The notes under the pieces: generated by a model
Database searches by the model: none
What the model saw: only the letters and a program-made list of their open reading frames with translations
What the model was told of the DNA's origin: nothing
Position numbers and translations under genes: made by a program
Shown here: in pieces, positions 1 through 64,000 of the stretch
How the letters are laid out: every line of letters starts with the position of its first letter
Numbering within the stretch: position 1 is the first letter of the stretch
Assembly: GCA_965222615.1 (NCBI GenBank)
Contig: CBDCUI010000008.1
Span: 1-64,000, forward strand
Direction: 5' to 3'
From: Gammaproteobacteria bacterium
GTDB lineage: Bacteria; Pseudomonadota; Gammaproteobacteria; UBA4575
Length of the DNA stretch: 64,000 bases

Positions 1-2
1 CA

Positions 3-455
3 TCAGGACCAGATTCTGAGTTTAGAGAAATGGAATTTTCGGTAGACGATCAAGAGATCATGAATAAGCTTAAGCAAGCGTTAAATGATAAATCAATCGA
101 TTTCCAAACATACACAAAACATGGGGAAGAATATATTGGGTACAGCAAAGAAGACAAAAATTTTTTTGAAGAAATTCGGTATCTAGTTATGACGGGTAGA
201 CCTAAAGGTTATGAGCAAATATGTAGTGACGATGAAGACCGTACAGAACTAATGTCTCAGCGTCTTAAGGATGTAGGTATACATACACTATCTAGTGATA
301 GAGGCGAAGAATATGGGGGTTACAGTAGATACTGTTTGGCTTGGCCTGAAGAACATAATGGAAAAGTTGCAGAATTAGATAGCCGTTATAAATACATTCT
401 AGAACGTCAAAAACAACTGCGTGAAAATGAAGGTGTCAAAAGTAATCTTGAGTAA
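3..455 (+). CDS. hypothetical protein, probably 5'-truncated by the window edge
   Basis: ORF 30..455. The frame is open back to position 3 (SGPDSEFRE-M). No family recognised. Confidence 0.6.
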   Translation, partial: SGPDSEFREMEFSVDDQEIMNKLKQALNDKSIDFQTYTKHGEEYIGYSKEDKNFFEEIRYLVMTGRPKGYEQICSDDEDRTELMSQRLKDVGIHTLSSDRGEEYGGYSRYCLAWPEEHNGKVAELDSRYKYILERQKQLRENEGVKSNLE

Positions 456-539
456 TCGCTAATGACCCAATGTATGGACACCTCCAAGCTAAGCAATTAG
501 TTTGTGTGGTGTTAGAAACACAAAAGAAGGAGTCCATAC

Positions 540-1583
540 ATGAAACATCTAAACATAGTTGGCGTTGATTTAGCAAAAAACGTAATCCAAGTTTGCGTGA
601 TGCGCGCGCAGCGACAAGAAGTAATCAATCGTTCCTATAGTCGTACTAAATTTGCAGTATTTCTCGTTAAACAACAGCGCAGTGTCATCGCCTTTGAAGC
701 ATGTGCCAGTAGTCATTATTGGGCACGAAAAGCCAAAGCATTGGGGCATACCATCAAAATCATTCCGGCAAAAGCGATCACACCGTATCGTCAAGGCCAT
801 AAAACCGATATCAATGATGCCCGCGCGATCGCTGAAGCGGCGAGCCGTCCCCACCTACTTGAAGCCCCATTAAAGAGTGTTGAACAACAAGGCTTGCAAG
901 CCGTACAACGTTCAAGAGAGCTTTTGGTACAAGAGCGAACCGGTCTATCCAACCACATCCGTGGCATATTGATGGAATTTGGCATCGTCATTCCTAAAGG
1001 CTTTGCCGCCTTGCATCAACAGATACCCGAGGTACTAGAAGATGGGGAGAACGAGCTACCCGATCTATATCGCCCGACGTTACAGATATTGTACGAACGC
1101 TTAGTGCAACTCAAAACAACCATCACGATACTTGATCAACAAATTGCCGCCCTCATCAAACAACATCCAGGTTGCGAAACGCTCATGAAGATAGAAGGTG
1201 TGGGCCCAATCAGTGCGATATTACTGTATGCCAGCCTTGGTAGTGGCGATGCGTTTAGCCAAGGTAGACAATATGCGGCGTACTTAGGGTTAACGCCCAA
1301 GCAATACAGCAGTGGCGGGAAAACGAATCTTATTGGGATAAGTAAAAAGGTTGCGAATAAACGTTTGCGCTCCGTACTCATTCAAGGAGCACGTGCTTAT
1401 GTGCACAAGCTCAAAGAACCGAAAAGCCAAAAAGATCGCTGGCTGCTGGCACTGATTGAACGTGCCGGCTATGGCAAGGCGGCGGTAGCGTTAGCCAACA
1501 AAAATGTGCGCACCGCATGGGCCATGCTGACCCGGGGGACAACGTACAATAAACAACATACAACCACGATGCACATTGCATAA
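540..1583 (+). CDS. IS110-family DEDD transposase/recombinase
   Basis: GVDLAK, AFEAC, KTDINDA (DEDD RuvC-like), GVGPISA HhH, LGLTPKQYSSGGK catalytic-Ser motif, AAVALANK. Confidence 0.97.
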   Translation: MKHLNIVGVDLAKNVIQVCVMRAQRQEVINRSYSRTKFAVFLVKQQRSVIAFEACASSHYWARKAKALGHTIKIIPAKAITPYRQGHKTDINDARAIAEAASRPHLLEAPLKSVEQQGLQAVQRSRELLVQERTGLSNHIRGILMEFGIVIPKGFAALHQQIPEVLEDGENELPDLYRPTLQILYERLVQLKTTITILDQQIAALIKQHPGCETLMKIEGVGPISAILLYASLGSGDAFSQGRQYAAYLGLTPKQYSSGGKTNLIGISKKVANKRLRSVLIQGARAYVHKLKEPKSQKDRWLLALIERAGYGKAAVALANKNVRTAWAMLTRGTTYNKQHTTTMHIA

Positions 1584-1825
1584 AAACAAAACCAAGACAC
1601 TACGTTACATAAAAGTGTAGAAGAGGTTAGGCAAGTAGACCTAGGTAAAGAATAAAGAGATTCGCTTCGATGAAACCTGCTCCGCTTTGAGGATAAATAG
1701 AATCCATCGACCCAATGAGGCATCGAAGTGCGCATACATACAGGGCTAGAAGATCGCAACTTCACGAAAAAGCCGAATATACATCTGCGTCTTTTTCTTT
1801 ATCAATTTCTGTTTGCTAAACTGGC
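1584..1825 (+). ncRNA. predicted bridge/seek RNA of IS copy 1 (ends approximate)
   Basis: Stem CTTCGATG(1665-72)/CATCGAAG(1721-28) encloses TCCGCTTTG and GACCCAA, which match the target flanks. A second loop contains CATACAT and ATATACA, which match the IS ends. Confidence 0.8.
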
Positions 1826-1902
1826 GGTGTCCATATACAAAGCGGACATTTAAGTTATGAGTGCGCTATTATCAAATCTGGTTAACATTGAATAATTCTT
1901 GA

Positions 1903-2211
1903 ATGATGAGTAGATGGAGTATTTTTGTAAAAACCATTAAAGATCAGTTGGGGTACTATAGGGCTTTGGCATTAGACCCACGCACACCAGCGATTTCCAA
2001 ATGGCTTATCGGTATCGCGATTGCTTACTTGGTTTCTCCTATCGATATTATTCCTGATTTTGTTCCGATATTTGGATACTTAGATGATCTTATTATCGTG
2101 CCAAGTTTAATTGGCATTGCCGTTTTTTTAATTCCAAAGGATGTGAAGCTGGAAACGAGAGCACGCCAATCTATATATCCAGATGCGCTGAAATCAAATT
2201 TGAACATATGA
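1903..2211 (+). CDS. YkvA/DUF1232 family membrane protein
   Basis: DPRTP...AYLVSPIDIIPDFVPIFGYLDD signature. Confidence 0.9.
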   Translation: MMSRWSIFVKTIKDQLGYYRALALDPRTPAISKWLIGIAIAYLVSPIDIIPDFVPIFGYLDDLIIVPSLIGIAVFLIPKDVKLETRARQSIYPDALKSNLNI

Positions 2212-2423
2212 CAAAAGGTCCGCTTCAATTATTTTCGACACTTATATGCCCAGAGTGTGGGAAAAAATACAAAGAAAAAATGCCTACAAACGCCTGCCAG
2301 TACTATTATGAATGTGTTTCTTGTGGTGCGTTATTAAAGCCCAAAACAGGAGATTGTTGTGTGTATTGTTCGTATGGCGATACGCCATGCCCGCCTATTC
2401 AACAACAGAAAAGTTGCTGTTAG
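2208..2423 (+). CDS. GDCCVxC domain small Cys-rich protein
   Basis: CPECG...MPTNACQYYYEC..C...LKPKTGDCCVYCSYG..PCPP. All Cys codons, no TGA. Confidence 0.9.
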   Translation: MTKGPLQLFSTLICPECGKKYKEKMPTNACQYYYECVSCGALLKPKTGDCCVYCSYGDTPCPPIQQQKSCC

Positions 2424-2521
2424 AGTAATGATTGCTTTTGGCTGCTACCCAATGTATGGACACCTCCAAGCTAAGCAATTAGTTTGTGTGGTGTTAGAAA
2501 CACAAAAGAAGGAGTCCATAC

Positions 2522-3565
2522 ATGAAACATCTAAACATAGTTGGCGTTGATTTAGCAAAAAACGTAATCCAAGTTTGCGTGATGCGCGCGCAGCGACAAG
2601 AAGTAATCAATCGTTCCTATAGTCGTACTAAATTTGCAGTATTTCTCGTTAAACAACAGCGCAGTGTCATCGCCTTTGAAGCATGTGCCAGTAGTCATTA
2701 TTGGGCACGAAAAGCCAAAGCATTGGGGCATACCATCAAAATCATTCCGGCAAAAGCGATCACACCGTATCGTCAAGGCCATAAAACCGATATCAATGAT
2801 GCCCGCGCGATCGCTGAAGCGGCGAGCCGTCCCCACCTACTTGAAGCCCCATTAAAGAGTGTTGAACAACAAGGCTTGCAAGCCGTACAACGTTCAAGAG
2901 AGCTTTTGGTACAAGAGCGAACCGGTCTATCCAACCACATCCGTGGCATATTGATGGAATTTGGCATCGTCATTCCTAAAGGCTTTGCCGCCTTGCATCA
3001 ACAGATACCCGAGGTACTAGAAGATGGGGAGAACGAGCTACCCGATCTATATCGCCCGACGTTACAGATATTGTACGAACGCTTAGTGCAACTCAAAACA
3101 ACCATCACGATACTTGATCAACAAATTGCCGCCCTCATCAAACAACATCCAGGTTGCGAAACGCTCATGAAGATAGAAGGTGTGGGCCCAATCAGTGCGA
3201 TATTACTGTATGCCAGCCTTGGTAGTGGCGATGCGTTTAGCCAAGGTAGACAATATGCGGCGTACTTAGGGTTAACGCCCAAGCAATACAGCAGTGGCGG
3301 GAAAACGAATCTTATTGGGATAAGTAAAAAGGTTGCGAATAAACGTTTGCGCTCCGTACTCATTCAAGGAGCACGTGCTTATGTGCACAAGCTCAAAGAA
3401 CCGAAAAGCCAAAAAGATCGCTGGCTGCTGGCACTGATTGAACGTGCCGGCTATGGCAAGGCGGCGGTAGCGTTAGCCAACAAAAATGTGCGCACCGCAT
3501 GGGCCATGCTGACCCGGGGGACAACGTACAATAAACAACATACAACCACGATGCACATTGCATAA
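2522..3565 (+). CDS. IS110-family DEDD transposase/recombinase
   Basis: Protein identical to 540..1583. Confidence 0.97.
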   Translation: MKHLNIVGVDLAKNVIQVCVMRAQRQEVINRSYSRTKFAVFLVKQQRSVIAFEACASSHYWARKAKALGHTIKIIPAKAITPYRQGHKTDINDARAIAEAASRPHLLEAPLKSVEQQGLQAVQRSRELLVQERTGLSNHIRGILMEFGIVIPKGFAALHQQIPEVLEDGENELPDLYRPTLQILYERLVQLKTTITILDQQIAALIKQHPGCETLMKIEGVGPISAILLYASLGSGDAFSQGRQYAAYLGLTPKQYSSGGKTNLIGISKKVANKRLRSVLIQGARAYVHKLKEPKSQKDRWLLALIERAGYGKAAVALANKNVRTAWAMLTRGTTYNKQHTTTMHIA

Positions 3566-3807
3566 AAACAAAACCAAGACACTACGTTACATAAAAGTGT
3601 AGAAGAGGTTAGGCAAGTAGACCTAGGTAAAGAATAAAGAGATTCGCTTCGATGAAACCTGCTCCGCTTTGAGGATAAATAGAATCCATCGACCCAATGA
3701 GGCATCGAAGTGCGCATACATACAGGGCTAGAAGATCGCAACTTCACGAAAAAGCCGAATATACATCTGCGTCTTTTTCTTTATCAATTTCTGTTTGCTA
3801 AACTGGC
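3566..3807 (+). ncRNA. predicted bridge/seek RNA of IS copy 2 (ends approximate)
   Basis: Same sequence as 1584-1825. Confidence 0.8.
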
Positions 3808-3919
3808 GGTGTCCATATACAAAGTGGACATTCAAATAGAACTAGGATTATTGAGAATTTATAGGGAGACTACTTTATATAAGTTATTAATTATTTCCTA
3901 AATTAAAAAAGAGGATTGT

Positions 3920-4336
3920 ATGAGTAAAATTCTAGAGTCTGCGAAGCAATTCTTTGATGCCTGTGAGACTGGAAAAGGATGGGCTGGCTGTAAGGAATAC
4001 TGTCTACCTAATGCAACATTCTCTTCGCAAACAGGAGTACTTGCTGAAATAAATACACTTGAAGATTACTGTGAATGGGTGAAGGACTTGTTTATACCTG
4101 TACCAGATGGCCGTTATGAATTGCTTTTTTTTGCAGCTGATGAAGCTCGTAAAACTGTTGCTGGTTATGGTGTATTTCACGGGACACAAACAGGTCCAGG
4201 TGGTCCGGTGGCACCCACTGGAAAATCTTTTACTGCTGACTATGTTTATGCAATGGTATTCGAAGGCAATCGTATTCAACACATGACGAAAATATGGAAT
4301 GATACGATTACTATGCAACAACTCGGGTGGAATTAA
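3920..4336 (+). CDS. SnoaL-like/ester cyclase (NTF2-fold) protein
   Basis: FHGTQTGPGGPVAPTGKSFTADYVY...KIWN. RBS GAGG upstream. Confidence 0.8.
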   Translation: MSKILESAKQFFDACETGKGWAGCKEYCLPNATFSSQTGVLAEINTLEDYCEWVKDLFIPVPDGRYELLFFAADEARKTVAGYGVFHGTQTGPGGPVAPTGKSFTADYVYAMVFEGNRIQHMTKIWNDTITMQQLGWN

Positions 4337-4384
4337 CTCCATTTGTATTTGTTATAGAGCGGTTCTAATTTAGTAGATGCTTTT

Positions 4385-4664
4385 ATGTCTGCTATTGACT
4401 GTGGTCTCAATAGGTCGATGCAACACTTTGAAATAGAGTGAAAAAAGGTTGCAAAAGCTAAGAGAAATGCAATTACATCAACATCTTAAGAGTAGATCAA
4501 TAAAAGATGGCTCGAAGCAAGTAATAATGCAGTATTTAATGTAACCGGTTCATCCAAAAACAACTCAACACTAAATGGTCATCCGTTTGAGTCAACCTCT
4601 TTATTACTAAAAGTTTAGCAAGGTGTTGCATTGACCGATTGAATCGGCAACCTTAAGCGGACAT
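4385..4664. repeat. palindromic site 3 (empty form ATGTCTGCT-ATTGACCTTA-AGCGGACAT), split by the MITE
   Basis: Left arm 4385-4399 and right arm 4652-4664 are homologous to the sites split by the IS copies at 451-470/1841-1850 and 2427-2452/3823-3832. Confidence 0.75.
4400..4649. mobile_element. MITE / internally deleted IS30-like element
   Basis: 27-bp TIRs TGTGGTCTCAATAGGTCGATGCAACAC / GTGTTGCATTGACCGATTGAATCGGCA (21/27 match), flanked by a 2-bp AC duplication (4398-99, 4650-51). No transposase. Family assignment is from recalled end motif. Confidence 0.75.
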
Positions 4665-4702
4665 TTTTAATTCATAAAAGTATAAAATTATAGAAATTAG
4701 TA

Positions 4703-5251
4703 ATGCGAGTTGATCCTGCGAGTCATTTAGTAGTTGGAGTGAACTACACACCTTCGCCTAATTGTGATGAGCGACCTGAGAATTGTTCTCCATCGCTAAT
4801 CGTTATTCATAATATCAGTTTGCCGCCAAATGAGTTTGGTGGGCCGTATATCGAGCAGTTGTTTACTAACCAGTTGGATCCTAATGTGCATCCCTATTTT
4901 GAAGAAATTCAACATCAAAAAATTTCTGCACATGTATTGATTCGACGTGATGGTAGCGTTACACAATTTGTGCCTTTTAATCGTCGGGCTTGGCATGCGG
5001 GGGAGTCTAGTTACGAGGGTCGATCTTGTTGTAATGATTTTTCCATTGGTATCGAACTAGAAGGCACTGATGAAATTCCTTATGAAGATGTTCAATACTT
5101 AGTTCTAACTACTCTGATTGATGCATTGCGTATCGCTTACCCAATGCTTGGCAAACAAAATATTGTTGGACATTCGGATATTGCTCCGCAACGAAAGACT
5201 GATCCGGGCCGTGTATTTGATTGGAAATTTTTGCGCGAACAATTGGCCTAA
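4703..5251 (+). CDS. ampD: 1,6-anhydro-N-acetylmuramyl-L-alanine amidase
   Basis: SPNCDERP, IHNISLPP, RAWHAG, CNDFSIGIELEG, GHSDIAPQRKTDPG. Confidence 0.95.
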   Translation: MRVDPASHLVVGVNYTPSPNCDERPENCSPSLIVIHNISLPPNEFGGPYIEQLFTNQLDPNVHPYFEEIQHQKISAHVLIRRDGSVTQFVPFNRRAWHAGESSYEGRSCCNDFSIGIELEGTDEIPYEDVQYLVLTTLIDALRIAYPMLGKQNIVGHSDIAPQRKTDPGRVFDWKFLREQLA

Positions 5252-5934
5252 AGTTTTTGCCAAGTACTATTAATGTAACCTTCGATTGGTTTAAAGTTTT
5301 TTTTATAATTCATTTTGCTACACGCCTCGATCCAGTAACCTAAGTACACATAAGACAAGCCCTGTCTTGTAGCTTCTTCAATTAATTTTAGTATCGCAAA
5401 AGTTCCAAGACCGCGTTTGTTTAAGTTTACATCATAGAAGCTATACACGGCAGATAGGCCTTGTGGAAGCGTGTCAAATACAGCCACACAGATTAATTTT
5501 TTATCTAGATAGCACTCGAAAAATTGAGTGTCCGACCATGTGCCTAATAAGAAAATGCGGTAGTCTTGTTCAGTAGACCCATCCATAGGGCTATTGGCGT
5601 GACGAGTATGAATGTATTGTTTGTATAAGTCGTAATGCTGCTGATAAAAGCCATTAACTTGAATATTTATTTTCAAATCTTTATTTAAACGTAGAGTACG
5701 TTGTTGTGAACGATTTGGTTTGAATTCATTTACACATACACGCGTTGGTACACAAGCTGAGCAATTTGGACACTGTGGACGATATAGATGAATGCCATTA
5801 CGACGAAAGCCATGATCAATCAGCCAGCTATACGTCTGAGTTGATAATTTTACATTTGGATCAGCAAAGACATTCACACTATAGTGGTTCGGTAAATAAC
5901 CACATGAATGAGCCGGTGTTTGATAAAAATCCAT
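5248..5934 (-). CDS. ate: ATE/Bpt-family arginyl/leucyl-tRNA-protein transferase
   Basis: HSCGYL, GFRR.G..YRPQC..CSAC, LSAVYSFYD, YVYLGYWI..CSKMNYK. Confidence 0.9.
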   Translation of the reverse strand: MDFYQTPAHSCGYLPNHYSVNVFADPNVKLSTQTYSWLIDHGFRRNGIHLYRPQCPNCSACVPTRVCVNEFKPNRSQQRTLRLNKDLKINIQVNGFYQQHYDLYKQYIHTRHANSPMDGSTEQDYRIFLLGTWSDTQFFECYLDKKLICVAVFDTLPQGLSAVYSFYDVNLNKRGLGTFAILKLIEEATRQGLSYVYLGYWIEACSKMNYKKNFKPIEGYINSTWQKL

Positions 5935-6059
5935 TTACCTTTCTTTTATGCAGATTTGAATATATTTAAAGTGTAAAATAGTCATAGAAACAAAAGCCCT
6001 CATGGCCCTTAATAATTATGTTCCACTCAAAATAAAAAATCACCCATACCCCAGCTTTA

Positions 6060-7658
6060 ATGTATAAACAACTACAAAACAAGTTATCTAAAATATGCCA
6101 AGACAATCAGCAGCATTTGTTGCTTGGTGGTTATATTGGCCTTGAGAAAGAATCACTACGTGTAGATGGTGAAGGTGGGATTTCTCAGCAAACCCACCCG
6201 CAAGTACTAGGCTCCGCTCTTACCAATCCTTATATCACTACCGACTACTCCGAAGCCCTACTTGAATTTATTACACCCCCCAAGCAAGGTGTTCAGGCCA
6301 CAACGGAATTTTTGTATAAAATTCATCAGTTTGCGTATATGCACCTGCAAGATGAATTACTCTGGAATGCAAGTATGCCGTGTGTTGTTAAAGGCGAAGA
6401 AAGTATTCCAATTGCTCAATACGGCAACTCCAATCTAGGCTTAATGAAGACCGTATACCGTCGAGGTTTAGGTTATCGTTATGGCAAGATGATGCAAGTT
6501 ATTGCTGGCGTCCATTTTAATTATTCAATGCAGAATACCTTTTGGGAATATTTCTACACCCTGCAAAATCAAAGTGAATCTTTACAAGACTTTATTTCAG
6601 AACAATATTTTTGTTTAATCCGTAATTTGCAACGTTATGGTTGGCTGATATTTTATTTATTTGGTACCTCGCCGGCAATTTGTAAAACCTTTTTGAAAGG
6701 ACAACAAGGAAAATTAGAAAAATTTGATGACAAAACTTTTTATCTGCCTTATGCGACAACCTTACGCATGGGTGATATTGGTTATACAAACAAAAAAGAA
6801 AATGAGACTGGTGTTAAGGCTTGTTATGACAGTCTCGAATCTTATGTGAAATGTCTAACGCATGCCATAGAAACCCCTTGCGAAGAATATGAAAAAATTG
6901 GTGTCAAAGTTTCTGGAGAGTATCGCCAGTTAAACGCTAACATTCTACAAATTGAAAACGAATATTACAGTACGATCCGCCCTAAGCAGCTGCAGATAAA
7001 TAATGAAAAACCTACTCATGCCTTAAGCCAAAGGGGCGTGCAATATATCGAATTGCGGTCTTTGGATGTAAATTTGTTTGATCCAATCGGAATTAGTCAA
7101 ACGCAGCTGTATTTTTTAGAAGCGTTTATGATTTTTTGTTTGTTGCAGCAAAGCCCTAGAATCGATGCATCAGAACGACAAGCAATTGATAGCAACGAAC
7201 ATAAAACTGCGCATCAAGGTCGTGATTCTGCACTTAAATTGCAACGAGAAAAACGGCAAATCTCATTGCAGCAATGGGGTCGTGAGCTTCTTCACGAAAT
7301 ACAAGCGGTGTGTGAGATTCTAGATCAGCAGCATGGTCATGATGACTACAGCGCCGCATTGAATGAGCAAGTGGCTGCTATTGAGGATGCTGCTTTGACA
7401 CCTTCCGCGAAAATGCTGGAAGAGATGCGTGCCAACAAAGAGACTTTTTTTGAATTTGCTAAGCGGCACTCAAATTTACATCAAAATCAACTACGCAACA
7501 GTAGTTTAAGTGAAACTGACCTAAAATTTTTCGCAGATGCGGTAAGACAATCGCTTGCAAAACAACGACAAATTGAGGCTTCAGACACAACATCTTTTGA
7601 TCAATTCCTGGATAATTACTTTTCAAATACACTTTCTGAAAAGGCTGAAGTGGCATGA
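6060..7658 (+). CDS. gshA: glutamate--cysteine ligase
   Basis: GLEKESLRV, ITTDYSEALLEFITP, MQVIAGVHFNYS, LQIENEYYS.IRPK, YIELRSLD. Confidence 0.97.
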   Translation: MYKQLQNKLSKICQDNQQHLLLGGYIGLEKESLRVDGEGGISQQTHPQVLGSALTNPYITTDYSEALLEFITPPKQGVQATTEFLYKIHQFAYMHLQDELLWNASMPCVVKGEESIPIAQYGNSNLGLMKTVYRRGLGYRYGKMMQVIAGVHFNYSMQNTFWEYFYTLQNQSESLQDFISEQYFCLIRNLQRYGWLIFYLFGTSPAICKTFLKGQQGKLEKFDDKTFYLPYATTLRMGDIGYTNKKENETGVKACYDSLESYVKCLTHAIETPCEEYEKIGVKVSGEYRQLNANILQIENEYYSTIRPKQLQINNEKPTHALSQRGVQYIELRSLDVNLFDPIGISQTQLYFLEAFMIFCLLQQSPRIDASERQAIDSNEHKTAHQGRDSALKLQREKRQISLQQWGRELLHEIQAVCEILDQQHGHDDYSAALNEQVAAIEDAALTPSAKMLEEMRANKETFFEFAKRHSNLHQNQLRNSSLSETDLKFFADAVRQSLAKQRQIEASDTTSFDQFLDNYFSNTLSEKAEVA

Positions 7659-8128
7659 TACGAGCTGGCAATTTAATTTGTGCTTTAGCATTTATTAGCT
7701 TGGTATTGCTAAGTGGAAGTGTTTTTGCAGAAGTCTATAAGTGGGTGGATGCAAATGGAAAAGTGCACTACAGTGATCGCAAGGTTGATGCTGCAGCGGT
7801 TAAATTAGATATATCGAGTGGTGCAGCAAGCCTAGGTGGGTCAGGTCACGATGCTGAGCAACGTTTTATGCAGCAAAAGAAATACCTCAATTATTTGTCA
7901 TCTGAGCGTCAAGAACGTGCAGAGGAGCGTGAAGAACAGAAACAGCAAGAGGCCAAACAAAAAAAATACTGCATGACACTGCAAAACCAATTAAACAGTT
8001 TTATGAACGATCATGTTAGTTGGTACGATATAGATGAAAAAACTGGAGAACGTGTTTACCTTTCAGACAAAAAGCTAGAAAACAGAATACAAGAATTACA
8101 GGCTGAAATTGAAACCAGCTGCAGTTAG
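7655..8128 (+). CDS. DUF4124 domain exported protein
   Basis: Signal peptide followed by AEVYKWVDANGKVHYSD. Confidence 0.85.
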   Translation: MIRAGNLICALAFISLVLLSGSVFAEVYKWVDANGKVHYSDRKVDAAAVKLDISSGAASLGGSGHDAEQRFMQQKKYLNYLSSERQERAEEREEQKQQEAKQKKYCMTLQNQLNSFMNDHVSWYDIDEKTGERVYLSDKKLENRIQELQAEIETSCS

Positions 8129-8164
8129 AGTCACTACAACTGGTTTAATAGCTATAATCAGCGA

Positions 8165-9001
8165 TCAATTATAGTTTGGCGGATAAGGGGCAAAACCTAT
8201 TTCATAGTCGTCTGGCCAAAATCGATTTGTGTCTTTATTTCTATAAAATCCGCAGTCAATAATAATTCCCTTTTGGCATAAGGTTTCGCGCCATTCATAT
8301 TTATAGAAATATTTGGCTTGTGCGCTACGCTTAGGATTAAAGTGCACACGATAAGCATGCGAAGTGGCATGTTCACCGAATCCTGTACCAGCCTCTCGTT
8401 TTATCATATCGCCGGTGGCAGGACTGGCTTCATATGACCCGTTTTCCGCAGCAGGTACTCTAGATTTCGCACGCTCTTTTTGGCTAAATTTTTTAAACGC
8501 ATCCTGTTTTTCTTCGTATACCGCAATGGCGATGACGCCCATAGCAGTATCATCACCAAATGCTTGAGCATAAGAGTCTTGGCTATCCGTAAAATAAAAG
8601 CGATGGATATCACTACTACTGGTACGCCAGCCTGAATAAGTCTGTGTTTGATAGGGGTCTAAAATATACATATTCTCGTGATGCTTTAAGTATGATTTTT
8701 TACCAGAAATAATATTCCGACCATCTACAGCAATTACCAAACCTAATCGTTGGTTTGAATGATTTCGAATGCGCAATGCATAATTGTTTCCGTTAATTGC
8801 TTCAAGATAGGCGCGATATTCGTTTTTAAGGTAACGCTTAGTAACTGGATAAACTGGCAAGGCACTACCATGATCAGTAATGATATCGATCTCAACTGAA
8901 CGGTAATTACCATCAAATCTACTCAATGCCATGGGTGAAGCTGTTAAACTTATGGCCCATACTGACCATAAAAGTCCTAATTTAAAAATATATGTGTTCA
9001 T
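8165..9001 (-). CDS. exported hypothetical protein
   Basis: 278-aa ORF with signal peptide, VDGRNIISG and GTGFGE motifs. No function recognised. Confidence 0.75.
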   Translation of the reverse strand: MNTYIFKLGLLWSVWAISLTASPMALSRFDGNYRSVEIDIITDHGSALPVYPVTKRYLKNEYRAYLEAINGNNYALRIRNHSNQRLGLVIAVDGRNIISGKKSYLKHHENMYILDPYQTQTYSGWRTSSSDIHRFYFTDSQDSYAQAFGDDTAMGVIAIAVYEEKQDAFKKFSQKERAKSRVPAAENGSYEASPATGDMIKREAGTGFGEHATSHAYRVHFNPKRSAQAKYFYKYEWRETLCQKGIIIDCGFYRNKDTNRFWPDDYEIGFAPYPPNYN

Positions 9002-9044
9002 GTGATATTCCCTTTTTGATTACATATCTGGTTCTTGACTTAAT

Positions 9045-9071
9045 AAACGAATAAATAATCGATTTGGGTTA
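9045..9071 (-). promoter_or_regulatory. candidate ECF-sigma promoter TAACCC-N16-CGTTT
   Basis: AAC/CGT bipartite ECF-like motif 44 bp upstream of the 9001 start. Confidence 0.4.
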
Positions 9072-9141
9072 ATCTAAGTCAGTGGAAAACTTATAAATCT
9101 ATAAACACGTTGCCATAACGCTGAATATTTAACCTAATTTA

Positions 9142-11412
9142 TTGATGCAAACCTCAAAAAACACTCCTGTTATTAAGGATTTAGTATTAATAGGAGGAGG
9201 GCATAGCCATGTGGCCGTGCTGAAGAAATTTGGCATGCAACCGTTGTCCGGGCTACAAATTACTTTGATCACGCGGGATATTCATACGCCTTATTCAGGT
9301 ATGTTACCGGGTTATATTGCTGGTCATTATTCTTATGATGAGAGTCACATTGACCTGCGCCCGCTAGCCCGTTTTGCCGGCGCTCAGCTTTTTCATATGC
9401 CTGCAACATTTCTAGATTTAGAGAATAAACAAGTCCTGTGTAGTGATCGTCCACCCATTCCTTATGACGTACTTTCAATCAATACCGGATCCACCCCTTC
9501 CCATATTGAAGTTCCTGGATCGAAGCAACATGCACTAGCCGTAAAACCCATTAATCATTTTTTACGTGGGTGGGATGCCGTTATGCATGATGTGGTTAAA
9601 CGCAAAGGCGATTATCAAATAGTTGTGGTCGGTGCTGGTGCAGGAGGCGTAGAAGTAACGCTGGCGACGCAATTTCATTTACGGCAATTGCTAAGTGAAA
9701 ATTCATTGCCAACGAATAAACTTCGCTACCATTTGATTTCTGGTAATGGCACGATTTTGCCTACCCATAATGAATCAGTGCAACAACGTTTTGAACGAAT
9801 TTTATTTGAACGCGATATCGCCGTGCATAGTGGTTGTAAAGCAAAACGTGTCGATAAAAACATTATCGAACTAGACAATGAAAAATCACTGCATGCCGAT
9901 GCCATAATATGGGCCACACATGCTTCAGCACCAAGTTGGTATAAAGAGTCCGGTCTTAGTGTAGATGAGCAGGGGTTTATAAAAGTAAATGATTCATTGC
10001 AATCTGTATCACATCCTGATGTGTTTGCAGCAGGTGATATTGCAACCGTAACGGATTACCCACGACCTAAATCGGGTGTCTTTGCAGTGCGTCAGGGCCC
10101 GCCCTTATATAAGAATATTAAACGTGCGCTCACTAGTCGGCCTCTTGAAAGGCATGTGCCTCAAATCAGCTTTTTAAGCTTAATCAGTACCGGAAATAAG
10201 TATGCAGTAGCCTCACGCAGCAAATTTGCATGGGAAGGGAGATGGGTGTGGAAGCTCAAGGACTATATCGATCGTAAATTTATGCGTAAATATAGCGAGC
10301 TTCCTGAAATGGTGGAAGATGAAACGATCAAAAGCGATTTAGTCAGTGCAGATGCCTTGCAAGAAATTTCTGCAATCGCGATGCGTTGTGGAGGCTGTGG
10401 TGCGAAAGTGGGTAGTAATGTTTTAAGTCGAGTAGTAAATCAATTATCGACCGTGCAGCGTGACGATGTACTTTTAGGCCTGAATGCGCCAGACGATGCC
10501 GCTGTACTTGAAGTCCCATTAGGCAAAGTACAAGTACAATCGGTAGATTATTTTCGTTCTTTTATTAATGATCCTTATGTATTTGGGCAGATTGCGGCAA
10601 ACCATAGTTTAGGGGATATATTTGCCATGGGTGCGGAAGCACAGGCCGCGATGGCTATTGCAACAGTTCCTTACGGTAAAGAGCAAGCGGTAGAACAACA
10701 GCTACATCAAATGATGGAGGGTGCTTTACAGGTATTAAATCAGCACAATGCGTCCCTGGTTGGCGGGCATTCTAGTGAAGGTGCAGAACTTTCCTTTGGG
10801 CTAAGTGTTACCGGTCTAATCGAAAAGCAAAGATTATTAGCAAAAGGTGGTATGCAAGTTGGCGATGCTATTCTGATTACCAAGCCAATTGGTACAGGTA
10901 CGTTGTTTGCAGCAGATATGCGCGGTAAGGCTAAAGGACGATGGATTACAAATGCGGTTAACTCTATGATCCATTCTAATCACGATGCTGCACAATGCTT
11001 ATATAATTATGCTGTGCATGCCTGTACAGACGTTACCGGTTTTGGTGTATTGGGCCATTTAGTAGAGATGTTGCGGGCAGCTGAGGTGGATATCAACATC
11101 GATATAAATGCTCTACCTATTCTTGAAGGAGCTTTGCAAACTATACAACTTGGAATTTTCAGTTCTTTGCAACCTTCAAATGTTCGGTTACGTCGTGCTA
11201 TTAAAAATCAGGAACAGGCAGTTGAACATGAGCTCTACCCATTATTATTTGACCCACAAACAGCAGGAGGGTTATTGGCAACGGTTCCTACAGAACATGC
11301 AGATTCATGCATTGCGAATTTGCATAAGCTAGGTTATCCACACGCTTGCGTGATTGGCCAAGTTCAACAACAGGCTGATGTTGTCGAGTCCATTTATATT
11401 AAAACAAGTTAA
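9142..11412 (+). CDS. selD: FAD-dependent oxidoreductase - selenide,water dikinase (SelD) fusion
   Basis: N-terminal GGGHSH/GAGAGG Rossmann motifs. C-terminal RCGGCGAKV, DDAAV, QSVDYF, GGHS, DVTGFG.LGH, DPQTAGGLL. Confidence 0.92.
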   Translation: MMQTSKNTPVIKDLVLIGGGHSHVAVLKKFGMQPLSGLQITLITRDIHTPYSGMLPGYIAGHYSYDESHIDLRPLARFAGAQLFHMPATFLDLENKQVLCSDRPPIPYDVLSINTGSTPSHIEVPGSKQHALAVKPINHFLRGWDAVMHDVVKRKGDYQIVVVGAGAGGVEVTLATQFHLRQLLSENSLPTNKLRYHLISGNGTILPTHNESVQQRFERILFERDIAVHSGCKAKRVDKNIIELDNEKSLHADAIIWATHASAPSWYKESGLSVDEQGFIKVNDSLQSVSHPDVFAAGDIATVTDYPRPKSGVFAVRQGPPLYKNIKRALTSRPLERHVPQISFLSLISTGNKYAVASRSKFAWEGRWVWKLKDYIDRKFMRKYSELPEMVEDETIKSDLVSADALQEISAIAMRCGGCGAKVGSNVLSRVVNQLSTVQRDDVLLGLNAPDDAAVLEVPLGKVQVQSVDYFRSFINDPYVFGQIAANHSLGDIFAMGAEAQAAMAIATVPYGKEQAVEQQLHQMMEGALQVLNQHNASLVGGHSSEGAELSFGLSVTGLIEKQRLLAKGGMQVGDAILITKPIGTGTLFAADMRGKAKGRWITNAVNSMIHSNHDAAQCLYNYAVHACTDVTGFGVLGHLVEMLRAAEVDINIDINALPILEGALQTIQLGIFSSLQPSNVRLRRAIKNQEQAVEHELYPLLFDPQTAGGLLATVPTEHADSCIANLHKLGYPHACVIGQVQQQADVVESIYIKTS

Positions 11413-11472
11413 ATTTCTGTATGTACGACTACCCTAGAGCAGTCTAAATGTGTTTTGAGGTAGGTTCTAGTA

Positions 11473-12279
11473 ATGAGTGTTACAGAAAAACATAATATCA
11501 AATATGTTGGGCTTATCCCTGCGGCAGGTCAAGCAACACGTCTAAAAAATTTACCATGTAGTAAAGAAATCTACTTACTGCGCATACATACTAAAGACGG
11601 AAAAGAACGTATACAACCAGCATGTTCATGTTTGTTGGATTCCTTTCGTTTGGCAAATGTTAACGATATTACGATGATCATCCGTCAGGGCAAGGAAGAC
11701 ATTGCTAAACAACTTGGCGATGGTAAGCAATATGGTGTTGCTATTGATTACTTGTACACACAAAAACCGTATGGACCACCCTATACCTTAGATGAAGCCT
11801 ATTCTCAGGTGCAGGGGAAATATATAGCAACAGGGTTCCCGGATATTTTATTTACTCCGCGTCACGCGATTAAGCTTTTAATAGAAAAGCAACAACAAAC
11901 CAAGGCGGAGGTAGTGTTAGGTCTTTTTCATGCGCCTGACCCCAAAAAAATGGATATGGTTGCATTTGATCAAGCAGGAAGAATTGAATCGATTCAGATT
12001 AAACCACAACATACTACGCTAGTATGGACATGGGTTTTGACCGTTTGGAGTCCTGTCTATACTGAATTTATGCATCAAAGTTTGCAGAAATTGCTAAATG
12101 AATTTGAAACAAAAACCCGTACGGAATGCCATGTAGGTACATTTTTTCAGTTAGCTCTTGAAGCAGGTATGACATTTGAACATGTATTTTTTAATAAAGG
12201 TGAGTTGGTTGACATTGGTACTCCAGAAGATTTAAGTCGAGTCGAACAAGTACTTGCACGAGAGAATTGGCGTGTTTAA
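11473..12279 (+). CDS. sugar-phosphate nucleotidyltransferase family protein
   Basis: GLIPAAGQATRL..LPCSKE, GFPDILF, DIGTPED. Confidence 0.85.
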   Translation: MSVTEKHNIKYVGLIPAAGQATRLKNLPCSKEIYLLRIHTKDGKERIQPACSCLLDSFRLANVNDITMIIRQGKEDIAKQLGDGKQYGVAIDYLYTQKPYGPPYTLDEAYSQVQGKYIATGFPDILFTPRHAIKLLIEKQQQTKAEVVLGLFHAPDPKKMDMVAFDQAGRIESIQIKPQHTTLVWTWVLTVWSPVYTEFMHQSLQKLLNEFETKTRTECHVGTFFQLALEAGMTFEHVFFNKGELVDIGTPEDLSRVEQVLARENWRV

Positions 12280-12290
12280 ATTTAAGCGAG

Positions 12291-12323
12291 CTTTGTTAAA
12301 AAATGTCTCGAAATGCACATTTA
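12291..12323 (+). repeat. partial copy of palindromic MITE-like repeat
   Basis: CTTTGTTAAAAAATGTCTC is identical to 40092-40110 and continues as a degenerate match. Confidence 0.6.
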
Positions 12324-12347
12324 TTTTCATAATTAGTAGGTATTAAC

Positions 12348-12956
12348 ATTAAATATCTTTGGCTCAGTATTTTTGCAAGTGTTTTAATATGGTCTGGAAT
12401 TAATCCTAAAGATCAACTCACTTGGTTTCTAGAAGTTTTACCGGCTATCATTGGTGTAGTGGTATTGGGGGTAACGTATAAATTTTTCAGGCTTACTCCA
12501 CTGGTTTATATCCTGATACTTATTCACTGCATTATTCTAATGATTGGGGGACACTATACCTATGCAGAAGTCCCTTTGTTTGATAGTTTGCAAGATCTGT
12601 TTGGCTTCACTCGCAATAATTACGATAAAGTAGGTCATTTTGCACAAGGTTTTATCCCAGCATTGATCGCAAGGGAAATCATAATTCGAAAAAATATTAT
12701 TCAAAATGCATTTTGGCAAAGTTTTTTTATCGTTTGTTTTTGTTTGGCATTAAGTGCATTGTATGAATTAATTGAATGGTGGGTAGCATTGGCATCTGGG
12801 GAAAGTGCCGAGGCTTTCTTAGGTACTCAAGGCTATGCTTGGGATACTCAGTCTGATATGTGGTTTGCTTTACTCGGTGCAATCATTGGCTTGCTGACAT
12901 TCAGCAGGCTACATAACCGACAACTTGAAAATCTTAAGTTTAAAACCATTGATTAG
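12348..12956 (+). CDS. DUF2238 (YjdF-like) inner-membrane protein; N-terminus extends to an ATT codon
   Basis: IGGHYTYAEVP, RNNYDKVGHFAQG, YELIEWW, FLGTQGYAWDTQSDM. Upstream in-frame KYLWLSIFASVLIWSGINPKDQLTWFLEV looks like the family N-terminus. Confidence 0.85.
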   Translation: MKYLWLSIFASVLIWSGINPKDQLTWFLEVLPAIIGVVVLGVTYKFFRLTPLVYILILIHCIILMIGGHYTYAEVPLFDSLQDLFGFTRNNYDKVGHFAQGFIPALIAREIIIRKNIIQNAFWQSFFIVCFCLALSALYELIEWWVALASGESAEAFLGTQGYAWDTQSDMWFALLGAIIGLLTFSRLHNRQLENLKFKTID

Positions 12957-13020
12957 ATCGACGTAGAATTTGTTTTTAAAACTGGGATTAGTTTTAAAAA
13001 TTTTGTTTTCTATATTATAT

Positions 13021-13056
13021 AAAGAAAGCCCGCTTATTTTTTAGCGGGCTTTCATT
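13021..13056. terminator. bidirectional intrinsic terminator
   Basis: GAAAGCCCGCT-N8-AGCGGGCTTTC hairpin. Confidence 0.8.
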
Positions 13057-13549
13057 GTAGGCTGGATTTTTGTTTGTGATGTTTTATCGCGTCGAGTCAT
13101 GCGTGGCTACGTTAATTTTGTCTTATCGAGTAATATTCTACTTATCTAAGACAGGAATATTAAGTTACGCCATGTCGATCTGCTTTTAGTTGTTTGGTAT
13201 GCCTACTTTCACAAACAACAATAAAACATCTACAGGTGCTAAGTTACGCCGAGTTTTTTATTCACACAATTAAAACTTCATTATGTTGTTAATTAAGTGC
13301 TTTAATGAAATGCCAGTAGTACGAATCATACTACTGCTTGTCATGTTTTTGGCTAAAAAGTAAACCTGTTGAGATGGAAGGAGTACTAACAAATGCTTTA
13401 TAAAACATATAGGAGTAATTACTTCTTAATCAAGTTTTCTTTATAAGCTGTTAATAAGCTTGAATTAAGTCTGCAGCATAAATGTGCATATCGAAAGCTG
13501 AAAGTTTGAGCGAACAAATTATATACAATAATTATATTTCTGGCAGTAA

Positions 13550-14503
13550 TTAAATAAATTTATTTAAAACCTTTTTCCAACCGTTTTTTTCCTTCTCATA
13601 GGTAAATAATTTGGCCTTTTTTCTACAAGTTAGTTGTAATTTATTTAATAAGGCTCTATCAGTTTCTACTCTTAGTAGTAAATTTCGTAAAGACTTGGTA
13701 TTACCTACTGCGTAATAACCCGCGTAGTCTTTACCCAACAAACCAATTGAACCATCTATATCTGAAGCGACGATCGGCAATCCTGCTACGCAAGCTTCAG
13801 AAATTACATTGGCGCCGCCTTCCATTCTTGAACTCAACACCATTAAATCTGCACTGGCGTATTCTTTACGTACTCGCCAATGCGGGACTTCTGCATACCA
13901 ATGGTAGCGAGGATTGATTTGCATTTCTTTTAATGCACGTTCGGCCCAAGGTTGAGAATGCGCTTTACCAAATTGCCTAACACGAATGCGTGAACTTTTG
14001 GGCAAGTTGCGGACTGCATAGGCGGTACGCAAGGGATCTTTTTCTTCGCGTAAATGACCCATTACACAGATATCAAAATAGCGTTTATTGTTTTTTTTCT
14101 TTTTGGCAATTGCCTTTGCAGATTGATGGATTACAAAAACTTTGTTTCGATAGATTTTAGGAATAGCAAGGTGGGCCAGATCATGCAGAGTTATCAATGC
14201 ATCGGCTATTTTAATGGAATGTAAAGTTGGTTTTGGATGAGTTTTTATAAACTTGTAAAGGTCTGTCCCAGTTAGAGCTACGATCAATGGTTTATTTGGA
14301 GCATCTATCTCAAACTGTTGAATAGGTTTAGCACTGCGCCAAGCATGTAAAGCTACCATTACATCATAGTTCTTTTTAGTATATTCGGTTGCCACTTCTA
14401 CACGATGACCTAGGTCAACGAGGATATTTTTCCACCTGATGGCTGTTGCGCGATTACCCGCACGTGAGTGAGGTAATGCTGGCGTGATAAGTATAATTTT
14501 CAT
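13550..14503 (-). CDS. senB: selenosugar synthase SenB-like GT-B glycosyltransferase
   Basis: ITPA...GNRATAIRW, ALHAWRS, LTGTDLY, GHLREEKDP, SRMEGGANV. Adjacent to an EgtB-like gene and near selD. Start placed at ATG 14503 (track uses GTG 14512). Confidence 0.85.
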   Translation of the reverse strand: MKIILITPALPHSRAGNRATAIRWKNILVDLGHRVEVATEYTKKNYDVMVALHAWRSAKPIQQFEIDAPNKPLIVALTGTDLYKFIKTHPKPTLHSIKIADALITLHDLAHLAIPKIYRNKVFVIHQSAKAIAKKKKNNKRYFDICVMGHLREEKDPLRTAYAVRNLPKSSRIRVRQFGKAHSQPWAERALKEMQINPRYHWYAEVPHWRVRKEYASADLMVLSSRMEGGANVISEACVAGLPIVASDIDGSIGLLGKDYAGYYAVGNTKSLRNLLLRVETDRALLNKLQLTCRKKAKLFTYEKEKNGWKKVLNKFI

Positions 14504-14558
14504 AGGAGCCACAATATAAATGCGTTATGGTATTGGATACTAGATTAATCATTTTCTA

Positions 14559-15884
14559 TTGCTGTATTTATTGTTAATGATGGATTATAGCCTGGCTACC
14601 GCCGAATCTTTATCCGCTGCATTGCTAGATGCGCGTTCTAGGACATTAGCTTTGGTTGAAGGGTTAAATGAGCAGCAATTACAAGGGCCTGTTTTGCCAA
14701 CGATTAACCCATTACGTTGGGAGATTGCCCATACTGCGTATTTTCATGAGGTTTGGGTATTACGTCATTTAGGCAAGTATCCACCCATACGTACAGATGC
14801 AGATGCGTTGTTTGATTCAATTTCTATTCAACATGACGAGCGTTGGGAATTACCTTTGCCGAATCTTGTTGACACATTTGTGTATATGAATGATGTGTTG
14901 CAAAACGAACTGGATCAACTTAAGCAAATCGATCTAAATGACAATGCAAAATACTTTTATTTGCTGGCGTTATTTCATGAAGATATGCACGGTGAGGCTT
15001 TTACGTACGCGCGGCAAACTTTGGCTTATCCAAGACCGAGTTTTATACAAGAAAAGCAAAATAAAGAGTTATATTCTGCTGTTAAGCAAGAAGATATTGA
15101 AATACCGGGCGGTAAATTTTTGCTCGGGGCGACACGCGAAAGTGGCTTTATTTTTGACAATGAAAAATGGGCGCATGAAATTACACTTGCGCCATTTAAA
15201 ATTGCTAAATACGCAGTTAGTAATGAAGGCTACTTAGAATTTGTAGAAGCAAATGGCTATCAAAATGAAAAGTATTGGTGTGAGGCGGGTTGGTTATGGC
15301 GTAACAAAACTAAACTAAATCATCCGGTCTACTGGAAACAAGACAGCGATAAAAAATGGTATCAACGACAGTTTAATCAATGGTTGCCGCTTGGTATGAG
15401 TGACGCTGCAATTCATATCAGTTGGTATGAAGCTCAGGCATTTTGTAATTGGGCAAATCGACGATTACCAACTGAAGCTGAGTGGGAGTTTGCAGCGGCA
15501 TGTGATCCCAATAATCAAGAAAAAAATCTAATGTTTAAGCGAGATTTCCCTTGGGGAGATGTCGATAACCGGGGTAATGCAAATCTAGATACCAATCATT
15601 CAGGTCCGGTAGAAGTTGGAGCATATCCGGCAGGCGATAGTGCATGGGGTTGCTGTCAAATGATTGGCAATGTGTGGGAATGGACGGCTTCAACTTTTTT
15701 ACCTTATCCAGGATTTTCACCGGACTGGTATACAGAATATTCGCGTCCATTATTCAAGCAGACAAAGGTATTACGTGGTGGTGCTTGGGTCACCCGTAGT
15801 CGCATGCTACGCAATACCTGGCGTAATTATTATGGACCGGATCGAAATGATGTGTTTGCCGGGTTTAGAACTTGTGCTAGGTAA
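14559..15884 (+). CDS. senA: selenoneine synthase SenA-like (EgtB-family DinB_2 + FGE-sulfatase)
   Basis: NPLRWEIAH, HEDMHGEA iron motif, RLPTEAEWE, GNVWEW, RNYYGPDRNDVFAGFR. Divergent from senB. The true start may be an ATG near 14578-14581. Confidence 0.85.
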   Translation: MLYLLLMMDYSLATAESLSAALLDARSRTLALVEGLNEQQLQGPVLPTINPLRWEIAHTAYFHEVWVLRHLGKYPPIRTDADALFDSISIQHDERWELPLPNLVDTFVYMNDVLQNELDQLKQIDLNDNAKYFYLLALFHEDMHGEAFTYARQTLAYPRPSFIQEKQNKELYSAVKQEDIEIPGGKFLLGATRESGFIFDNEKWAHEITLAPFKIAKYAVSNEGYLEFVEANGYQNEKYWCEAGWLWRNKTKLNHPVYWKQDSDKKWYQRQFNQWLPLGMSDAAIHISWYEAQAFCNWANRRLPTEAEWEFAAACDPNNQEKNLMFKRDFPWGDVDNRGNANLDTNHSGPVEVGAYPAGDSAWGCCQMIGNVWEWTASTFLPYPGFSPDWYTEYSRPLFKQTKVLRGGAWVTRSRMLRNTWRNYYGPDRNDVFAGFRTCAR

Positions 15885-15966
15885 GTGCCTATAAGTTGGC
15901 CGAGTATGAATATCTTTCGTTAATCTACTTTTTATCAATACAACTATATAAAAAAGAAGTTTTCCA

Positions 15967-16773
15967 ATGAGTTGGTGGGGTAAATTAGCAGGAGGTGGCC
16001 TTGGGTTTGCACTAGGTGGCCCACTTGGTGGCATGATTGGGGCGATCCTGGGCCATCAATTTGATAAATCAGCGTCTGGTCAGCATGGACGTGTGGGCTA
16101 TGATCCAGGTTCACAAGAACGCACCCAAGCGGCATTTTTTGCAGCAACATTCTCGGTGATGGGACATATTGCCAAAGCCGATGGCCGCGTCTCGCCCCAG
16201 GAAATTCAACTGGCTGAGCAAGTGATCGCGCAAATGCGTTTAAATAAGGAACAACGCAAGGCTGCAATCGCACTATTCAATCAAGGCAAACAAGACGATT
16301 TTGAAATCGACGAAGTGTTAGAGCAATTTCGTCGTGAATGTCGCCGCAAAATCACGCTGATACAGATGTTCATCGAAATTCAACTACAAGCCGCTTATGC
16401 AGATGGCACAAAACATCCAGAAGAAGAACGTATTTTAAGACATATATGTGAGGTGCTTAGTTATCCACAGGCACTATTGTCACAATTAGAGTCTTTAATT
16501 TTTGCACAACAGAGGAGTTATCAATATTCTAATACTGGTCGCAGTAGGCCAAGTACTGCATCAGAGCTGAAAAATGCCTATAAAATATTGGGTGTAAATG
16601 CTTCAGCAACCGATGCGGAGCTCAAGAAGGCGTATCGTAGATTAATGAGCCAACATCACCCTGATAAGTTAATTGCAAAGGGGTTGCCTGAAGAAATGAT
16701 AGAAATAGCAACGGATAAGACGCAAGAAATACAGAAGGCCTATGAGCTTATTAAAGCACAGCGTATAAAATAA
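15967..16773 (+). CDS. djlA: co-chaperone DjlA
   Basis: WWGK..GG, TerB-like MGHIAKADGRVS, J-domain LMSQHHPDKL. Confidence 0.95.
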   Translation: MSWWGKLAGGGLGFALGGPLGGMIGAILGHQFDKSASGQHGRVGYDPGSQERTQAAFFAATFSVMGHIAKADGRVSPQEIQLAEQVIAQMRLNKEQRKAAIALFNQGKQDDFEIDEVLEQFRRECRRKITLIQMFIEIQLQAAYADGTKHPEEERILRHICEVLSYPQALLSQLESLIFAQQRSYQYSNTGRSRPSTASELKNAYKILGVNASATDAELKKAYRRLMSQHHPDKLIAKGLPEEMIEIATDKTQEIQKAYELIKAQRIK

Positions 16774-17211
16774 CTTTATGAAACGCATTTTGAGAGGATG
16801 GGGAGTTGTCGGCAATACGAAAACTTGCAAATGAGTTCTATAATGTGATGGAAATCGAAGAGGTAGCACAAAGACTGTTAACAATGCATCTAAAAAAATA
16901 ATGATGTCACGTCTTAAACTGTATAAGTTTCTTACCCAGTGATTTGGCGGAGCAGAATTATTTGGGGCTCAATCTGTAAATGTCGAATAATGAGAATTAA
17001 AACACAGATGTTTAAATTTCACACAGTAAGAGAATAATCAACGGCTATATCGATATGCGAATCGTCATGGATAAGTTAGACTTTGAGGCAAGTATTTGGG
17101 AGTGAAATTATACAATTATTCGAACATATGATTGCCAAAATGTAAGCTATAAGAAGTTAAAGCTAATTTTATTTAACAAGAAACAAAAAATTTTTTTATA
17201 AGTTAAGAATT

Positions 17212-18192
17212 ATGACAAGACCATATAATATTTTAATGTGGATGGTGGTATTTGTGTTTGGTGCAGCTATTGCACTTACCTTTGTGTATGACCCTGTATT
17301 ATTCGCATTCAAAACCAATCCATGGTTTAACGCCTTAATTTTAATCGTACTAGTTGTTGGAATTGCGCATAATTTTCAACAAGTCATTAAGCTTTATAAA
17401 GAAATCGCATGGATAGATAATTTTCGTAACTCAGGAAATGCCAGGGCTTCTGGTGCAATTACACCTTTGTTAGCCCCTATGGCGCGTATGTTGTTAAAAA
17501 GAGAAAGTGATAATTTGACGTTATCAACGATGTCTATGCGATCTTTGTTGGACAGTATTGGGAATCGCTTAGAAGAGTCTAGAGATATATCGCGCTATTT
17601 AATCGGGTTGCTAATCTTTTTAGGCTTGCTGGGTACATTTTGGGGCTTATTGGCTACAGTGAGTTCGGTTGGGGATGTAATTAAAAATATGTCTACAGGG
17701 GATGGGAATAATTTGTTGTTGTTTGAGACTCTTAAAACTGGTTTACAACAACCTCTATCGGGTATGGGCATTGCCTTTAGCTCTTCATTATTTGGGTTAG
17801 CTGGTTCACTGGTATTGGGTTTTTTAGATCTACAAGCTGGGCATGCACAAAGACGGTTTTTTAATGAACTTGAGGAGTGGTTATCGGAGGTAACGCATTT
17901 ATCTTCAGGCGCTTTACCTGGAGATGGTGAGGCACCAGTTCCTGTTTATGTACAAGCGCTGTTGGAGCAAACCGCAGATGGGATTAATGACTTACAAAGG
18001 GCCTTAAGTGAGCAAACCAACGAACGTTCCAGGCTCGATGCGAATCTGCTTACACTTACTCAACAGCTCGCAGAGCTTGGAGAACATTTAAAACGAGATC
18101 AACAACCGTTCTCGGATGAATTGCGTAAAGAACTGCGTATCCTTACCAAAACCATTGGCGCATCCCTCTCCAAACGACAGGATATAAATTAA
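17212..18192 (+). CDS. MotA/TolQ/ExbB-family proton channel protein
   Basis: LIFLGLLGTFWGL and GMGIAFSSSLFGL transmembrane motifs. Confidence 0.85.
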   Translation: MTRPYNILMWMVVFVFGAAIALTFVYDPVLFAFKTNPWFNALILIVLVVGIAHNFQQVIKLYKEIAWIDNFRNSGNARASGAITPLLAPMARMLLKRESDNLTLSTMSMRSLLDSIGNRLEESRDISRYLIGLLIFLGLLGTFWGLLATVSSVGDVIKNMSTGDGNNLLLFETLKTGLQQPLSGMGIAFSSSLFGLAGSLVLGFLDLQAGHAQRRFFNELEEWLSEVTHLSSGALPGDGEAPVPVYVQALLEQTADGINDLQRALSEQTNERSRLDANLLTLTQQLAELGEHLKRDQQPFSDELRKELRILTKTIGASLSKRQDIN

Positions 18193-18194
18193 CT

Positions 18195-19229
18195 GTGCAA
18201 CTTACCTATTCATCACGTCGGAGTGTAAATATTTGGCCAGGGTTTGTCGATGCCTTAGCAGCATTATTGATGGTGATCATTTTTTTGTTACTGGTATTCA
18301 CTATTGGACAGTTTTACTTAACCGAGACGTTAACAGGAAAAGAGAAAACTCTAGTAAAATTAAATCAAGAAGTTGCTAAGTTGGCAGATTTATTGGCCCT
18401 TGAGAAAACTACTAGTACAGAGCTTCAAGATAAAGTAGGTGAGTTGACTGCACAATTATCTTCTAAAAGTAAAAATATTGAATTGCTGCAAAGCGATGTT
18501 GAGTCACTAATTGAACTACGGCAGCAATTAGAAAAGGATATCGCAAGCCTTGCGGGCAAGCTTCAAGAGAGTGATGAGAGTTTACAAGCAGAGCAAGAAA
18601 TTTCTGCAAAATCACTTGCACAGATTGAATTGCTTAATCGTCAGGTAAAAGCCTTGCGCGAACAGCTTGGCGCCGTTTCTAAGGCATTGGGTTTGGAATT
18701 GGATACAGAAAATGAAAGCATAGAGAAAATTGCTGAGCGTTTGAACGTTGCCTTAGCGGAAAAAGCACAAGAATTAGCTCGTTATCGATCTGATTTCTTT
18801 GGTCGATTACGTCAGGTTTTGGGGGATAATCCCGATATTCAAATTGTAGGAGATCGTTTTGTTTTGCAATCGGAGTTGTTGTTTGAAACTGGATCCGCTG
18901 AACTTGGCGAACGTGGTAAGTCCCAAGTAACTAAATTATCGCAAATACTGAATTCTGTAGCCGAGGAAATACCGAGTGATATTGAATGGGTAGTGCGCAT
19001 CGATGGACATACCGATCGAAGGCCGATTAGCTCACCACAATATCCTTCCAATTGGGAATTATCCACAGCACGTGCCTTGGCAATCGTTAAATTTATGATT
19101 GCCAATAAGGTGTCCGCAAGACGACTTGCTGCGACTGGGTTTGGTGAGTTCCACCCACTTGACGGAGCGGAAACGGCGCAAGCCTATGCAAAAAATAGAA
19201 GAATCGAGATTAAACTAACCGCTAGATAA
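18195..19229 (+). CDS. MotB/OmpA-domain peptidoglycan-binding partner with coiled coil
   Basis: WPGFVDAL TM with Asp, long coiled coil, IDGHTD...NWELSTARA...NRRIEI. Confidence 0.88.
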   Translation: MQLTYSSRRSVNIWPGFVDALAALLMVIIFLLLVFTIGQFYLTETLTGKEKTLVKLNQEVAKLADLLALEKTTSTELQDKVGELTAQLSSKSKNIELLQSDVESLIELRQQLEKDIASLAGKLQESDESLQAEQEISAKSLAQIELLNRQVKALREQLGAVSKALGLELDTENESIEKIAERLNVALAEKAQELARYRSDFFGRLRQVLGDNPDIQIVGDRFVLQSELLFETGSAELGERGKSQVTKLSQILNSVAEEIPSDIEWVVRIDGHTDRRPISSPQYPSNWELSTARALAIVKFMIANKVSARRLAATGFGEFHPLDGAETAQAYAKNRRIEIKLTAR

Positions 19230-19275
19230 AATGCCTTTTTGATGGTTTGAGACTTTTGCATGCAAGGCAAGAGTC

Positions 19276-19992
19276 TCAACGTAAAATTTGTAAAACATCT
19301 TTTAACATGGCTGTGACAAGTGCTTGACCTTTCTCCACAGTTGCCAAGCGTGCATCACCGTATACGCCACTGGGAGAGTAATTGACTTGATCAGGCTGTG
19401 TGCGGTTAAGTGGGCCGGTTTGTTTTTCGATAATACAAGTATCTGCCAGTTCCATCTTTACTTTTTCAGGGGCAATCGCCAGCATAATAGAGGTCTCGAT
19501 TTCATCGGCATGACTACCTCTTGCTTGTTGTTTGATGGTTTTTTCGACGTTACAAAAATGTTTGCCACTATATATATTTATTAAATGGATGTTTATTGAA
19601 CTACTTAAAGGGCTTATGACTTTTTCAAGCGGTCGTATCGTGCTGATGCCGCTGTTAAGCAAATAGATTTCCTTGGCACCACTGTCGATAATGTTCTGTA
19701 TGATTTCAACGACTACGGTTGCAAAAGTTGTCTCATTTAAACTGCAGCTGCCCGGATAATCAACAAAAGCGGGATAATACCCATAACTGATACTTGGCCA
19801 TACCACGGCATTGATTTGCTTGATCAATTGAGAAACTAACCATTCTGTTTGAATGTAATCCGTTGCCATCGGCAAATGTCTGCCGTGCTGCTTACAACTA
19901 GCCGCAATGGGAAGAATGGCAATAGCCTTATTCGCAAAAGCGACCTCTATTTCAGGCCAGGTTTGTTCGGATACACGAATACCTTGTGGCAT
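19276..19992 (-). CDS. creatininase family protein
   Basis: QHGRHLPMATD, HADEIETS, SGVYGD...ATVEKG. Confidence 0.85.
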   Translation of the reverse strand: MPQGIRVSEQTWPEIEVAFANKAIAILPIAASCKQHGRHLPMATDYIQTEWLVSQLIKQINAVVWPSISYGYYPAFVDYPGSCSLNETTFATVVVEIIQNIIDSGAKEIYLLNSGISTIRPLEKVISPLSSSINIHLINIYSGKHFCNVEKTIKQQARGSHADEIETSIMLAIAPEKVKMELADTCIIEKQTGPLNRTQPDQVNYSPSGVYGDARLATVEKGQALVTAMLKDVLQILR

Positions 19993-20081
19993 AAATCAAT
20001 CACAGTGAAATGTATACGTAGTTATTTTCTCTTAAATGTATAATCATATAGATAATTCATAATAAAAATTGAGCTTCATCA

Positions 20082-20900
20082 ATGAATATTGCTGATTATT
20101 TCCCGAAAGAAGTCTTTGCAGATCGTACGGCATTTGTTACAGGTGGTGGTAGCGGTATTAACTTAGGCATCGCGAAATGTTATGCGGCAGTTGGTGCCAA
20201 GGTAGCAATTTGTGGTCGCAATGAGGGCAAGCTTGATAATGCGAAAAGTGAGCTAGAGCAATTAGAAACTAAGGTTCATGCCGTAGTGGCTGATGTTAGA
20301 GATTTTGGTGCTTTGCAAGACGCGTGTGACGAAATACAAATTGCCTTAGGACCCATTAGCGACCTTGTTTGTGGTGCAGCGGGGAATTTTTTATGTGCGG
20401 CAAATGAGATGAGTGCAAATGCGTTTCGAACTGTAGTCGACATTGATTTAATGGGCTCATTTAATGCCGCACGTGCGGCCTTTGAACAGTTAAAAGAAAC
20501 ACAAGGTAACATCCTTATGGTGTCTGCAGGACAGGCCTATATGCCTTACTCACATCAAGCGCACGCAGGTGCAGCCAAGGCCGGTGTTGAAAGCCTAATG
20601 CAAAATTTGGCATTGGAATGGGGACCGTATGGAATACGTGTGAATAGCGTAGTACCAGGACCGATAGAAGGCACTGAAGGTGTAAAAAGACTTATTGGTG
20701 AAAAACAAAAACAAATGTTATTGCACTCCATCCCATTAAGACGATTGGGTCAAGCCGAAGAAATTGGGCAAGTAGCAGTATTTTTATCATCACCTTTATC
20801 AGCCTATGTTACTGGCACACAAGTAGTGTGTGATGGTGGAATGAATCTGGCAGGCTCTGCTTTATTTAATATGAGTGTTAAACAAGGCGAAAACAGTTAA
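20082..20900 (+). CDS. SDR oxidoreductase (2,4-dienoyl-CoA reductase-like)
   Basis: TGGGSGI, GAAGNF, HAGAAKAG, LALEWG. Confidence 0.9.
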   Translation: MNIADYFPKEVFADRTAFVTGGGSGINLGIAKCYAAVGAKVAICGRNEGKLDNAKSELEQLETKVHAVVADVRDFGALQDACDEIQIALGPISDLVCGAAGNFLCAANEMSANAFRTVVDIDLMGSFNAARAAFEQLKETQGNILMVSAGQAYMPYSHQAHAGAAKAGVESLMQNLALEWGPYGIRVNSVVPGPIEGTEGVKRLIGEKQKQMLLHSIPLRRLGQAEEIGQVAVFLSSPLSAYVTGTQVVCDGGMNLAGSALFNMSVKQGENS

Positions 20901-21046
20901 CACGAAAACTTTTATCATTACCCGTGATTATCAACCGTTTAGCTCAATAAACGCGACACTCATCGTCAATAGTACTTGAGATCAACAAGTATTCCGTGTT
21001 GTATGCAGTCTTTATTGAATCTGTTAATTAGTTGAAGGCCTAAGCA

Positions 21047-21604
21047 ATGCATAGTTATCGTTTGTTTTTAATCACATTAGTTTTATTGTTTGCACCACTA
21101 TCCGTAACCTATTCTGCGGAACAAGATTTTTATCTCGGGGTTAGTGTCGGTGAAAACACTATAGAAGAGGACAGTGTATTATTCGGCGATGATTTTGAGG
21201 ATGAAGACACAGGTTTTAAAGCCTTTGGCGGTTATCAATTTCACAGAAATTTTGCCGTAGAAGCCAACTACACAGTGTTTGGTGATACCGAAGATAATAT
21301 TGCAGGTATCAATACGGAAATCGAATTTGAAACGATAGGGTTGAATTTAGTCGGGATAGCGCCGATTGCTGATCGTTTTGATCTATTTGGCAAAATCGGT
21401 GTTGCCTATTGGGATGCGAAAGTTAAGGTAGAAGGTTTTGGTTCGGATGATGAAGACGGCGCAGACTTTTCATTTGGTTTGGGGGCGCGTTTTAACTTTA
21501 ATGAAAAAGTTTCTGTACGAGGAGAATGGGAAAGTATTGATGTCGACGACTTAGATACTGCAGATTACTTCTCTATGGGAATAGAATTTCATTTTTCAAT
21601 TTAA
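21047..21604 (+). CDS. outer-membrane beta-barrel (OmpA-TM-like) protein
   Basis: Signal peptide, GGYQF..NFAVEANY, FGLGARFNF, aromatic C-terminus. Confidence 0.85.
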   Translation: MHSYRLFLITLVLLFAPLSVTYSAEQDFYLGVSVGENTIEEDSVLFGDDFEDEDTGFKAFGGYQFHRNFAVEANYTVFGDTEDNIAGINTEIEFETIGLNLVGIAPIADRFDLFGKIGVAYWDAKVKVEGFGSDDEDGADFSFGLGARFNFNEKVSVRGEWESIDVDDLDTADYFSMGIEFHFSI

Positions 21605-21628
21605 ATAGTTTTTCTGCTGAGCATAACT

Positions 21629-21652
21629 AAAGCCCATAATGTTGTGGGCTTT
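21629..21652. terminator. bidirectional terminator
   Basis: AAAGCCCATAA..TTGTGGGCTTT between convergent genes. Confidence 0.7.
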
Positions 21653-22706
21653 ATCTTAAAAATTTTCCTATTGAATCAGGATGGTACTCTTCTTCAAACA
21701 TTGCCCAGATGGCGAGAAAGAAAGAGGCGATAATTGGACCAATCACAAAGCCCGATAATCCAAAAATAGCTATGCCACCCAGTGTACTAAGTAAAATTAA
21801 GTAATCCGGCATTTTGGTGTCGCGACCAATTAAGATGGGTCGTAATACATTATCGATCATACCAATAAACACAGCGCCGACGATTAATAATATAATTCCT
21901 TTAACCCAGTCTCCATTAGCCAGAAAGATTATTGCCGCAGGCCCCCACACAATAGCTGAACCGACTGCAGGTAATATCGATAGACCTATCATTACCACGC
22001 CCCAAAAAACCGCTGACTCAATTCCTAGCAGCGCAAACATTATGCCTCCTAAAGTGCCTTGGATTACTCCAACTACCAATGTACCTTTAATGGTTGCTCG
22101 TGACACTTCAGCAAATTTTGATAATAGATGTCGCTCGGCTTCATCGCCAATCGGTAACACACGAATAATTAGTGCTACCAGTTTTTCGCCGTCTTTTAGG
22201 AAAAAAAACAGCATATATAACATTAATAAAAATAACACAGTGAAGGTTAAGGTATTTTGACCAATGTTAAGTAAATTGGTCGCAATGAACTGACTGGCAT
22301 TTAATGCTGTATCCGAAAAACCTTCTTTTAATTTTTCAAAGTCGATACCAATTTTTGCAAGCAGCTCGCTGACTATAGGTAGGCTCTGTTGCACCCAGGC
22401 AATAGGTTTTGAAAAGTCATACTCGCCTTCACGTATGTCATTATATAGCTCCGCACCTTCATTTATTACGGCAACCGAAAGCATTATTGTTGGTACTACA
22501 ACAACAATAAGAATCAACAACAAGGTTAAAAATGAACTCAGTGATGATCGGCCTTTAAAACGTTTAAGTAGAAATTTATATACAGGTGTGAATAAGACAG
22601 CAAAGGTAATTGCCCATATTATCGGTTCAAAAAACGGCCTTAATAAAAAAATAAAGCCAATACTTGCGGCTACTAAAAGTGTAAAAAAGAAAATATGCTT
22701 TATCAC
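21651..22706 (-). CDS. AI-2E family transporter
   Basis: FFFLKDG, DNVLRPIL, LGGIAIFGLSGFVIGP. Confidence 0.92.
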   Translation of the reverse strand: MIKHIFFFTLLVAASIGFIFLLRPFFEPIIWAITFAVLFTPVYKFLLKRFKGRSSLSSFLTLLLILIVVVVPTIMLSVAVINEGAELYNDIREGEYDFSKPIAWVQQSLPIVSELLAKIGIDFEKLKEGFSDTALNASQFIATNLLNIGQNTLTFTVLFLLMLYMLFFFLKDGEKLVALIIRVLPIGDEAERHLLSKFAEVSRATIKGTLVVGVIQGTLGGIMFALLGIESAVFWGVVMIGLSILPAVGSAIVWGPAAIIFLANGDWVKGIILLIVGAVFIGMIDNVLRPILIGRDTKMPDYLILLSTLGGIAIFGLSGFVIGPIIASFFLAIWAMFEEEYHPDSIGKFLR

Positions 22707-22717
22707 GGCTGCTATTA

Positions 22718-25700
22718 CTAAACTGTAGTGCTGATATTTTTCAACGGTATTTGTTTTTGATTACCTAATTGTAAAAGGCTGGGTAACAATATTAAGGTAA
22801 AAACTGTACTGACTAACATGCCGCCAACGATTACAGCAGCAAGACCTTTATAGAGTTCTGAACCTGCGCCAGGAATGACTAATAAAGGCAACATGCCGAA
22901 GATACTGGTTAGGGTGCTCATCAAAATTGGTCGTAAGCGTATACGTACAGATTCTCTTACTGCTTCACTACGTGTTTTACCGCCACGTTCAGCAGTGCGG
23001 GCTTGGTGAACTAGTAGTATTGCATTGTTAACTACCAAGCCTAATAAAATAATGAAGCCTAGCATAGTTAATAGATCAGCTGGTAACCCTAATAATTGCA
23101 GCATCAATACACCACCTACAGTTGCTAGAGGTAAGGCGAGCACAACCAGAATGCTGTCAATAAAAGACCGAAACAGAGCGCTAATCAATAAATAAAGGAT
23201 AATTACAGCGAGTAGAAAACTATTTCTAAAGTTTTGTATGGCGGTATTTAATTTATCTGCTGAGCCACTGATGCGTATTTCACCATCTTCAGCAAGTTCA
23301 CTTTCCACCAAAGGAACAATTTCTTGTCGCACTTTCTCTATGGCAACTTCGAGTGGCATATCTTGAGGAGGTCTTAACTCTAAGGTGATTGTACGACGTC
23401 GATCTAATCGACGTATTACATCAGGGCCTGCTGTTCTTTTGAGATCAACCAGTTCTGCTACCGGTAAAGTGCCACCGTTTGGAGTATATAAAGGTATCGC
23501 AGCTAACTGCTCAGGTGTATCCCAGGTTTCGACACGCGCAATAATATCTAATTGTTTCTCCCCATCAAAATATTCACCTACAAATAATCCCTGCCCCAAT
23601 AGTCTAGTAATGTTAGCCATAGTGGTTCGATCCCAACCCGATTCTACTAACCGATCTTCATTTGGGGTTAGTTGCAATTCCGGTTCGGCTAATTGTATAC
23701 CTGGTTTAGGTATTGCACGTGCACCGCTGAATACGGTAGGAATTTTAAAAAAGCCAATTTGAGCGGCTCGCAATAGATTTTCTATATTATTGCCTTGAAT
23801 ATTAATATCAATTTCTGTGCGACCACCTACACCGCTGAATAGAGAGGCCTTTTGGACACTGGCAAAAGTGTCTGGAAATCCATTTACCACATTAGCTACT
23901 ACGTCTAATACTTTATCTACTTCATTTTTGTTTGTGTTTTCAGCACGTGCGCCCAAAAAAATTGAGCCTGCACTTGCCACAAAAAAGTAGTGTTTAATTT
24001 TTGGAGATTTGTTTCCATCGATGTAAGGTTGCATACGTTCTGCTATTACCTTTCCCATTTCATTTTCAATATGCTCTATATTGACTCCAGGTGGAGGGAT
24101 TACTATACCAAATACTAGATTACGATTTCCTCCTGGCAAATAATCCGTTTCAGGAAAAGATAGGCTTGTAATAATAATAGAGCCCGCAATTAAACTAATA
24201 ATCCATAGCCAACGTAACGGCGCTGTGTGGGTAACTTTCATGATGTAAGAAGTGATACGGTCCCACCACTGAGTATGTTGATCTTGTAATGCTAAGTTTG
24301 CGGTAAATTTCAGCATTGCAGTAGGAATGACAGTACTTGCCACAACAAGTGAAGTTGCAATGGCTGCAGATATTGCAATGGCAAGATCTGCAAACAGTTG
24401 TCCACTTTGATCTTTAATAAAGATTACCGGTAAAAAGATCGCTACAGTCGTTAAGGTAGAAGCCAATAATGCCGGCCAGACTTGTGTGGTCCCTTTCAAG
24501 GCCGCTTGTAAAGGAGGTAATCCTTGCTCGCGCATACGTACAATATTTTCCAACACAATAATTGCTGCATCCATGACCATACCTACCGCAAATGCCATGC
24601 CAGCAAGAGAAATTACATTCATCGAGCGTCCAGTTATATTCATTACAATAAAGGCCATGAATAAACAAAGTGGAATCGTTATGGTTACAATTAAAGTGGC
24701 ACGCAGTTTTCTTAAAAACCACCATAAAATCCCGACGGCTAATAACACTCCTAGTCCTAGATTATTGCGTAATAATTCAATTGCACTATTGATATATATG
24801 GTTTCATCATAGACTTGTTCCATATTAAGATTGGCTCTTTGCAAAGGGCCTTCTTTGATCTCTTGAGTTGCTTGGCGTAAATCACTCATAATTTTCAGTA
24901 CATTTACACCAGCTTCACGATAGGCATTGACAGCAATGGATTGCTCGCCGTTATTGATTACAAAGTTATAACGGTCTACAGGCCGAACTTCTATGTTTGC
25001 AACATCTCGTAATGCAATGGGTTTACCATCACGCCATTCTAAAACTAGCTCACTAAGATCTTTGGGGTTGAGGGTGCCGATATAGCGTAGTGAATAACTG
25101 CGCTTTCCTACATTCGCAGTACCACCAGAAGTATCCTCATTGCCACCAGCAAGTAACGCTGCCTTGGGTAGATCTATACCAAGCCCAGCTGCTTTATAAG
25201 GATCTATGGTGATACGAACTTCATGTTCATGGCCGCCGCGCACTTCAGAAAGTGCAACTCCAGTAATGCGTTCAAATCGAGTTTGAATGACTTCTTCTAC
25301 AAAATCTCGGTAACTTTCGATAGAACGCGGATTATCATCGTTGGTCTTGATAATAAACCAGGCAATGGGTCGTGCTCGATCACCTGCAGTTTTTAATAGA
25401 GGCTCATCTGCATCTTCTGGAAAATTGCGAATTTGATTAAGGCGGTTGATAACCTCGATTAATGCACGATTTAAATCGTAATCCACTTCAAATTGAATTC
25501 TGATTTTTCCTCGACCTCTACTAGCAGTAGAAACTAATTGCGTCATACCAGGTAATCCACGCAATTGTTTTTCTTGAGGCTCGATGATTTCCGATTCAAC
25601 TTCTTGAGGGGCAGCCGCACGCCAATTGGTCGTGATTACAATTACAGGTCTTTCAATTTCTGGTGTGAGCTGGATGGGAAGACGCGTAAGTGCAATGATT

Positions 25701-25774
25701 CCAAATAGTGCTACTAACAAACAACCTGATAAAGTTGCAACTGGATTGTCTAATGCTTGCTTAATAAAATTCAT
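22718..25774 (-). CDS. RND efflux permease (AcrB/AcrD/AcrF family)
   Basis: 1018 aa, GMVMDAAIIVLENI, VNNAILLV, RLRPILMST. Confidence 0.95.
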   Translation of the reverse strand: MNFIKQALDNPVATLSGCLLVALFGIIALTRLPIQLTPEIERPVIVITTNWRAAAPQEVESEIIEPQEKQLRGLPGMTQLVSTASRGRGKIRIQFEVDYDLNRALIEVINRLNQIRNFPEDADEPLLKTAGDRARPIAWFIIKTNDDNPRSIESYRDFVEEVIQTRFERITGVALSEVRGGHEHEVRITIDPYKAAGLGIDLPKAALLAGGNEDTSGGTANVGKRSYSLRYIGTLNPKDLSELVLEWRDGKPIALRDVANIEVRPVDRYNFVINNGEQSIAVNAYREAGVNVLKIMSDLRQATQEIKEGPLQRANLNMEQVYDETIYINSAIELLRNNLGLGVLLAVGILWWFLRKLRATLIVTITIPLCLFMAFIVMNITGRSMNVISLAGMAFAVGMVMDAAIIVLENIVRMREQGLPPLQAALKGTTQVWPALLASTLTTVAIFLPVIFIKDQSGQLFADLAIAISAAIATSLVVASTVIPTAMLKFTANLALQDQHTQWWDRITSYIMKVTHTAPLRWLWIISLIAGSIIITSLSFPETDYLPGGNRNLVFGIVIPPPGVNIEHIENEMGKVIAERMQPYIDGNKSPKIKHYFFVASAGSIFLGARAENTNKNEVDKVLDVVANVVNGFPDTFASVQKASLFSGVGGRTEIDINIQGNNIENLLRAAQIGFFKIPTVFSGARAIPKPGIQLAEPELQLTPNEDRLVESGWDRTTMANITRLLGQGLFVGEYFDGEKQLDIIARVETWDTPEQLAAIPLYTPNGGTLPVAELVDLKRTAGPDVIRRLDRRRTITLELRPPQDMPLEVAIEKVRQEIVPLVESELAEDGEIRISGSADKLNTAIQNFRNSFLLAVIILYLLISALFRSFIDSILVVLALPLATVGGVLMLQLLGLPADLLTMLGFIILLGLVVNNAILLVHQARTAERGGKTRSEAVRESVRIRLRPILMSTLTSIFGMLPLLVIPGAGSELYKGLAAVIVGGMLVSTVFTLILLPSLLQLGNQKQIPLKNISTTV

Positions 25775-26823
25775 GAGCCCGCTTGTAGCGGTTTAACCGT
25801 AACAGTCACGCCTGGTCGAAGATTTTCACCACCACGTGTGACGACCATGTCATTTGCTTGTATTGCACCAAGCACTTCAATATTTTCAATATCGGCTATT
25901 CCTGTTTCTACATTGACTCTTTCAGCTATTGACTCATCGTTAATTCGATAGACAAATATTCCCTCTCTACGTAACACTAAAGCATCTCTTGGCACGAGAA
26001 TGACTTCACGTGCATGAGCTGTGGGGATAGCAATACGTAATAAATTTCCTGCACTCAAAGAAGAGTCCGTTACAGAAACGCGTAATTCATACAAACGTGA
26101 AACATCACCTCCAACCGGCACTAAAGCACGAACTTTACCTTCACCTTTGGAGGCTCCATTTGTATAAGTTAAAGGGCTGCCTATGGTAACAAATTGCAAG
26201 GCGCTTGCAGGAATATGAGTTTGTATTTCTAAATTGTTGGCACTAACTAAACGCACAATGGTAGTTCCTTCATCTGCCCATTCTCCAGTTTGTAATAAAC
26301 GCTCGGATATCACACCATCAAAAGGTGCCAAGATATGAGTGCGTTTTAAACGTTCTTGAGCTTGTGCTAGACGAGCTTTTGCAGAAGCAATATTACTTCT
26401 TGCAACGGCTTGATTTGAGATTGCCTCATCAAGTTGATTTTGAGCAACGTTATTACTCGATAACAATTTTTTAAAACGTTTAACTTCTTTGCTGTGTAAA
26501 TTAAATTTGGCTTTCTCGCTTTGGATTGTGGCACGTTCTTCAATAACTTGTTGTTCGATGAATACATCATCCAGTTTGGCAACTGGGTCTGCTTTTTTTA
26601 TCTCATCTCCAACTTCGGCAACCCAAGTTACACGTCCAGATATTTCACCAGCTAAATTTGCATCATCACGGCTAATTACCGTCGCACTATACATTGCGGT
26701 CGGGGCGATATTTTTTTTCACCGCTGGTTGTGCAACTACAAATGTAGGTGGAGGAGTTTTTTTGTCTTCTGCATGTAGTACAGAAATGAAGGAAATTATT
26801 AGTGTCACTGCTAAACGTTTCAT
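25771..26823 (-). CDS. RND periplasmic adaptor (membrane fusion protein)
   Basis: ILAPFDGVI, VPRDALV, VETG. Overlaps the RND start. Confidence 0.93.
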   Translation of the reverse strand: MKRLAVTLIISFISVLHAEDKKTPPPTFVVAQPAVKKNIAPTAMYSATVISRDDANLAGEISGRVTWVAEVGDEIKKADPVAKLDDVFIEQQVIEERATIQSEKAKFNLHSKEVKRFKKLLSSNNVAQNQLDEAISNQAVARSNIASAKARLAQAQERLKRTHILAPFDGVISERLLQTGEWADEGTTIVRLVSANNLEIQTHIPASALQFVTIGSPLTYTNGASKGEGKVRALVPVGGDVSRLYELRVSVTDSSLSAGNLLRIAIPTAHAREVILVPRDALVLRREGIFVYRINDESIAERVNVETGIADIENIEVLGAIQANDMVVTRGGENLRPGVTVTVKPLQAGS

Positions 26824-27073
26824 GACATGGATTGTATATGAAGAAATACATCAATTTCAGTGCTGAAACCGAAAGGTTGCAGTATTAATTGTAAGGTTAT
26901 ATGCACCGTAATTAATAATGAACCAATCTTTAAAGGATAACTTTTTATGTGGTATGGAATGGCTGGAGATTGAGCGATTTTATGGAAAAACTATACATTC
27001 AACTATGCAGAATAAGTATTTTATTGCTTAGAAATCAGATAGATAAAAATTTTTTAGTTATTTTCTACATAAT

Positions 27074-27100
27074 GAACTTTGCAGTTATTATCGAGTACTT
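27074..27100 (+). promoter_or_regulatory. candidate ECF autoregulatory promoter GAACT-N16-GTACTT
   Basis: Resembles GAACC-N16-RCACYA motifs at 31171-31197(-) and 33431-33457(-). Confidence 0.35.
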
Positions 27101-27143
27101 ACTCCATAGCAATAGTCTTACAGGGGGTGGTTGAGTAAAATTT

Positions 27144-27764
27144 ATGGAGTGTGTACATAACCAAAATATGTCTGTGCCAGCTTCTACAACCTATACGCAG
27201 TCAGCTATGCAGGACGTAAAATTTGCTGATGCGAATGAGCGTCGTTTGCTTGCTCGTATTGCCGATTTACAAGATATGCGTGCACTGGAGCAACTATACG
27301 TGCTTTATACACCGAGGCTTTCACAATTTTTGCAACGTTTAACATCGGATCCTCAACATATTGAAGAGGTTTGTAATGATGTAATGATGGCAGTGTGGAA
27401 GCAGGCAAAAAATTTTAATGGCAAATCAAAAGTATCAACTTGGATATTTAGTATTGCCTACCGTATCTGTATTAAAGTCCTGCGAAAATCATCTTGGCGA
27501 CCAGAAGTTGGTGGTGAGGAATACGAAAAACTAAGTGCTACTTGGATAGATGAGACAGTTGCTATCGATGATAACAAAGATCTAATTGCCTTAGCACTGA
27601 ATAAGTTATCTCCAAAACACAGAATGGTAGTTGAATTAAGTTATTTTTTAGATCGTTCGTATGAAGAGATTGCTGAAATTGTGAATTGTCCGGTTAACAC
27701 AGTTAAAACCCGTATGTTTCATGCGCGACGTCAGCTTCGAGATATAGTCAATAGTTTGAGTTAA
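27144..27764 (+). CDS. ECF RNA polymerase sigma factor
   Basis: Region 2 (FNGKSKVSTWIFSIAYR) and region 4 (SYEEIAEIVNCPVNTVKTRMFHAR). Confidence 0.95.
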   Translation: MECVHNQNMSVPASTTYTQSAMQDVKFADANERRLLARIADLQDMRALEQLYVLYTPRLSQFLQRLTSDPQHIEEVCNDVMMAVWKQAKNFNGKSKVSTWIFSIAYRICIKVLRKSSWRPEVGGEEYEKLSATWIDETVAIDDNKDLIALALNKLSPKHRMVVELSYFLDRSYEEIAEIVNCPVNTVKTRMFHARRQLRDIVNSLS

Positions 27765-27769
27765 AAGTC

Positions 27770-28435
27770 ATGAGCCAAGTTAGCAATGAAACAAGATTTG
27801 AAGAACTGTTAGTTCCATATGTACAGAATCGTCTCAATACATCAGAACGTCAGTTTGTTGAAGAGCTCGCAAAAAGTGATCGTGAACTTAACGAAAAACT
27901 ACAATTTGAAATACAATTGGCAAACCACGTTCAGCAATCCAAATCAGAATTTAAGGAAATCATGCCATCTTTTCATGAGTTGAAACAGCAAATTGAAGTA
28001 TCTAATCGAAGCGATAATTGGTGGAATATATTTTCTAGGAATAGTGAAAGTTCTTTGCACGGGTTCAACCCTAGTCTTGTATTGGCTTCACTTGCCGTAA
28101 TTTGTGTTGGGATCTATATGCTGTTTTTGCAAGACAGGAATCAGTTTTTAGAAGATAACTACGAAACATTATCTAGTGATGAAACTAAAATTGCTTACCA
28201 GCACGATAGGAATTATTTTCGCGTTATTATTGCTACAGGGATTACAAAACCCGAGATACAAATCATATCTGACAAATTTGTATTCGATATCGAGTTTGGT
28301 CCCGATAGCTTGAATTCTTATGTTATTAGCTTGGCAAAAGACGATTCGCGATCGACAGATGCCTTACAAAGACTTCGTGATGATTCTCGTTTTCTAATGA
28401 TTGAGCCCTTGGCACAAACAAGTACAGAAAATTAA
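27770..28435 (+). CDS. putative membrane anti-sigma factor
   Basis: Follows the sigma gene. N-terminal ELLVPYV..RL...ER..VE (ASD-like, lacking HxxxC), single TM, C-terminal extracytoplasmic domain. Confidence 0.75.
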   Translation: MSQVSNETRFEELLVPYVQNRLNTSERQFVEELAKSDRELNEKLQFEIQLANHVQQSKSEFKEIMPSFHELKQQIEVSNRSDNWWNIFSRNSESSLHGFNPSLVLASLAVICVGIYMLFLQDRNQFLEDNYETLSSDETKIAYQHDRNYFRVIIATGITKPEIQIISDKFVFDIEFGPDSLNSYVISLAKDDSRSTDALQRLRDDSRFLMIEPLAQTSTEN

Positions 28436-29676
28436 TGCATCGACTAATATTTATCATAGTATTTTGTTTGTTTTGTCAAACGCATAGTTTTGCACAAGAG
28501 AGTTCTGCGCAAGAGACTGATAAGAAAATAACGGATACTTCTGCTGAACAGTGGATTATTGTAATGCGAGACCCACGTTCACAACGCAGGAAACAGCGTG
28601 CAGCAGGAATTGGCTATATATCTAAAGGCACCTACGATGCAGACCCAAAGCTTGATCGCGTGTCGCGCCAACTGGCAGAGCAATATCAATTTAATATTGT
28701 TACCCAATGGCCGATCAAAAACCTTAATGTACATTGTTTGGTCGCCACGTTCCCGCGCGGTGATATTAAGACATTACTCAAAAAAATTAATGCGGATGCA
28801 CGAGTTGAATCCGTTCAGGCGATGAATACTTTCGAACTTCTTGGTCAGCCTGATCCTTATCATAGTATGCAAGTATCATTAAAACAGCTTGCTACTACTG
28901 AAACACATAAATATGTAACGGGTTTGGGGATATCTGTTGCGATTGTTGATTCGGGCATCGACACCAAGCATCCTGATCTAAATGGTGTAGTTGTTTGGCA
29001 GGAAAACTTAGTTGATGAGCAAAAATTATTAGCTGAACGTCATGGAACAGGGATAGCCGGAGTAATTGCTGCACGTTCAAATAATGGTATTGGTATCGCA
29101 GGAGTTGCGCCCGATGTGTCGGTGTACGGCTTACGCGCTTGTTGGCAAAACGATTCAGATTCTTCAAAAGCACGTTGTAATACTCTCACCCTTTCAAGGG
29201 CCTTAGATCGTGTCGTTGAAGAAAAGCCTGTAATTCTAAATTTAAGCCTCACTGGTCCTGATGACCCATTGTTACAGCGCTTGTTGTCACGAATCATTGA
29301 ACAAAAAACTATTGTAGTAAGCGCATATGATGAGAGGCGAGAGACTGAAAATAGGTTTCCACAATCACAAAAAGGAGTGTTTTACGGACAAAACGGTAAC
29401 CAATATATAAATGGCCAAGAAATGAATTGTTTGCCTGCTCCTGCCAGTGACATCCTAACCTTACAACCACGTCGTACTTATGATGTATTAACCGGTAATT
29501 CTTTAGCTGCTGCACACATAAGTGGCGCGATCGCTTTATTATTAGAAGCAAACCCAAATCTACAAGTGAATGAATTGGAAAAACTATTGCAAGCGAGTGT
29601 GGTGCAAAACGCTAATTCCACAAGCATTAATATTTGCAATGCATTGCACTTGATTAACAATCAAGTTAGTTGTTAA
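28435..29676 (+). CDS. exported S8 (subtilisin-like) serine protease
   Basis: Signal peptide, IVDSG, HGTGIAG, NLSL, GNSLAAAH catalytic triad. Confidence 0.92.
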   Translation: MHRLIFIIVFCLFCQTHSFAQESSAQETDKKITDTSAEQWIIVMRDPRSQRRKQRAAGIGYISKGTYDADPKLDRVSRQLAEQYQFNIVTQWPIKNLNVHCLVATFPRGDIKTLLKKINADARVESVQAMNTFELLGQPDPYHSMQVSLKQLATTETHKYVTGLGISVAIVDSGIDTKHPDLNGVVVWQENLVDEQKLLAERHGTGIAGVIAARSNNGIGIAGVAPDVSVYGLRACWQNDSDSSKARCNTLTLSRALDRVVEEKPVILNLSLTGPDDPLLQRLLSRIIEQKTIVVSAYDERRETENRFPQSQKGVFYGQNGNQYINGQEMNCLPAPASDILTLQPRRTYDVLTGNSLAAAHISGAIALLLEANPNLQVNELEKLLQASVVQNANSTSINICNALHLINNQVSC

Positions 29677-29687
29677 TAACCGCTAGT

Positions 29688-30419
29688 CTAATAAATTAAC
29701 CAGGTCAGTGTTGCCACAAAGCCATCTCTAAGTTGTGGCCGTTTAAATGCAGCGTTGGGTTCTGCGTTATTAGTTTTGTAAAAAACTTCAAAGCTAAGGC
29801 GATCAAATCGATAGCCTCCACCTAAAGTTATATACTCATAGGAATCTAAACCTCTACCATCAAGACGAACACTGCTACCTTCAACTCGCGCAAAAATATT
29901 GTCAGAAAAGTCGTGTATATAATTTCCAACTATGCCTAAGCTGTTCGCTTCATCGAGTCCATAATAATCAATTGCGCCAGTTAAAGATAATGCAAGATTT
30001 TGCGAAAAGTGAACGTCAAATTGTAATACGGAATAATCCCATTTAATGGCAAAGTCTCCCGGATAAGATCGATGCAGTAGTGTAACTGCATATTGAGTGC
30101 TGGCTTCATCTCCCCAATGAGTTCCTACGTATACTGTGTAATTTTCCGACCTATTTGGCGGTCGTGAATCAGTTGCGCGGTAGCCATTGATACCTACATA
30201 AAAGTGTTCACCAAGTTCTAAATCCAAAGATAATGCAGCACCTGGGTGTCCGTGTGCTTCAGATATGCCTAAATGCTGAGGTTCAGAAAATATACTACCT
30301 GAGATAGTTAAGGAATCTAAGATTCCTGACTCCGCATGTATAGGTAGAGTTACACAAACAGAAAAGAATCCGAAAACTGGAAGTATTAGTAAATCTTTAA
30401 TAAATCCAACCTTATACAT
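29688..30419 (-). CDS. putative outer-membrane beta-barrel protein
   Basis: Signal peptide, alternating amphipathic strands, terminal aromatic residue. Confidence 0.6.
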   Translation of the reverse strand: MYKVGFIKDLLILPVFGFFSVCVTLPIHAESGILDSLTISGSIFSEPQHLGISEAHGHPGAALSLDLELGEHFYVGINGYRATDSRPPNRSENYTVYVGTHWGDEASTQYAVTLLHRSYPGDFAIKWDYSVLQFDVHFSQNLALSLTGAIDYYGLDEANSLGIVGNYIHDFSDNIFARVEGSSVRLDGRGLDSYEYITLGGGYRFDRLSFEVFYKTNNAEPNAAFKRPQLRDGFVATLTWLIY

Positions 30420-30557
30420 TATTATAATTCTATTTATATTATGTGCTTAAAATAATAAAGGATTATACCACCCTGGGCTAGATTGAATAAAAATAAATTA
30501 TGCTCCTCCTTAAAGTCATGAAGATCCAATTAAGTGTATATAACTTGTTTAATGTAG

Positions 30558-31133
30558 TTAACTCTGTGGGCGAAATTGAACCCGTCTATTTATTTCATTA
30601 TGAGGACTTTTGGCATCATAAAGCTCTGTTTCACCTTTGCCAGTAATCATCATTCTCTCAGGTGCAACACCAAAGTGGATTCCAAGATAATTTTTAATAG
30701 CTTGTGCTCTGCGTTGCGATAAGAGTAAATTGTAGTCACTATCTCCAATCGCATCAGTATGTCCTTCAATAATTATTTTCTTTTGCCCAACACTTTTTAA
30801 ATTCATCATTTGGCCAACTGAGTCTAGTAGAGGATATGAGTGTGGTAGAATTTTAGTGGAGTCAAATTCAAAATTGATTAACATTGCAAACAAGTTTTCC
30901 GCTTTCTGTTGTGCCGTGTCTTTATTAGTAACGATTGCTCGGTAACGGGGTTTATAAAGCTTATCGGCAATTTCCTGAGGCGAGGGTGCTTTAGTATAAA
31001 TATCGTCTTTGGATAAATCTTGTGCATCGAGCATAGCTGCACAGACGAGTAATAATGAACTAACCATAAGCTTATATATGTTATTTCTAGTGATCGAGAT
31101 GGTCTCTAGATATTTTGATCTAATTATTTGCAT
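30558..31133 (-). CDS. OmpA-family peptidoglycan-binding protein
   Basis: INFEFDS, IEGHTDA.G...YN..LSQRRA, NRRVQF. Confidence 0.92.
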   Translation of the reverse strand: MQIIRSKYLETISITRNNIYKLMVSSLLLVCAAMLDAQDLSKDDIYTKAPSPQEIADKLYKPRYRAIVTNKDTAQQKAENLFAMLINFEFDSTKILPHSYPLLDSVGQMMNLKSVGQKKIIIEGHTDAIGDSDYNLLLSQRRAQAIKNYLGIHFGVAPERMMITGKGETELYDAKSPHNEINRRVQFRPQS

Positions 31134-31170
31134 ACCTTAATTCTCCTTGTTTGGTTTTGCTGCACTCTTA

Positions 31171-31197
31171 TGGTGTGATCTGCTGTTTAATAGGTTC
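31171..31197 (-). promoter_or_regulatory. candidate ECF promoter GAACC-N16-ACACCA
   Basis: Same motif and spacing as 33431-33457. Upstream of the OmpA gene. Confidence 0.4.
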
Positions 31198-31285
31198 TGT
31201 AAGTTAAGTAATTTAATAAATATTGCGACTAAATGTTAAATCACGGCAGATATGCATATTTAAGTGGCTTAAAAAAAGTGAAATA

Positions 31286-32590
31286 TTATTTTTTTCGCAT
31301 AAATATAAAATCACCGCCTTCATGTCCTGCTTTTCTTATGTCGGCATATTCTGGTGTTTGATCTGCATTAAGCATTACAAAACGACGTACTGAAGCAAAT
31401 ATTTGTGAGGCCTCAAGAACACTTTGATTTTTGATCAATGCATCGATAAACGCCTTAGTGAAAACTGAATGATTGCCTCCACCAGAATCAAGCACGGGTT
31501 CGAGACCGCCAGATGTCATTACGGTGCGTGACTTCTTTTTCGCAATATGCTGTAGCCACTTAAATTGGCTAGGGTTTGGGGAATGTAAAGGGATATGTGC
31601 ACTTCTTGTCAACGTACCTGAGTAACATGAATCTGCCACCACTAGAACGTGTTTAGCAGACATGCCATTAAGCATGTCAGTAATGTCATTAGTCGATACC
31701 CAATTTGCATAGTTATCTTCTTCTGCATCAACAGGAAGCCAGTAGCCACGTTGAATATCTTCATCAAGATGACCGTGGCCGGCATAGTATATAAGCAAAT
31801 TATCTTCACTATTTAATTGTTTGCGGAGTTGTGAAAGCTGTCGGAAAATTTCGTAGCGACTAGCATTATTTAACTCAGTCACTTTAAACTCATATTTATT
31901 TTTGAGTACTCCTGCTACAGCTTTTGCGTCAAATACAGCAGTTTCAAGTTTCGGAAAATGCTTATAGTGATTATTACCGATAACCAAAGCATGAAAATCA
32001 CCAATCTCAATATCGTTAAATGCATTCAGTGTAATATTATTTGGAACCGATTTTTCTTCGATCTCAAAAGGCTTATTTATTTCTACAGCTGGACAAGTAG
32101 TTTTCTCTACTGAATTTGTATAGGTGCTTTTAGCTATCTCAAGTGGATGTCTTTCTTTACCTAAACGTTTACATGCATCTTTTCCTTCGTTACTACGCAA
32201 AGTTTGACACTTAATTTCATCAAGTTTGCGTAAATTCACCGAGCTGAATTTTTTATGTTGTTGATGGTTAAAACTTTTTAAACTATTAGTTTCTTGTAAG
32301 TCGCTTTTGGCTAGGCCTAATCGGTATAATAATCCACGATGATTTGGATTATAAGTAAGTGCCGCCTGGTACAAATTTATAGCATCATGTATACGATGAT
32401 CTTTTAGTAAAATATCTGCTAATTGAGTAATTTGGTTTAAATCATTTTGGTGTTGTTCAGCATACTCACGTCCAAATTTTAATGCAGCATCACTATTAGG
32501 CGCATAATTTTTCCATTCTTCAAGTTCTACCGCTAATCCAATAGATATCAATTGGGAACAGAGCAGAATTGGAAATATTAAGTGTTTCAT
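31286..32590 (-). CDS. caspase-family (peptidase C14) protein with signal peptide and TPR-like segment
   Basis: ALVIGNNHY, YYAGHG, ADSCYSG dyad, HSVFT, GGDFIF. Hydrophobic N-terminus. Confidence 0.9.
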   Translation of the reverse strand: MKHLIFPILLCSQLISIGLAVELEEWKNYAPNSDAALKFGREYAEQHQNDLNQITQLADILLKDHRIHDAINLYQAALTYNPNHRGLLYRLGLAKSDLQETNSLKSFNHQQHKKFSSVNLRKLDEIKCQTLRSNEGKDACKRLGKERHPLEIAKSTYTNSVEKTTCPAVEINKPFEIEEKSVPNNITLNAFNDIEIGDFHALVIGNNHYKHFPKLETAVFDAKAVAGVLKNKYEFKVTELNNASRYEIFRQLSQLRKQLNSEDNLLIYYAGHGHLDEDIQRGYWLPVDAEEDNYANWVSTNDITDMLNGMSAKHVLVVADSCYSGTLTRSAHIPLHSPNPSQFKWLQHIAKKKSRTVMTSGGLEPVLDSGGGNHSVFTKAFIDALIKNQSVLEASQIFASVRRFVMLNADQTPEYADIRKAGHEGGDFIFMRKK

Positions 32591-32601
32591 AAAAGTAGTA
32601 T

Positions 32602-33399
32602 TTAGTGATAGAAACTTAAACGTTTTCTACTATTGCTGGCATTAAACTTATATTCCCAGTTTCCATTTGGTAAGCGTACTAAACCTAAAAGATATTTTTT
32701 CCCCACAGGTTGGTATGCAGGTACTTCGTTACGCAATCCCTTAGAAATGATTTTACGTAATTGCAGCAGTCCAATTTCATCCGGGGACAAGTCAATTTTG
32801 CCGTCGTGGTTGTAGTCTTCACCATTGAGTACAGAATAGAGAGTGCGCTGTAATTGCCTAAGCAATTCAGTTTGTTCAGGGCCAGAAACCTGTTGAACAA
32901 GTTGAGTTATTTCTACCGCGAGCTTCATTTTGCTAGATACATATACTTGTGAATCGTTAAATTTGGCCACCATATCCTTTAAATTATCACTTGCATCTTT
33001 GGATTGTGCGGCATACAACATATGATTTGTTGCTTCGTCTAGTGAGCGAATTGCTCCATAATTCAATCCGGTCCCTTTTAGTTGTAATTTTGGATCCAGT
33101 GCATGTAATGTATTTGATAAATGTTCACGTATTTCAGGTTTAGACTCATTTGATTTAAGCGCTTTTGTAATTTCGTTTAAAACTATTTGTATCTCTTTTT
33201 CCGCGACAATAAATAAACCTTGTTCACCTGGTGTTCCACGCCATGCAGTTAATGCATGTCCAATATGGGCATGAGAAATAAGTGGTAATTTTTGTGAAAT
33301 TAGTGGCTTATTTGCACAACTTGCTATTAATGGAATAAAAATGCAGAAAAAAATGTATTTTTTTCTTAAACAAAATTGAACCATGCCTATCCCCTGCAT
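32602..33399 (-). CDS. hypothetical lipoprotein
   Basis: Lipobox-like LIASC, SHAHIGH motif, DYNHDGKID EF-hand-like loop. Confidence 0.7.
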   Translation of the reverse strand: MQGIGMVQFCLRKKYIFFCIFIPLIASCANKPLISQKLPLISHAHIGHALTAWRGTPGEQGLFIVAEKEIQIVLNEITKALKSNESKPEIREHLSNTLHALDPKLQLKGTGLNYGAIRSLDEATNHMLYAAQSKDASDNLKDMVAKFNDSQVYVSSKMKLAVEITQLVQQVSGPEQTELLRQLQRTLYSVLNGEDYNHDGKIDLSPDEIGLLQLRKIISKGLRNEVPAYQPVGKKYLLGLVRLPNGNWEYKFNASNSRKRLSFYH

Positions 33400-33430
33400 G
33401 TGTAGTAATCAAAGCACAACTTGTAACAGG

Positions 33431-33457
33431 TAGTGCACTTAATACGAGTGTAGGTTC
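33431..33457 (-). promoter_or_regulatory. candidate ECF promoter GAACC-N16-GCACTA
   Basis: Same motif and spacing as 31171-31197. Upstream of the lipoprotein-caspase genes. Confidence 0.4.
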
Positions 33458-33510
33458 AAAAAAATTGTCTAGTCTTGCAGACTAATTTCGATTGCGGACA
33501 ATAGTAAAAG

Positions 33511-34470
33511 TTAGCTAAGTGATCCTGAGCAGCTGCTACCTTGGCCGGCAGTACAACCATAACAGTGATCTCCAACAGTAATCTCATTTGATTCTAGATC
33601 GATGTTAATAAGCTCTGATAGATGAGGACGAAATTTATTCTTATAAAGAAGTGGAAGCCTGAGCATTTGGTTGAAGTCACAGTCGTATACATATCCTTGC
33701 CAATCTACACTGAGTAAAGAACGACACATAACAGACTGAAGGTTTTTTGCAAAATAAGAATCACGTAATAATTGCATATACTGATTAAACTTTCCTTGAC
33801 TGATCAAGGTACTGCCAAATCTTTGAATTGGCATATTAGTGATAGTGATTAGATGATCAAAACTTACATCGTATTGGTTCAAATACTCACGATAATCTTT
33901 TTCCAATGATTCTTGAGGGGGTGGTAAATGCGGGTCTTGGGGGTTGTATACTAATGTAAGTTTTAAATTCTTATCATTACTTCCATAGCCTAAAGAGTTT
34001 AATTTTTTTAGCGCTCGTATGCTTTTTTCAAATGCACCTTTACCTCTTTGTTTGTCTACATTCTCTTCGAGATAACAGGGTAGTGAGGCAACTATTTCTA
34101 CACTCTGCGTAGCTAGAAATTCAGCTAAACCTTCATTTTCGGGTTCTTCAAGAATAGTAAGGTTACAGCGATCAATTACATGTCTCGATTGTTGCCGAGT
34201 AATTTTTACCAGTTCTTTAAACTGTGGATGTAGTTCGGGTGCGCCACCGGTGATATCTAAAGTTCGAATATCTTGGATCTGTAAATATTCGATAATGGTT
34301 TTAATCGTCTTTGGTGCCATCATTTCAGTGCGGTTTGGACCCGCATTGACATGGCAGTGCACACAAGATTGGTTGCATCGATAACCGAGATTAACTTGTA
34401 AAGTTTCGATTTTTCCACGTTGAATGTTTGGAAAATCGGTTTTTTCTAATAAATGAAGTGTTTCATGCAT
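33511..34470 (-). CDS. arsS: ArsS-like radical SAM / Cys-rich domain protein
   Basis: CNQSCVHC, DITGGAPE, ASLPCY, YDCDFNQML, HCYGCTAGQGSSC. Confidence 0.88.
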   Translation of the reverse strand: MHETLHLLEKTDFPNIQRGKIETLQVNLGYRCNQSCVHCHVNAGPNRTEMMAPKTIKTIIEYLQIQDIRTLDITGGAPELHPQFKELVKITRQQSRHVIDRCNLTILEEPENEGLAEFLATQSVEIVASLPCYLEENVDKQRGKGAFEKSIRALKKLNSLGYGSNDKNLKLTLVYNPQDPHLPPPQESLEKDYREYLNQYDVSFDHLITITNMPIQRFGSTLISQGKFNQYMQLLRDSYFAKNLQSVMCRSLLSVDWQGYVYDCDFNQMLRLPLLYKNKFRPHLSELINIDLESNEITVGDHCYGCTAGQGSSCSGSLS

Positions 34471-34492
34471 GCTATTTGTTCATTTATATGAT

Positions 34493-36622
34493 TCAGTTGC
34501 GCATAAAAGAGTGAAATTTTTTCACCCAGTTTAATAATTTTTCTGGTGCATGAGCTTTTTTCCATTCGCCTGCGACAAATTTATTTGCCTCAGCTAGTGT
34601 TGGATAAATATGTATCGTGGTAAGTATCTTGTTTAGACCTAAGTCATGTTTCATTGCGGACACGTATTCAGAAATGATATCCCCTGCGTGATCACCCACT
34701 ATTGTGACGCCAAGGATCTTATCTTTTCCTGGTGGAGTAATTATTTTTACCATGCCCTGTGCTTCTTCATCGACAATAGCTCGATCTAAATCAGAAATGT
34801 CATAATGAGTTACTTCATATTCTATGTTTTCTTTTTGTGTATCTTCTTCATTTATGCCAACGCGAGCAACTTCTGGTTCTGTAAAAGTGCACCATGGTAT
34901 TACAGAGTAATCGACTGGAAATTTTTTAAACATTCCGAATAAAGCATTAACACTTGCATACCAGGCTTGATGCGCTGCAGTATGTGTAAACTCATACGGC
35001 CCTGCAACATCTCCACATGCATAGATATTTGGGTAATTTGTTTGTAGGTATTCATTTACCTCTAGCTTGCCGTTATTTTGCAAGTCAATATTCAGCTTTT
35101 CATCCCAAATACCTTTTGTATTGGCGCGTCTTCCCACTGCAACTAATAAACAATCGAATTCAACATGGATATTTCCTGTTTCATGAGTGCATACTAAGGT
35201 ATTTTTGTTTCCATTGTTTACTACTTGAGATGCGGTATGACCAACCAGTAGATCGATTCCATCTTGCTTTAAACTTTCTTCCACCATGGCAGAGATTTCT
35301 TCATCTTCACGGATCAAGATTCGTGATACCATTTCTACAAGTGTTACCTTAGATCCAAAGCGCGCAAAACACTGTGCAAGTTCACAACCAATCGGACCGC
35401 CACCTAATACCACCATTTGTTGAGGAAGTTTGTCTAAGTCCCAAATGGTATCCGAAGTGTAATACCCTGCTTTATCCAATCCAGGGATATTGGGCACCAA
35501 GGGACTTGCGCCAGTAGCAATAATGATATTTTTAGTGGTGAGGGATTTTCCATTTACTACCACTGTCCATGGATCTTTAATTTTGGCTTCACCTTGTATA
35601 CATTCAACGCCTAAATCTGTGTAGCGTTCTACCGAATCATGTGGTTCAATTTTTTTAATCACGCGTTGTATGCGTTGCATAATATTTTTAAAATCAAATT
35701 CAACTTCGATAGGAGTGCAGCCGTAACGGTCTGCATGTTTGGCTTGCGAAATAAATTTTGCAGAACGAATTAGCGCCTTTGAAGGAACACATCCAGTATT
35801 TAAACAATCACCACCCATTTTATGTTTTTCGATCAAAGTGACTTTGGCTTTTACTGCAGAAGCGATATAAGCCGATACTAAGCCAGCGGATCCTGCGCCA
35901 ATTACAATTAGATTGCGATCAAACTTTTTTGGTTTACTAAAGTTCGCATAAACGCGTTGTGCTTTAATAATTCCTACTAGCTTCCTTGCAATCCAAGGAA
36001 AAACCGCTAACAGAGCAAACGCAAATATAATTCCTGGGCTAAGTATCCCTTCTAATGAATTTAGAGTGGCTAACTGAGTGCCTACATTCACAAAAATGAT
36101 AGAACCGACAACCATCCCTAATAGGCTTGTCACAAAGAATGTTACTGTGCGCATAGGGGTTAAACCCATGGCTAGGTTGATAACCATAAAAGGGAAAATA
36201 GGTATTAAGCGCAGTGTAAATAAATACAGTGCGCCATCTTTTTCAATACCCCGATTAATGGCTCGTAATTTATCGCCAAAACGATTCTGTACAAAATCGC
36301 GAAAAATATAACGTGAAAACCAAAACGCAATGGTTGCACCAATGGTCGCGGCAGGAAGAACAATTAGTACACCTAAAAACAAACCAAATATTGCACCTGC
36401 AAGTATCGACAAAATTCCTGCAACGGGTAGTGATAAGGCTGCAACAGCAACGTATACAAAGAAAAATATCAGTGCAGTTTTTAACGGGTGTGAATGAAAA
36501 TAGTCTGTAATAATTTGTTGCTTTGATTTGACATAGTCGAAATCAAAATACTGTTGCAAGTCGAAAATGAAAAATCCAGCAATTAATGCTGTGACTAGCA
36601 ATAAAATCAGGATTTTTTTCAT
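34493..36622 (-). CDS. DedA/VTT membrane domain fused to pyridine nucleotide-disulfide oxidoreductase
   Basis: LRLIPIFPF (VTT) then GAGSAG, GGDCLNTGCVPSK, GGGPIG, HIYPTLAE. Confidence 0.92.
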   Translation of the reverse strand: MKKILILLLVTALIAGFFIFDLQQYFDFDYVKSKQQIITDYFHSHPLKTALIFFFVYVAVAALSLPVAGILSILAGAIFGLFLGVLIVLPAATIGATIAFWFSRYIFRDFVQNRFGDKLRAINRGIEKDGALYLFTLRLIPIFPFMVINLAMGLTPMRTVTFFVTSLLGMVVGSIIFVNVGTQLATLNSLEGILSPGIIFAFALLAVFPWIARKLVGIIKAQRVYANFSKPKKFDRNLIVIGAGSAGLVSAYIASAVKAKVTLIEKHKMGGDCLNTGCVPSKALIRSAKFISQAKHADRYGCTPIEVEFDFKNIMQRIQRVIKKIEPHDSVERYTDLGVECIQGEAKIKDPWTVVVNGKSLTTKNIIIATGASPLVPNIPGLDKAGYYTSDTIWDLDKLPQQMVVLGGGPIGCELAQCFARFGSKVTLVEMVSRILIREDEEISAMVEESLKQDGIDLLVGHTASQVVNNGNKNTLVCTHETGNIHVEFDCLLVAVGRRANTKGIWDEKLNIDLQNNGKLEVNEYLQTNYPNIYACGDVAGPYEFTHTAAHQAWYASVNALFGMFKKFPVDYSVIPWCTFTEPEVARVGINEEDTQKENIEYEVTHYDISDLDRAIVDEEAQGMVKIITPPGKDKILGVTIVGDHAGDIISEYVSAMKHDLGLNKILTTIHIYPTLAEANKFVAGEWKKAHAPEKLLNWVKKFHSFMRN

Positions 36623-36721
36623 TTTATAAAATCTAATAACAAAAAATGTGCTTAATTATTATGCAAGAGTAGAATCATACTTTAAGCTATGATTACAATA
36701 TAGATTAAGAAATTTTTTGTT

Positions 36722-37612
36722 ATGCGCTTAGCGACCTGTAAATATAATAACCAAGACTATCTTGCGATCGTCCAAGATAATACCTTGTTGATTCCGGCAA
36801 TCAGTGTCGGTTTCCCCCTTGAGCTGAATAGCATGCTACAGTTGATCGATGGTGGTGAGCAATCCTTACAGAAGCTAAATGAGATCGTGCAACAAGCACC
36901 AAGCAAGGATTGGATTCCCCTATCAGAAGTAGAGTTGTTATCCCCCATCCCTAGACCACGCCAAAATATTATGTGTTTGGGTTGGAACTATACGGAGCAT
37001 GTTGAAGAGACTACTGGCAAAACATTGGAAGCGCCAAAGCTACCTAAATATCCCATAGTCTTCACCAAAGCTGCTTCGAGTATGAATGGGCCTTTTGCAA
37101 ATATACCGGTAAATTTGGAAGTCTCAAACAAAATGGATTGGGAGGTGGAGCTGGGAGTGATCATTGGCAAAGGCGGGATAGGTATACCACGTGATCAGGC
37201 GCTAAAACATGTATTTGGTTACACTATCATTAATGATATTTCAGCACGAGATTATCAAAAACGACATAAACAGTTTTTTATCGGAAAGAGTTTTACCGGC
37301 GCGTGCCCTATGGGGCCATGGATTGTAACAACGGACGAAATTCCTAATCCTCAAGTGCTTAATCTAAAGAGTATCGTAAATGACAAAATCAAACAAAGTT
37401 CAAATACAAAATTTCAAATCTTTGATGTGCCAACTGTGATAGAGAGCTTGTCTAAGGGAATGGCGCTTGAACCTGGAGATATCATCGCAACAGGTACACC
37501 AAGTGGCGTGGGTTATGTACGTAATCCCCCTGAGTATCTAATGCCTGGGGACATTGTGGAATGTGAAATTGAATCGATTGGCAGTATTCGCAACCCAATC
37601 GTTGAAGCATGA
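36722..37612 (+). CDS. fumarylacetoacetate hydrolase family protein
   Basis: GWNYTEH, DWEVELGV, NDISARD, GKSF, TGTPSGVG. Confidence 0.92.
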   Translation: MRLATCKYNNQDYLAIVQDNTLLIPAISVGFPLELNSMLQLIDGGEQSLQKLNEIVQQAPSKDWIPLSEVELLSPIPRPRQNIMCLGWNYTEHVEETTGKTLEAPKLPKYPIVFTKAASSMNGPFANIPVNLEVSNKMDWEVELGVIIGKGGIGIPRDQALKHVFGYTIINDISARDYQKRHKQFFIGKSFTGACPMGPWIVTTDEIPNPQVLNLKSIVNDKIKQSSNTKFQIFDVPTVIESLSKGMALEPGDIIATGTPSGVGYVRNPPEYLMPGDIVECEIESIGSIRNPIVEA

Positions 37613-37617
37613 AATCA

Positions 37618-38448
37618 TTACTGCAACATAGATTGAAAAGCTTCTTGCAACCCTTCTATATATATCTGGTTTGATAATAGAAAGCCATTGCCGTGACCGC
37701 CGCGAAGTTCGATGAACTTTTTGGGTTGATTGGCATTTTCAAAGTTAGTCTTTCCGTGTGCAAATGGAATGACTTCATCATCTACGCTATGAATAACCAC
37801 TACGGGAGATGAAATATTTTTTAGTTTGTCAATCGTCTCATACTCATGTTTTACAATTAGCTCGGTAGGCATAAATGGATAATGTATTTTTGAAACTTCC
37901 GGCATAGAAGTGAAAGTTGACTCTAGGATTAACATAGCTGGGGAGAAGTCTTTAGCAATTTCAGCTGCTACTCCGCCACCTAAAGAACGTCCAACAAGAA
38001 TAATATCTTCCGACTTTAATTTTTTTTCATTACGTAAAAAATTCCAAGCTGCCTTTGCATCTAGATAGGTGCCGATTTCACTTGGACTGCCAGTACTATT
38101 GCCAAAACCGCGGTAATCAAAAATAAAGAAATTAAAACCGAGCCGGTGATATATTTGTATAGTTTCTAAACGATGTGAAATATTCCCAGCATTACCATGC
38201 ATAAATAGTATGGTTTTTTCTGCCCATGCGGTTGAAGAATTAGTAGGTATAAACCAGGCATGTATTTTTTCACTATCTTCAGTTTGTAGAAAAACTTCTT
38301 CAAAGTTTAATCCAACGTCTTGAGGTGTTGTTAATAATTCACGAGATGGCATGTGTGGCGCATAAATAAACCATGCTTGCATAAAATAGATCGCAAGCAT
38401 TGCGAGTAGATAAAACACCAATAAGGTAATAGCTATTTTAATCAACAT
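37618..38448 (-). CDS. alpha/beta hydrolase (ABHD13/Bem46-like)
   Basis: HGNAGN, DYRGFG, GRSLGG, HS..DEVIP. Confidence 0.9.
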   Translation of the reverse strand: MLIKIAITLLVFYLLAMLAIYFMQAWFIYAPHMPSRELLTTPQDVGLNFEEVFLQTEDSEKIHAWFIPTNSSTAWAEKTILFMHGNAGNISHRLETIQIYHRLGFNFFIFDYRGFGNSTGSPSEIGTYLDAKAAWNFLRNEKKLKSEDIILVGRSLGGGVAAEIAKDFSPAMLILESTFTSMPEVSKIHYPFMPTELIVKHEYETIDKLKNISSPVVVIHSVDDEVIPFAHGKTNFENANQPKKFIELRGGHGNGFLLSNQIYIEGLQEAFQSMLQ

Positions 38449-38504
38449 TTATTGAGAACTATTTATTTCACTAGACATAAACTACAACTATAATAAAAAC
38501 TAAA

Positions 38505-39449
38505 ATGTTATCCCATCGTGTCCAAAATGACCTACAAACACTGCTTCTTATAAGCGGTATGGCGATTCTATTAGGTTTTACCGGATATTTGTTATTTGGA
38601 AAGATAGGCTTGTTTATACTCGTATTAGGCGGTGCGTTTTTAATACTTGCGGGACCAAAAGTGACTCCAAAGTTAGTGTTCCGCATGTACAAAGCAAAAC
38701 CAGTTGCGGTTGAGGAAGATACACAATTATTTAGTATTGTAGAAGAACTGTCGAAAAGAGCTGGACTATCCAAAATTCCACAACTTTATTATATCCCTAG
38801 TAAGATGATAAATGCTTTTGCAACGGGAACACGTGACAATGCGTTAATTGGAGTGACTGAAGGGATCCTGCGCGCACTTAATGGACCAGAAATAGCTGCT
38901 GTTTTAGCCCATGAAATTAGTCATATTCGAAATAATGATATCAGGGTAATGAGTTTGGCAGACACGATCACACGAGTTACACATATATTATCTGGATTAG
39001 GTCAATTGCTCTTACTTTTAAATTTACCTTTAATTATCATGGGCAGGGGCTCCATGTCGTGGGTGGGAATTGCATTGCTGATTTTTGCACCAAATATTGC
39101 AGCTTTAATGCAGCTTGGATTATCAAGAGCGCGAGAATATGACGCGGATTTGGGTGCAGCGGAGCTAACAAAAGACCCGCGTTCACTTGCATTTGCACTA
39201 CAAAAACTAGAGCGCTTGCATGCAGGGGTATTACAAAGAATCATGTTGCCTGGACACAAAATTCCAGAGCCGTCTTTATTACGCACGCATCCACATACAC
39301 ATGATCGAATTGAGCGCCTAATGCAAATTGAAAAAGATTTATATCAACAACAACCCATGCTTACGCGCACAGATGGTTGGCATGCTGGTATTCTACCTGC
39401 TACCGAAACTAGGCGACCGCGTTGGCACATGAACGGTCTGTGGTTTTGA
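38505..39449 (+). CDS. htpX: M48 zinc metalloprotease HtpX-like
   Basis: NAFATG, AHEISH, SRAREYDAD, THP...RI. Confidence 0.85.
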   Translation: MLSHRVQNDLQTLLLISGMAILLGFTGYLLFGKIGLFILVLGGAFLILAGPKVTPKLVFRMYKAKPVAVEEDTQLFSIVEELSKRAGLSKIPQLYYIPSKMINAFATGTRDNALIGVTEGILRALNGPEIAAVLAHEISHIRNNDIRVMSLADTITRVTHILSGLGQLLLLLNLPLIIMGRGSMSWVGIALLIFAPNIAALMQLGLSRAREYDADLGAAELTKDPRSLAFALQKLERLHAGVLQRIMLPGHKIPEPSLLRTHPHTHDRIERLMQIEKDLYQQQPMLTRTDGWHAGILPATETRRPRWHMNGLWF

Positions 39450-39477
39450 TGCGTAGTTTTTATAGAGAAAACGATTA

Positions 39478-40068
39478 ATGGATATCAAAGAACGTATAAA
39501 AGAAATATTTACCGTCGAAGCACAAGCGATATCTTCAATACCGATAACCGATGAGTTTGAGCGTGCAGTAAGCTTGCTACAAGATTGTAGTGGTAAGGTA
39601 TTGACGACCGGAATGGGGAAAGCAGGTCATATCGCCAATAAATTTTCCGCAACATTATGTTCTACTGGCACACCGGCTTCGTTTATTCATCCTGGCGAAG
39701 CCGCACACGGCGATTTGGGTTTGATTGAAGAAAATGACGCCATTGTGGCATTTTCTACTAGTGGTAAAACCCGAGAGGTATTAGATTTATTGAATGCTGG
39801 GCGCGAACTTGGCTTGCATACCGTCATCGGTATCACTTCGCATACCGATTCCATATTACGAGAGCTTAGTGATGTAGTCATTGATATGGGTGAAATAAAA
39901 GAGGCATGTCATTTAGAATTGACACCAACTTCTAGCATGGCAGTAATGCTGGCCATTAGTGATGCATTGGCTTTGTTATTGATGGAATTAAAAGGTTTTG
40001 GCAGGCAAGATTTTGGCAAACGCCACCATGGCGGATACTTAGGAGCAAAAGCCCGTAATTCAGATTAG
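39478..40068 (+). CDS. SIS-domain sugar isomerase (KpsF/GutQ-like, no CBS domains)
   Basis: TGMGKAGHI, HPGEAAHGDLG, PTSS, HHGGYLG. Confidence 0.88.
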   Translation: MDIKERIKEIFTVEAQAISSIPITDEFERAVSLLQDCSGKVLTTGMGKAGHIANKFSATLCSTGTPASFIHPGEAAHGDLGLIEENDAIVAFSTSGKTREVLDLLNAGRELGLHTVIGITSHTDSILRELSDVVIDMGEIKEACHLELTPTSSMAVMLAISDALALLLMELKGFGRQDFGKRHHGGYLGAKARNSD

Positions 40069-40203
40069 GAGAGCTCTGATTTATTCTGATACTTTGTTAA
40101 AAAATGTCTCAAAATACTCGTTTACTAGTGTGTAAACTCCGTTTTTTCGACATTTTTTGCCTCGTCTCAGTCGCTTTCTCGCTAAGAAATCAGAGCCTCC
40201 ATA
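40066..40203 (+). repeat. palindromic MITE-like repeat
   Basis: Terminal IR GGAGAGCTCTGATTT/AAATCAGAGCCTCC. Core CTCGTTTAC-N-GTAAACTCCG. Confidence 0.75.
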
Positions 40204-40276
40204 GGTTTCCGTAGGCTTCTATAGACTTTCATAGAGTAAGATGGATTTTATATTATAAAAAGCAGAGGTACATACC

Positions 40277-40843
40277 ATGCTAAATAAATTATATCTTTTA
40301 TTAGTGCTTGTATTAGTTATTAGTTTTTCTAACGGATATGCGGAAACCATCAATAAAGTTTCAATTAAAGAAGTTGCAGAGTGTTCGGGAAATAAGTTAA
40401 CTTTAAACGGCGCAGGGGTAAGAAAAAAATTATTTATTAAACTTTATGTCGCGAGTTTATATGTTGAAAGTAAAACGGATCAAGCAGAACAATTATTAGA
40501 ATTAAATCAACCAGTATGTATACACTTACATATAACTTCGGGGAAAATTACTGCCGAAAAAATGATTAAAGCCACTCGAGAGGGTTTTGAAAAATCTACA
40601 CAGGGCAATACAACACCTATTGAAAAAGAAATTGAGACATTTCTAAGTTGGTTAAAGCAACCTATAAAAAAAGGAGATGTATTTGAGTTTTCATTTATCC
40701 CGCAAGACTCAACAATTGTTTCGAAAAACGACAAATTCCTAGGGGAAGTTAATAATAAAGAGTTTTCGGCTGCATTATTTGCAATTTGGTTAGGGGATGA
40801 TCCAGTGCAAGTTGATTTAAAAAATAAATTGTTGGGCAAATAA
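40277..40843 (+). CDS. chalcone isomerase-like exported protein
   Basis: LNGAGVRKKLFIKLYVASLY, ALFAIWLG..PV. Confidence 0.88.
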   Translation: MLNKLYLLLVLVLVISFSNGYAETINKVSIKEVAECSGNKLTLNGAGVRKKLFIKLYVASLYVESKTDQAEQLLELNQPVCIHLHITSGKITAEKMIKATREGFEKSTQGNTTPIEKEIETFLSWLKQPIKKGDVFEFSFIPQDSTIVSKNDKFLGEVNNKEFSAALFAIWLGDDPVQVDLKNKLLGK

Positions 40844-40855
40844 TAAAAATATCAT

Positions 40856-41353
40856 ATGCATCGGCTCCTTGTTCTCATACGGCATGCCAAGTCAAGTTGG
40901 GACGAAGTTGGTTTACAAGACTTTGACCGACCTTTAAATAAGCGTGGGCAAAAGAATGCTCCGGAAATGGGTCAGCGTTTAGCGGCTAAGAATTTTACTA
41001 CAGATATTATAATCTCGAGTCCAGCAAAGCGTGCCATTACAACAGCAAAATTAATCGCGACTGAAATCGATTTTGATAGGAAAAAAATAATCCAACAAGC
41101 CGAAATTTATGAAGCAGGACTAAATACTTTAGTAAATGTCGTTTCTACAATAGATGATAAATATCACCGTGCTGTTTTGGTGGGCCATAACCCGAGCTTT
41201 ACTTATTTATGTAATTACTTAAGTGATGCAGAGCTCGACAATATACCAACTTGTGGTATAGCGCATATTCAATTTGATGTGGAAGCCTGGAGTGATATTA
41301 CTCAACATGCCGGTAAAATAATTGAATTCGATTTCCCTAAAAATAAGAAGTAA
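40856..41353 (+). CDS. sixA: SixA-family histidine phosphatase
   Basis: RHAKS, DFDRPL..RG, SSPA.RA..TA, VGHNP. Confidence 0.88.
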   Translation: MHRLLVLIRHAKSSWDEVGLQDFDRPLNKRGQKNAPEMGQRLAAKNFTTDIIISSPAKRAITTAKLIATEIDFDRKKIIQQAEIYEAGLNTLVNVVSTIDDKYHRAVLVGHNPSFTYLCNYLSDAELDNIPTCGIAHIQFDVEAWSDITQHAGKIIEFDFPKNKK

Positions 41354-41355
41354 GA

Positions 41356-42087
41356 ATGCCAAGATCTCCGAAGCCAAAATTTACATCATTTGATTTGCTT
41401 AGCGGCCGTGTCATTGCTAAGAAATATGAAATCGTTTCTAAGCTTGGAGGTGGTTGGGAAGGCGAAGTATATAAAATAGTTGAGGCTGGTTCAGGTATTG
41501 AACGAGCGGCTAAGTTTTTTTATCCACATCGCAATGTAAATAATAAAACTGCAAAATTTAATGCCAAAAAGCTGCACAAATTACGGCAGTGTCCCATTCT
41601 GATTCAATACCACACTAAAGAAAATTTTGTGTTTAAAAGAATACCAGTAACGGTTCTTATCTCAGAATATGTAGAAGGGCAATTACTTTCAGAATTTATA
41701 AAAAGTTTTCCTGGCAAGCGGCTAACACCTTATCAAGCTTTACATCTTTTATATGCGCTGACTACAGGTATTGAATGTATCCATAGTATGAATGAGTATC
41801 ATGGTGATCTTCATTCAGACAATATCATTGTCAATAAATTTGGTTTGGAGTTTGAGTTAAAGCTGGTTGATTTATTTTCTGCAAAAGAACCTAAACGGGA
41901 AAGCCGAAAGTTTGATATCTTGACACTTATTCAAGTTTTCCATGAAGCACTTGGTGGTGCAAAGCATTATGCAAAACAACCAGATGCAATTAAATATATA
42001 TGTTGTGGTTTGAAATCTAGTCTGATTCTAAAAAAGTTTAAAACGGTAGGTCAATTGCGTCGCCATATTGAAAATATGGATTGGTAG
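41356..42087 (+). CDS. stand-alone Ser/Thr kinase-like protein
   Basis: LGGGWEGEVY, AAKF, HGDLHSDN, VDLF. Confidence 0.85.
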   Translation: MPRSPKPKFTSFDLLSGRVIAKKYEIVSKLGGGWEGEVYKIVEAGSGIERAAKFFYPHRNVNNKTAKFNAKKLHKLRQCPILIQYHTKENFVFKRIPVTVLISEYVEGQLLSEFIKSFPGKRLTPYQALHLLYALTTGIECIHSMNEYHGDLHSDNIIVNKFGLEFELKLVDLFSAKEPKRESRKFDILTLIQVFHEALGGAKHYAKQPDAIKYICCGLKSSLILKKFKTVGQLRRHIENMDW

Positions 42088-42142
42088 ACAGTGAGACTGT
42101 GATTTATCTCAAATTATCGACAACACTAATGGAAGATAAAAA

Positions 42143-42541
42143 ATGGCACTAGAAACTGAAGTAGTTAAGGCTTATTTTGATGCATGGAATGCTCACGATA
42201 CACAAGCTATTCTGAATACATTTACTAGTGAAGGTGTGTACAGTGATCCAATAGGAGGTCAAAATTTATTTGGGGATAACTACGTTGACTATGCAAACAG
42301 TTTATTCAATGCGTTCCTGGATTTGAGATTGGAGTTAATTGCTAACACTGTGGCTAGTAACGGTATGGTGGCTGCTCCTTGGTTGCTATTCGGCACTCAC
42401 CAAGGGCCGGTTGGAGATCTTCAACCTACAGGGCGTGAAATTACACTTCCAGGCTGTGATTTTATATCGATTGAAAATGGAAAAATAAAGGAAGTGCGAG
42501 GATATTTTGATCCTGATTTTTTATTTAGCCAGTTGAAGTAA
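42143..42541 (+). CDS. SnoaL-like ester cyclase
   Basis: YFDAWNAHD, GTHQG...PTGR...PGCD, RGYFD. Confidence 0.88.
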   Translation: MALETEVVKAYFDAWNAHDTQAILNTFTSEGVYSDPIGGQNLFGDNYVDYANSLFNAFLDLRLELIANTVASNGMVAAPWLLFGTHQGPVGDLQPTGREITLPGCDFISIENGKIKEVRGYFDPDFLFSQLK

Positions 42542-42729
42542 CAAACTATCTTTGGAATTGTTTGGATCGAAATAGATAAGCGAAAACAAGGATGGCACTA
42601 CATGCTTGTTGGTACGATTGTGGTTAAACGAGTCATTCGAAATCAGACAAAGTGAGTGCCTAAAAAGCTTTTTTAGTACACATTTATGTTCTCTAGACAT
42701 AGTCTTAATCGAATGTCGAAATAATTTAT

Positions 42730-42755
42730 AAAGCCCCATTACTATGGGGTCTTTT
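42730..42755. terminator. possible terminator
   Basis: AAAGCCCCAT..ATGGGGTCTTTT. Confidence 0.45.
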
Positions 42756-42875
42756 CGTCTAGAAATTGAGATGATTATTACAAAATGCGACACATAAAAA
42801 GACTTATAATCAGCAAATTAATAAAAATACGGCTTTAATTCATTGACGAATTATATAAGTTCTTAGGGAGGAGAA

Positions 42876-43091
42876 ATGCCAAACGCAAGCCAGTGTTCAG
42901 ATGGCCGACATGCAGATAAATTAAATCAAGAGTGGAAACTAGTTGTAGATTATCGAGCTACTAGCCGAGGTGCGGATTCACTTGCTTATAAAAACGCGTT
43001 AATGAAAGCATCAGCAATTAAGAATCAAGTCATGATTCGAAGCTATAGAAAGCATAGCTACATTTATTGGGAAGTGTGGGAATATAGGTAA
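42876..43091 (+). CDS. small hypothetical protein
   Basis: Strong RBS GGGAGGAG immediately upstream of ATG; 71 aa. Confidence 0.55.
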   Translation: MPNASQCSDGRHADKLNQEWKLVVDYRATSRGADSLAYKNALMKASAIKNQVMIRSYRKHSYIYWEVWEYR

Positions 43092-43167
43092 ACTTAGTGA
43101 ATAATATGATAACGTGATGTAATTTAAGTGATCACGTTCGTTAGAAAGTAGTTTTAGCAAAAATTGT

Positions 43168-43911
43168 TTACCAATAACTTTCTGTTGTAATCTGACCAGG
43201 GCTTCTACGTAAATTTTTCTTTAGACCTTTTTTTGTTAATGCCTTGCGAGTATCGACAAGCATATCTGGATTACCGCAAATCATGACTTGAGAATTTTCA
43301 GGAGTGATTTTAATTTTTACTTTTTCCTCAAGCGTGTCATTTTTAATAGCCGCTGGTATGCGTCCACTCAATGCAAAATCAGTAGTTTCACGACTTACAA
43401 AAGGCACTATCTGAAAACGTTTTGCATGCTCGTCAAGAAAAGTTTGAATAGTATCTTGATAGGTTAGTTCTTTTGTAAACCGCACAGCGTGTACTAGCAC
43501 AATGTTTTCAAAGCGATTCCAAACCTCATCTGATTTTAGAATCGACAAAAATGGGCCAATCCCCGTTCCGGTTGCCAGCATCCACATATCTCTACCATCT
43601 GGCACCTCGTTTAAAGTAAAAAAACCATTAACACGCTTGTCGATCCAAATAGAGTCACCGGCTTGTAATTCTGATAATCTTGGAGATAACGGTCCTTCAG
43701 AAACGGTAATGGAATAAAATTCATATGCAGTTTCATGTGGCGCGTTTACGAAAGAATAGGGACGTCCCACTATTTGCCCTTCAATATCTAATCCAAGACG
43801 ACCATACTGACCTGCTATAAATGGATCGATGTTTGCTTCTATACGCAGTGAATAAAGAAGATCAGTCCAGTGTTTATTCTCAATTACCTTTCCTTGAACC
43901 CAATTGCTCAT
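43168..43911 (-). CDS. fpr: ferredoxin--NADP+ reductase
   Basis: RPYSF, GPLSPRL, LATGTGIGPF, ICGNPDM, terminal ESYW. Confidence 0.95.
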   Translation of the reverse strand: MSNWVQGKVIENKHWTDLLYSLRIEANIDPFIAGQYGRLGLDIEGQIVGRPYSFVNAPHETAYEFYSITVSEGPLSPRLSELQAGDSIWIDKRVNGFFTLNEVPDGRDMWMLATGTGIGPFLSILKSDEVWNRFENIVLVHAVRFTKELTYQDTIQTFLDEHAKRFQIVPFVSRETTDFALSGRIPAAIKNDTLEEKVKIKITPENSQVMICGNPDMLVDTRKALTKKGLKKNLRRSPGQITTESYW

Positions 43912-44021
43912 TAGATTTATTACTTTAAAAATTTAGCCTGCACGCAACATAGAGGTGCATTAAGTAAAAATCAACTATTCACGCCTAGATAGATAGGCGT
44001 GAATAGTACGAATAATATTAA

Positions 44022-44669
44022 TTATTTACTTGCTGGGAGATTTATATCAGGTGGGCTAGCGGGTTTGCCACTGAATAAATTTATAAAGAAGTTGAATATG
44101 CGTTTTACACCACGCCACAATTTTGGCAATAACCAAATTGCTAGTATTAAGAACAATACAAGTAATGCAATAAACACATACGGGTGTTGAATTGAAGCCC
44201 AAATTCCTGCAAACACGGCAATATCCTCAAGAATTGAAGCGGTCCAATTCGTTACTGGTTCGGGCGAGGTATTGATCATTACACGGCTACCCGTTTTTGT
44301 GAAATGACTTCCGGCAGCAATACTACCTCCGACAATTGCTGCGGCTAATTCAGCTGCAGGTTGTACGTCACCAATGGCACCGGCAGCGAGTAACGCACCT
44401 GCTGGTATTCTTACAAAAGTGTGTAAAGTATCCCATCCGGTATCCACGCCAGGGACTTTATCCGCAAAAAATTCGACTGCATACATCAAGCCAGCCGCAC
44501 CCAGTACCAATGGATCTCCTACCACTTGCAAGTCTGCAGGTAGCTCAACATAACCGGTGTTAGACATGATGCCCAATGCCAATAAGGTACCATAGAGATT
44601 GATACCACTTGCCCATGCGACACCCATGGTTAAGGCAATGGTTTGTGCTAGTGTTGAAAATTCGTCCAA
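44022..44669 (-). CDS. DUF4126 membrane protein
   Basis: WASGINLY, EFFADKVPGVD..WD, NTSPEP...SILED. Confidence 0.88.
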   Translation of the reverse strand: MDEFSTLAQTIALTMGVAWASGINLYGTLLALGIMSNTGYVELPADLQVVGDPLVLGAAGLMYAVEFFADKVPGVDTGWDTLHTFVRIPAGALLAAGAIGDVQPAAELAAAIVGGSIAAGSHFTKTGSRVMINTSPEPVTNWTASILEDIAVFAGIWASIQHPYVFIALLVLFLILAIWLLPKLWRGVKRIFNFFINLFSGKPASPPDINLPASK

Positions 44670-44818
44670 ATCGAATACCCCTTACATATGACAGTACTTA
44701 TTTGACCATAGAAGTTATGAAGAGTGCCCTGGATACAGTAGCTTACATTAAAAAATAAGCGGTTAAAAAGAGTAAATTTATCAAGGAAAAGCTTGAAAAA
44801 GGGCTTCTTCGCCCCCAT

Positions 44819-45154
44819 TTATTCTGCATTTATTGCCTCTAGGTAGAGCTCGATTCGGTCTTGTATTACACGCACAGGATAACGTTTCAATGGTTCGGTA
44901 GCAGGTTCTTCGATAGGTTTGCCAGTACGTACACTGAAGCGGCTGCCATGCAAAGTGCAACTAATCAGTTCACCTTTAAGACAACCAAGTGATAAAGAAG
45001 AGTCTTCATGAGTACACATATCGTCAACGGCATATATTTTGTTTTCAACATTGGCCAGTAAGATATCGCCACTACTTGTAGTAATTTTTAGTGTTTGACC
45101 AGAGGGGATATCTGATAATGATGCTACCTCAATGTATTTTAATTTAGAGCCCAT
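44819..45154 (-). CDS. Rieske-type ferredoxin
   Basis: CTH...CTLHGSRF. Confidence 0.92.
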   Translation of the reverse strand: MGSKLKYIEVASLSDIPSGQTLKITTSSGDILLANVENKIYAVDDMCTHEDSSLSLGCLKGELISCTLHGSRFSVRTGKPIEEPATEPLKRYPVRVIQDRIELYLEAINAE

Positions 45155-45195
45155 AGTTAAAAGGATGGAAGTTGGTAAACTGACATTTGTTAATC

Positions 45196-45435
45196 ATGCC
45201 GTACTTTGTTTATAAAATCACATCAGGCTCCACAGGAGCCATCAAAGAACTTGAGTTCATTGAAAAATATGATGAGTTCAAGCAAGCAAAAAAATTTGCT
45301 AGAGAAAAGCGTTCTCAAATGGAGCTGGATAACAGAATAGCAATTAAAATGATCTTTGCAGAAGACGAGTTAGAAGCTGAGCAAAGACTTCGTGAGCCAA
45401 GGAATGCGCCAATCTTGAGAGAATGGGAAAAATGA
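45196..45435 (+). CDS. hypothetical protein
   Basis: MPYFVYKI... ORF; start placed at the ATG. Confidence 0.7.
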   Translation: MPYFVYKITSGSTGAIKELEFIEKYDEFKQAKKFAREKRSQMELDNRIAIKMIFAEDELEAEQRLREPRNAPILREWEK

Positions 45436-45444
45436 TTTTATCTA

Positions 45445-45906
45445 ATGGATGAACATCAATACAGATCTACTTATCATTCCATTAACCCAGATCGCTGTGT
45501 ATTTGAAAAAGCTATAAATTCAAGAGTTTGTAATTGCAATAAAGCACAACGTTTTAATCTTGCAGATCGTGAAGGTGTTGCGTGTAATTCCAAACAAGGG
45601 CGACAACGTTGTAGTGTTTTGATCTCTCGATTACACAGCAATGCAAGGTTTGTTTTTCAACACGTAGAAATAAATCAAATACCGGCTCATACTGAAGAGA
45701 TTAAAATACAAAATGGCGGACTGTTAGGGCTACAATCTCTAGTTAGTAATAGCAATCAAGGTGTGAAGGATATAGATAGCCTGTTAGATGATTTAGTAAG
45801 CGAGTATAAAAACCTAAAAAAACTTCCTTACTCAAAACTTATGCAGTTTATATCTAATTACCAACTTCGCCCTAGACGGAACAGATTGAGAAAAAATAAT
45901 CATTAG
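45445..45906 (+). CDS. Cys-containing hypothetical protein
   Basis: CVFEKA, C.C, REGVAC, C; 153 aa. Confidence 0.7.
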   Translation: MDEHQYRSTYHSINPDRCVFEKAINSRVCNCNKAQRFNLADREGVACNSKQGRQRCSVLISRLHSNARFVFQHVEINQIPAHTEEIKIQNGGLLGLQSLVSNSNQGVKDIDSLLDDLVSEYKNLKKLPYSKLMQFISNYQLRPRRNRLRKNNH

Positions 45907-45923
45907 TGAATTAGCTAATTGAA

Positions 45924-46511
45924 GTGGCGAGAACGAAACTAGATCAATTATTAATTAAAGTTCGCTCTTGTCGTGTTTGTGAGCCAGAACTTCCCTTGGG
46001 TGCAAATCCTATTCTACGTGCTAAACGTAGTGCACGAATATTGATAATTGGTCAAGCACCAGGCACAAAAGTACATCATAGTGGTATTCCTTGGAATGAT
46101 CCGAGTGGCAAACGTTTGCGTGAATGGATGAATCTAAACGAAGATGTATTTTATAATGAATCTAAAATTGCAATTATACCGATGGGTTTTTGTTACCCTG
46201 GCAAAGGAAAATCAGGTGACCTTCCACCACGTAAGGAATGTGCAGAACTATGGCATAATAAATTATTAAAGCTTTTGCCCAATATTCAACTTACCTTGCT
46301 CATTGGACAGTATGCACAAAAAAGTTATTTAAATGATCTGGGGCCAACGTTGGCAGAGACTGTAAAAAACTGGAAGAGATATGGCCCGAATTATTTTCCT
46401 TTGCCTCATCCTTCACCTAGAAATATAAGATGGTTTAAAAAAAACAGTTGGTTTGAATCGCAAACTATTCCACAATTACGCAAAAAAGTGTCTTCAATAT
46501 TATCCCAATGA
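45924..46511 (+). CDS. uracil-DNA glycosylase family protein
   Basis: C..C, IGQAPG, WNDPSG, MGFCYPG, LPHPSPRN. Confidence 0.92.
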   Translation: MARTKLDQLLIKVRSCRVCEPELPLGANPILRAKRSARILIIGQAPGTKVHHSGIPWNDPSGKRLREWMNLNEDVFYNESKIAIIPMGFCYPGKGKSGDLPPRKECAELWHNKLLKLLPNIQLTLLIGQYAQKSYLNDLGPTLAETVKNWKRYGPNYFPLPHPSPRNIRWFKKNSWFESQTIPQLRKKVSSILSQ

Positions 46512-46564
46512 TTCTAAATGAGTAAGTGGTTCGCATGTATGCAGTAGGTGTATAGGAGACTTAT

Positions 46565-46957
46565 ATGACAGAAGAAAATACTAAAGTCGAGCATTCCCAA
46601 ATTCTTAGTACAGGCATAGAGAATTATGAAAACTTAAAAGACATAACAACACTAGTTTATGTTTTACAGGCCGTTGCTTTGCTTATTCCACCCACGGCAA
46701 TTGTTGCCGTGATTATCAACTATGTGAAACGCAGTGAGGTAAAAGGCTCGATTTTAGAAAGTCATTTCCGCTGGCAAATTCGAACTTTTTGGTTTTCATT
46801 ACTTTGGTTTGGGCTTGCATCAATTCTTATCTTCACAATTATTGGGGGGATTATTGGATACCCAATACTGGTCGTGGCCTACATTTGGTGGATCTATCGC
46901 GTAGTGAAAGGCTGGCTCAACTTGAATAAAAAACTGCCAATGTATTCGTCTGGATAA
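46565..46957 (+). CDS. DUF4870-like membrane protein
   Basis: VIINYVKR, SHFRWQIRTFW, YRVVKGW. Confidence 0.82.
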   Translation: MTEENTKVEHSQILSTGIENYENLKDITTLVYVLQAVALLIPPTAIVAVIINYVKRSEVKGSILESHFRWQIRTFWFSLLWFGLASILIFTIIGGIIGYPILVVAYIWWIYRVVKGWLNLNKKLPMYSSG

Positions 46958-47368
46958 AAGTTGATTTAATCGCTTTTATAAAAATAAAATTTTTAAAAAA
47001 CAATAAATTATAAAATTATATAGAACATATCTAAATAGGAATATTATAAAATACTAATATAGTACTTATAATTGTCCATAATAAATTTTTAATCTTTACT
47101 TAAGGAATGAGTTATGGACAAACTAATTGGAAAAATCGATGATTTCGTAACATCTCTTTGGATAGAAACCGCAGGACTTACTGTAGTTATGTCCTTGATA
47201 TTTGCGATAGCGATTAATCTTTTTTAAATAAAACCCCTTCTTCATAAAATAAACAATGCCAGTATGGCTCTTCGCTATACTGGCTTTTTTATTTTTAAGC
47301 AAATCAACCAGCTGTATTCCAGTCATATCAAATAAACTGCTTTGATTTTCTGTAGTATTTTCTGTAAG

Positions 47369-47396
47369 GGAACTTGTTTTTGCGATCAGCTTCTAA
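47369..47396 (+). promoter_or_regulatory. RpoE/AlgU-type promoter GGAACTT-N16-TCTAA
   Basis: Matches the sigmaE consensus; 36 bp upstream of 47433. Confidence 0.65.
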
Positions 47397-47432
47397 AATC
47401 ATAGTAGCTACTCCAATACAATACTAATATAT

Positions 47433-48257
47433 ATGAAGCTATTTCCATTTTTAATTGCGGGTTTAGTTTTTGTCTGTAACAACGTGCAGGCAGATACCCT
47501 GTTATTAGCACATGGATATATGGGTTCAAGCCAACAATGGCATCGAGCCGGCATCGTTACACAACTTGACCGCGTAGGTTGGCATCATGCCGGCAACTTA
47601 AATTTAGTTAATGAAGTTGTGCGTGTTCAAAAGCTTGTGCCTTCGGGTATGCGGCGCATGTATACACTAAGCTTTCAAAGTGAGAAATCTATACAAGCTC
47701 AAGCCGAACAAATGCATAAATACGTTGAGCATATTCGACAGCATCATCCAGACGAACAAATAATATTAGTTGGACATTCGGCCGGCGGTGTAGTGGCTAG
47801 ATTGTATATGGTCGAGCAATATCGCGATGACCTTATTGCCTTAATTACTATAGCTAGTCCTCATTTAGGAACGGATAAGGCGGAATACGTAGAGCTATTG
47901 TCACAAAATTTATTTGCTTGGTTAGAGCCAATTCCAGGACTTAACACATTGTATAAATCACAAGGACTTTTTTTTGATCTTATTCCAAATCGATCTGATA
48001 ACTTAATTGGTTGGTTAAACTATCAAGTGCATCCTGCTGCGCAATATTTCTCTATTGTGCGAGAACCAAGCGATGATTCAATTATGGCAAATATCCCGGT
48101 GCAAGATTTTATCGTTCCAACATGGAGTCAAGACATGAATGAAGTATATGCGTTGCGTGGTAGAAGCAAGACTTATCGATTGGGTACAATGCATGGCCTA
48201 AGTAAAAAAGATGGCGAACTGCTACAAAAAATTTTAATAAACTTATATTCGATTTAG
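47433..48257 (+). CDS. exported alpha/beta hydrolase (lipase-like)
   Basis: Signal peptide, AHGY, GHSAGG, ASPHLG. Confidence 0.85.
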   Translation: MKLFPFLIAGLVFVCNNVQADTLLLAHGYMGSSQQWHRAGIVTQLDRVGWHHAGNLNLVNEVVRVQKLVPSGMRRMYTLSFQSEKSIQAQAEQMHKYVEHIRQHHPDEQIILVGHSAGGVVARLYMVEQYRDDLIALITIASPHLGTDKAEYVELLSQNLFAWLEPIPGLNTLYKSQGLFFDLIPNRSDNLIGWLNYQVHPAAQYFSIVREPSDDSIMANIPVQDFIVPTWSQDMNEVYALRGRSKTYRLGTMHGLSKKDGELLQKILINLYSI

Positions 48258-48261
48258 CATT

Positions 48262-48795
48262 ATGAAAAATTATATTTATTATTTAGTAATTGGAATTACT
48301 TTTTTTGTAATTTCTATATTCAATACTGGGTGTGTATCTTCAGACCAAGCGCAAACTAAAAATAATGTAAATCTTGAGGTTGTAGAAACCCCTGCATCAT
48401 TTGCTTTGCAAGAGCGATTTATTAGCAAACTTAATCAATTGCGAGCTGAAGGTAGAAAGTGTGGTGATCAATATTTTCCCGCAGCAAAGCCCCTGAAAGT
48501 AAATAAGCGTTTAACGCAAACTGCCTATCAGCATTCTAAAGACATGTCCGAGCACCAGTTTTTGGATCATCATAGTTCTGATGGTGACACTTTAGTAGAA
48601 CGTTTAGAGGAAGCTGATTATAAATGGCGCACTGCAGGAGAAAATGTTGCGCATAATCAACGCAGCATAGAAGAAGTTTTAGAAGATTGGTTGAGTAGCC
48701 CTGGACATTGCAGCAATATGATGTCTGCGGAATATAACCAGACAGGGATTGCACAAGTAAATTGGTATTGGACGCAGGTATACGCTAAGCCGTGA
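48262..48795 (+). CDS. CAP/SCP domain lipoprotein
   Basis: HSKDM, GENVA, WLSSPGHCSNMM, YWTQ. Confidence 0.92.
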   Translation: MKNYIYYLVIGITFFVISIFNTGCVSSDQAQTKNNVNLEVVETPASFALQERFISKLNQLRAEGRKCGDQYFPAAKPLKVNKRLTQTAYQHSKDMSEHQFLDHHSSDGDTLVERLEEADYKWRTAGENVAHNQRSIEEVLEDWLSSPGHCSNMMSAEYNQTGIAQVNWYWTQVYAKP

Positions 48796-49030
48796 ATGGC
48801 ATATGTGTTCAACACATAGATTGCATTTATCAAAATACAAATTTGCTAGGGTCGTTTATTATTAGTTTTTCCTACATATAATTTGACTGCATCGTTCTAA
48901 ACGCCGGTCGCTATTGATTAAGGGGCTGTATATTTTAATTAATTAGCTGCTCGATATACATTTAAAGTACTAGATATTGTTTATTTGAAAAGATAAACTT
49001 TTCTATAGCTGTAACATTACTGGGGGCCGC

Positions 49031-50038
49031 ATGAGAAGTTACAAATCACCCTTTATCTTAATCGTATTCACTTTTACATTTTTTGCATGTAGTGGTGGAG
49101 GTGGAAGTAGTGGTGGAAGTTCGGTAGCTCCATCAACATGTACTGTACCTACAAATACTATAGCGATCACTGTAGCCAATGCAGAGACGGTTGCTAGTGA
49201 GGTTGTGGGTGCAGTTCAAGCTATACTGGCATTTGCTAATTTGAATGGTGCTTTTATTGATTTTTTGAATCTACCAATATCAAACCCTACAACTGTAGTA
49301 TGTGGCAGTGGCGGCAACCTTAGCTTAACAGTGACTGACTTCGATGCATCAGCAACAATTACGCTAGGTGATTTATTATCTACCAATTTTTCAAACTGTG
49401 TTCTTATGTCAGGATCAATTAACGGTATATTTGAAGCGTTGATTAACAGTGCATCGGGAGTAGGCGTTGGTAGTATTGTTGCCACAAATGATTGGGCGTT
49501 TAATATTGATGGTAACTTGGTCAATTTGAGTTCTATCGACAATAATATTAATGTAACTGCCGATGGTGATGTAACTTCAAACGTGAATTTTATTTTTGCA
49601 GCTCTTCAACTTGTTGCGACTGCTACGAACTCGGCATTTACTTTTTCTTTTGCAGGCGGTCAGTGTGGATCAATACAAAATGCATCCATTACTTCTACTG
49701 CAACCAATGTGACAACAAATCCTTCGGCATATTTTGTTAATGTAAATCCTTCCGGGCAAGTTTTGACTGTAGCCAGTACGAGATTTGCAGGTGTTGTTAC
49801 AGCTCGAACCGTGACTGCATTTGGGGGCATGGAAAACCTAGATGATGATATGGATGGAGAAATCGATGAGTATTTTTCTGAAATAGATTTGCCTGATTCT
49901 GGAGTTCTTAGAATTGATGGCTTGACATCAAGTGCTATTGTTAACGTTATGGCAGGAGGCCTGGTACGAATTGACGTTGATGAAAATGGCGATGGAGTGG
50001 TGGATCAAATGATCAATACAACGTGGACTGCATTGTAA
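49031..50038 (+). CDS. surface lipoprotein, Ser/Thr/Asn-rich
   Basis: Lipobox FFAC-SGGGG linker, beta-rich body, C-terminal DENGDG. Confidence 0.75.
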   Translation: MRSYKSPFILIVFTFTFFACSGGGGSSGGSSVAPSTCTVPTNTIAITVANAETVASEVVGAVQAILAFANLNGAFIDFLNLPISNPTTVVCGSGGNLSLTVTDFDASATITLGDLLSTNFSNCVLMSGSINGIFEALINSASGVGVGSIVATNDWAFNIDGNLVNLSSIDNNINVTADGDVTSNVNFIFAALQLVATATNSAFTFSFAGGQCGSIQNASITSTATNVTTNPSAYFVNVNPSGQVLTVASTRFAGVVTARTVTAFGGMENLDDDMDGEIDEYFSEIDLPDSGVLRIDGLTSSAIVNVMAGGLVRIDVDENGDGVVDQMINTTWTAL

Positions 50039-50145
50039 ATTAATCCTAATTTTCATCTATATCAAAATTCTATGTATCCAAAAAGCGTGACTTATTTGTT
50101 TTTTTGTTCAATCCATAATCACAACAAACAAAGCCCCAATAAAAT

Positions 50146-50958
50146 CTAGAATACAGATGAACTCAATTCATTAACTGCAGTTAACATTTCAGCGTCATCG
50201 GTTAATGCTTGTGAAATACAGCTTGAACAAGCAGTAACCGGATTAACACCGGTAACAATCAATTTTCCTGCATGCACTAACAAACGTGTACTCGCACCTT
50301 CGTCTAAACCACTGCCTTTTAAGTTACGAGTCATCTGTGCGAACTTGATTAGCTGTTTTGCGACATCTTTGTCTACTCCAGTTTCTTTTTCCACAATTTT
50401 TTGTTCAATGGCTGCGTCCGGGTAATCAAATTCCAGTGCAACAAACCGTTGGCGAGTACTTTGTTTAAGGTCTTTTAATACACTTTGATAACCGGGGTTA
50501 TAAGAAATCGCCATACAAAATTCCGGCGGGGCTTCTAAAATCTCACCCAATTTTTCCATGGGTAATACACGTCGATCATCACAAAGTGGATGGATAACTA
50601 CAGTTGTGTCTTTACGTGCTTCTACGATTTCATCTAGATAACAAATACTGCCGGCCCTGACTGAACGTGCCAAGGGTCCGTCAACCCATACAGTTTCAGC
50701 GCCGGTGACTAAATAACGTCCAACCAAATCGGAAGCAGTTAAGTCATCATGACAGGAGACTGTGATTAATGGTCGTTTCAATTTCCAACTCATGTATTCC
50801 ATAAAGCGAGTTTTGCCACAACCAGTGGGGCCTTTAAGTAAAACCGGAAGCTCGTTATTATAAGCCGCATCAAACACTTCAATTTCGTCCTTAACGGCTT
50901 CATAATATGGTTCTTCCTTAATGAAATATTCTTCAGGTTTGAAAGATTTAGCTTGCAT
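50146..50958 (-). CDS. CbbQ/NirQ/NorQ-family MoxR AAA+ ATPase
   Basis: KGPTGCGKT, YLDEIVEAR, SYNPGYQ, DLKQSTRQRF, ASTRLL. Confidence 0.93.
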   Translation of the reverse strand: MQAKSFKPEEYFIKEEPYYEAVKDEIEVFDAAYNNELPVLLKGPTGCGKTRFMEYMSWKLKRPLITVSCHDDLTASDLVGRYLVTGAETVWVDGPLARSVRAGSICYLDEIVEARKDTTVVIHPLCDDRRVLPMEKLGEILEAPPEFCMAISYNPGYQSVLKDLKQSTRQRFVALEFDYPDAAIEQKIVEKETGVDKDVAKQLIKFAQMTRNLKGSGLDEGASTRLLVHAGKLIVTGVNPVTACSSCISQALTDDAEMLTAVNELSSSVF

Positions 50959-51278
50959 AGTGGTCGTTACATTACTAATAGGTTCTCAATAGTACTGTTT
51001 ATCAAAGTTTCTCGCACAATAATATTAATCAAGATCAGGATGTAAATTTACAGGTTTATGTAAGATGAGCAGTTCTTTATGTACATTACACAGAATTATC
51101 TATGGCTTGCGACTATAGACTGTATAGGAATCCTAAATAAGTTCTGAAAATGAATAACTTACACCACAGTGATATAAAGGTACTTAAAAGCACTATAATT
51201 TTATTTTTATTGAATTGTTACAGAATAGCTAGCAGACTTATCGGCCCAAAAAAATAACTTTAGCGGAAAACCTTAATT

Positions 51279-52127
51279 ATGTTCGATGTTAATCCATTCG
51301 CCGAACTTTCGGCATTAATTTCGCCCTCAATTTTGCAGGGGTATGTCGTGCTGATGTTTGCCTTGGTTGTCGTCGGCACAATTCTCGACATGGCTCACAA
51401 AAAGAGTGCCCAGTACTTTTTCGAAAATGCTGAAAAAGCAAAAAAGAATGCGAAACGCACTTTAAGCGGTGGCGAAAAGGCCTCGTTAGCCGTTGCTACT
51501 GTAGCGAATGAAGTATTAACCTCCGCTGAATTTGCAAGCAGACCAAATCGTCGCTTTTCTCATCTACTGACCATGTATGGTTTCATTATTTTTGTTGTAA
51601 CTACCGCATGGTTGATTTTTGCTTATGCCACTCAGGCTAATGCACCAACAATTTTGACTGCTTTGTGGCACATCGGCGCCCTCATGCTGTGTGTGGGTGG
51701 TTACTGGTTCTGGTTCTTCATCCGTGTAGACGTCTCTTCTGAAGGCGTGAAGTGGTACAACTTCAACGGTCGTGGCGACATTTTTATTGTCGGCTTAATT
51801 AGCATGGCTACATTCGCATTACTATGGTCCTGGACATTGGGCGGCGGTTTGCTGAACATGATTTTCTTGGTGTTGTTCATTGCCTCTGCCACTATCTTGT
51901 TCAGCACGGTGTTTTGGTCCAAATTTGCCCACATGTTTTTCAAGCCTGCTGCGGCATATCAGAAGCGTTGCATCAAGGCGGACGGTTCATATGAAAATCT
52001 ACCCGAGCTTGGAGACCTTTCTGATCCTGCCATACAGGCAAAATATCCGGACATACCGGAATATATGGGCGAGAATCCGCCCAACATGGGGCTTGGAATC
52101 AAAGCTGAAGCCCCTCGTCATTATTAA
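51279..52127 (+). CDS. aprM: APS reductase membrane anchor
   Basis: Multi-TM, HKKSA.YF, WSKFAHMFFKP; directly upstream of aprBA. Confidence 0.9.
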   Translation: MFDVNPFAELSALISPSILQGYVVLMFALVVVGTILDMAHKKSAQYFFENAEKAKKNAKRTLSGGEKASLAVATVANEVLTSAEFASRPNRRFSHLLTMYGFIIFVVTTAWLIFAYATQANAPTILTALWHIGALMLCVGGYWFWFFIRVDVSSEGVKWYNFNGRGDIFIVGLISMATFALLWSWTLGGGLLNMIFLVLFIASATILFSTVFWSKFAHMFFKPAAAYQKRCIKADGSYENLPELGDLSDPAIQAKYPDIPEYMGENPPNMGLGIKAEAPRHY

Positions 52128-52162
52128 TACTTATCTGTAACGAATTTAGTGAGAGAAATATT

Positions 52163-52645
52163 ATGCCTACCTTCGTATATATGACTCGTTGCGACGGTTG
52201 TGGACATTGTGTTGATATCTGTCCTTCAGACATCATGCACATCGACACAACTACTCGACGAGCTTATAACATTGAGCCAAACATGTGCTGGGAGTGCTAC
52301 TCCTGTGTAAAGGCTTGTCCCCACAACGCGATTGATGTTAGAGGTTACGCTGACTTCGCCCCATTGGGTCACTCGGTACGTGTTATCCGTGATGAAGAAA
52401 AAGGTGTCATTGCTTGGCGCATCAAATCCCGTAACGGTAAAAAAGACATGAACCTGCTGGCACCTATCACGACAAAACCATGGGGTACGGCAATTCCGCA
52501 ACTGAGTGAAGAGGCAGCTCCAAGTCAGGAAATGCGTGATAGTCAATTACTTTTCAACGAACCAAAATACATTCGCATGGACGATGATGGATTGCACACG
52601 CTTGAGTCGAACGGCTTGAAGATGAAAGAAGGGGTCTACTACTAA
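52163..52645 (+). CDS. aprB: adenylylsulfate reductase beta subunit
   Basis: MPTFV, CDGCGHCVDICP, CWECYSCVKACP, VRGYADF. Confidence 0.97.
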   Translation: MPTFVYMTRCDGCGHCVDICPSDIMHIDTTTRRAYNIEPNMCWECYSCVKACPHNAIDVRGYADFAPLGHSVRVIRDEEKGVIAWRIKSRNGKKDMNLLAPITTKPWGTAIPQLSEEAAPSQEMRDSQLLFNEPKYIRMDDDGLHTLESNGLKMKEGVYY

Positions 52646-54525
52646 TGCGTTACAAAACTATTGTCGAAGACGACATTGACATCCTGGTAGCAGGTGCCGG
52701 TATGGCGGGTACAGGTGCTGCCTTTGAAGCTAGATACTGGGGTCAGAACAAGAAAATCGTCATCGCCGAGAAGGCTAATATCGATCGCTCCGGTGCAGTT
52801 GCGCAGGGGCTTTATGCAATCAACACCTACATGGGAACTCGTTTCGGTGAAAACAATCCTGAAGATCACGTTCGTTACGCGCGTATCGATCTAATGGGTA
52901 TGGTTCGCGAAGACCTGGCGTTTGATATGGCACGTCACGTAGATTCAGCGGTTCACCAGTTTGAAGAATGGGGTCTACCACTGATGCGCGACCCTAAGAC
53001 GGGCGCCTATCAGCGTGAAGGGCGTTGGCAGATTATGATTCACGGTGAGTCTTACAAGCCTATTGTGGCTGGAGCCGCAAAGAAATCGGCAGACGAGGTA
53101 TTTAACCGTATCTGTGTTACTCATCTGCTGATGGATGAAGCAAAAGAAAACCGTGTTGCGGGTGCAGTTGGCTTCAACGTGCGTACCGGTAACTACCACG
53201 TATTCAAATCCAAAACCGTTATTGTTGCTGCTGGTGGCGCCTCGAACATCTATAAGCCACGCTCGGTTGGTGAAGGTTCGGGTCGTACTTGGTATGCGCC
53301 GTGGTCATCGGGCTCAGCCTATGGTTTGTTGATTGGTGCGGGTGCCAAAATGACACAGATGGAGAACAAAATTGTATTGGCGCGTTTCAAGGACGGTTAT
53401 GGTCCGGTGGGTGCCTACTTCCTCCACCTCAAGACTTACACTCAGAACGGTCTGGGTGAAGAGTATGAATCCAAGTGGTGGCCACAACTTCAGGAGATGG
53501 TGGGTAAGGAATACCTAGATCCGGAAGTTTCGCACTTAACTCATCGTCCCATTCCGACCTGTCTGCGTAACCATGCGTTCATCCAGGAAGTAAACGCGGG
53601 TCGTGGCCCGATTCACATGGTGACTATGGAAGCGTTCCAGGATCCACATCTTGAAGAAATTGGCTGGCACAACTTCCTGGGCATGACTGTTGGTCAGGCC
53701 GTACTGTGGGCGGCTACTGATGTAGATCCTAAGTACGAGAATCCAGAGCTAACAACATCAGAACCCTATGTAATGGGTTCGCATGCTACCGGTTGCGGTG
53801 CATGGTGTTCAGGTCCGGAAGATTTGTCACCACCAGAGTACTTCTGGGGCTACAACCGTATGACTACAGTCGAAGGTTTGTTCGGTGCAGGTGATGCCGT
53901 TGGCGGTACGCCACATGCATTCTCTTCCGGTTCCTTCACCGAAGGTCGTCTAGCAGCCAAAGATGCCTGTAAGTATATCGACGATGGCAAGGCAGAAGGT
54001 ATTAAGGTTTCTCAGCAGCAGATTGATAAGCGCCGTGAAGAAATCTACAAGCCACTTGAACACTATAAGGTTAACCGCAACGAGATCACAGCGGGTGATG
54101 TTAACCCTAATTACATCAACCCACGTCAGGGTCTTGATCGCTTGCAAAAGCTGATGGACGAGTACGGCGGTGGTGTAACCGTTAACTACATGACCAACGA
54201 AAAGTTGCTCAACATCGGTCTGAAGAAAATGAAGACTCTGGAAGAAGATCTTGAGAAGATTGCTGCAGAGAACATCCATGAACTACTGCGTGCATGGGAA
54301 CTGAAGCATCGTCAACTCGCCTCTGAGTCCGTCTTGCAACACACCCTTTTCCGTAAGGAAACTCGTTGGCCTGGTTACTACTATCGTGGCGACTTCATGA
54401 AAGTGGATGACGCTAACTGGCACGTACTGACCGTTTCTCGTCGTGATCCAGAAACCGGTGAGTACACCATGGAGAAGGCACCTTGTTATCATCTAGTGGG
54501 TGATGAAGAGGAAAAGGCCGCTTAA
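52645..54525 (+). CDS. aprA: adenylylsulfate reductase alpha subunit
   Basis: RSGAVAQGL, WQIMIHGESYK, RFKDGYGPVG, FSSGSFTEGR, ETRWPGYY. Confidence 0.98.
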   Translation: MRYKTIVEDDIDILVAGAGMAGTGAAFEARYWGQNKKIVIAEKANIDRSGAVAQGLYAINTYMGTRFGENNPEDHVRYARIDLMGMVREDLAFDMARHVDSAVHQFEEWGLPLMRDPKTGAYQREGRWQIMIHGESYKPIVAGAAKKSADEVFNRICVTHLLMDEAKENRVAGAVGFNVRTGNYHVFKSKTVIVAAGGASNIYKPRSVGEGSGRTWYAPWSSGSAYGLLIGAGAKMTQMENKIVLARFKDGYGPVGAYFLHLKTYTQNGLGEEYESKWWPQLQEMVGKEYLDPEVSHLTHRPIPTCLRNHAFIQEVNAGRGPIHMVTMEAFQDPHLEEIGWHNFLGMTVGQAVLWAATDVDPKYENPELTTSEPYVMGSHATGCGAWCSGPEDLSPPEYFWGYNRMTTVEGLFGAGDAVGGTPHAFSSGSFTEGRLAAKDACKYIDDGKAEGIKVSQQQIDKRREEIYKPLEHYKVNRNEITAGDVNPNYINPRQGLDRLQKLMDEYGGGVTVNYMTNEKLLNIGLKKMKTLEEDLEKIAAENIHELLRAWELKHRQLASESVLQHTLFRKETRWPGYYYRGDFMKVDDANWHVLTVSRRDPETGEYTMEKAPCYHLVGDEEEKAA

Positions 54526-54526
54526 T

Positions 54527-54671
54527 TAAAGGTACCCCTAAAATTGTCTTTTTTCGCGATAGCTGTGTCAGCTCCGTGCTCAAATCCTCATTTACTTCGT
54601 GTAAACTCCGATTTTGCGCGCGGTGCTTCCTTGCTCTCACAAAAAAATCCTAATTTTTTGAGGCACCTTTA
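54527..54671 (+). repeat. palindromic MITE-like repeat
   Basis: Terminal IR TAAAGGTACCCCTAAAA/TTTTTGAGGCACCTTTA. Core CTCATTTAC-N-GTAAACTCCG. Confidence 0.75.
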
Positions 54672-54696
54672 AAAAGCTATAAGACTTTTGGTTACT

Positions 54697-54730
54697 AAAA
54701 AAAGATCAACAACTGTTGGTCTTTTTTTTT
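54697..54730 (+). terminator. intrinsic terminator after aprA
   Basis: AAGATCAACA-AC-TGTTGGTCTT followed by T-run. Confidence 0.7.
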
Positions 54731-54776
54731 ATAAACTCACAAACTTTTTGTTGCGATAGATGCTATAGAGATTCAC

Positions 54777-55127
54777 ATGAACATTATTGAAAAGACGGAC
54801 AAAGAAATTTTGGAAATTGCGCACCCGATGTGGGACGACCTCATCAAATATTCCAACGAAGGTGAGTATGGCAAATTTATACGTAAGTTTTCCTATGATT
54901 TACTATTAGGTCTTAATGAAGTTGAAGTCGGTAAACAGTTTGCCAGGAGTGAGTTGACAAGAAACTTAGATACAGAATATGACTATCTCGGCCTTATTCG
55001 TCGCGGTGAGCATGTGACGGTTTTATATCGCGTAAAAAGCACCAAAAAGGAAGGCGAATGGCTTGGGCGTCTTGTGCTGGGCTATGAGAAAGGTGAGATA
55101 CGTATTTTTGCTGCATCAATTTTCTAG
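54777..55127 (+). CDS. hypothetical protein
   Basis: 116-aa ORF downstream of aprA. Confidence 0.7.
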   Translation: MNIIEKTDKEILEIAHPMWDDLIKYSNEGEYGKFIRKFSYDLLLGLNEVEVGKQFARSELTRNLDTEYDYLGLIRRGEHVTVLYRVKSTKKEGEWLGRLVLGYEKGEIRIFAASIF

Positions 55128-55133
55128 CAAATC

Positions 55134-55272
55134 GTTGAAAAACTCTCAGCTGGCACGATACGGTGTTAAAAATGACTTCAAAATACGGGGCCGTGAAGCG
55201 GCAAATTGCATATAAACTCCGTTTTCTCGGTCATTTTTGCCTTGTCTCGCACTCACCTGAGATCTTTTTAAC
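55134..55272 (+). repeat. palindromic MITE-like repeat
   Basis: Terminal IR GTTGAAAAA/TTTTTAAC, inner AAAAATGAC/GTCATTTTT, core TAAACTCCG with altered left arm. Confidence 0.7.
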
Positions 55273-55339
55273 ACCCAACTTAGCTTATTAACTGAATAAA
55301 ATTTGTTGTTACTAAAAAATACTGGCTGGGAATACAAAC

Positions 55340-55879
55340 ATGAGTAAAATTATCGAGAACGTAATCACTGAAGGTAAGTATGTCGAGTTGAGATACAAAG
55401 TTATTGATTCAAAAACCGAGTCTATTCTTACTGAAGTCGAATACCCGATTGGTTATATTCATGGTGTCACTGAAGCCCTCTCGCCACAAGTGACTGCAGA
55501 ATTGGAGGGCAAAGTTGTCGGAGATGTGATTGACGTACCCATCGATTGTAATAAGTTGTATGGCCCGAGAGATGAATCCTTAGTTTTTATTGATCATATT
55601 GATAATGTGCCTGAAGAGTATCGTGAAGTAGGTATGTCGATACTGATGGAAAATGAACAAGGTCAGACAAAGAGTTTCCTTGTGACAAGAGTCGATGAAA
55701 AGTCAGTCACCATTGATGGTAATAATCCACTCTGTGGCCGAGAAGTTATTTTCAAACTTGAGATTCTAACTGTACGCGATGCTACAGAAGAAGAAATTGA
55801 AGTGGGTGGTCCAGTAGATGCTGAGCCAGATATCAGTGACATTGTCGGATCTAACCAAAAAGTGCGTCCAATTCACTAA
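55340..55879 (+). CDS. FKBP-type peptidyl-prolyl isomerase (SlyD-like)
   Basis: YIHG, LEGK..GD, YGPRD, IDGNNPLCG, VRDATEEEI. Confidence 0.88.
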   Translation: MSKIIENVITEGKYVELRYKVIDSKTESILTEVEYPIGYIHGVTEALSPQVTAELEGKVVGDVIDVPIDCNKLYGPRDESLVFIDHIDNVPEEYREVGMSILMENEQGQTKSFLVTRVDEKSVTIDGNNPLCGREVIFKLEILTVRDATEEEIEVGGPVDAEPDISDIVGSNQKVRPIH

Positions 55880-55895
55880 TTTTTCATAAGTTATT

Positions 55896-56175
55896 AGAAC
55901 CTATTTCAAAATAGAAGATTTTTTCCAAGTTTATTTAACAAAGGGGTAGGCTCGAGCTTTTCGAGAGGCGCAGTGTACACGTTAGTACATGAGCATTTAC
56001 GAAAACCATCCCTGGTTTTCACCCTAACGGGCTATCCCAAGGATGTTCAAAATCGTTCCAGACGATTTTGTGAGAAAAGCGAGAATAAACCATCTCCTCC
56101 GGAGGTTGTGTTTGAATGTTTGCAAAAAGCTAAGACTAACCATAAACGGAAAAGATTCATTTTGGGATAGGTTCT
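55896..56175 (-). repeat. palindromic MITE-like repeat with nested insert
   Basis: Terminal IR AGAACCTATTTCAAAAT/ATTTTGGGATAGGTTCT. Core GCAGTGTACAC-N-GTACATGAGCAT is in reverse orientation relative to the other copies. Confidence 0.7.
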
Positions 56176-56203
56176 TCTAATGCTGATCTGACGGAGAAAC
56201 ACT

Positions 56204-57313
56204 TTGCCTCAGAACCTGTATGCTGAAACTCTGTTAACCCCAGGTCTGGGGGTGCCGATGGCATGGCGGTATCAGAATGAAGCACAGTATCTGATTGATC
56301 TGCTTGATCGTGATTCGCCGGTCTGTGGTGCCCTTACTCAGGCAATTGATCGCTATGGTGATACTTTCTTTGAATTAGCGCCTAATAAAGAAACGCTGAC
56401 TGAGTGGGCTAATTCACAAAATACTCTTGTCGATACAGCAGATGTTAGAGAACTAAGACTGGGTGGAGCGCATGTTTTTCAACAAGCCATCGAACTATTC
56501 CAGGGTCTGCAAATGATGGTTGAAAAAGAAGACAACCCCGTTGAATGGTCGGCTATTCATCACAATATCGGTGATGTAATGGGCTTCATTGGACAACGTA
56601 GTGGGAGTACCCATTTTCTTGAGCAAGCTGCTATGTCTTATGAACAAGCACTAGAGGTGCGTACTTTTGAAGAAACCCCATTCGAGTGGGCAAGTACGCA
56701 ATATAACCTCGGTATCGTAATGCAAACACTTGGACAACTTGAAGATGATACTCATTTGTTAAAACAAGCCGAGCAAACCTATAAACAAGCTTCAACTGCA
56801 ATAAAGAGAAATGAACATCCAGATGATTGGGCAGCAATGTTGTGCAGTGTTGGGAATGTATTATGTTTACTGGGCACGCATCGCAGAGGGCCACGCACTT
56901 TGGAACAGGCAGTAGTTGTAATGCGCAATGCCATGGCTGAACGCACGCCAGATAAATCGGCGTATGGTTGGGCCATTGCACAAAATAATCTTGCTGCTAC
57001 TTTGCAGGCATTGGGCACACATGAAGAAGACATTCCATCTCTTGAGGAGTCGATCCCCATTTATGATGCAACGTTAAAGGCGTTACCAAAAGATGATGTG
57101 CCTATGATGTGGGCGATGGTTACCGCAAACCGTGCTTCAGCAATGCATGCTCTGGCAGAGGAGTCAGATTATGTCGATATGGCGTTAATGGCGGCATCCG
57201 AATTTGATAAGGTGACAAAATTGTTTGCCAGTGCAGAATTGACTCGTTATCTACAACTGGCTGAAGAACGAAGAGATCTATCTAAAGAGTTAGTGAAATT
57301 ACTCGAGGTGTAA
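56204..57313 (+). CDS. TPR-repeat protein
   Basis: Repeated W(A/S)..(Q/H).N(L/I)G..L..LG helical units. Confidence 0.85.
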   Translation: MPQNLYAETLLTPGLGVPMAWRYQNEAQYLIDLLDRDSPVCGALTQAIDRYGDTFFELAPNKETLTEWANSQNTLVDTADVRELRLGGAHVFQQAIELFQGLQMMVEKEDNPVEWSAIHHNIGDVMGFIGQRSGSTHFLEQAAMSYEQALEVRTFEETPFEWASTQYNLGIVMQTLGQLEDDTHLLKQAEQTYKQASTAIKRNEHPDDWAAMLCSVGNVLCLLGTHRRGPRTLEQAVVVMRNAMAERTPDKSAYGWAIAQNNLAATLQALGTHEEDIPSLEESIPIYDATLKALPKDDVPMMWAMVTANRASAMHALAEESDYVDMALMAASEFDKVTKLFASAELTRYLQLAEERRDLSKELVKLLEV

Positions 57314-57492
57314 TGTGGATACTAATGTCGTTGATGGTTGTGCCATATATCAAAGCCAAATTGTGCAGCGTTACAGAAGATCAGCCGGGGCTGGACAAGC
57401 GCAGAGATGGCATTCTTTATACTTTGTGATCTGCCAGAAGCGCATGTGCAAGTAATGTAGTAAAGACAAAACCCCATAACTCAATACCAGAT

Positions 57493-58134
57493 ATGACGTA
57501 CAAGTTAATTCAAAAACATTTTTTGCACGGCACGCAAGAGTTCGAATTACTGGATGATAAAATCAAAGTCAGGATCAATAGCCTCCTGAAGGGGGAAAAA
57601 GAGTTTGATGTTGTTTTGGCAATGTTGAATCCTGAGCCAGTTACCAGTAAGTTGCGACTGGATTTTCATAGTCGTGTGAAGTGTAGACCACTGCTATCTT
57701 TGTATTTGAATAAACCGAATCCCGAAGAATTTAACGACTTTGTGACCACGCTAAAACAAAGAGCACAGGCGGAATACAATGCCGTTTCCGGAATAAGTGT
57801 CAGCGCTAAATCTACCACTACACTTAATGGAAATTCTTATGAAAAACCACCTGAGTTCGGCGATACTTCTCCCGCAAATATCAGCAAAGACAAGACAATC
57901 AATGTCAAAGAAGTCGAGAATGCAATTCGCATGCTGAAAATGTATGTAAACAATGAAGAGATTCATCCCCTAATCGAAGCTTTAGAGTCACTAAAACAAG
58001 CTCCGCAAGATCACTCAAAGTTGGTTGAGGTCGCTACTGTATTTAACGATCTAGGAACAAGCCAAGGTGCGGTTTTAACCTATGCACCCTATATCAGTAT
58101 CATGCTATCAGATGATCCATTTGGGTCAGAGTAA
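57493..58134 (+). CDS. hypothetical protein
   Basis: 213-aa ORF; no family recognised. Confidence 0.7.
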   Translation: MTYKLIQKHFLHGTQEFELLDDKIKVRINSLLKGEKEFDVVLAMLNPEPVTSKLRLDFHSRVKCRPLLSLYLNKPNPEEFNDFVTTLKQRAQAEYNAVSGISVSAKSTTTLNGNSYEKPPEFGDTSPANISKDKTINVKEVENAIRMLKMYVNNEEIHPLIEALESLKQAPQDHSKLVEVATVFNDLGTSQGAVLTYAPYISIMLSDDPFGSE

Positions 58135-58461
58135 ACCAAAAAAAGGTCCATGCTCTATATTCTTCGGAATAATCCCACTTTGTATAAAAACCCATTATGA
58201 AAAAGGGTGAACACAAGGATGTGTGAATGAGAGTTGCATCAGGGATGATGCCTTCTTTTAACTCATATTTACACGGCCACTAACGACATCTTCGTTACTG
58301 CACCTGCGTTACTCTATCTCTTGCATCTATGCATCTCGGCCCTGTGTTCACGCTATAGATACGTTTTTACTATACATAAAGAGATTGTGTCAGCCTAAAG
58401 TGTAATTTTGCTACAATTTTCCAATCGAACTATTTCTATTTTATAAAGCGAAAGGTGATTT

Positions 58462-58623
58462 ATGAGTGAGCAAAAAAATACCAGACCCAAGGTCCCTGAG
58501 GGCGAGGCTCGTTACTTCAAAACACGTCAGAAAGCGCCTAATGAAAAGGGCTTCGTTGGGTATGAAACTATCTGGGAATCGTTCCAGAAAGAGGCAGAAT
58601 ATACAACGCCAAAACGACCATGA
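58462..58623 (+). CDS. small hypothetical protein (53 aa), absent from the ORF track
   Basis: RBS AAGGTGA, ATG 58462, MSEQKNTRPKVPEGEARYFKTRQKAPNEKGFVGYETIWESFQKEAEYTTPKRP*. Confidence 0.65.
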   Translation: MSEQKNTRPKVPEGEARYFKTRQKAPNEKGFVGYETIWESFQKEAEYTTPKRP

Positions 58624-58733
58624 GCTTTTACATGGCCATATCTCAATACGATAAAGAATCCGATAATTGGCAAATGGAGAAATAACCTGTTTACCACGTT
58701 ATCGATTAAACACTTATATCAAAATGCAATTAT

Positions 58734-58761
58734 AAAAGGCCCTTTCCAAGGGCTTTTTTTT
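58734..58761 (+). terminator. intrinsic terminator
   Basis: GGCCCTT-TCC-AAGGGCT followed by T-run. Confidence 0.75.
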
Positions 58762-58996
58762 GGAAAATTCACTATTTACTTTGACAACTTCATAGCAATT
58801 TATTTAGGTGCAGTGCTAGCGGAATAAGTGTTATATACCTACTCAAATTGCATTGTTTATCAATTTAATCTCTTTATTAATGTATGTCTGGTAACAGAGA
58901 TGGCTTGGCCTGTTATCTAATTAACGTTATAGTCCAATAAATCTAGTTTAGAATTCAATCACTTCGAGTGAATACCTGTTAAATAGCTAAGACGAT

Positions 58997-60853
58997 ATGC
59001 AGCAAGCTTTACCTAAGGAAAATGGTGGAATAGAAGACAGCCACCCATTAGCTGGTACCAAGATGTCTGGTGCCGATATTGTTATACAAGTACTTGCACA
59101 GGAAGGAACCGAAGTAATCTTTGGCTACAGTGGCGGAGCCATTCTCCCTACCTACGATGCCGTGTTTCGTTTCAACGCTGAAACTAATGACTCCATGCCC
59201 TTAATTGTGCCAGCTAATGAACAGGGTGCAGGTTTTATGGCCTCAGGTTATGCCCGCGCCAGCGGTAAAGTCGGAGTGGTAATGGTAACTTCTGGTCCGG
59301 GGGCTACCAATACAGTTACGCCGGTGCGTGATTGCATGGCTGATTCGATCCCGATTGTGGTGATTTGTGGTCAAGTCCCTACACCGGCGATAGGCAGTGA
59401 TGGTTTTCAAGAAGCACCCATTGCAAACATCATGGGTGCGGTTGCGAAACATATCTTTTTGGTGACGGATCCAGAAAAGCTCGAAGCGACCATGCGCACG
59501 GCTTTTGAAATTGCACGAACAGGTAGGCCGGGCCCGGTGGTGATTGATATACCTAAAGATGTACAAAACTGGGAAGGTGTTTTTCAGGGTGAGGGGCATT
59601 TGCCTATTCGAGGTTATCGAGAACGTATTGAAGAAGTAGCAGAGAATGTCTTAACCAATAAACAGTGTCACTCTTTTTATAAAGCATTTGAAAAATCTAA
59701 ACGTCCATTAATTTATGCAGGTGGAGGTGTAATTAATGGCAATGCATCACCAGAACTACGTGCATTTGCCGACGAATTTAAGATCCCTGTAGTTACAACA
59801 TTAATGGGTATTGGGACATATGACACTACTCAAGAGCGATCTTTACATATGCTCGGTATGCATGGCACAGCCTTTGCGAATTATGCAGTAGATGATTGCG
59901 ATTTTTTAATTGCAATTGGTGCACGCTTTGACGATCGTGTTGCAGCAGTACCAGCTAAATTTGCCCCTAAAGCGAAGTTTATTGCGCATTTTGATGTTGA
60001 TCCATCTGAAATTCATAAGGTAAAAACGGTGGATTGGCACCATATAGGCTTGTTACCGCAAGCATTAACTAAGTTATTGGAGTATGGAAAGAACGCACAA
60101 AAATGTTCTACAAATTTTTCATTTTGGCATGAGCACATTGCGGAGTTAAAAAGTACTTATGCAATGAATTACGACAAAGAAAGCGTAATGATTCAGCCCT
60201 ATGCAGTGATCGAAGAGATAAATAAATACACCAATGGTGAAGCGATTATTAGTACAGGTGTGGGTCAACACCAAATGTGGGCAGCGCAGTATTTTGATTT
60301 CAAATCACCACGACTTTGGTTAACTTCAGGAAGTATGGGCACTATGGGCTTTGGGTTACCTGCCGCGATCGGCGCGCAATTTGCAAAACCTGATTTAGTA
60401 GTTGTTGATATTGATGGTGATGCAAGTATGCGTATGAATCTTGGTGAATTGGAAACCGTAACAACGTATAAGTTGCCTGTTAAAGTGGTTGTCCTGAATA
60501 ACTTGGGCGATGGCATGGTTAAACAATGGCAGAAATTATTTTTCAAAGGCAGATTGTCGGCCAGTGATAAATCTTTGCACAAAAAAGATTTTGTAAGGGC
60601 TGCTGAGGCGGATGGCTATAACTATGCAGTTCGCCTTAGTGACAAAAATGAGCTACCCAAGGTTATTAAAGAATTCATGCAGTTTAAGGGCCCGGCGTTT
60701 TTAGAAGTCATGATTGATCCCGATGCGGGTGTCTATCCAATGGTAGGTCCAGGGATGAGCTATGATCAAATGATAACGGGAGATCATATTCCAACGCGCA
60801 ATGCTATGGAAGCAGATGCAGAGACTGATGTTGATTCATCGGAGATGTTTTGA
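58997..60853 (+). CDS. ilvB: acetolactate synthase large subunit
   Basis: FGYSGGAI, EQGAGFMA, TSGPGATN, MLGMHG, GVGQHQMW, GTMGFGLP, IDGDAS, GMVKQWQ. Confidence 0.93.
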   Translation: MQQALPKENGGIEDSHPLAGTKMSGADIVIQVLAQEGTEVIFGYSGGAILPTYDAVFRFNAETNDSMPLIVPANEQGAGFMASGYARASGKVGVVMVTSGPGATNTVTPVRDCMADSIPIVVICGQVPTPAIGSDGFQEAPIANIMGAVAKHIFLVTDPEKLEATMRTAFEIARTGRPGPVVIDIPKDVQNWEGVFQGEGHLPIRGYRERIEEVAENVLTNKQCHSFYKAFEKSKRPLIYAGGGVINGNASPELRAFADEFKIPVVTTLMGIGTYDTTQERSLHMLGMHGTAFANYAVDDCDFLIAIGARFDDRVAAVPAKFAPKAKFIAHFDVDPSEIHKVKTVDWHHIGLLPQALTKLLEYGKNAQKCSTNFSFWHEHIAELKSTYAMNYDKESVMIQPYAVIEEINKYTNGEAIISTGVGQHQMWAAQYFDFKSPRLWLTSGSMGTMGFGLPAAIGAQFAKPDLVVVDIDGDASMRMNLGELETVTTYKLPVKVVVLNNLGDGMVKQWQKLFFKGRLSASDKSLHKKDFVRAAEADGYNYAVRLSDKNELPKVIKEFMQFKGPAFLEVMIDPDAGVYPMVGPGMSYDQMITGDHIPTRNAMEADAETDVDSSEMF

Positions 60854-62440
60854 ATTTTTTATAGCAGCTTCTAGACTTTAAGATGTTGGGAATATATATA
60901 GGCTTATGAGAAAGTTGTAAGTCTAAATTTCCATTAGATGCACTGGTATAAGAGCGCTTTGGCGCATTGTTGGAAGTGGTTAATTCTTCAATTGCAAATT
61001 TAGTTGCACTCATAGGTAAAAACACCTTGATACCTTCAGAATAATTTTCGGGTAATACAACTTTATTTGCATTATACCAAGCAATCCAAAACACACTATT
61101 GTTTCTTGTGATTTTATAGATACGTGCCTGGTCATTATGATGAGGTATGCGTTCAACTTTATCGTAATTATTAAAGTGTGACATAAGCTGTTGTATAGAG
61201 TAATAAAGAGGGCGTTTTTCAGTAACCTTTCCATTAAAATTAATTTTTAATGCTCCTGCCCAAGCGGAAATCCCTGCACTTGCCTGCATAAATTTTGCAG
61301 TTAAAAATGGCAGATCTATTGTGAAAGACAAATTGATTAAGGCTATGCCTTGTTCTGCAGCAATAATGGTTTTTTGTACATGATCGGCTGCAACAAATTC
61401 ACGCGTCCAGGTAAGTGTTTTTTTATCTTTGTTAACTAATTTCGTAAAGTAATGTGCTAACTCACAACGGTCTTGTTCAGTAGCAGGTGGTATTACTACG
61501 CCTAAACCTCTGCCCTTGCATGTAGTAGCTGGTCCCCAGGCAATATAAGAAGTTGGAATCGTATCGCTGATAATTATGGGTTTTGTATACTTGCGTATAG
61601 CCGTTTCATAATGTAACCAAGTACTTTGATGCTCAATCTCATATGGATCGCCGAGGTTATGAATGTTTATTACATCTAACAGATCGGGTCGATCTAAAAT
61701 CACTCGCATATCTTCTAGGTCATGGTGCGTATCGTGACGAGGTGTAGTTTGCCAAACGTTTTCATAGTTTGTTGGCTGCTTGTGACATGCAAGTTTACTG
61801 GAGTTGTTAAAAACGCGGCGTGTGCAATCAATACATCCGAGTAAACCTGGTGCGCCGCTTTATATGCCAATGTCAGCATATGCAAATATTCAACTACTGG
61901 TTCTGGTTCATAGCTTGAAAATTCCGAACCAATTTCATAATAACGCACTGGCCAACGTAGCCCCGGCATGTCATGGTTGCCGTCACCGTCGTAACGCTCA
62001 ACTACATCGTGTATCCATTTGTGATATAGTTTTTTAAATTTCTTTTTTGGAGTTGGGTTTGTCGATTTAAAATTATTCCCGTCCTTATCTGCCCATTTGG
62101 AATGAGACTTAAGTGCTACTGTGAGTTCAGTAAAACCAACTTTTTGATACTCACGTACAAACAAATCTAATTTAGAAAAATTAATAGGTTTGTTTGGTCC
62201 TTTTTGCATCTCACCCCATGCGATGGCTTTTGCATAATGCTTCATACCCGGCATGCCTGTTGCGCCTAATGCACCAGCCATACCTTTTACATAGTTGGGT
62301 GAGTCTAGGCCTGCATATTCGAGTCCTACAATGATTCCTTTGCCAGCAAAACGTCCTGTCTCTTCTGCGGCGAGACTATTTGTATAGATAAAGAGAAAAA
62401 GTAACAACAAGCGAATTAGGGCATGGAGGTGATCGCGCAT
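60804..62440 (-). pseudogene. frameshifted exported glycoside-hydrolase-like gene (ORFs 61715..62440 and 60804..61709)
   Basis: Signal peptide, VERYDGDG..DMPGL...YYEIGSE. A frame change near 61765-61790 joins to NYENVWQTTPRHDTHHDLEDMRVILD. Confidence 0.65.
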
Positions 62441-62615
62441 AGAGACTATTTTACTCAGTAAAACGATTATTTACGACACTAAAATTATGGTTTTGAAATA
62501 TATTTTGATAACGATATTTAACAATATTTTTTTAAATTTTGAATAACTTTGTTTTTTAAGGGGTCTATAATTACTCGTGATAAATTAAAAAATTGCTTTG
62601 GATAATAATAATTTT

Positions 62616-64000
62616 ATGAAAAAAGTGCTACGGGTTGCTCTCTATACTGTTCTTCTCTTTTTGTTACTCACTGGAATAGCACTGGCGGTTGGCTTATATA
62701 ATCCGCGTGCGTACGAAGGTTTGTTAAATAAGCTTGTGTATAAAAAAACAGGTTATCAATATTCGACTCAAGACCTTTCGATACAGCTTTCTCCAACAAA
62801 AATATCAATTCAGGGACTAGAACTTAATAACCCAGAATGGTCTCAAGATCCTAAATTACTAACTGTTGGAAACGCAGATGTTTCAGTAGATCTCAAACAA
62901 TTACTAAATAAACAACTTCCCTATTGGCAGGCAGAAATACATAACGCCGAAGTTCAATTAATAGAAGATAATGATGGAAAGTTAAATTGGCATACGTCTG
63001 TTTTAGCCAATCAACCCAAACCTGAAAGTGAAGAACCACTAAACTTGAAAGATGTACTTAGTTTTTCAGAAGTCAGTATTGATCAGGCCAAGCTTAGGCA
63101 ACAAAAACCAGATGTAACAGAAGAAATCGATATAAGCTCTTTATTACTGAAAAGGACAAGTGATGCTTCAGTAAAATTACAGGGCGCTGGGATCTATAAA
63201 GAGCAAAATGTTGATATAGAAGGTGTGGTTGATATTGAAGGTCAAAACCCTGCCAAGCAAATTCTGCAATTTGCTATGCAAGCAACCGGTTTAGGTATCG
63301 ATTTGCAAACCAATGGTGCTATTAATCCAAATAATTTAGATGGAACCAAAGTTTCTCTTAAAGCAAAGTCGGATAATTTAGCAGAGCTTGAGAAATTTTT
63401 AGAAACAACATTTCCAGCTGTGACACCAATCGACGTATCTCTGGATTTATTGTCAACAAAAGGTAATTACGAAGTTTCTAAAATTAATCTGCAGATGGGA
63501 GAAAATCTTTTGTCTGGGGATGTCTTATACGATACAAGTAATTCATTTGTTCGTGCCAATCTTTTCTCAGAAAAAATTAATTTAGGGCCTTTTATTCCTG
63601 CAGAAGGTGCAGAAAAGAGTAGTGAAGCCACACAAGAAAATGTAAAGAAAGATGTGGGTGAGCCTGAGATAGATTGGGCTTGGATGAATGCTTTAAATTC
63701 GGAAATAAATTTAAAAGTTGGTGAAATACTGGCAAATGAACATCGGCTTAAAGACTTTGCTTCCTCATTAAAACTAAATGAGGGTGTTTTAAATATCGAT
63801 TCACTAAATGCACGTTATCAGTTAGAGAATAAGGAAAATCCCGAACAGTCATTTATTACAGACTTAATTAAAATTTCAGGTACATTAAAACCCTTGGCCG
63901 AGAAGACGCAGGGCAAGGATGTTCAACTTGCCGTCAATATAACAGATGGTAACGCATCTCTAGCATTAGAAGGTGATGCAAATATTAATGGTGTAGAAGG
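62616..64000 (+). CDS. AsmA-family protein, 3'-truncated by the window edge
   Basis: MKKVL + TM anchor, ISIQGLELNNPEW, DGKLNW. Frame appears open to the window end. Confidence 0.8.
   Translation, partial: MKKVLRVALYTVLLFLLLTGIALAVGLYNPRAYEGLLNKLVYKKTGYQYSTQDLSIQLSPTKISIQGLELNNPEWSQDPKLLTVGNADVSVDLKQLLNKQLPYWQAEIHNAEVQLIEDNDGKLNWHTSVLANQPKPESEEPLNLKDVLSFSEVSIDQAKLRQQKPDVTEEIDISSLLLKRTSDASVKLQGAGIYKEQNVDIEGVVDIEGQNPAKQILQFAMQATGLGIDLQTNGAINPNNLDGTKVSLKAKSDNLAELEKFLETTFPAVTPIDVSLDLLSTKGNYEVSKINLQMGENLLSGDVLYDTSNSFVRANLFSEKINLGPFIPAEGAEKSSEATQENVKKDVGEPEIDWAWMNALNSEINLKVGEILANEHRLKDFASSLKLNEGVLNIDSLNARYQLENKENPEQSFITDLIKISGTLKPLAEKTQGKDVQLAVNITDGNASLALEGDANINGVE

Follow-up and report, generated by a model that had tools for sequence, protein, structure and literature searches.

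Integron arrays and CALINs are built of co-oriented, unrelated and mostly single-gene modules whose borders lie inside a repeated imperfect-palindromic site, and they occupy variable chromosomal spots, often with no enzyme nearby and with IS1111-family elements parasitising the sites. All of these properties are shared by the gene array described here, which adjoins ampD and was studied in a window of 64,000 nucleotides (the whole stretch of DNA analysed). The array differs from an integron or CALIN in that its site is a simple 28-bp palindrome of highly conserved sequence without AAC/GTT core boxes, in having no IntI or attI of its own, in its many ORF-less mini-modules, and in that the source genome carries a separate canonical integron. 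Acinetobacter plasmids carry pdif modules, whose genes are delimited by 28-bp sites with a polarity that alternates from one site to the next; to our knowledge, how these modules move is unsettled. The present arrays are set apart from them by palindrome arms unlike the dif-like site of the genome, by their chromosomal position and by the absence of any palindrome match in 72,556 plasmid records.

Intergenic mosaic elements of Neisseria (NIMEs), as described in PMC1797815, form arrays in which a short inverted repeat with a variable core (dRS3) flanks short repeat modules (RS); these arrays lie beside variable genes, a recombinase has been hypothesised for them, and the repeat is where an IS110-type enzyme inserts DNA. 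The palindromes studied here are similar in these respects, but their modules contain whole genes, the site measures 28 bp instead of 20 bp, and it is common to several classes; NIME arrays were stated in that source to be unseen outside Neisseria. A further likeness is to REPs and BIMEs as IS targets (PMC1525189), which are also extragenic palindromes in mosaic clusters that receive unrelated IS families at a fixed position, ISPa11 and ISPpu9 being examples of REP-targeting ISs (PMC11187229; 10.1101/2025.01.17.633520). In contrast to REPs and BIMEs, the palindromes have no RAYT partner, are low in copy number in the source genome, are linked to accessory modules and show conservation beyond the species.

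In our best reading, positions 1-4700 of the window would be the right end of an orphan modular cassette array, integron-like or else NIME/BIME-like and at least 14.5 kb long, which reaches from one housekeeping gene, groEL at the end of contig C7, to another, ampD, and whose junction palindromes are also IS targets. Taken jointly, i.e. a cassette array, modules joined by palindromes, exchange by recombination and orphan status, this explanation is held with slightly less than even confidence.

The array between groEL and ampD

The features of the array within the window are listed below (coordinates, strand, description); palindrome arms and loops were read directly from the sequence.

3..455, +, cassette ORF of 150 aa without a Pfam family, its 5' end off the contig (ORF and Pfam)
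451..470, +, site 1, left arm and A-type loop (ends ...GACCCAA), AGTAATCGCTAATGACCCAA
471..1840, +, IS1111-type IS, copy 1, 1370 bp; transposase 540-1583 (DEDD_Tnp_IS110 and Transposase_20)
1841..1850, +, site 1, right arm AGCGGACAT(T), AGCGGACATT
1903..2423, +, two-ORF cassette, the ORFs overlapping: DUF1232 (1903-2211), then a Cys-rich ORF of 71 aa (2208-2423)
2424..2452, +, site 2, left part, starting directly after the stop TAG (2421-2423)
2453..3822, +, IS1111-type IS, copy 2, 100% identical to copy 1
3823..3832, +, site 2, right arm AGTGGACAT(T), AGTGGACATT
3832..4396, +, SnoaL-like cassette: 5' leader, ORF 3920-4336 and left arm of site 3 (Pfam, comparison)
4385..4396, +, site 3, left segment ATGTCTGCTATT, with the left arm at 4385-4393
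4397..4650, +, 254-bp MITE with IS30-type ends, in the loop of site 3
4651..4665, +, site 3, remainder of the loop and right arm AGCGGACAT (4656-4664), CCTTAAGCGGACATT
4703..5251, +, ampD (Amidase_2), conserved right border of the variable region (Pfam, locus comparison)

The original prediction had described small co-oriented gene blocks that abut ampD and are punctuated by three related sites, and both points were confirmed. The 150-aa ORF, the DUF1232 ORF, the 71-aa Cys-rich ORF and the SnoaL-like ORF share one orientation, with ampD following at 4703, and direct reading of positions 451-4665 gives three related half-palindrome pairs, each split by a mobile element. An intact site is a 28-bp palindrome, ATGWCYGCT-N10-AGCGGACAT, with 9-bp arms around a 10-bp core. 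Two main classes of loop are distinguished, with an A-type core (..YGACCCAA) or a B-type core (..TGGCCGAA), and a third core type, C, is also seen in mosaics. The stop TAA (453-455) of the first cassette ORF lies inside the left arm of site 1. Site 2 is as a whole a degenerate fusion of a B-type left part with an A-type right part, its left part combining a left arm with the opening of a B-type loop and the last stretch of an A-type loop. Elsewhere, intact sites are continuous, and their sequence matches the joined flanks of the insertions.

The array extends beyond what was originally described: it continues onto C7, back to groES-groEL. This part holds only IS transposases and cassette ORFs, and the recombinase that had been suspected to the left of the window was not found there. 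The groEL-ampD gap is empty in 7 of 11 related loci, and the empty loci contain neither palindromes nor, as far as was found, a primary attachment site; the counterpart of a second locus in genome G001 is also empty and devoid of palindromes. Among the 12 ampD loci compared, palindromes occur only in variable gaps, and the comparison bears out the unit-wise difference in gene content among relatives that had been expected next to ampD. In L015, and for the most part in L016, the genes that have inserted at this hotspot are free of palindromes.

The perfect palindrome ATGTCCGCT-N-AGCGGACAT occurs 0 times in the whole genome, the real sites being imperfect, and degenerate patterns and an nhmmer profile were therefore used instead. 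With up to 2 mismatches, the pattern gave 6 matches in the source genome and its reversed control 0, and the control remained without a match in all 41 genomes searched. Eight of 10 intact sites have a neighbour within 10 kb, whereas random placement gave 0.54 on average and never more than 6 (2000 trials), and 104 of 106 sites are intergenic (array loci totalling 186 kb). The exact arm-N10-arm motif proposed at the outset was thus missing from the genome, but its degenerate form is clustered and not scattered like an ordinary REP.

With regard to other functions of the palindromes, an Rfam search gave no family covering them, the non-coding region of the IS or repeat X (a further repeat next to some A sites), the only matches being two tRNAs, and a terminator scan found no T runs after the palindromes. 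The spacers carry TTGGAW-17 nt-YAAAAT, although promoter-like hexamers in them do not exceed shuffles (14 found against 21.8 expected). In the literature searched, 15-mers of the site occur in 0 papers, and nothing relevant on integron-like palindromic cassettes was found.

Mobile elements in the palindromes

Like the IS1111 seekRNA elements described in PMC11187229, the 1370-bp IS has a DEDD transposase, a downstream non-coding region and subterminal inverted repeats; it inserts at one point and in one orientation, and its two guide-like matches follow the published order. It differs from the published elements in its target, a newly seen palindrome family, and its seekRNA is a predicted one. 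The transposase has a DEDD domain and a PF02371 C-terminal domain, and 257 bp of non-coding sequence follow its stop codon. Segment 1681-1689 is the complement of CAAAGCGGA and segment 1708-1715 equals CGACCCAA; these guide-like segments match both target halves in the order expected for IS1111 elements, in which the top-strand complement is placed before the bottom-strand match to the target (PMC11187229). Besides the two copies in the window, the source genome has 3 further full copies and 1 partial copy. All 6 are preceded by ...CCCAA, and the 5 complete ones are followed by AG(C/T)GGACA.

The third insert had been attributed to an IS30-type element. Its ends are indeed of IS30 type, whereas the insert itself is a MITE and not a full IS30; the proposed parasitism of the sites is borne out for an IS1111-type element and for an IS30-type MITE. 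Four more full copies of the MITE (99.6-100% identity) each lie inside such a palindrome, and one MITE end agrees at 25 of 30 bases with the terminal repeat of the full IS30-family element present in the genome (L001:12447-13613, minus strand, HTH_38 and rve transposase domains). Altogether, three IS110-type lineages and one IS30-type lineage are tied to the palindromes, which, as judged from sequence, are landing pads for predicted RNA-guided IS1111/IS110-type elements and for an IS30-type element with its MITE. Several IS1111/IS110 lineages and an IS30 lineage would thereby converge on one conserved target in two bacterial classes, and this convergence may illustrate how targets are reprogrammed in nature in favour of a safe landing pad.

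Modularity of the cassettes and distribution of the site

ORF modules start with an A-type core and right arm and end with a stop codon and left arm, while short ORF-less modules begin with a B-type core. The resulting order, A-ORF-B-spacer-A-ORF, is regular in the source genome, its congener, G006, Lysobacter and an alphaproteobacterial MAG; the congener has 4 B-45 bp-A units, and the B-A spacer in Lysobacter measures 6-10 bp. Units of the form B-spacer-A and B-17 nt-C-17 nt-A are found, as in NIME-like arrays. Left-arm variants go with the upstream module, whereas the core and right arm go with the downstream module.

Five cassettes (SnoaL, CBS, a 105-aa ORF, the 71-aa ORF and an RRM block) are shared across contexts with homology ending in palindromes, as expected of cassettes exchanged as units bounded within the site and in agreement with the modularity originally predicted. 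Positions 3820-4345 (SnoaL) are 91% identical in nucleotides (93% in amino acids) to a palindrome-bounded copy in another genus, the AmpD of which is only 76% identical. The 71-aa unit (2193-2432) is found in G006 at 81% nucleotide identity beside a different neighbour, a 177-aa cassette is located elsewhere in the chromosome of the congener, and another genus has a 318-aa cassette with 88% identity. Of 37 loci with SnoaL homologues from other phyla, 34 are without palindromes. Six near-identical duplications were found in G006, of which only 3 end at palindromes, with breakpoints at differing places in the site. These recent breakpoints have no one fixed position and so do not bear out site-specific recombination.

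Of 41 related genomes, 13 carry the site, with a maximum of 172 copies in one genome, and its occurrence in Lysobacter, Alphaproteobacteria and Nitrospina is patchy. Counts per genome span 6 to 190, the highest being that of the alphaproteobacterial MAG. Near-identical 28-mers recur across classes and phyla, and the exact 22-mer was found in at least 127 loci of diverse taxa, yet a sample of 401 genomes from the phylum contained only 10 that have it. Phage and viral-contig collections gave no palindrome match.

Candidate enzymes and alternative readings

A family-wise recombinase hunt across the genomes found no enzyme that moves the cassettes: none of Y1 transposase, IntI, IS110, serine recombinase (resolvase) and IS30-like transposase tracks the motif. 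The integron-like, non-attC system originally proposed is therefore retained as regards modularity, the non-attC site and the IS hits, and not as regards a linked tyrosine, serine or HUH recombinase. A Xer-like tyrosine recombinase is encoded in 5 of 13 motif-bearing genomes, among them G006 (L109:12460-13596, minus strand), and in 0 of 28 others, and palindromes lie within 1.5 kb in 8 of its 12 loci, with varying position and orientation relative to the arrays. It is absent from the source genome, its congener and 6 other motif-bearing relatives, as well as from Lysobacter, the alphaproteobacterial MAG and Nitrospina, and a single-protein scan of genome contigs with this candidate found only itself. 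An all-against-all comparison of array ORFs (gamma, Lysobacter, alpha) gave as shared only IS110 and IS30 transposases and one monooxygenase. XerCD was rejected as acting on the palindromes, the dif-like site of the genome (C9:261065) being unlike their arms.

In the favoured explanation, modules would be gained, lost and exchanged by recombination at the palindromes, with a logic like that of the integron and a simple site in place of attC. The enzyme would act in trans and be missing from the source genome, which would make the array an orphan comparable to CALIN. The abundant, conserved sites would then serve as IS landing pads, and elements now interrupt all three sites of the window. In favour of this explanation are the regular architecture, the cassettes shared across contexts (soil metagenomes included), the arm variants that go with their modules, the palindrome-free empty loci, the distribution of the site, the folding of B-spacer-A composites, the restriction of the Xer-like recombinase to motif-bearing genomes and the IS targeting. 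Against it count the failure of every tested recombinase family to track the motif, the many carriers without the Xer-like candidate and its inconstant placement, the varying duplication breakpoints, the empty loci without a primary attachment site, the palindrome-free genes of L015 and most of L016, the SnoaL homologues without palindromes, and array ORFs that share no enzyme across taxa apart from IS transposases. Anatomy, modularity, distribution and IS targeting are established by the data, whereas site-specific recombination and the identity of the enzyme are inferred.

A dedicated recombinase is dispensable if the palindromes belong to mosaic intergenic repeats of the REP/BIME or NIME kind and the cassette appearance is a by-product of recombination in horizontal-transfer hotspots; the repeats might then offer portable homology or hairpins for general recombination or template switching, perhaps with 5'/3' transcript hairpins and a promoter-like spacer. 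We regard this as rather improbable, though far from negligible. REPs are known IS targets (PMC1525189), and the Neisseria NIME arrays were described in a similar manner, with the recombinase left as a hypothesis (PMC1797815). The palindromes themselves are extragenic, imperfect and present in tens to about 190 copies per genome, in mosaic combinations of A, B and C types with conserved spacers and repeat X beside some A sites; the varying breakpoints of recent duplications, the lack of a co-occurring recombinase among the families tested and the TTGGAW-17 nt-YAAAAT spacers also fit. Scatter through core intergenic regions, however, was not seen among the few loci examined, where palindromes kept to variable gaps and every empty locus was free of them. 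REPs are usually species-specific, which is at odds with near-identical 28-mers across classes and phyla, and the 9-bp arms are short for RecA-driven exchange. Moreover, Y1_Tnp (PF01797, the family including RAYT) was not found in the site-richest genomes (G006, G007, G009, G019 and G022, with 49-172 sites each), and the promoter-like matches do not rise above shuffles.

Two further readings are much weaker. It appears very improbable that the palindromes represent an unusual form of attC (a CALIN) on which the resident integron integrase acts. In favour of this reading, a bona fide IntI is present in the genome (490 bits, with the cut-off at 265), attC is a known target of IS1111-family elements (PMC11187229), and B-spacer-A composites are attC-sized and fold into a single long imperfect hairpin (z -3.6 to -6.5 for 3 of 4 top or bottom strands of two composites, one composite reaching only z -1.5). 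This IntI, however, is located at C9:397 kb next to an array of its own, whose attC ends are canonical (...AAC / GTT...), whereas palindromes and composites lack these outer core boxes, AAC and GTT at opposite ends, as had been noted originally; many junctions are single 28-bp palindromes and thus too short to form attC. Furthermore, of the 13 relatives (among 41) that bear the motif, only 2 have an IntI above the cut-off; none was found in G006 (172 sites), G019 or G007, and IntI is lacking in Lysobacter, the alphaproteobacterial MAG (190 sites) and Nitrospina. The occupation of all three window sites and the four lineages tied to the palindromes could suggest that these are made by or part of ISs (footprints, ends or solo copies) and that the array is IS debris. 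This is already contradicted, and its probability is close to nil: IS110-family and IS30-like genes are missing from genomes that carry 49 to 172 palindromes, intact sites are continuous and agree with the insertion flanks once these are joined, and the IS carries guide-like segments matching the site, which makes the site a target and not part of the element.

A stronger version of the favoured explanation, possible but doubtful, is that the palindromes are recombination sites of an undescribed gene-capture system parallel to integrons. It would jointly comprise simple core-type sites with heterospecific 10-bp cores (A, B and C), ORF modules and promoter-like mini-modules, a patchy spread in Proteobacteria and Nitrospinota, and a trans-acting Xer-like or other recombinase lost from most carriers. 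One chromosome would then hold a second kind of cassette exchange beside the classical integron. Should the palindromes be true exchange sites, gene capture in the manner of integrons would not depend on IntI and attC, and a short sequence-defined mark of mobile genes in distant environmental bacteria could serve as a search key to the accessory pool. On a more modest reading, NIME-like mosaic-repeat arrays exist outside Neisseria and carry whole genes.

Apparent palindrome-to-palindrome joints in contigs of four public runs (L002:6500-12500) were rejected as excision products; with sides of at most 31 letters and very-high-depth bins, they were read as unitig repeat artefacts. The segment L002:8519-10116 was recovered from soil-metagenome contigs at 90-99% identity, without its flanks.

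Anatomy of the site and of the array beside ampD

Features at the left end of the window (sequence reading, ORF list and Pfam over 1-6000)
stop at 455: 150-aa ORF, open at its 5' end
471-1840: 1370-bp element, first copy
1903-2211: DUF1232 ORF (Pfam)
2208-2423: 71-aa Cys-rich ORF
2453-3822: 1370-bp element, second copy
3920-4336: SnoaL-like ORF (Pfam)
4397-4650: 254-bp insert
4703-5251: ampD, then ate and gshA

The three half-site pairs described in the original prediction are real, since every copy of the inserts sits in a related palindrome, and the observation of a palindrome array is confirmed and extended. Uninterrupted copies elsewhere in the source genome (G000) show that the intact site is 28 bp long and consists of ATGWCYGCT, a 10-bp core and AGCGGACAT; no perfect palindrome occurs in this genome. 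There are two main cores, A (WWCGACCCAA) and B (WTTGGCCGAA), usually laid out as B, a 45-55-bp spacer with GGTTGGAW, A, 10-100 bp and a start codon. Eight of the ten intact sites in G000 (at most 2 mismatches) have a neighbour within 10 kb, where random placement would give 0.54 on average, and the reversed-pattern control gave no match in any genome searched.

Folded as a single strand, B-spacer-A gives one long imperfect hairpin with B paired to A, similar in size and shape to attC. The folding energy was -21.8 kcal/mol (z -6.5) in Lysobacter and -16.1 kcal/mol (z -3.6) in G000, and one congener unit gave a z of only -1.5. Single A junctions are common, and the hairpin can therefore not be the whole story. 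A third palindrome class (C) shares the arms of A and B and has TTTGGGGGTA as its core; in an alphaproteobacterial MAG (G044, loci L260-L262) it is placed between B and A, with spacers of 17 nt.

Eleven related loci show both genes, with ampD after groES-groEL in each. The groEL-ampD gap is 49-280 bp in seven of them and contains a GC-rich terminator without any palindrome, and in four it holds 0.9-3.1 kb of ORFs that are mostly not common between loci; three of these filled gaps carry palindromes and one (L015) has none. At locus L016, A and B flank a single unit, the 89-aa one nearest to ampD. In G000, groEL ends at C7:813089, and the 9.8 kb of this contig beyond it contain, besides palindromes, three small cassette ORFs that match no Pfam family, the 1370-bp element twice, two other IS110-type elements inserted in B-type sites and a full IS30-family element (HTH_38 and rve) in a loop, the contig end falling inside a sixth copy of the 1370-bp IS. 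As judged from synteny, the junction being absent from the assembly, C7 most likely joins C8, of which the window is positions 1-64000, and the array would therefore span at least 14.5 kb.

Mobile elements at the site

The 1370-bp element encodes a DEDD_Tnp_IS110 and Transposase_20 protein, and is present in the nine-contig genome as five full copies and one contig-end copy, all 100% identical. All copies lie after ...CCCAA, and every complete copy before AG(C/T)GGACA. The element fits the IS1111 family: tnp is followed by 257 bp of non-coding sequence, and there are short subterminal inverted repeats (TATGGACACC / GGTGTCCATA). Two guide-like segments correspond to the target; positions 1681-1689 are the complement of CAAAGCGGA, and 1708-1715, after them, read CGACCCAA. 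Published IS1111 seekRNAs have their guides in the same order (PMC11187229). The 254-bp insert is a MITE, one end of which matches 25 of 30 bases of the terminal repeat of the IS30-type element, and each of its four other full copies in G000 lies within the loop of a related palindrome. With regard to the alphaproteobacterial MAG, a 63%-identical IS30-type transposase is also found mid-A-loop, and another IS110-type element targets the C-type palindrome itself. Palindrome-rich genomes without any of these IS exist, which shows that the site is the target of the IS and not their product.

Two more IS110-type lineages interrupt B-type palindromes in G000 within the right arm, one with two copies (C7:813563-814952 and C9:960816-962205) and one with four (C7:819300-820700, C7:788800-790200, C9:255305-256756 and C9:258698-260133). 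A hotspot at locus L003 (C9:253600-266700) holds the 1370-bp IS, two IS110-type copies, an IS30-type element, a MITE, a 216-aa tyrosine-recombinase ORF and a dif-like site (C9:261065). Two of its palindromes have common flanks of 58 and 70 bp that are inverted relative to each other, suggesting that an inversion or an exchange took place between sites.

Modularity and distribution of the cassettes

The cassette reading is supported in both anatomy and comparative behaviour. The SnoaL unit (window 3820-4345) has a copy with 91% nucleotide and 93% protein identity in another genus, whose AmpD is just 76% identical, and this copy has A and B sites at its flanks and different neighbours. G006, a relative with 172 sites, likewise carries a SnoaL protein (69% identity) between A and B, and it also has the CBS, 105-aa and 71-aa cassettes (81-88% identity); the RRM block recurs in the congener (71%). 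At a second locus, the congener has the conserved genes and lacks both cassettes and palindromes; one cassette of this locus lies 1.8 Mb away in the congener, and a different genus has another at 88% identity. In shared cassette pairs the left arm travels with the upstream unit, and the core and right arm with the downstream unit; a comparison of the 56 A sites in G006 shows ATGACC arms after stop codons and ATGTC arms mainly after spacers. Two results count against the cassette reading. Three of six 99-100% duplications within G006 end at palindromes, at differing positions within the site, and three end elsewhere. SnoaL homologues from other taxa had no palindromes in 34 of 37 loci. Locus L002 (C9:78000-87100) is a tRNA-linked island with a P4-type integrase (L002:13976-15037) next to the tRNA (L002:15069-15141) and three palindrome-bounded cassettes (RRM protein, DUF7684 and CBS pair). 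Its segment 8519-10116 is matched at 90-99% by soil-metagenome contigs with zero depth on the flanks, these contigs being unitigs that show presence only.

Of 41 relatives, 13 carry the site pattern (at most 2 mismatches), in 1 to 172 copies; within the same family, 11 of the 24 other genomes have it. The exact A-site 22-mer occurs at at least 127 loci, and the matches listed include Woeseiaceae, Nitrospina, Caulobacteraceae and other Alphaproteobacteria, Lysobacter dokdonensis, Oleiagrimonas, Billgrantia and Hahella; two lie in a 'Mycobacterium' MAG (35-39% GC), presumably through a binning error. Lysobacter has 38 pattern matches (19 per strand), mostly in one 23-kb array, and the alphaproteobacterial MAG has 190 in the same B-(C)-A-ORF layout. 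In an even sample of 401 genomes from the phylum, only ten carry the A site, all but G000 belonging to one other family, and searches of plasmid, phage and viral-contig collections gave no match. This patchy pattern points to horizontal spread.

A candidate recombinase, the integron and other repeats

The C7-C8 array has no recombinases besides the IS transposases. G000 does encode a true integron (IntI C9:397324-398262, 490 bits against a cut-off of 265), the canonical attC sites of which are unlike the palindromes, and IntI is missing from most palindrome-rich genomes. The dif-like site of G000 is also unrelated to the palindrome; no Rfam family matched, and none of Y1 transposases, IS110-family genes, serine recombinases and the IS30-like protein tracks the motif. 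One divergent tyrosine recombinase, with archaeal XerA as nearest solved relative (E 1e-7) and NCBIfam matches far under their cut-offs, occurs in 5 of 13 motif genomes against none of 28 others. Palindromes lie within 1.5 kb of its gene in three of four genomic and five of eight metagenome loci, and just downstream of its 3' end in 4 of these 12, the gap being 8-9 bp after the stop in the two genomic cases and, by estimate, at most about 35 bp in the two metagenome ones. The gene has no constant orientation to the arrays, and it is absent from G000, the congener, Lysobacter, the alphaproteobacterial MAG and Nitrospina. This Xer-like candidate is a lead, not an answer.

The closest described systems are integron/CALIN arrays, neisserial NIME arrays (PMC1797815) and REP/BIME as IS targets (PMC1525189); no description of the 28-bp site was found in the freely accessible article texts searched. 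The integron of G000, at locus L093 (C9:385000-398300), is complete, chromosomal and separate from the palindrome arrays, with intI on the plus strand (L093:17310-18293) and, on the minus strand, an array of small ORFs that have canonical attC-type repeats between them.

G000 also has a second family of intergenic repeats, some 50 bp long (GAGCRCAKGGAWGYGCGAATA..CCATCAGGGAYGATGCAAC) and without an Rfam match, at gene 3' ends (C7:373236-373283, C9:675188-675231, C9:927055-927108, C9:862396-862565, C8:163704-163737 and others), at times directly upstream of an A-type palindrome, and inverted copies flank a two-cassette array at the related locus L009. Another repeat, of about 130 bp (C9:835801-835934; L005:9801-9934), is found again at several positions in three related genomes. 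The ends of the small contigs C1-C6 (3-15 kb) are 94-98% identical to stretches of C8 and C9; the assembly seems to contain strain variants or duplications that have diverged.

What the first reader, a model, noticed from the sequence alone, without database searches (positions are those of the whole stretch)
1660..1792. Bridge/seek RNA of an IS1111-type element with all four guide segments readable from the sequence
Seen: removing the IS gives the target GACC-CAA-AGCGGA. In the 3' non-coding end, a perfect stem (CTTCGATG 1665-72 / CATCGAAG 1721-28) with an inner GGAT/ATCC hairpin encloses TCCGCTTTG (1681-89, reverse complement of CAAAGCGGA) and GACCCAA (1709-15, left target flank plus core). 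A second loop (CGCA/TGCG and GGCT/AGCC stems) encloses CATACAT (1733-39, reverse complement of left end ATGTATG 470-476) and ATATACA (1777-83, equal to right end 1833-39). Established: IS110/IS1111 recombinases use a bispecific ncRNA with target- and donor-binding loops. Inference: this is an intact RNA-guided recombinase with a CAA core and a target that can be read out, so it may be reprogrammable.
Basis: partly seen in the sequence, partly recalled or inferred. Interest (0 to 1): 0.9.

Follow-up and report, generated by a model that had tools for sequence, protein, structure and literature searches.

The report
IS1111-type insertion sequence bridge RNA
A jumping gene of a known RNA-guided family carries, behind its recombinase gene, a folded RNA whose loops spell out its insertion site and its own ends; it is a very clean but expected example of that family.

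Summary
Window 471-1840 is a 1,370-bp IS1111-group insertion sequence. It has an IS110-family DEDD recombinase gene at 540-1583, 14-nt subterminal inverted repeats and a 257-nt 3' non-coding end. The genome holds five identical copies plus one cut by a contig end.

Seven unoccupied sites in the same genome read GACC-CAA-AGCGGA or differ by one base, with a single CAA. This confirms the deduced target and the element's ends.

In 61 distinct homologous RNA regions (recombinases 44-72% identical) the two-loop fold is kept by compensatory changes. The two target guides change together with the flanking DNA: 15 left-guide variants, with 52 of 55 loci matching 6 of 6.

The donor guides are nearly invariant, like the ends they match, and show only one or two compensatory events.

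This is what Durrant 2024 and Siddiquee 2024 describe for IS1111-type elements, including the guide order. It is a new member of a known kind, not a new mechanism. RNA expression, activity and reprogrammability remain inferences.

Family data qualify the "CAA core": only its first base, C, is shared by all four guides and both junctions.

The parts
464..470 (+). Left half of the target: flank GACC (464-467) plus the left copy of CAA (468-470)
   Evidence: 5 of 6 left flanks in the genome read GACC-CAA and 1 reads TACC-CAA. Unoccupied sites have a single CAA.
471..1840 (+). Insertion sequence, 1,370 bp, counted with the right CAA (1838-1840)
   Evidence: five copies 100% identical over 1-1370 and one cut by a contig end. 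The ends are defined by unoccupied sites.
473..486 (+). Left subterminal inverted repeat TATGGACACCTCCA
   Evidence: It pairs with 1822-1835. In most relatives the repeat is 13-14 nt and perfect.
540..1583 (+). Recombinase gene, 347 aa: DEDD/RuvC-like domain plus Tnp domain with a GLTPKQYSSG motif
   Evidence: PDB relatives are ISCro4 (E 1.5e-11) and IS621 (E 2.2e-11).
1632..1803 (+). Conserved RNA block, about 172 nt: the likely long bridge/seek RNA
   Evidence: Alignments. Its length is like the 145-172 nt long seekRNAs. The RNA's 5' and 3' ends were not determined.
1665..1728 (+). Target-binding stem-loop: outer stem 1665-1672/1721-1728, CCU 1676-1678/AGG 1718-1720, inner hairpin 1691-1694/1702-1705
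   Evidence: The outer stem is 94.7% paired, with 7 of 8 pairs showing changes on both sides.
1681..1689 (+). Right-target guide TCCGCTTTG, complementary to the top strand of CAA+AGCGGA
   Evidence: Cognate match 6.72 of 9 against 5.31 permuted; 0 of 5000 permutations reached it.
1709..1715 (+). Left-target guide GACCCAA, same sense as flank plus core. It extends to C1708 for 4 of the 6 sites.
   Evidence: There are 15 guide hexamer classes; 52 of 55 loci match their own flank 6 of 6.
1730..1790 (+). Donor-binding stem-loop: closing stem around 1730-1734/1786-1790 (register ambiguous by one), GGCU 1744-1747/AGCC 1771-1774, terminal hairpin GAAG 1749-1752/CUUC 1760-1763
   Evidence: The GGCY/RGCC helix is 98.4% paired, with 2 pairs showing changes on both sides.
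1733..1739 (+). Right-donor guide CATACAT, complementary to A470 plus left end TGTATG 471-476
   Evidence: Most relatives read CATACATTG or CATACATAG, that is CAA or CTA plus TGTATG.
1777..1783 (+). Left-donor guide ATATACA, same sense as right end 1833-1839
   Evidence: It equals the right end in 65 of 66 loci, including 3 of 3 with the variant end ACATAC.
1813..1840 (+). Half promoter in the right end: -35-like TTGCTA 1813-1818, a 17-nt spacer, then TACAA 1836-1840. This would become TACAAT only when joined to T471 in a circle.
   Evidence: Read. TTGCTA is kept in most rows. No sigma-70-like site on the + strand inside the element. The junction promoter itself is inferred by analogy.
1822..1835 (+). 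Right subterminal inverted repeat TGGCGGTGTCCATA
1841..1850 (+). Right half of the target, AGCGGACATT. It is the right arm of a palindrome whose left arm lies 5' of GACC.
2453..3822 (+). Second identical copy. Its RNA region is 3642-3774. It sits in an off-consensus site, TACC-CAA-AGTGGA.

Best explanation
Window 471-1840 is an active-looking IS1111-group insertion sequence.

Its 3' non-coding end encodes a structured RNA of about 130-170 nt. By analogy with characterised relatives, this RNA binds the element's DEDD/serine recombinase.

One internal loop reads the target. [quoted passage not shown] This directs orientation-specific insertion, without duplication, into the loop of a REP-like palindrome.

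A second internal loop matches the element's own joined ends: the right end ATATA-CA and A-TGTATG of the left end. It probably holds the circular donor.

The RNA is probably made together with the recombinase mRNA. The likely source is a promoter (TTGCTA, 17 nt, TACAA|T) that exists only when the ends are joined, or read-through from the upstream host gene.

Shown here: the anatomy, the copies, the unoccupied sites, the fold covariation and the guide-flank covariation. Inferred: RNA expression, protein binding, strand exchange, the promoter and the role of the donor loop.
For: Family: PF01548+PF02371 and NF033542 at 312 bits against a cut-off of 140. The nearest solved relatives are the ISCro4 and IS621 transposases.

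Copies: five are 100% identical over 1,370 bp and one is cut by a contig end. Depth in DNA contigs is 5-8 times that of the flanks.

Target: 6 left and 5 right flanks agree with the guides. Seven unoccupied sites carry one CAA.

Fold: RNAalifold on 61 distinct homologs gives 26 pairs, 15 of them with compensatory change. 94.1% of cells are paired against 32-50% when partners are slid. There are 175 compensatory cells against 54 in shuffles; 0 of 500 shuffles reached that.

Guides:
- The left-target guide matches its own flank at 7.11 of 9 against 4.59 permuted. The right-target guide scores 6.72 against 5.31. In both, 0 of 5000 permutations reached the observed value.
- 15 left-guide hexamers were found, and 52 of 55 loci match 6 of 6.
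- On a recombinase tree of 59 rows the guide changes 17 times and the flank 16 times. This includes a switch (L033) among nearly identical recombinases.

Donor loop: the left-donor guide equals the right end in 65 of 66 loci, including 3 of 3 with ACATAC. L082 and L083, with left end TGTGT, have matching guides. The loop bases are among the invariant columns.

The guide order equals that reported for IS1111 seekRNAs.
Against: - No RNA data: no RNA run is listed for this sequence, and the contigs showed no circle junction.
- Rfam gave no match.
- The window's own fold is only 2 sd better than shuffles, and parts of the guides are predicted to be paired.
- The donor-loop evidence is thin. Ends and guides are nearly invariant. 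The compensatory cases fall in one clade each (L023/L026/L073; L082/L083).
- L078 and L064 carry an uncompensated mismatch.
- This element's right-donor guide pairs with only the last base of CAA.
- For ISEc11 an 82-nt seekRNA sufficed for transposition, so a donor loop may be dispensable in this group.
- Several single loci do not match their right-target guide well: L010, L025, L039, L073.
Confidence: 0.9

Rival explanations
1. The RNA is a target-only seekRNA. The first loop guides target choice. The element's ends are recognised by the protein through the subterminal inverted repeats. The second stem-loop is then a scaffold or processing element whose matches to the ends are not used for pairing.
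For: In ISEc11 the 82-nt short seekRNA supported transposition better than the long form. The authors leave the role of the long form open. Here the donor matches are short (7 nt; p about 0.11-0.13 each in shuffles) and nearly invariant, so they give little covariation. L078 and L064 carry uncompensated mismatches. The window's right-donor guide has lost pairing to two of the three core bases that most relatives keep.
Against: The unpaired loop bases CATACAT and ATATAC are among the most conserved columns of the whole RNA. The variant right end ACATAC is matched in 3 of 3 loci, and the variant left end TGTGT in 2 of 3. The right-donor guide follows the left-junction trinucleotide at 33, 32 and 40 of 42 combinations. 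Durrant 2024 reports donor-complementary loop bases in IS1111 orthologues (passage read).
Confidence: 0.25
2. The complementarity has no guiding role. Either the 3' end merely holds a captured or degenerate copy of the REP-like target, or the matches are chance, and targeting is done by the protein alone.
For: The target is itself a palindrome, so short matches to it are easier to find. Three of the four matches are only 7 nt.
Against: The two halves are permuted and of opposite sense relative to the target, so this is not a copy. They sit on opposite sides of a loop closed by stems with compensatory changes. They change with the flanks about 16-17 times on the tree. All four matches together occurred in 0 of 2000 shuffles.
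Confidence: 0.02
3. The element is a recently amplified but now inactive relic. For example, its degenerate donor-core pairing or a defect in the recombinase may prevent further movement.
For: The right-donor guide reads GTA where most relatives read CAA or CTA. No circle junction or excised form was seen in contigs. The element was not found in 40 relatives' genomes.
Against: Five copies are identical over 1,370 bp and the 347-aa frame is open with all family-invariant residues. One copy sits in an off-consensus site. L053, L055 and L058 also read GTA.
Confidence: 0.07

Closest known systems
IS1111-family elements with a seekRNA (ISEc11, ISPa11, ISKpn4, ISPst6; Siddiquee et al. 2024, PMC11187229; sections 6, 9, 10, 12-14 and passages read)
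   Same: - DEDD recombinase of 330-350 aa with a GL-P----S(T)G motif.
- Subterminal inverted repeats and a long non-coding region downstream of the gene.
- An RNA with the top-strand complement 5' of the bottom-strand complement.
- A target in a foldable palindrome (REP for ISPa11), and insertion without duplication.
- Natural retargeting among close relatives.
- A long RNA form of about 150-170 nt.
   Different: - The target (GACC-CAA-AGCGGA) is none of those listed in the review's Table 1.
- The terminal extensions beyond the repeats are shorter than the 7+3 bp they quote.
- Identity to those named elements was not measured, because no sequences of them were available to me.
IS621 bridge RNA (IS110 group; Durrant et al. 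2024, PMC11208160, and Hiraizumi et al. 2024, PMC11208158; passages read)
   Same: - Two internal loops, each with two guides that read opposite strands on either side of a short shared core.
- One loop reads the target and the other the joined ends.
- A DEDD plus serine composite active site. The motifs VGVDLAK, KTDINDA and GLTPKQYSSG align with those of ISCro4, a solved IS110-family relative; IS621 itself matched at E 2.2e-11 but its alignment was not printed.
- A promoter completed at the circle junction.
   Different: - The RNA lies 3' of the gene, in the right end.
- The guide order in both loops is the reverse of IS621's when read in the sense of the gene.
- The inverted repeats are 14 nt rather than 2-3 nt.
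- The guides overlap by 3 nt rather than on a CT dinucleotide.
- Protein similarity is remote (E about 1e-11, C-terminal domain only).
ISPpu9 with its Ssr9 small RNA (Pseudomonas putida; PMC12288879; search listing and abstract only)
   Same: An IS110-family element inserted in REP sequences, with a small-RNA gene downstream of the transposase gene.
   Different: Not compared in sequence or structure. That paper reports extra stand-alone RNA copies. None were found here beyond the element copies and one decayed remnant.

Membership tests
IS110 family (DEDD recombinases) | N-terminal DEDD/RuvC-like domain (PF01548) plus C-terminal Tnp domain (PF02371) | tested here: met
   65.4 and 66 bits, both above their cut-offs. 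NF033542 at 312 bits (cut-off 140).
IS110 family (DEDD recombinases) | Catalytic residues: D, E, D, D and the serine of the G--P----SG motif | tested here: met
   D10, E53, D90, D93 and G250-L-T-P-K-Q-Y-S-S258-G259 are invariant in 15 relatives. They align with the corresponding motifs of ISCro4. The residue roles are taken from IS621, not tested here.
IS1111 group | Subterminal inverted repeats of about 7-17 bp | tested here: met
   14 nt with one mismatch here, and 13-14 nt perfect in most relatives.
IS1111 group | The longer non-coding region lies downstream of the recombinase gene | tested here: met
   69 nt upstream (471-539) against 257 nt downstream (1584-1840).
IS1111 group | Terminal extensions of 7 (or 6) bp left and 3 bp right beyond the repeats (as quoted) | tested here: inconclusive
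   Depending on where the CAA is assigned, the extensions are 5+2 or 2+5 bp. This differs from the quoted lengths, but the repeat can be drawn in more than one way.
IS1111 group | Site- and orientation-specific insertion without target duplication | tested here: met
   6 of 6 copies lie in the same site in the same orientation. Unoccupied sites have one CAA.
seekRNA / bridge RNA | A structured RNA in the non-coding end, with the fold conserved | tested here: met
   94% of cells paired, 18-19 pairs with compensatory change, 0 of 500 shuffles as high.
seekRNA / bridge RNA | Loop segments complementary to both strands of the target, covarying with it | tested here: met
seekRNA / bridge RNA | IS1111-type order: top-strand complement 5' of bottom-strand complement | tested here: met
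   1681-1689 precedes 1709-1715. The rule is quoted.
bridge RNA (bispecific) | A second loop complementary to the joined donor ends, covarying with them | tested here: inconclusive
   The matches are present and nearly invariant (65 of 66). Only one or two independent compensatory events were found, and there are two uncompensated mismatches.
bridge RNA (bispecific) | The core is included in all four pairings (Durrant 2024) | tested here: not met
   In the window the two target guides cover CAA, the left-donor guide covers CA, and the right-donor guide covers only the last A. Across 42 combinations only the C is read by the two left guides. The right guides follow their own junction.
seekRNA / bridge RNA | The RNA is expressed, binds the recombinase and is needed for movement | not testable with these tools
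   No RNA run was listed. These are bench tests.
Rfam families | A match to a curated covariance model | tested here: not met
   0 matches at E up to 1 in window 1-5000.

The most novel reading that the evidence does not exclude
This subfamily has the ends TGTATGGAC...GTCCATATACA and is widespread in marine gammaproteobacterial genomes. It may be an IS1111 lineage with a simple IS621-like RNA of two internal loops in mirror orientation, in which donor and target need share only one base (C).

The left junction keeps the element's own trinucleotide, read by the right-donor guide. The right junction keeps the target's, read by the right-target guide.

This would mean a crossover fixed at one side of the 'core', with tolerance of core mismatches. 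If so, it is a compact recombinase with fewer sequence constraints than the CT-core IS621. The family also offers a natural series of at least 15 retargeted guides on which to test the rules.
Probability: 0.25. Interest if true: 0.5.

Novelty: new member of a known kind. Interest (0 to 1): 0.3.

Why it matters
This is a textbook-clean natural example of RNA-guided recombination in the IS1111 group. Target, ends, unoccupied sites and all guide segments can be read from one genome, and a family of about 60 relatives shows repeated natural retargeting.

That makes it a convenient test bed for two points still open for IS1111-type elements:
- whether the donor loop is needed, and
- how much of the 'core' must be shared.

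It does not reveal a new mechanism. For genome annotation, it explains six insertions into REP-like hairpins just downstream of genes in this bacterium.

Tried and rejected
Rfam: no family matched window 1-5000 at E up to 1.

Expression: no RNA holder was listed.

Laying the contigs of four DNA runs on window 1-4300 gave no joints, so there was no circle junction and no excised form. Contigs cannot show rare forms.

attC hypothesis. I asked whether the target is an integron attC site, because small same-strand genes flank the copies.
- An integron integrase exists at C9:397324-398262, but it is not near any copy.
- The sites are dispersed over three contigs.
- The palindrome is about 31 nt, with no R'/R'' cores by my reading.
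I rejected this in favour of a REP-like or terminator-like hairpin.

Outer closing helix of the RNA. Two alternatives were tested: a long-range helix (columns 26-31 with 181-186, 81.6% paired) and a local hairpin (columns 29-33 with 39-43, 83.0% paired). Neither is clearly better, and this is left open.

The element was sought in 40 relatives' genomes and not found in those searched; there were only two weak hits of about 70 nt. In plasmids the best protein identity was 47.6%, annotated only as an IS110 family transposase, so no name was found.

A housekeeping-type protein was searched to judge the host. The best identities were 82-83% (87% over one partial match), in records from mixed sources. 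I read this as an under-sampled environmental bacterium, not a listed pathogen. No taxon was named.

They may already list this element or its subfamily.

I ran no literature search for this target motif, so I make no claim that it is not in print.

Full report
WHAT IS THERE

Window 471-1840 is a 1,370-bp insertion sequence. It holds one gene (540-1583, + strand, 347 aa). The protein carries the DEDD_Tnp_IS110 and Transposase_20 domains and scores 312 bits on NCBIfam NF033542, 'IS110 family RNA-guided transposase'.

The nearest solved proteins are the ISCro4 and IS621 transposases, at E about 1e-11. In the printed ISCro4 alignment the motifs VGVDLAK, KTDINDA and GLTPKQYSSG line up with their counterparts. 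In IS621 the corresponding residues D11, E60, D102, D105 and S241 form the active site (passages read).

The element has 14-nt subterminal inverted repeats (473-486 and 1822-1835). It has 69 nt of non-coding DNA before the gene and 257 nt after it. These are the features that separate the IS1111 group from the IS110 group (Siddiquee 2024, sections read; Durrant 2024, passage).

COPIES AND TARGET

The genome (9 contigs, 3.10 Mb) has five copies that are 100% identical over all 1,370 bp. It also has one copy cut by a contig end and one decayed remnant. A second copy lies in the window at 2453-3822.

- Of 6 left flanks, 5 read GACC-CAA (4 of them CGACC) and 1 reads TACC-CAA.
- Of 5 right flanks, 4 read CAA-AGCGGACA and 1 reads CAA-AGTGGACA.
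- The genome also holds 3 exact and 4 one-mismatch unoccupied sites GACCCAAAGCGGA. All 7 are on the forward strand and none on the reverse; the backwards-read control gave 0 forward and 1 reverse.
- These sites lie in palindromes of the form aATGaCcGCT-aac-GACCCAA-AGCGGACATt.

The CAA is present once before insertion, and the ends are as stated.

In window copy 1 the insertion point lies 15 nt after the stop codon of the upstream gene (TAA 453-455; the left end starts at 471). The neighbouring genes are small and of unknown function.

THE OBSERVATION

There are two small corrections. The CGCA stem overlaps the first two bases of CATACAT. 'ATGTATG 470-476' starts with the last base of the left CAA.

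Within the window alone the 9-mer is unlikely by chance (0.0025), and the three 7-mers are not individually rare (0.11-0.13). All four together occurred in 0 of 2000 shuffles.

Its energy is only 2 sd better than shuffles. The guides are mostly, not wholly, unpaired (mean P(unpaired) 0.54-0.75).

HOMOLOGS

A scan of one genome per species returned 239 candidate stretches. Of these, 199 encode a relative, and the best 80 were kept (recombinase 44-72% identical, mostly marine gammaproteobacterial assemblies).

Nearly all share the ends TGTATGGAC...GTCCATATAC. From the window plus the 80 loci I could extract 66 3' non-coding regions. The rest were cut by contig ends or lacked the right-end motif. 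After dropping 4 duplicates and one short row, 61 distinct RNA regions were aligned.

FOLD

RNAalifold predicts the same architecture as in the window:
- an 8-bp outer stem, a CCU/AGG clamp and an inner hairpin around the first internal loop;
- a GCG/CGC stem, a GGCY/RGCC stem and a terminal hairpin around the second.

That is 26 pairs, 15 of them with compensatory changes.

Counting pairs on that structure gives 94.1% of cells paired, against 32-50% when the 3' partners are slid by 1-3 columns. There are 175 compensatory cells against 54 in column shuffles, and 0 of 500 shuffles reached the observed value (similar).

Because the structure was derived from the same alignment, the slid control is somewhat favourable to it. 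The compensatory counts are not affected in that way.

TARGET GUIDES

The segment aligned with 1707-1715 matches the 9 bases left of the element at 7.11 of 9 in cognate pairs, against 4.59 when flanks are permuted among loci. This used 38 unique pairs from 55 loci, and 0 of 5000 permutations reached it.

The reverse complement of the segment aligned with 1681-1689 matches the first 9 bases at the right junction at 6.72, against 5.31 permuted. This used 50 unique pairs from 63 loci, again with 0 of 5000.

There are 15 different left-guide hexamers, and 52 of 55 loci match their own flank 6 of 6. The misses are:
- the window's copy 1 (5 of 6);
- L086 (5 of 6);
- L036 (4 of 6), whose left flank looks like the degenerate right end of another copy.

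The right guide is looser. Some loci match 9 of 9 with quite different sequences (L021, L032, L082). Others match poorly (L010, L025, L039, L073).

On a quick maximum-likelihood tree of 59 recombinases the left guide changes 17 times and the left flank 16 times. Seven rows with stops or truncations were left out: L016, L064, L076, L078-L081. L033 has a different guide and flank from nearly identical sisters. Relatedness therefore does not explain the association.

DONOR GUIDES

The bases aligned with 1777-1782 equal the last six bases of the right end in 65 of 66 loci. This includes all 3 loci whose end is ACATAC instead of ATATAC. The miss is L064. Those 3 loci form one clade.

The bases aligned with 1734-1739 are complementary to the first five bases of the left end in nearly all loci. 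The sixth base is matched in 42 of 57. Of three loci with the variant end TGTGT, L082 and L083 have the matching guide and L078 does not.

The loop bases are among the invariant columns of the alignment. This supports a sequence-specific role. But independent compensatory events number only one or two, so the donor-loop reading is less secure than the target-loop reading.

THE 'CORE'

In this element CAA flanks both sides, and both target guides cover it. In 42 distinct combinations from 56 loci:
- The first base, C, is invariant at both junctions (42 of 42) and in the left-target and left-donor guides. The right-target guide has it in 40 of 42 and the right-donor guide in 33 of 42.
- The left junction follows the right-donor guide (33, 32 and 40 of 42 at the three positions). 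It is typical of each subfamily (CAA, CTA or CGA).
- The right junction follows the right-target guide (40, 32 and 28 of 42).
- The two junctions agree with each other at only 27 and 18 of 42 for positions 2 and 3.

So the left trinucleotide behaves as part of the element and the right one as part of the target.

Read on the opposite strand, the RNA has the IS621 order (left guides 5', right guides 3'). The junction pattern then corresponds to IS621's top-strand cut at the 3' side of its core (passages). This is my inference from single junctions in assemblies and was not tested.

The window's own right-donor guide pairs with only the last core base. Most relatives read CAA or CTA at that position.

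EXPRESSION

No sigma-70-like site lies on the + strand inside the element.

The right end carries TTGCTA (1813-1818), conserved in most relatives. It is followed by 17 nt and TACAA (1836-1840). Joining to T471 in a circle would give TACAAT. This is the junction promoter known for the family and is inferred here.

Read-through from the upstream gene is another possible source. No RNA data were available.

COMPARISON WITH WHAT IS KNOWN

Siddiquee 2024 showed for four IS1111 members that an RNA from the 3' non-coding region co-purifies with the transposase and is essential. It carries a top-strand complement 5' of a bottom-strand complement, and it is naturally and experimentally reprogrammable.

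Durrant 2024 predicted bridge RNAs in the right end of 93% of IS1111s. They noted that the donor-binding bases often sit in a multi-loop. Here they sit in a simple internal loop.

The target differs from those listed for the characterised members. I could not find a name for the element. ISfinder and both papers' supplementary tables were not available.

VERDICT

The finding is a very clean new member of a known kind.

Its value lies in the completeness of the read-out and in the family-wide covariation. There are two open mechanistic points: whether the donor loop is needed, and whether the core is effectively a single base. Interest 0.3.

Noticed in passing
own genome C9:258240-258333 (locus L008), with C9:258086-258150 repeated from about 258335: A 94-bp remnant of the element's right end keeps the bases matching window 1606-1632, 1657-1671 and 1802-1838 but lacks both RNA loops. 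It is followed by a second copy of the start of the neighbouring gene, a direct duplication of unmeasured length (at least about 65 bp visible). About 190 bp upstream lies a near-consensus unoccupied site, AACCCAAAGCGGA.
   Followed up: partly
own genome C9:397324-398262: An integron integrase gene (TIGR02249, 490 bits, cut-off 265). It is not adjacent to any copy of the element.
   Followed up: partly
own genome C7:816759-822884, and window 471-3822: Copies and unoccupied sites cluster. There are three copies and one empty site within 6 kb at the end of contig C7, and two copies 612 bp apart at the start of C8. The assembly breaks inside a copy at the C7 end.
   Followed up: no
window 9142-11412: A 756-aa protein that fuses a pyridine nucleotide-disulphide oxidoreductase domain to selenide, water dikinase (SelD) domains. 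The best database identities are 82-83% (87% over one partial match), in records from mixed sources.
   Followed up: no
loci L024, L038-L070 (the 'CTA' subfamily) and L061/L062/L063/L070: A large subfamily always has CTA at the left junction, while its right junctions mostly read CAA. In four loci the left-target guide reads CAA although the left junction reads CTA. Donor and target cores need not be equal.
   Followed up: partly
L036:about 1-130: The left flank of this relative looks like a degenerate right end of another copy (…CCTATATACAA). This suggests insertion next to, or into, an older copy.
   Followed up: no
run X4, loose end behind window 1850: A right flank is seen that is not among the five assembled ones. 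It may belong to the copy cut by the end of contig C7, or be a further insertion in the sampled population.
   Followed up: no
flanks of many loci, and own sites: The left arm of the target palindrome (…CCGCT…) lies outside the stretch matched by the left guide, yet it is complementary to the right flank in many genera. The elements therefore choose hairpins with a GACCCAA-type loop. What these hairpins are (REP, terminator or other) is not settled.
   Followed up: partly
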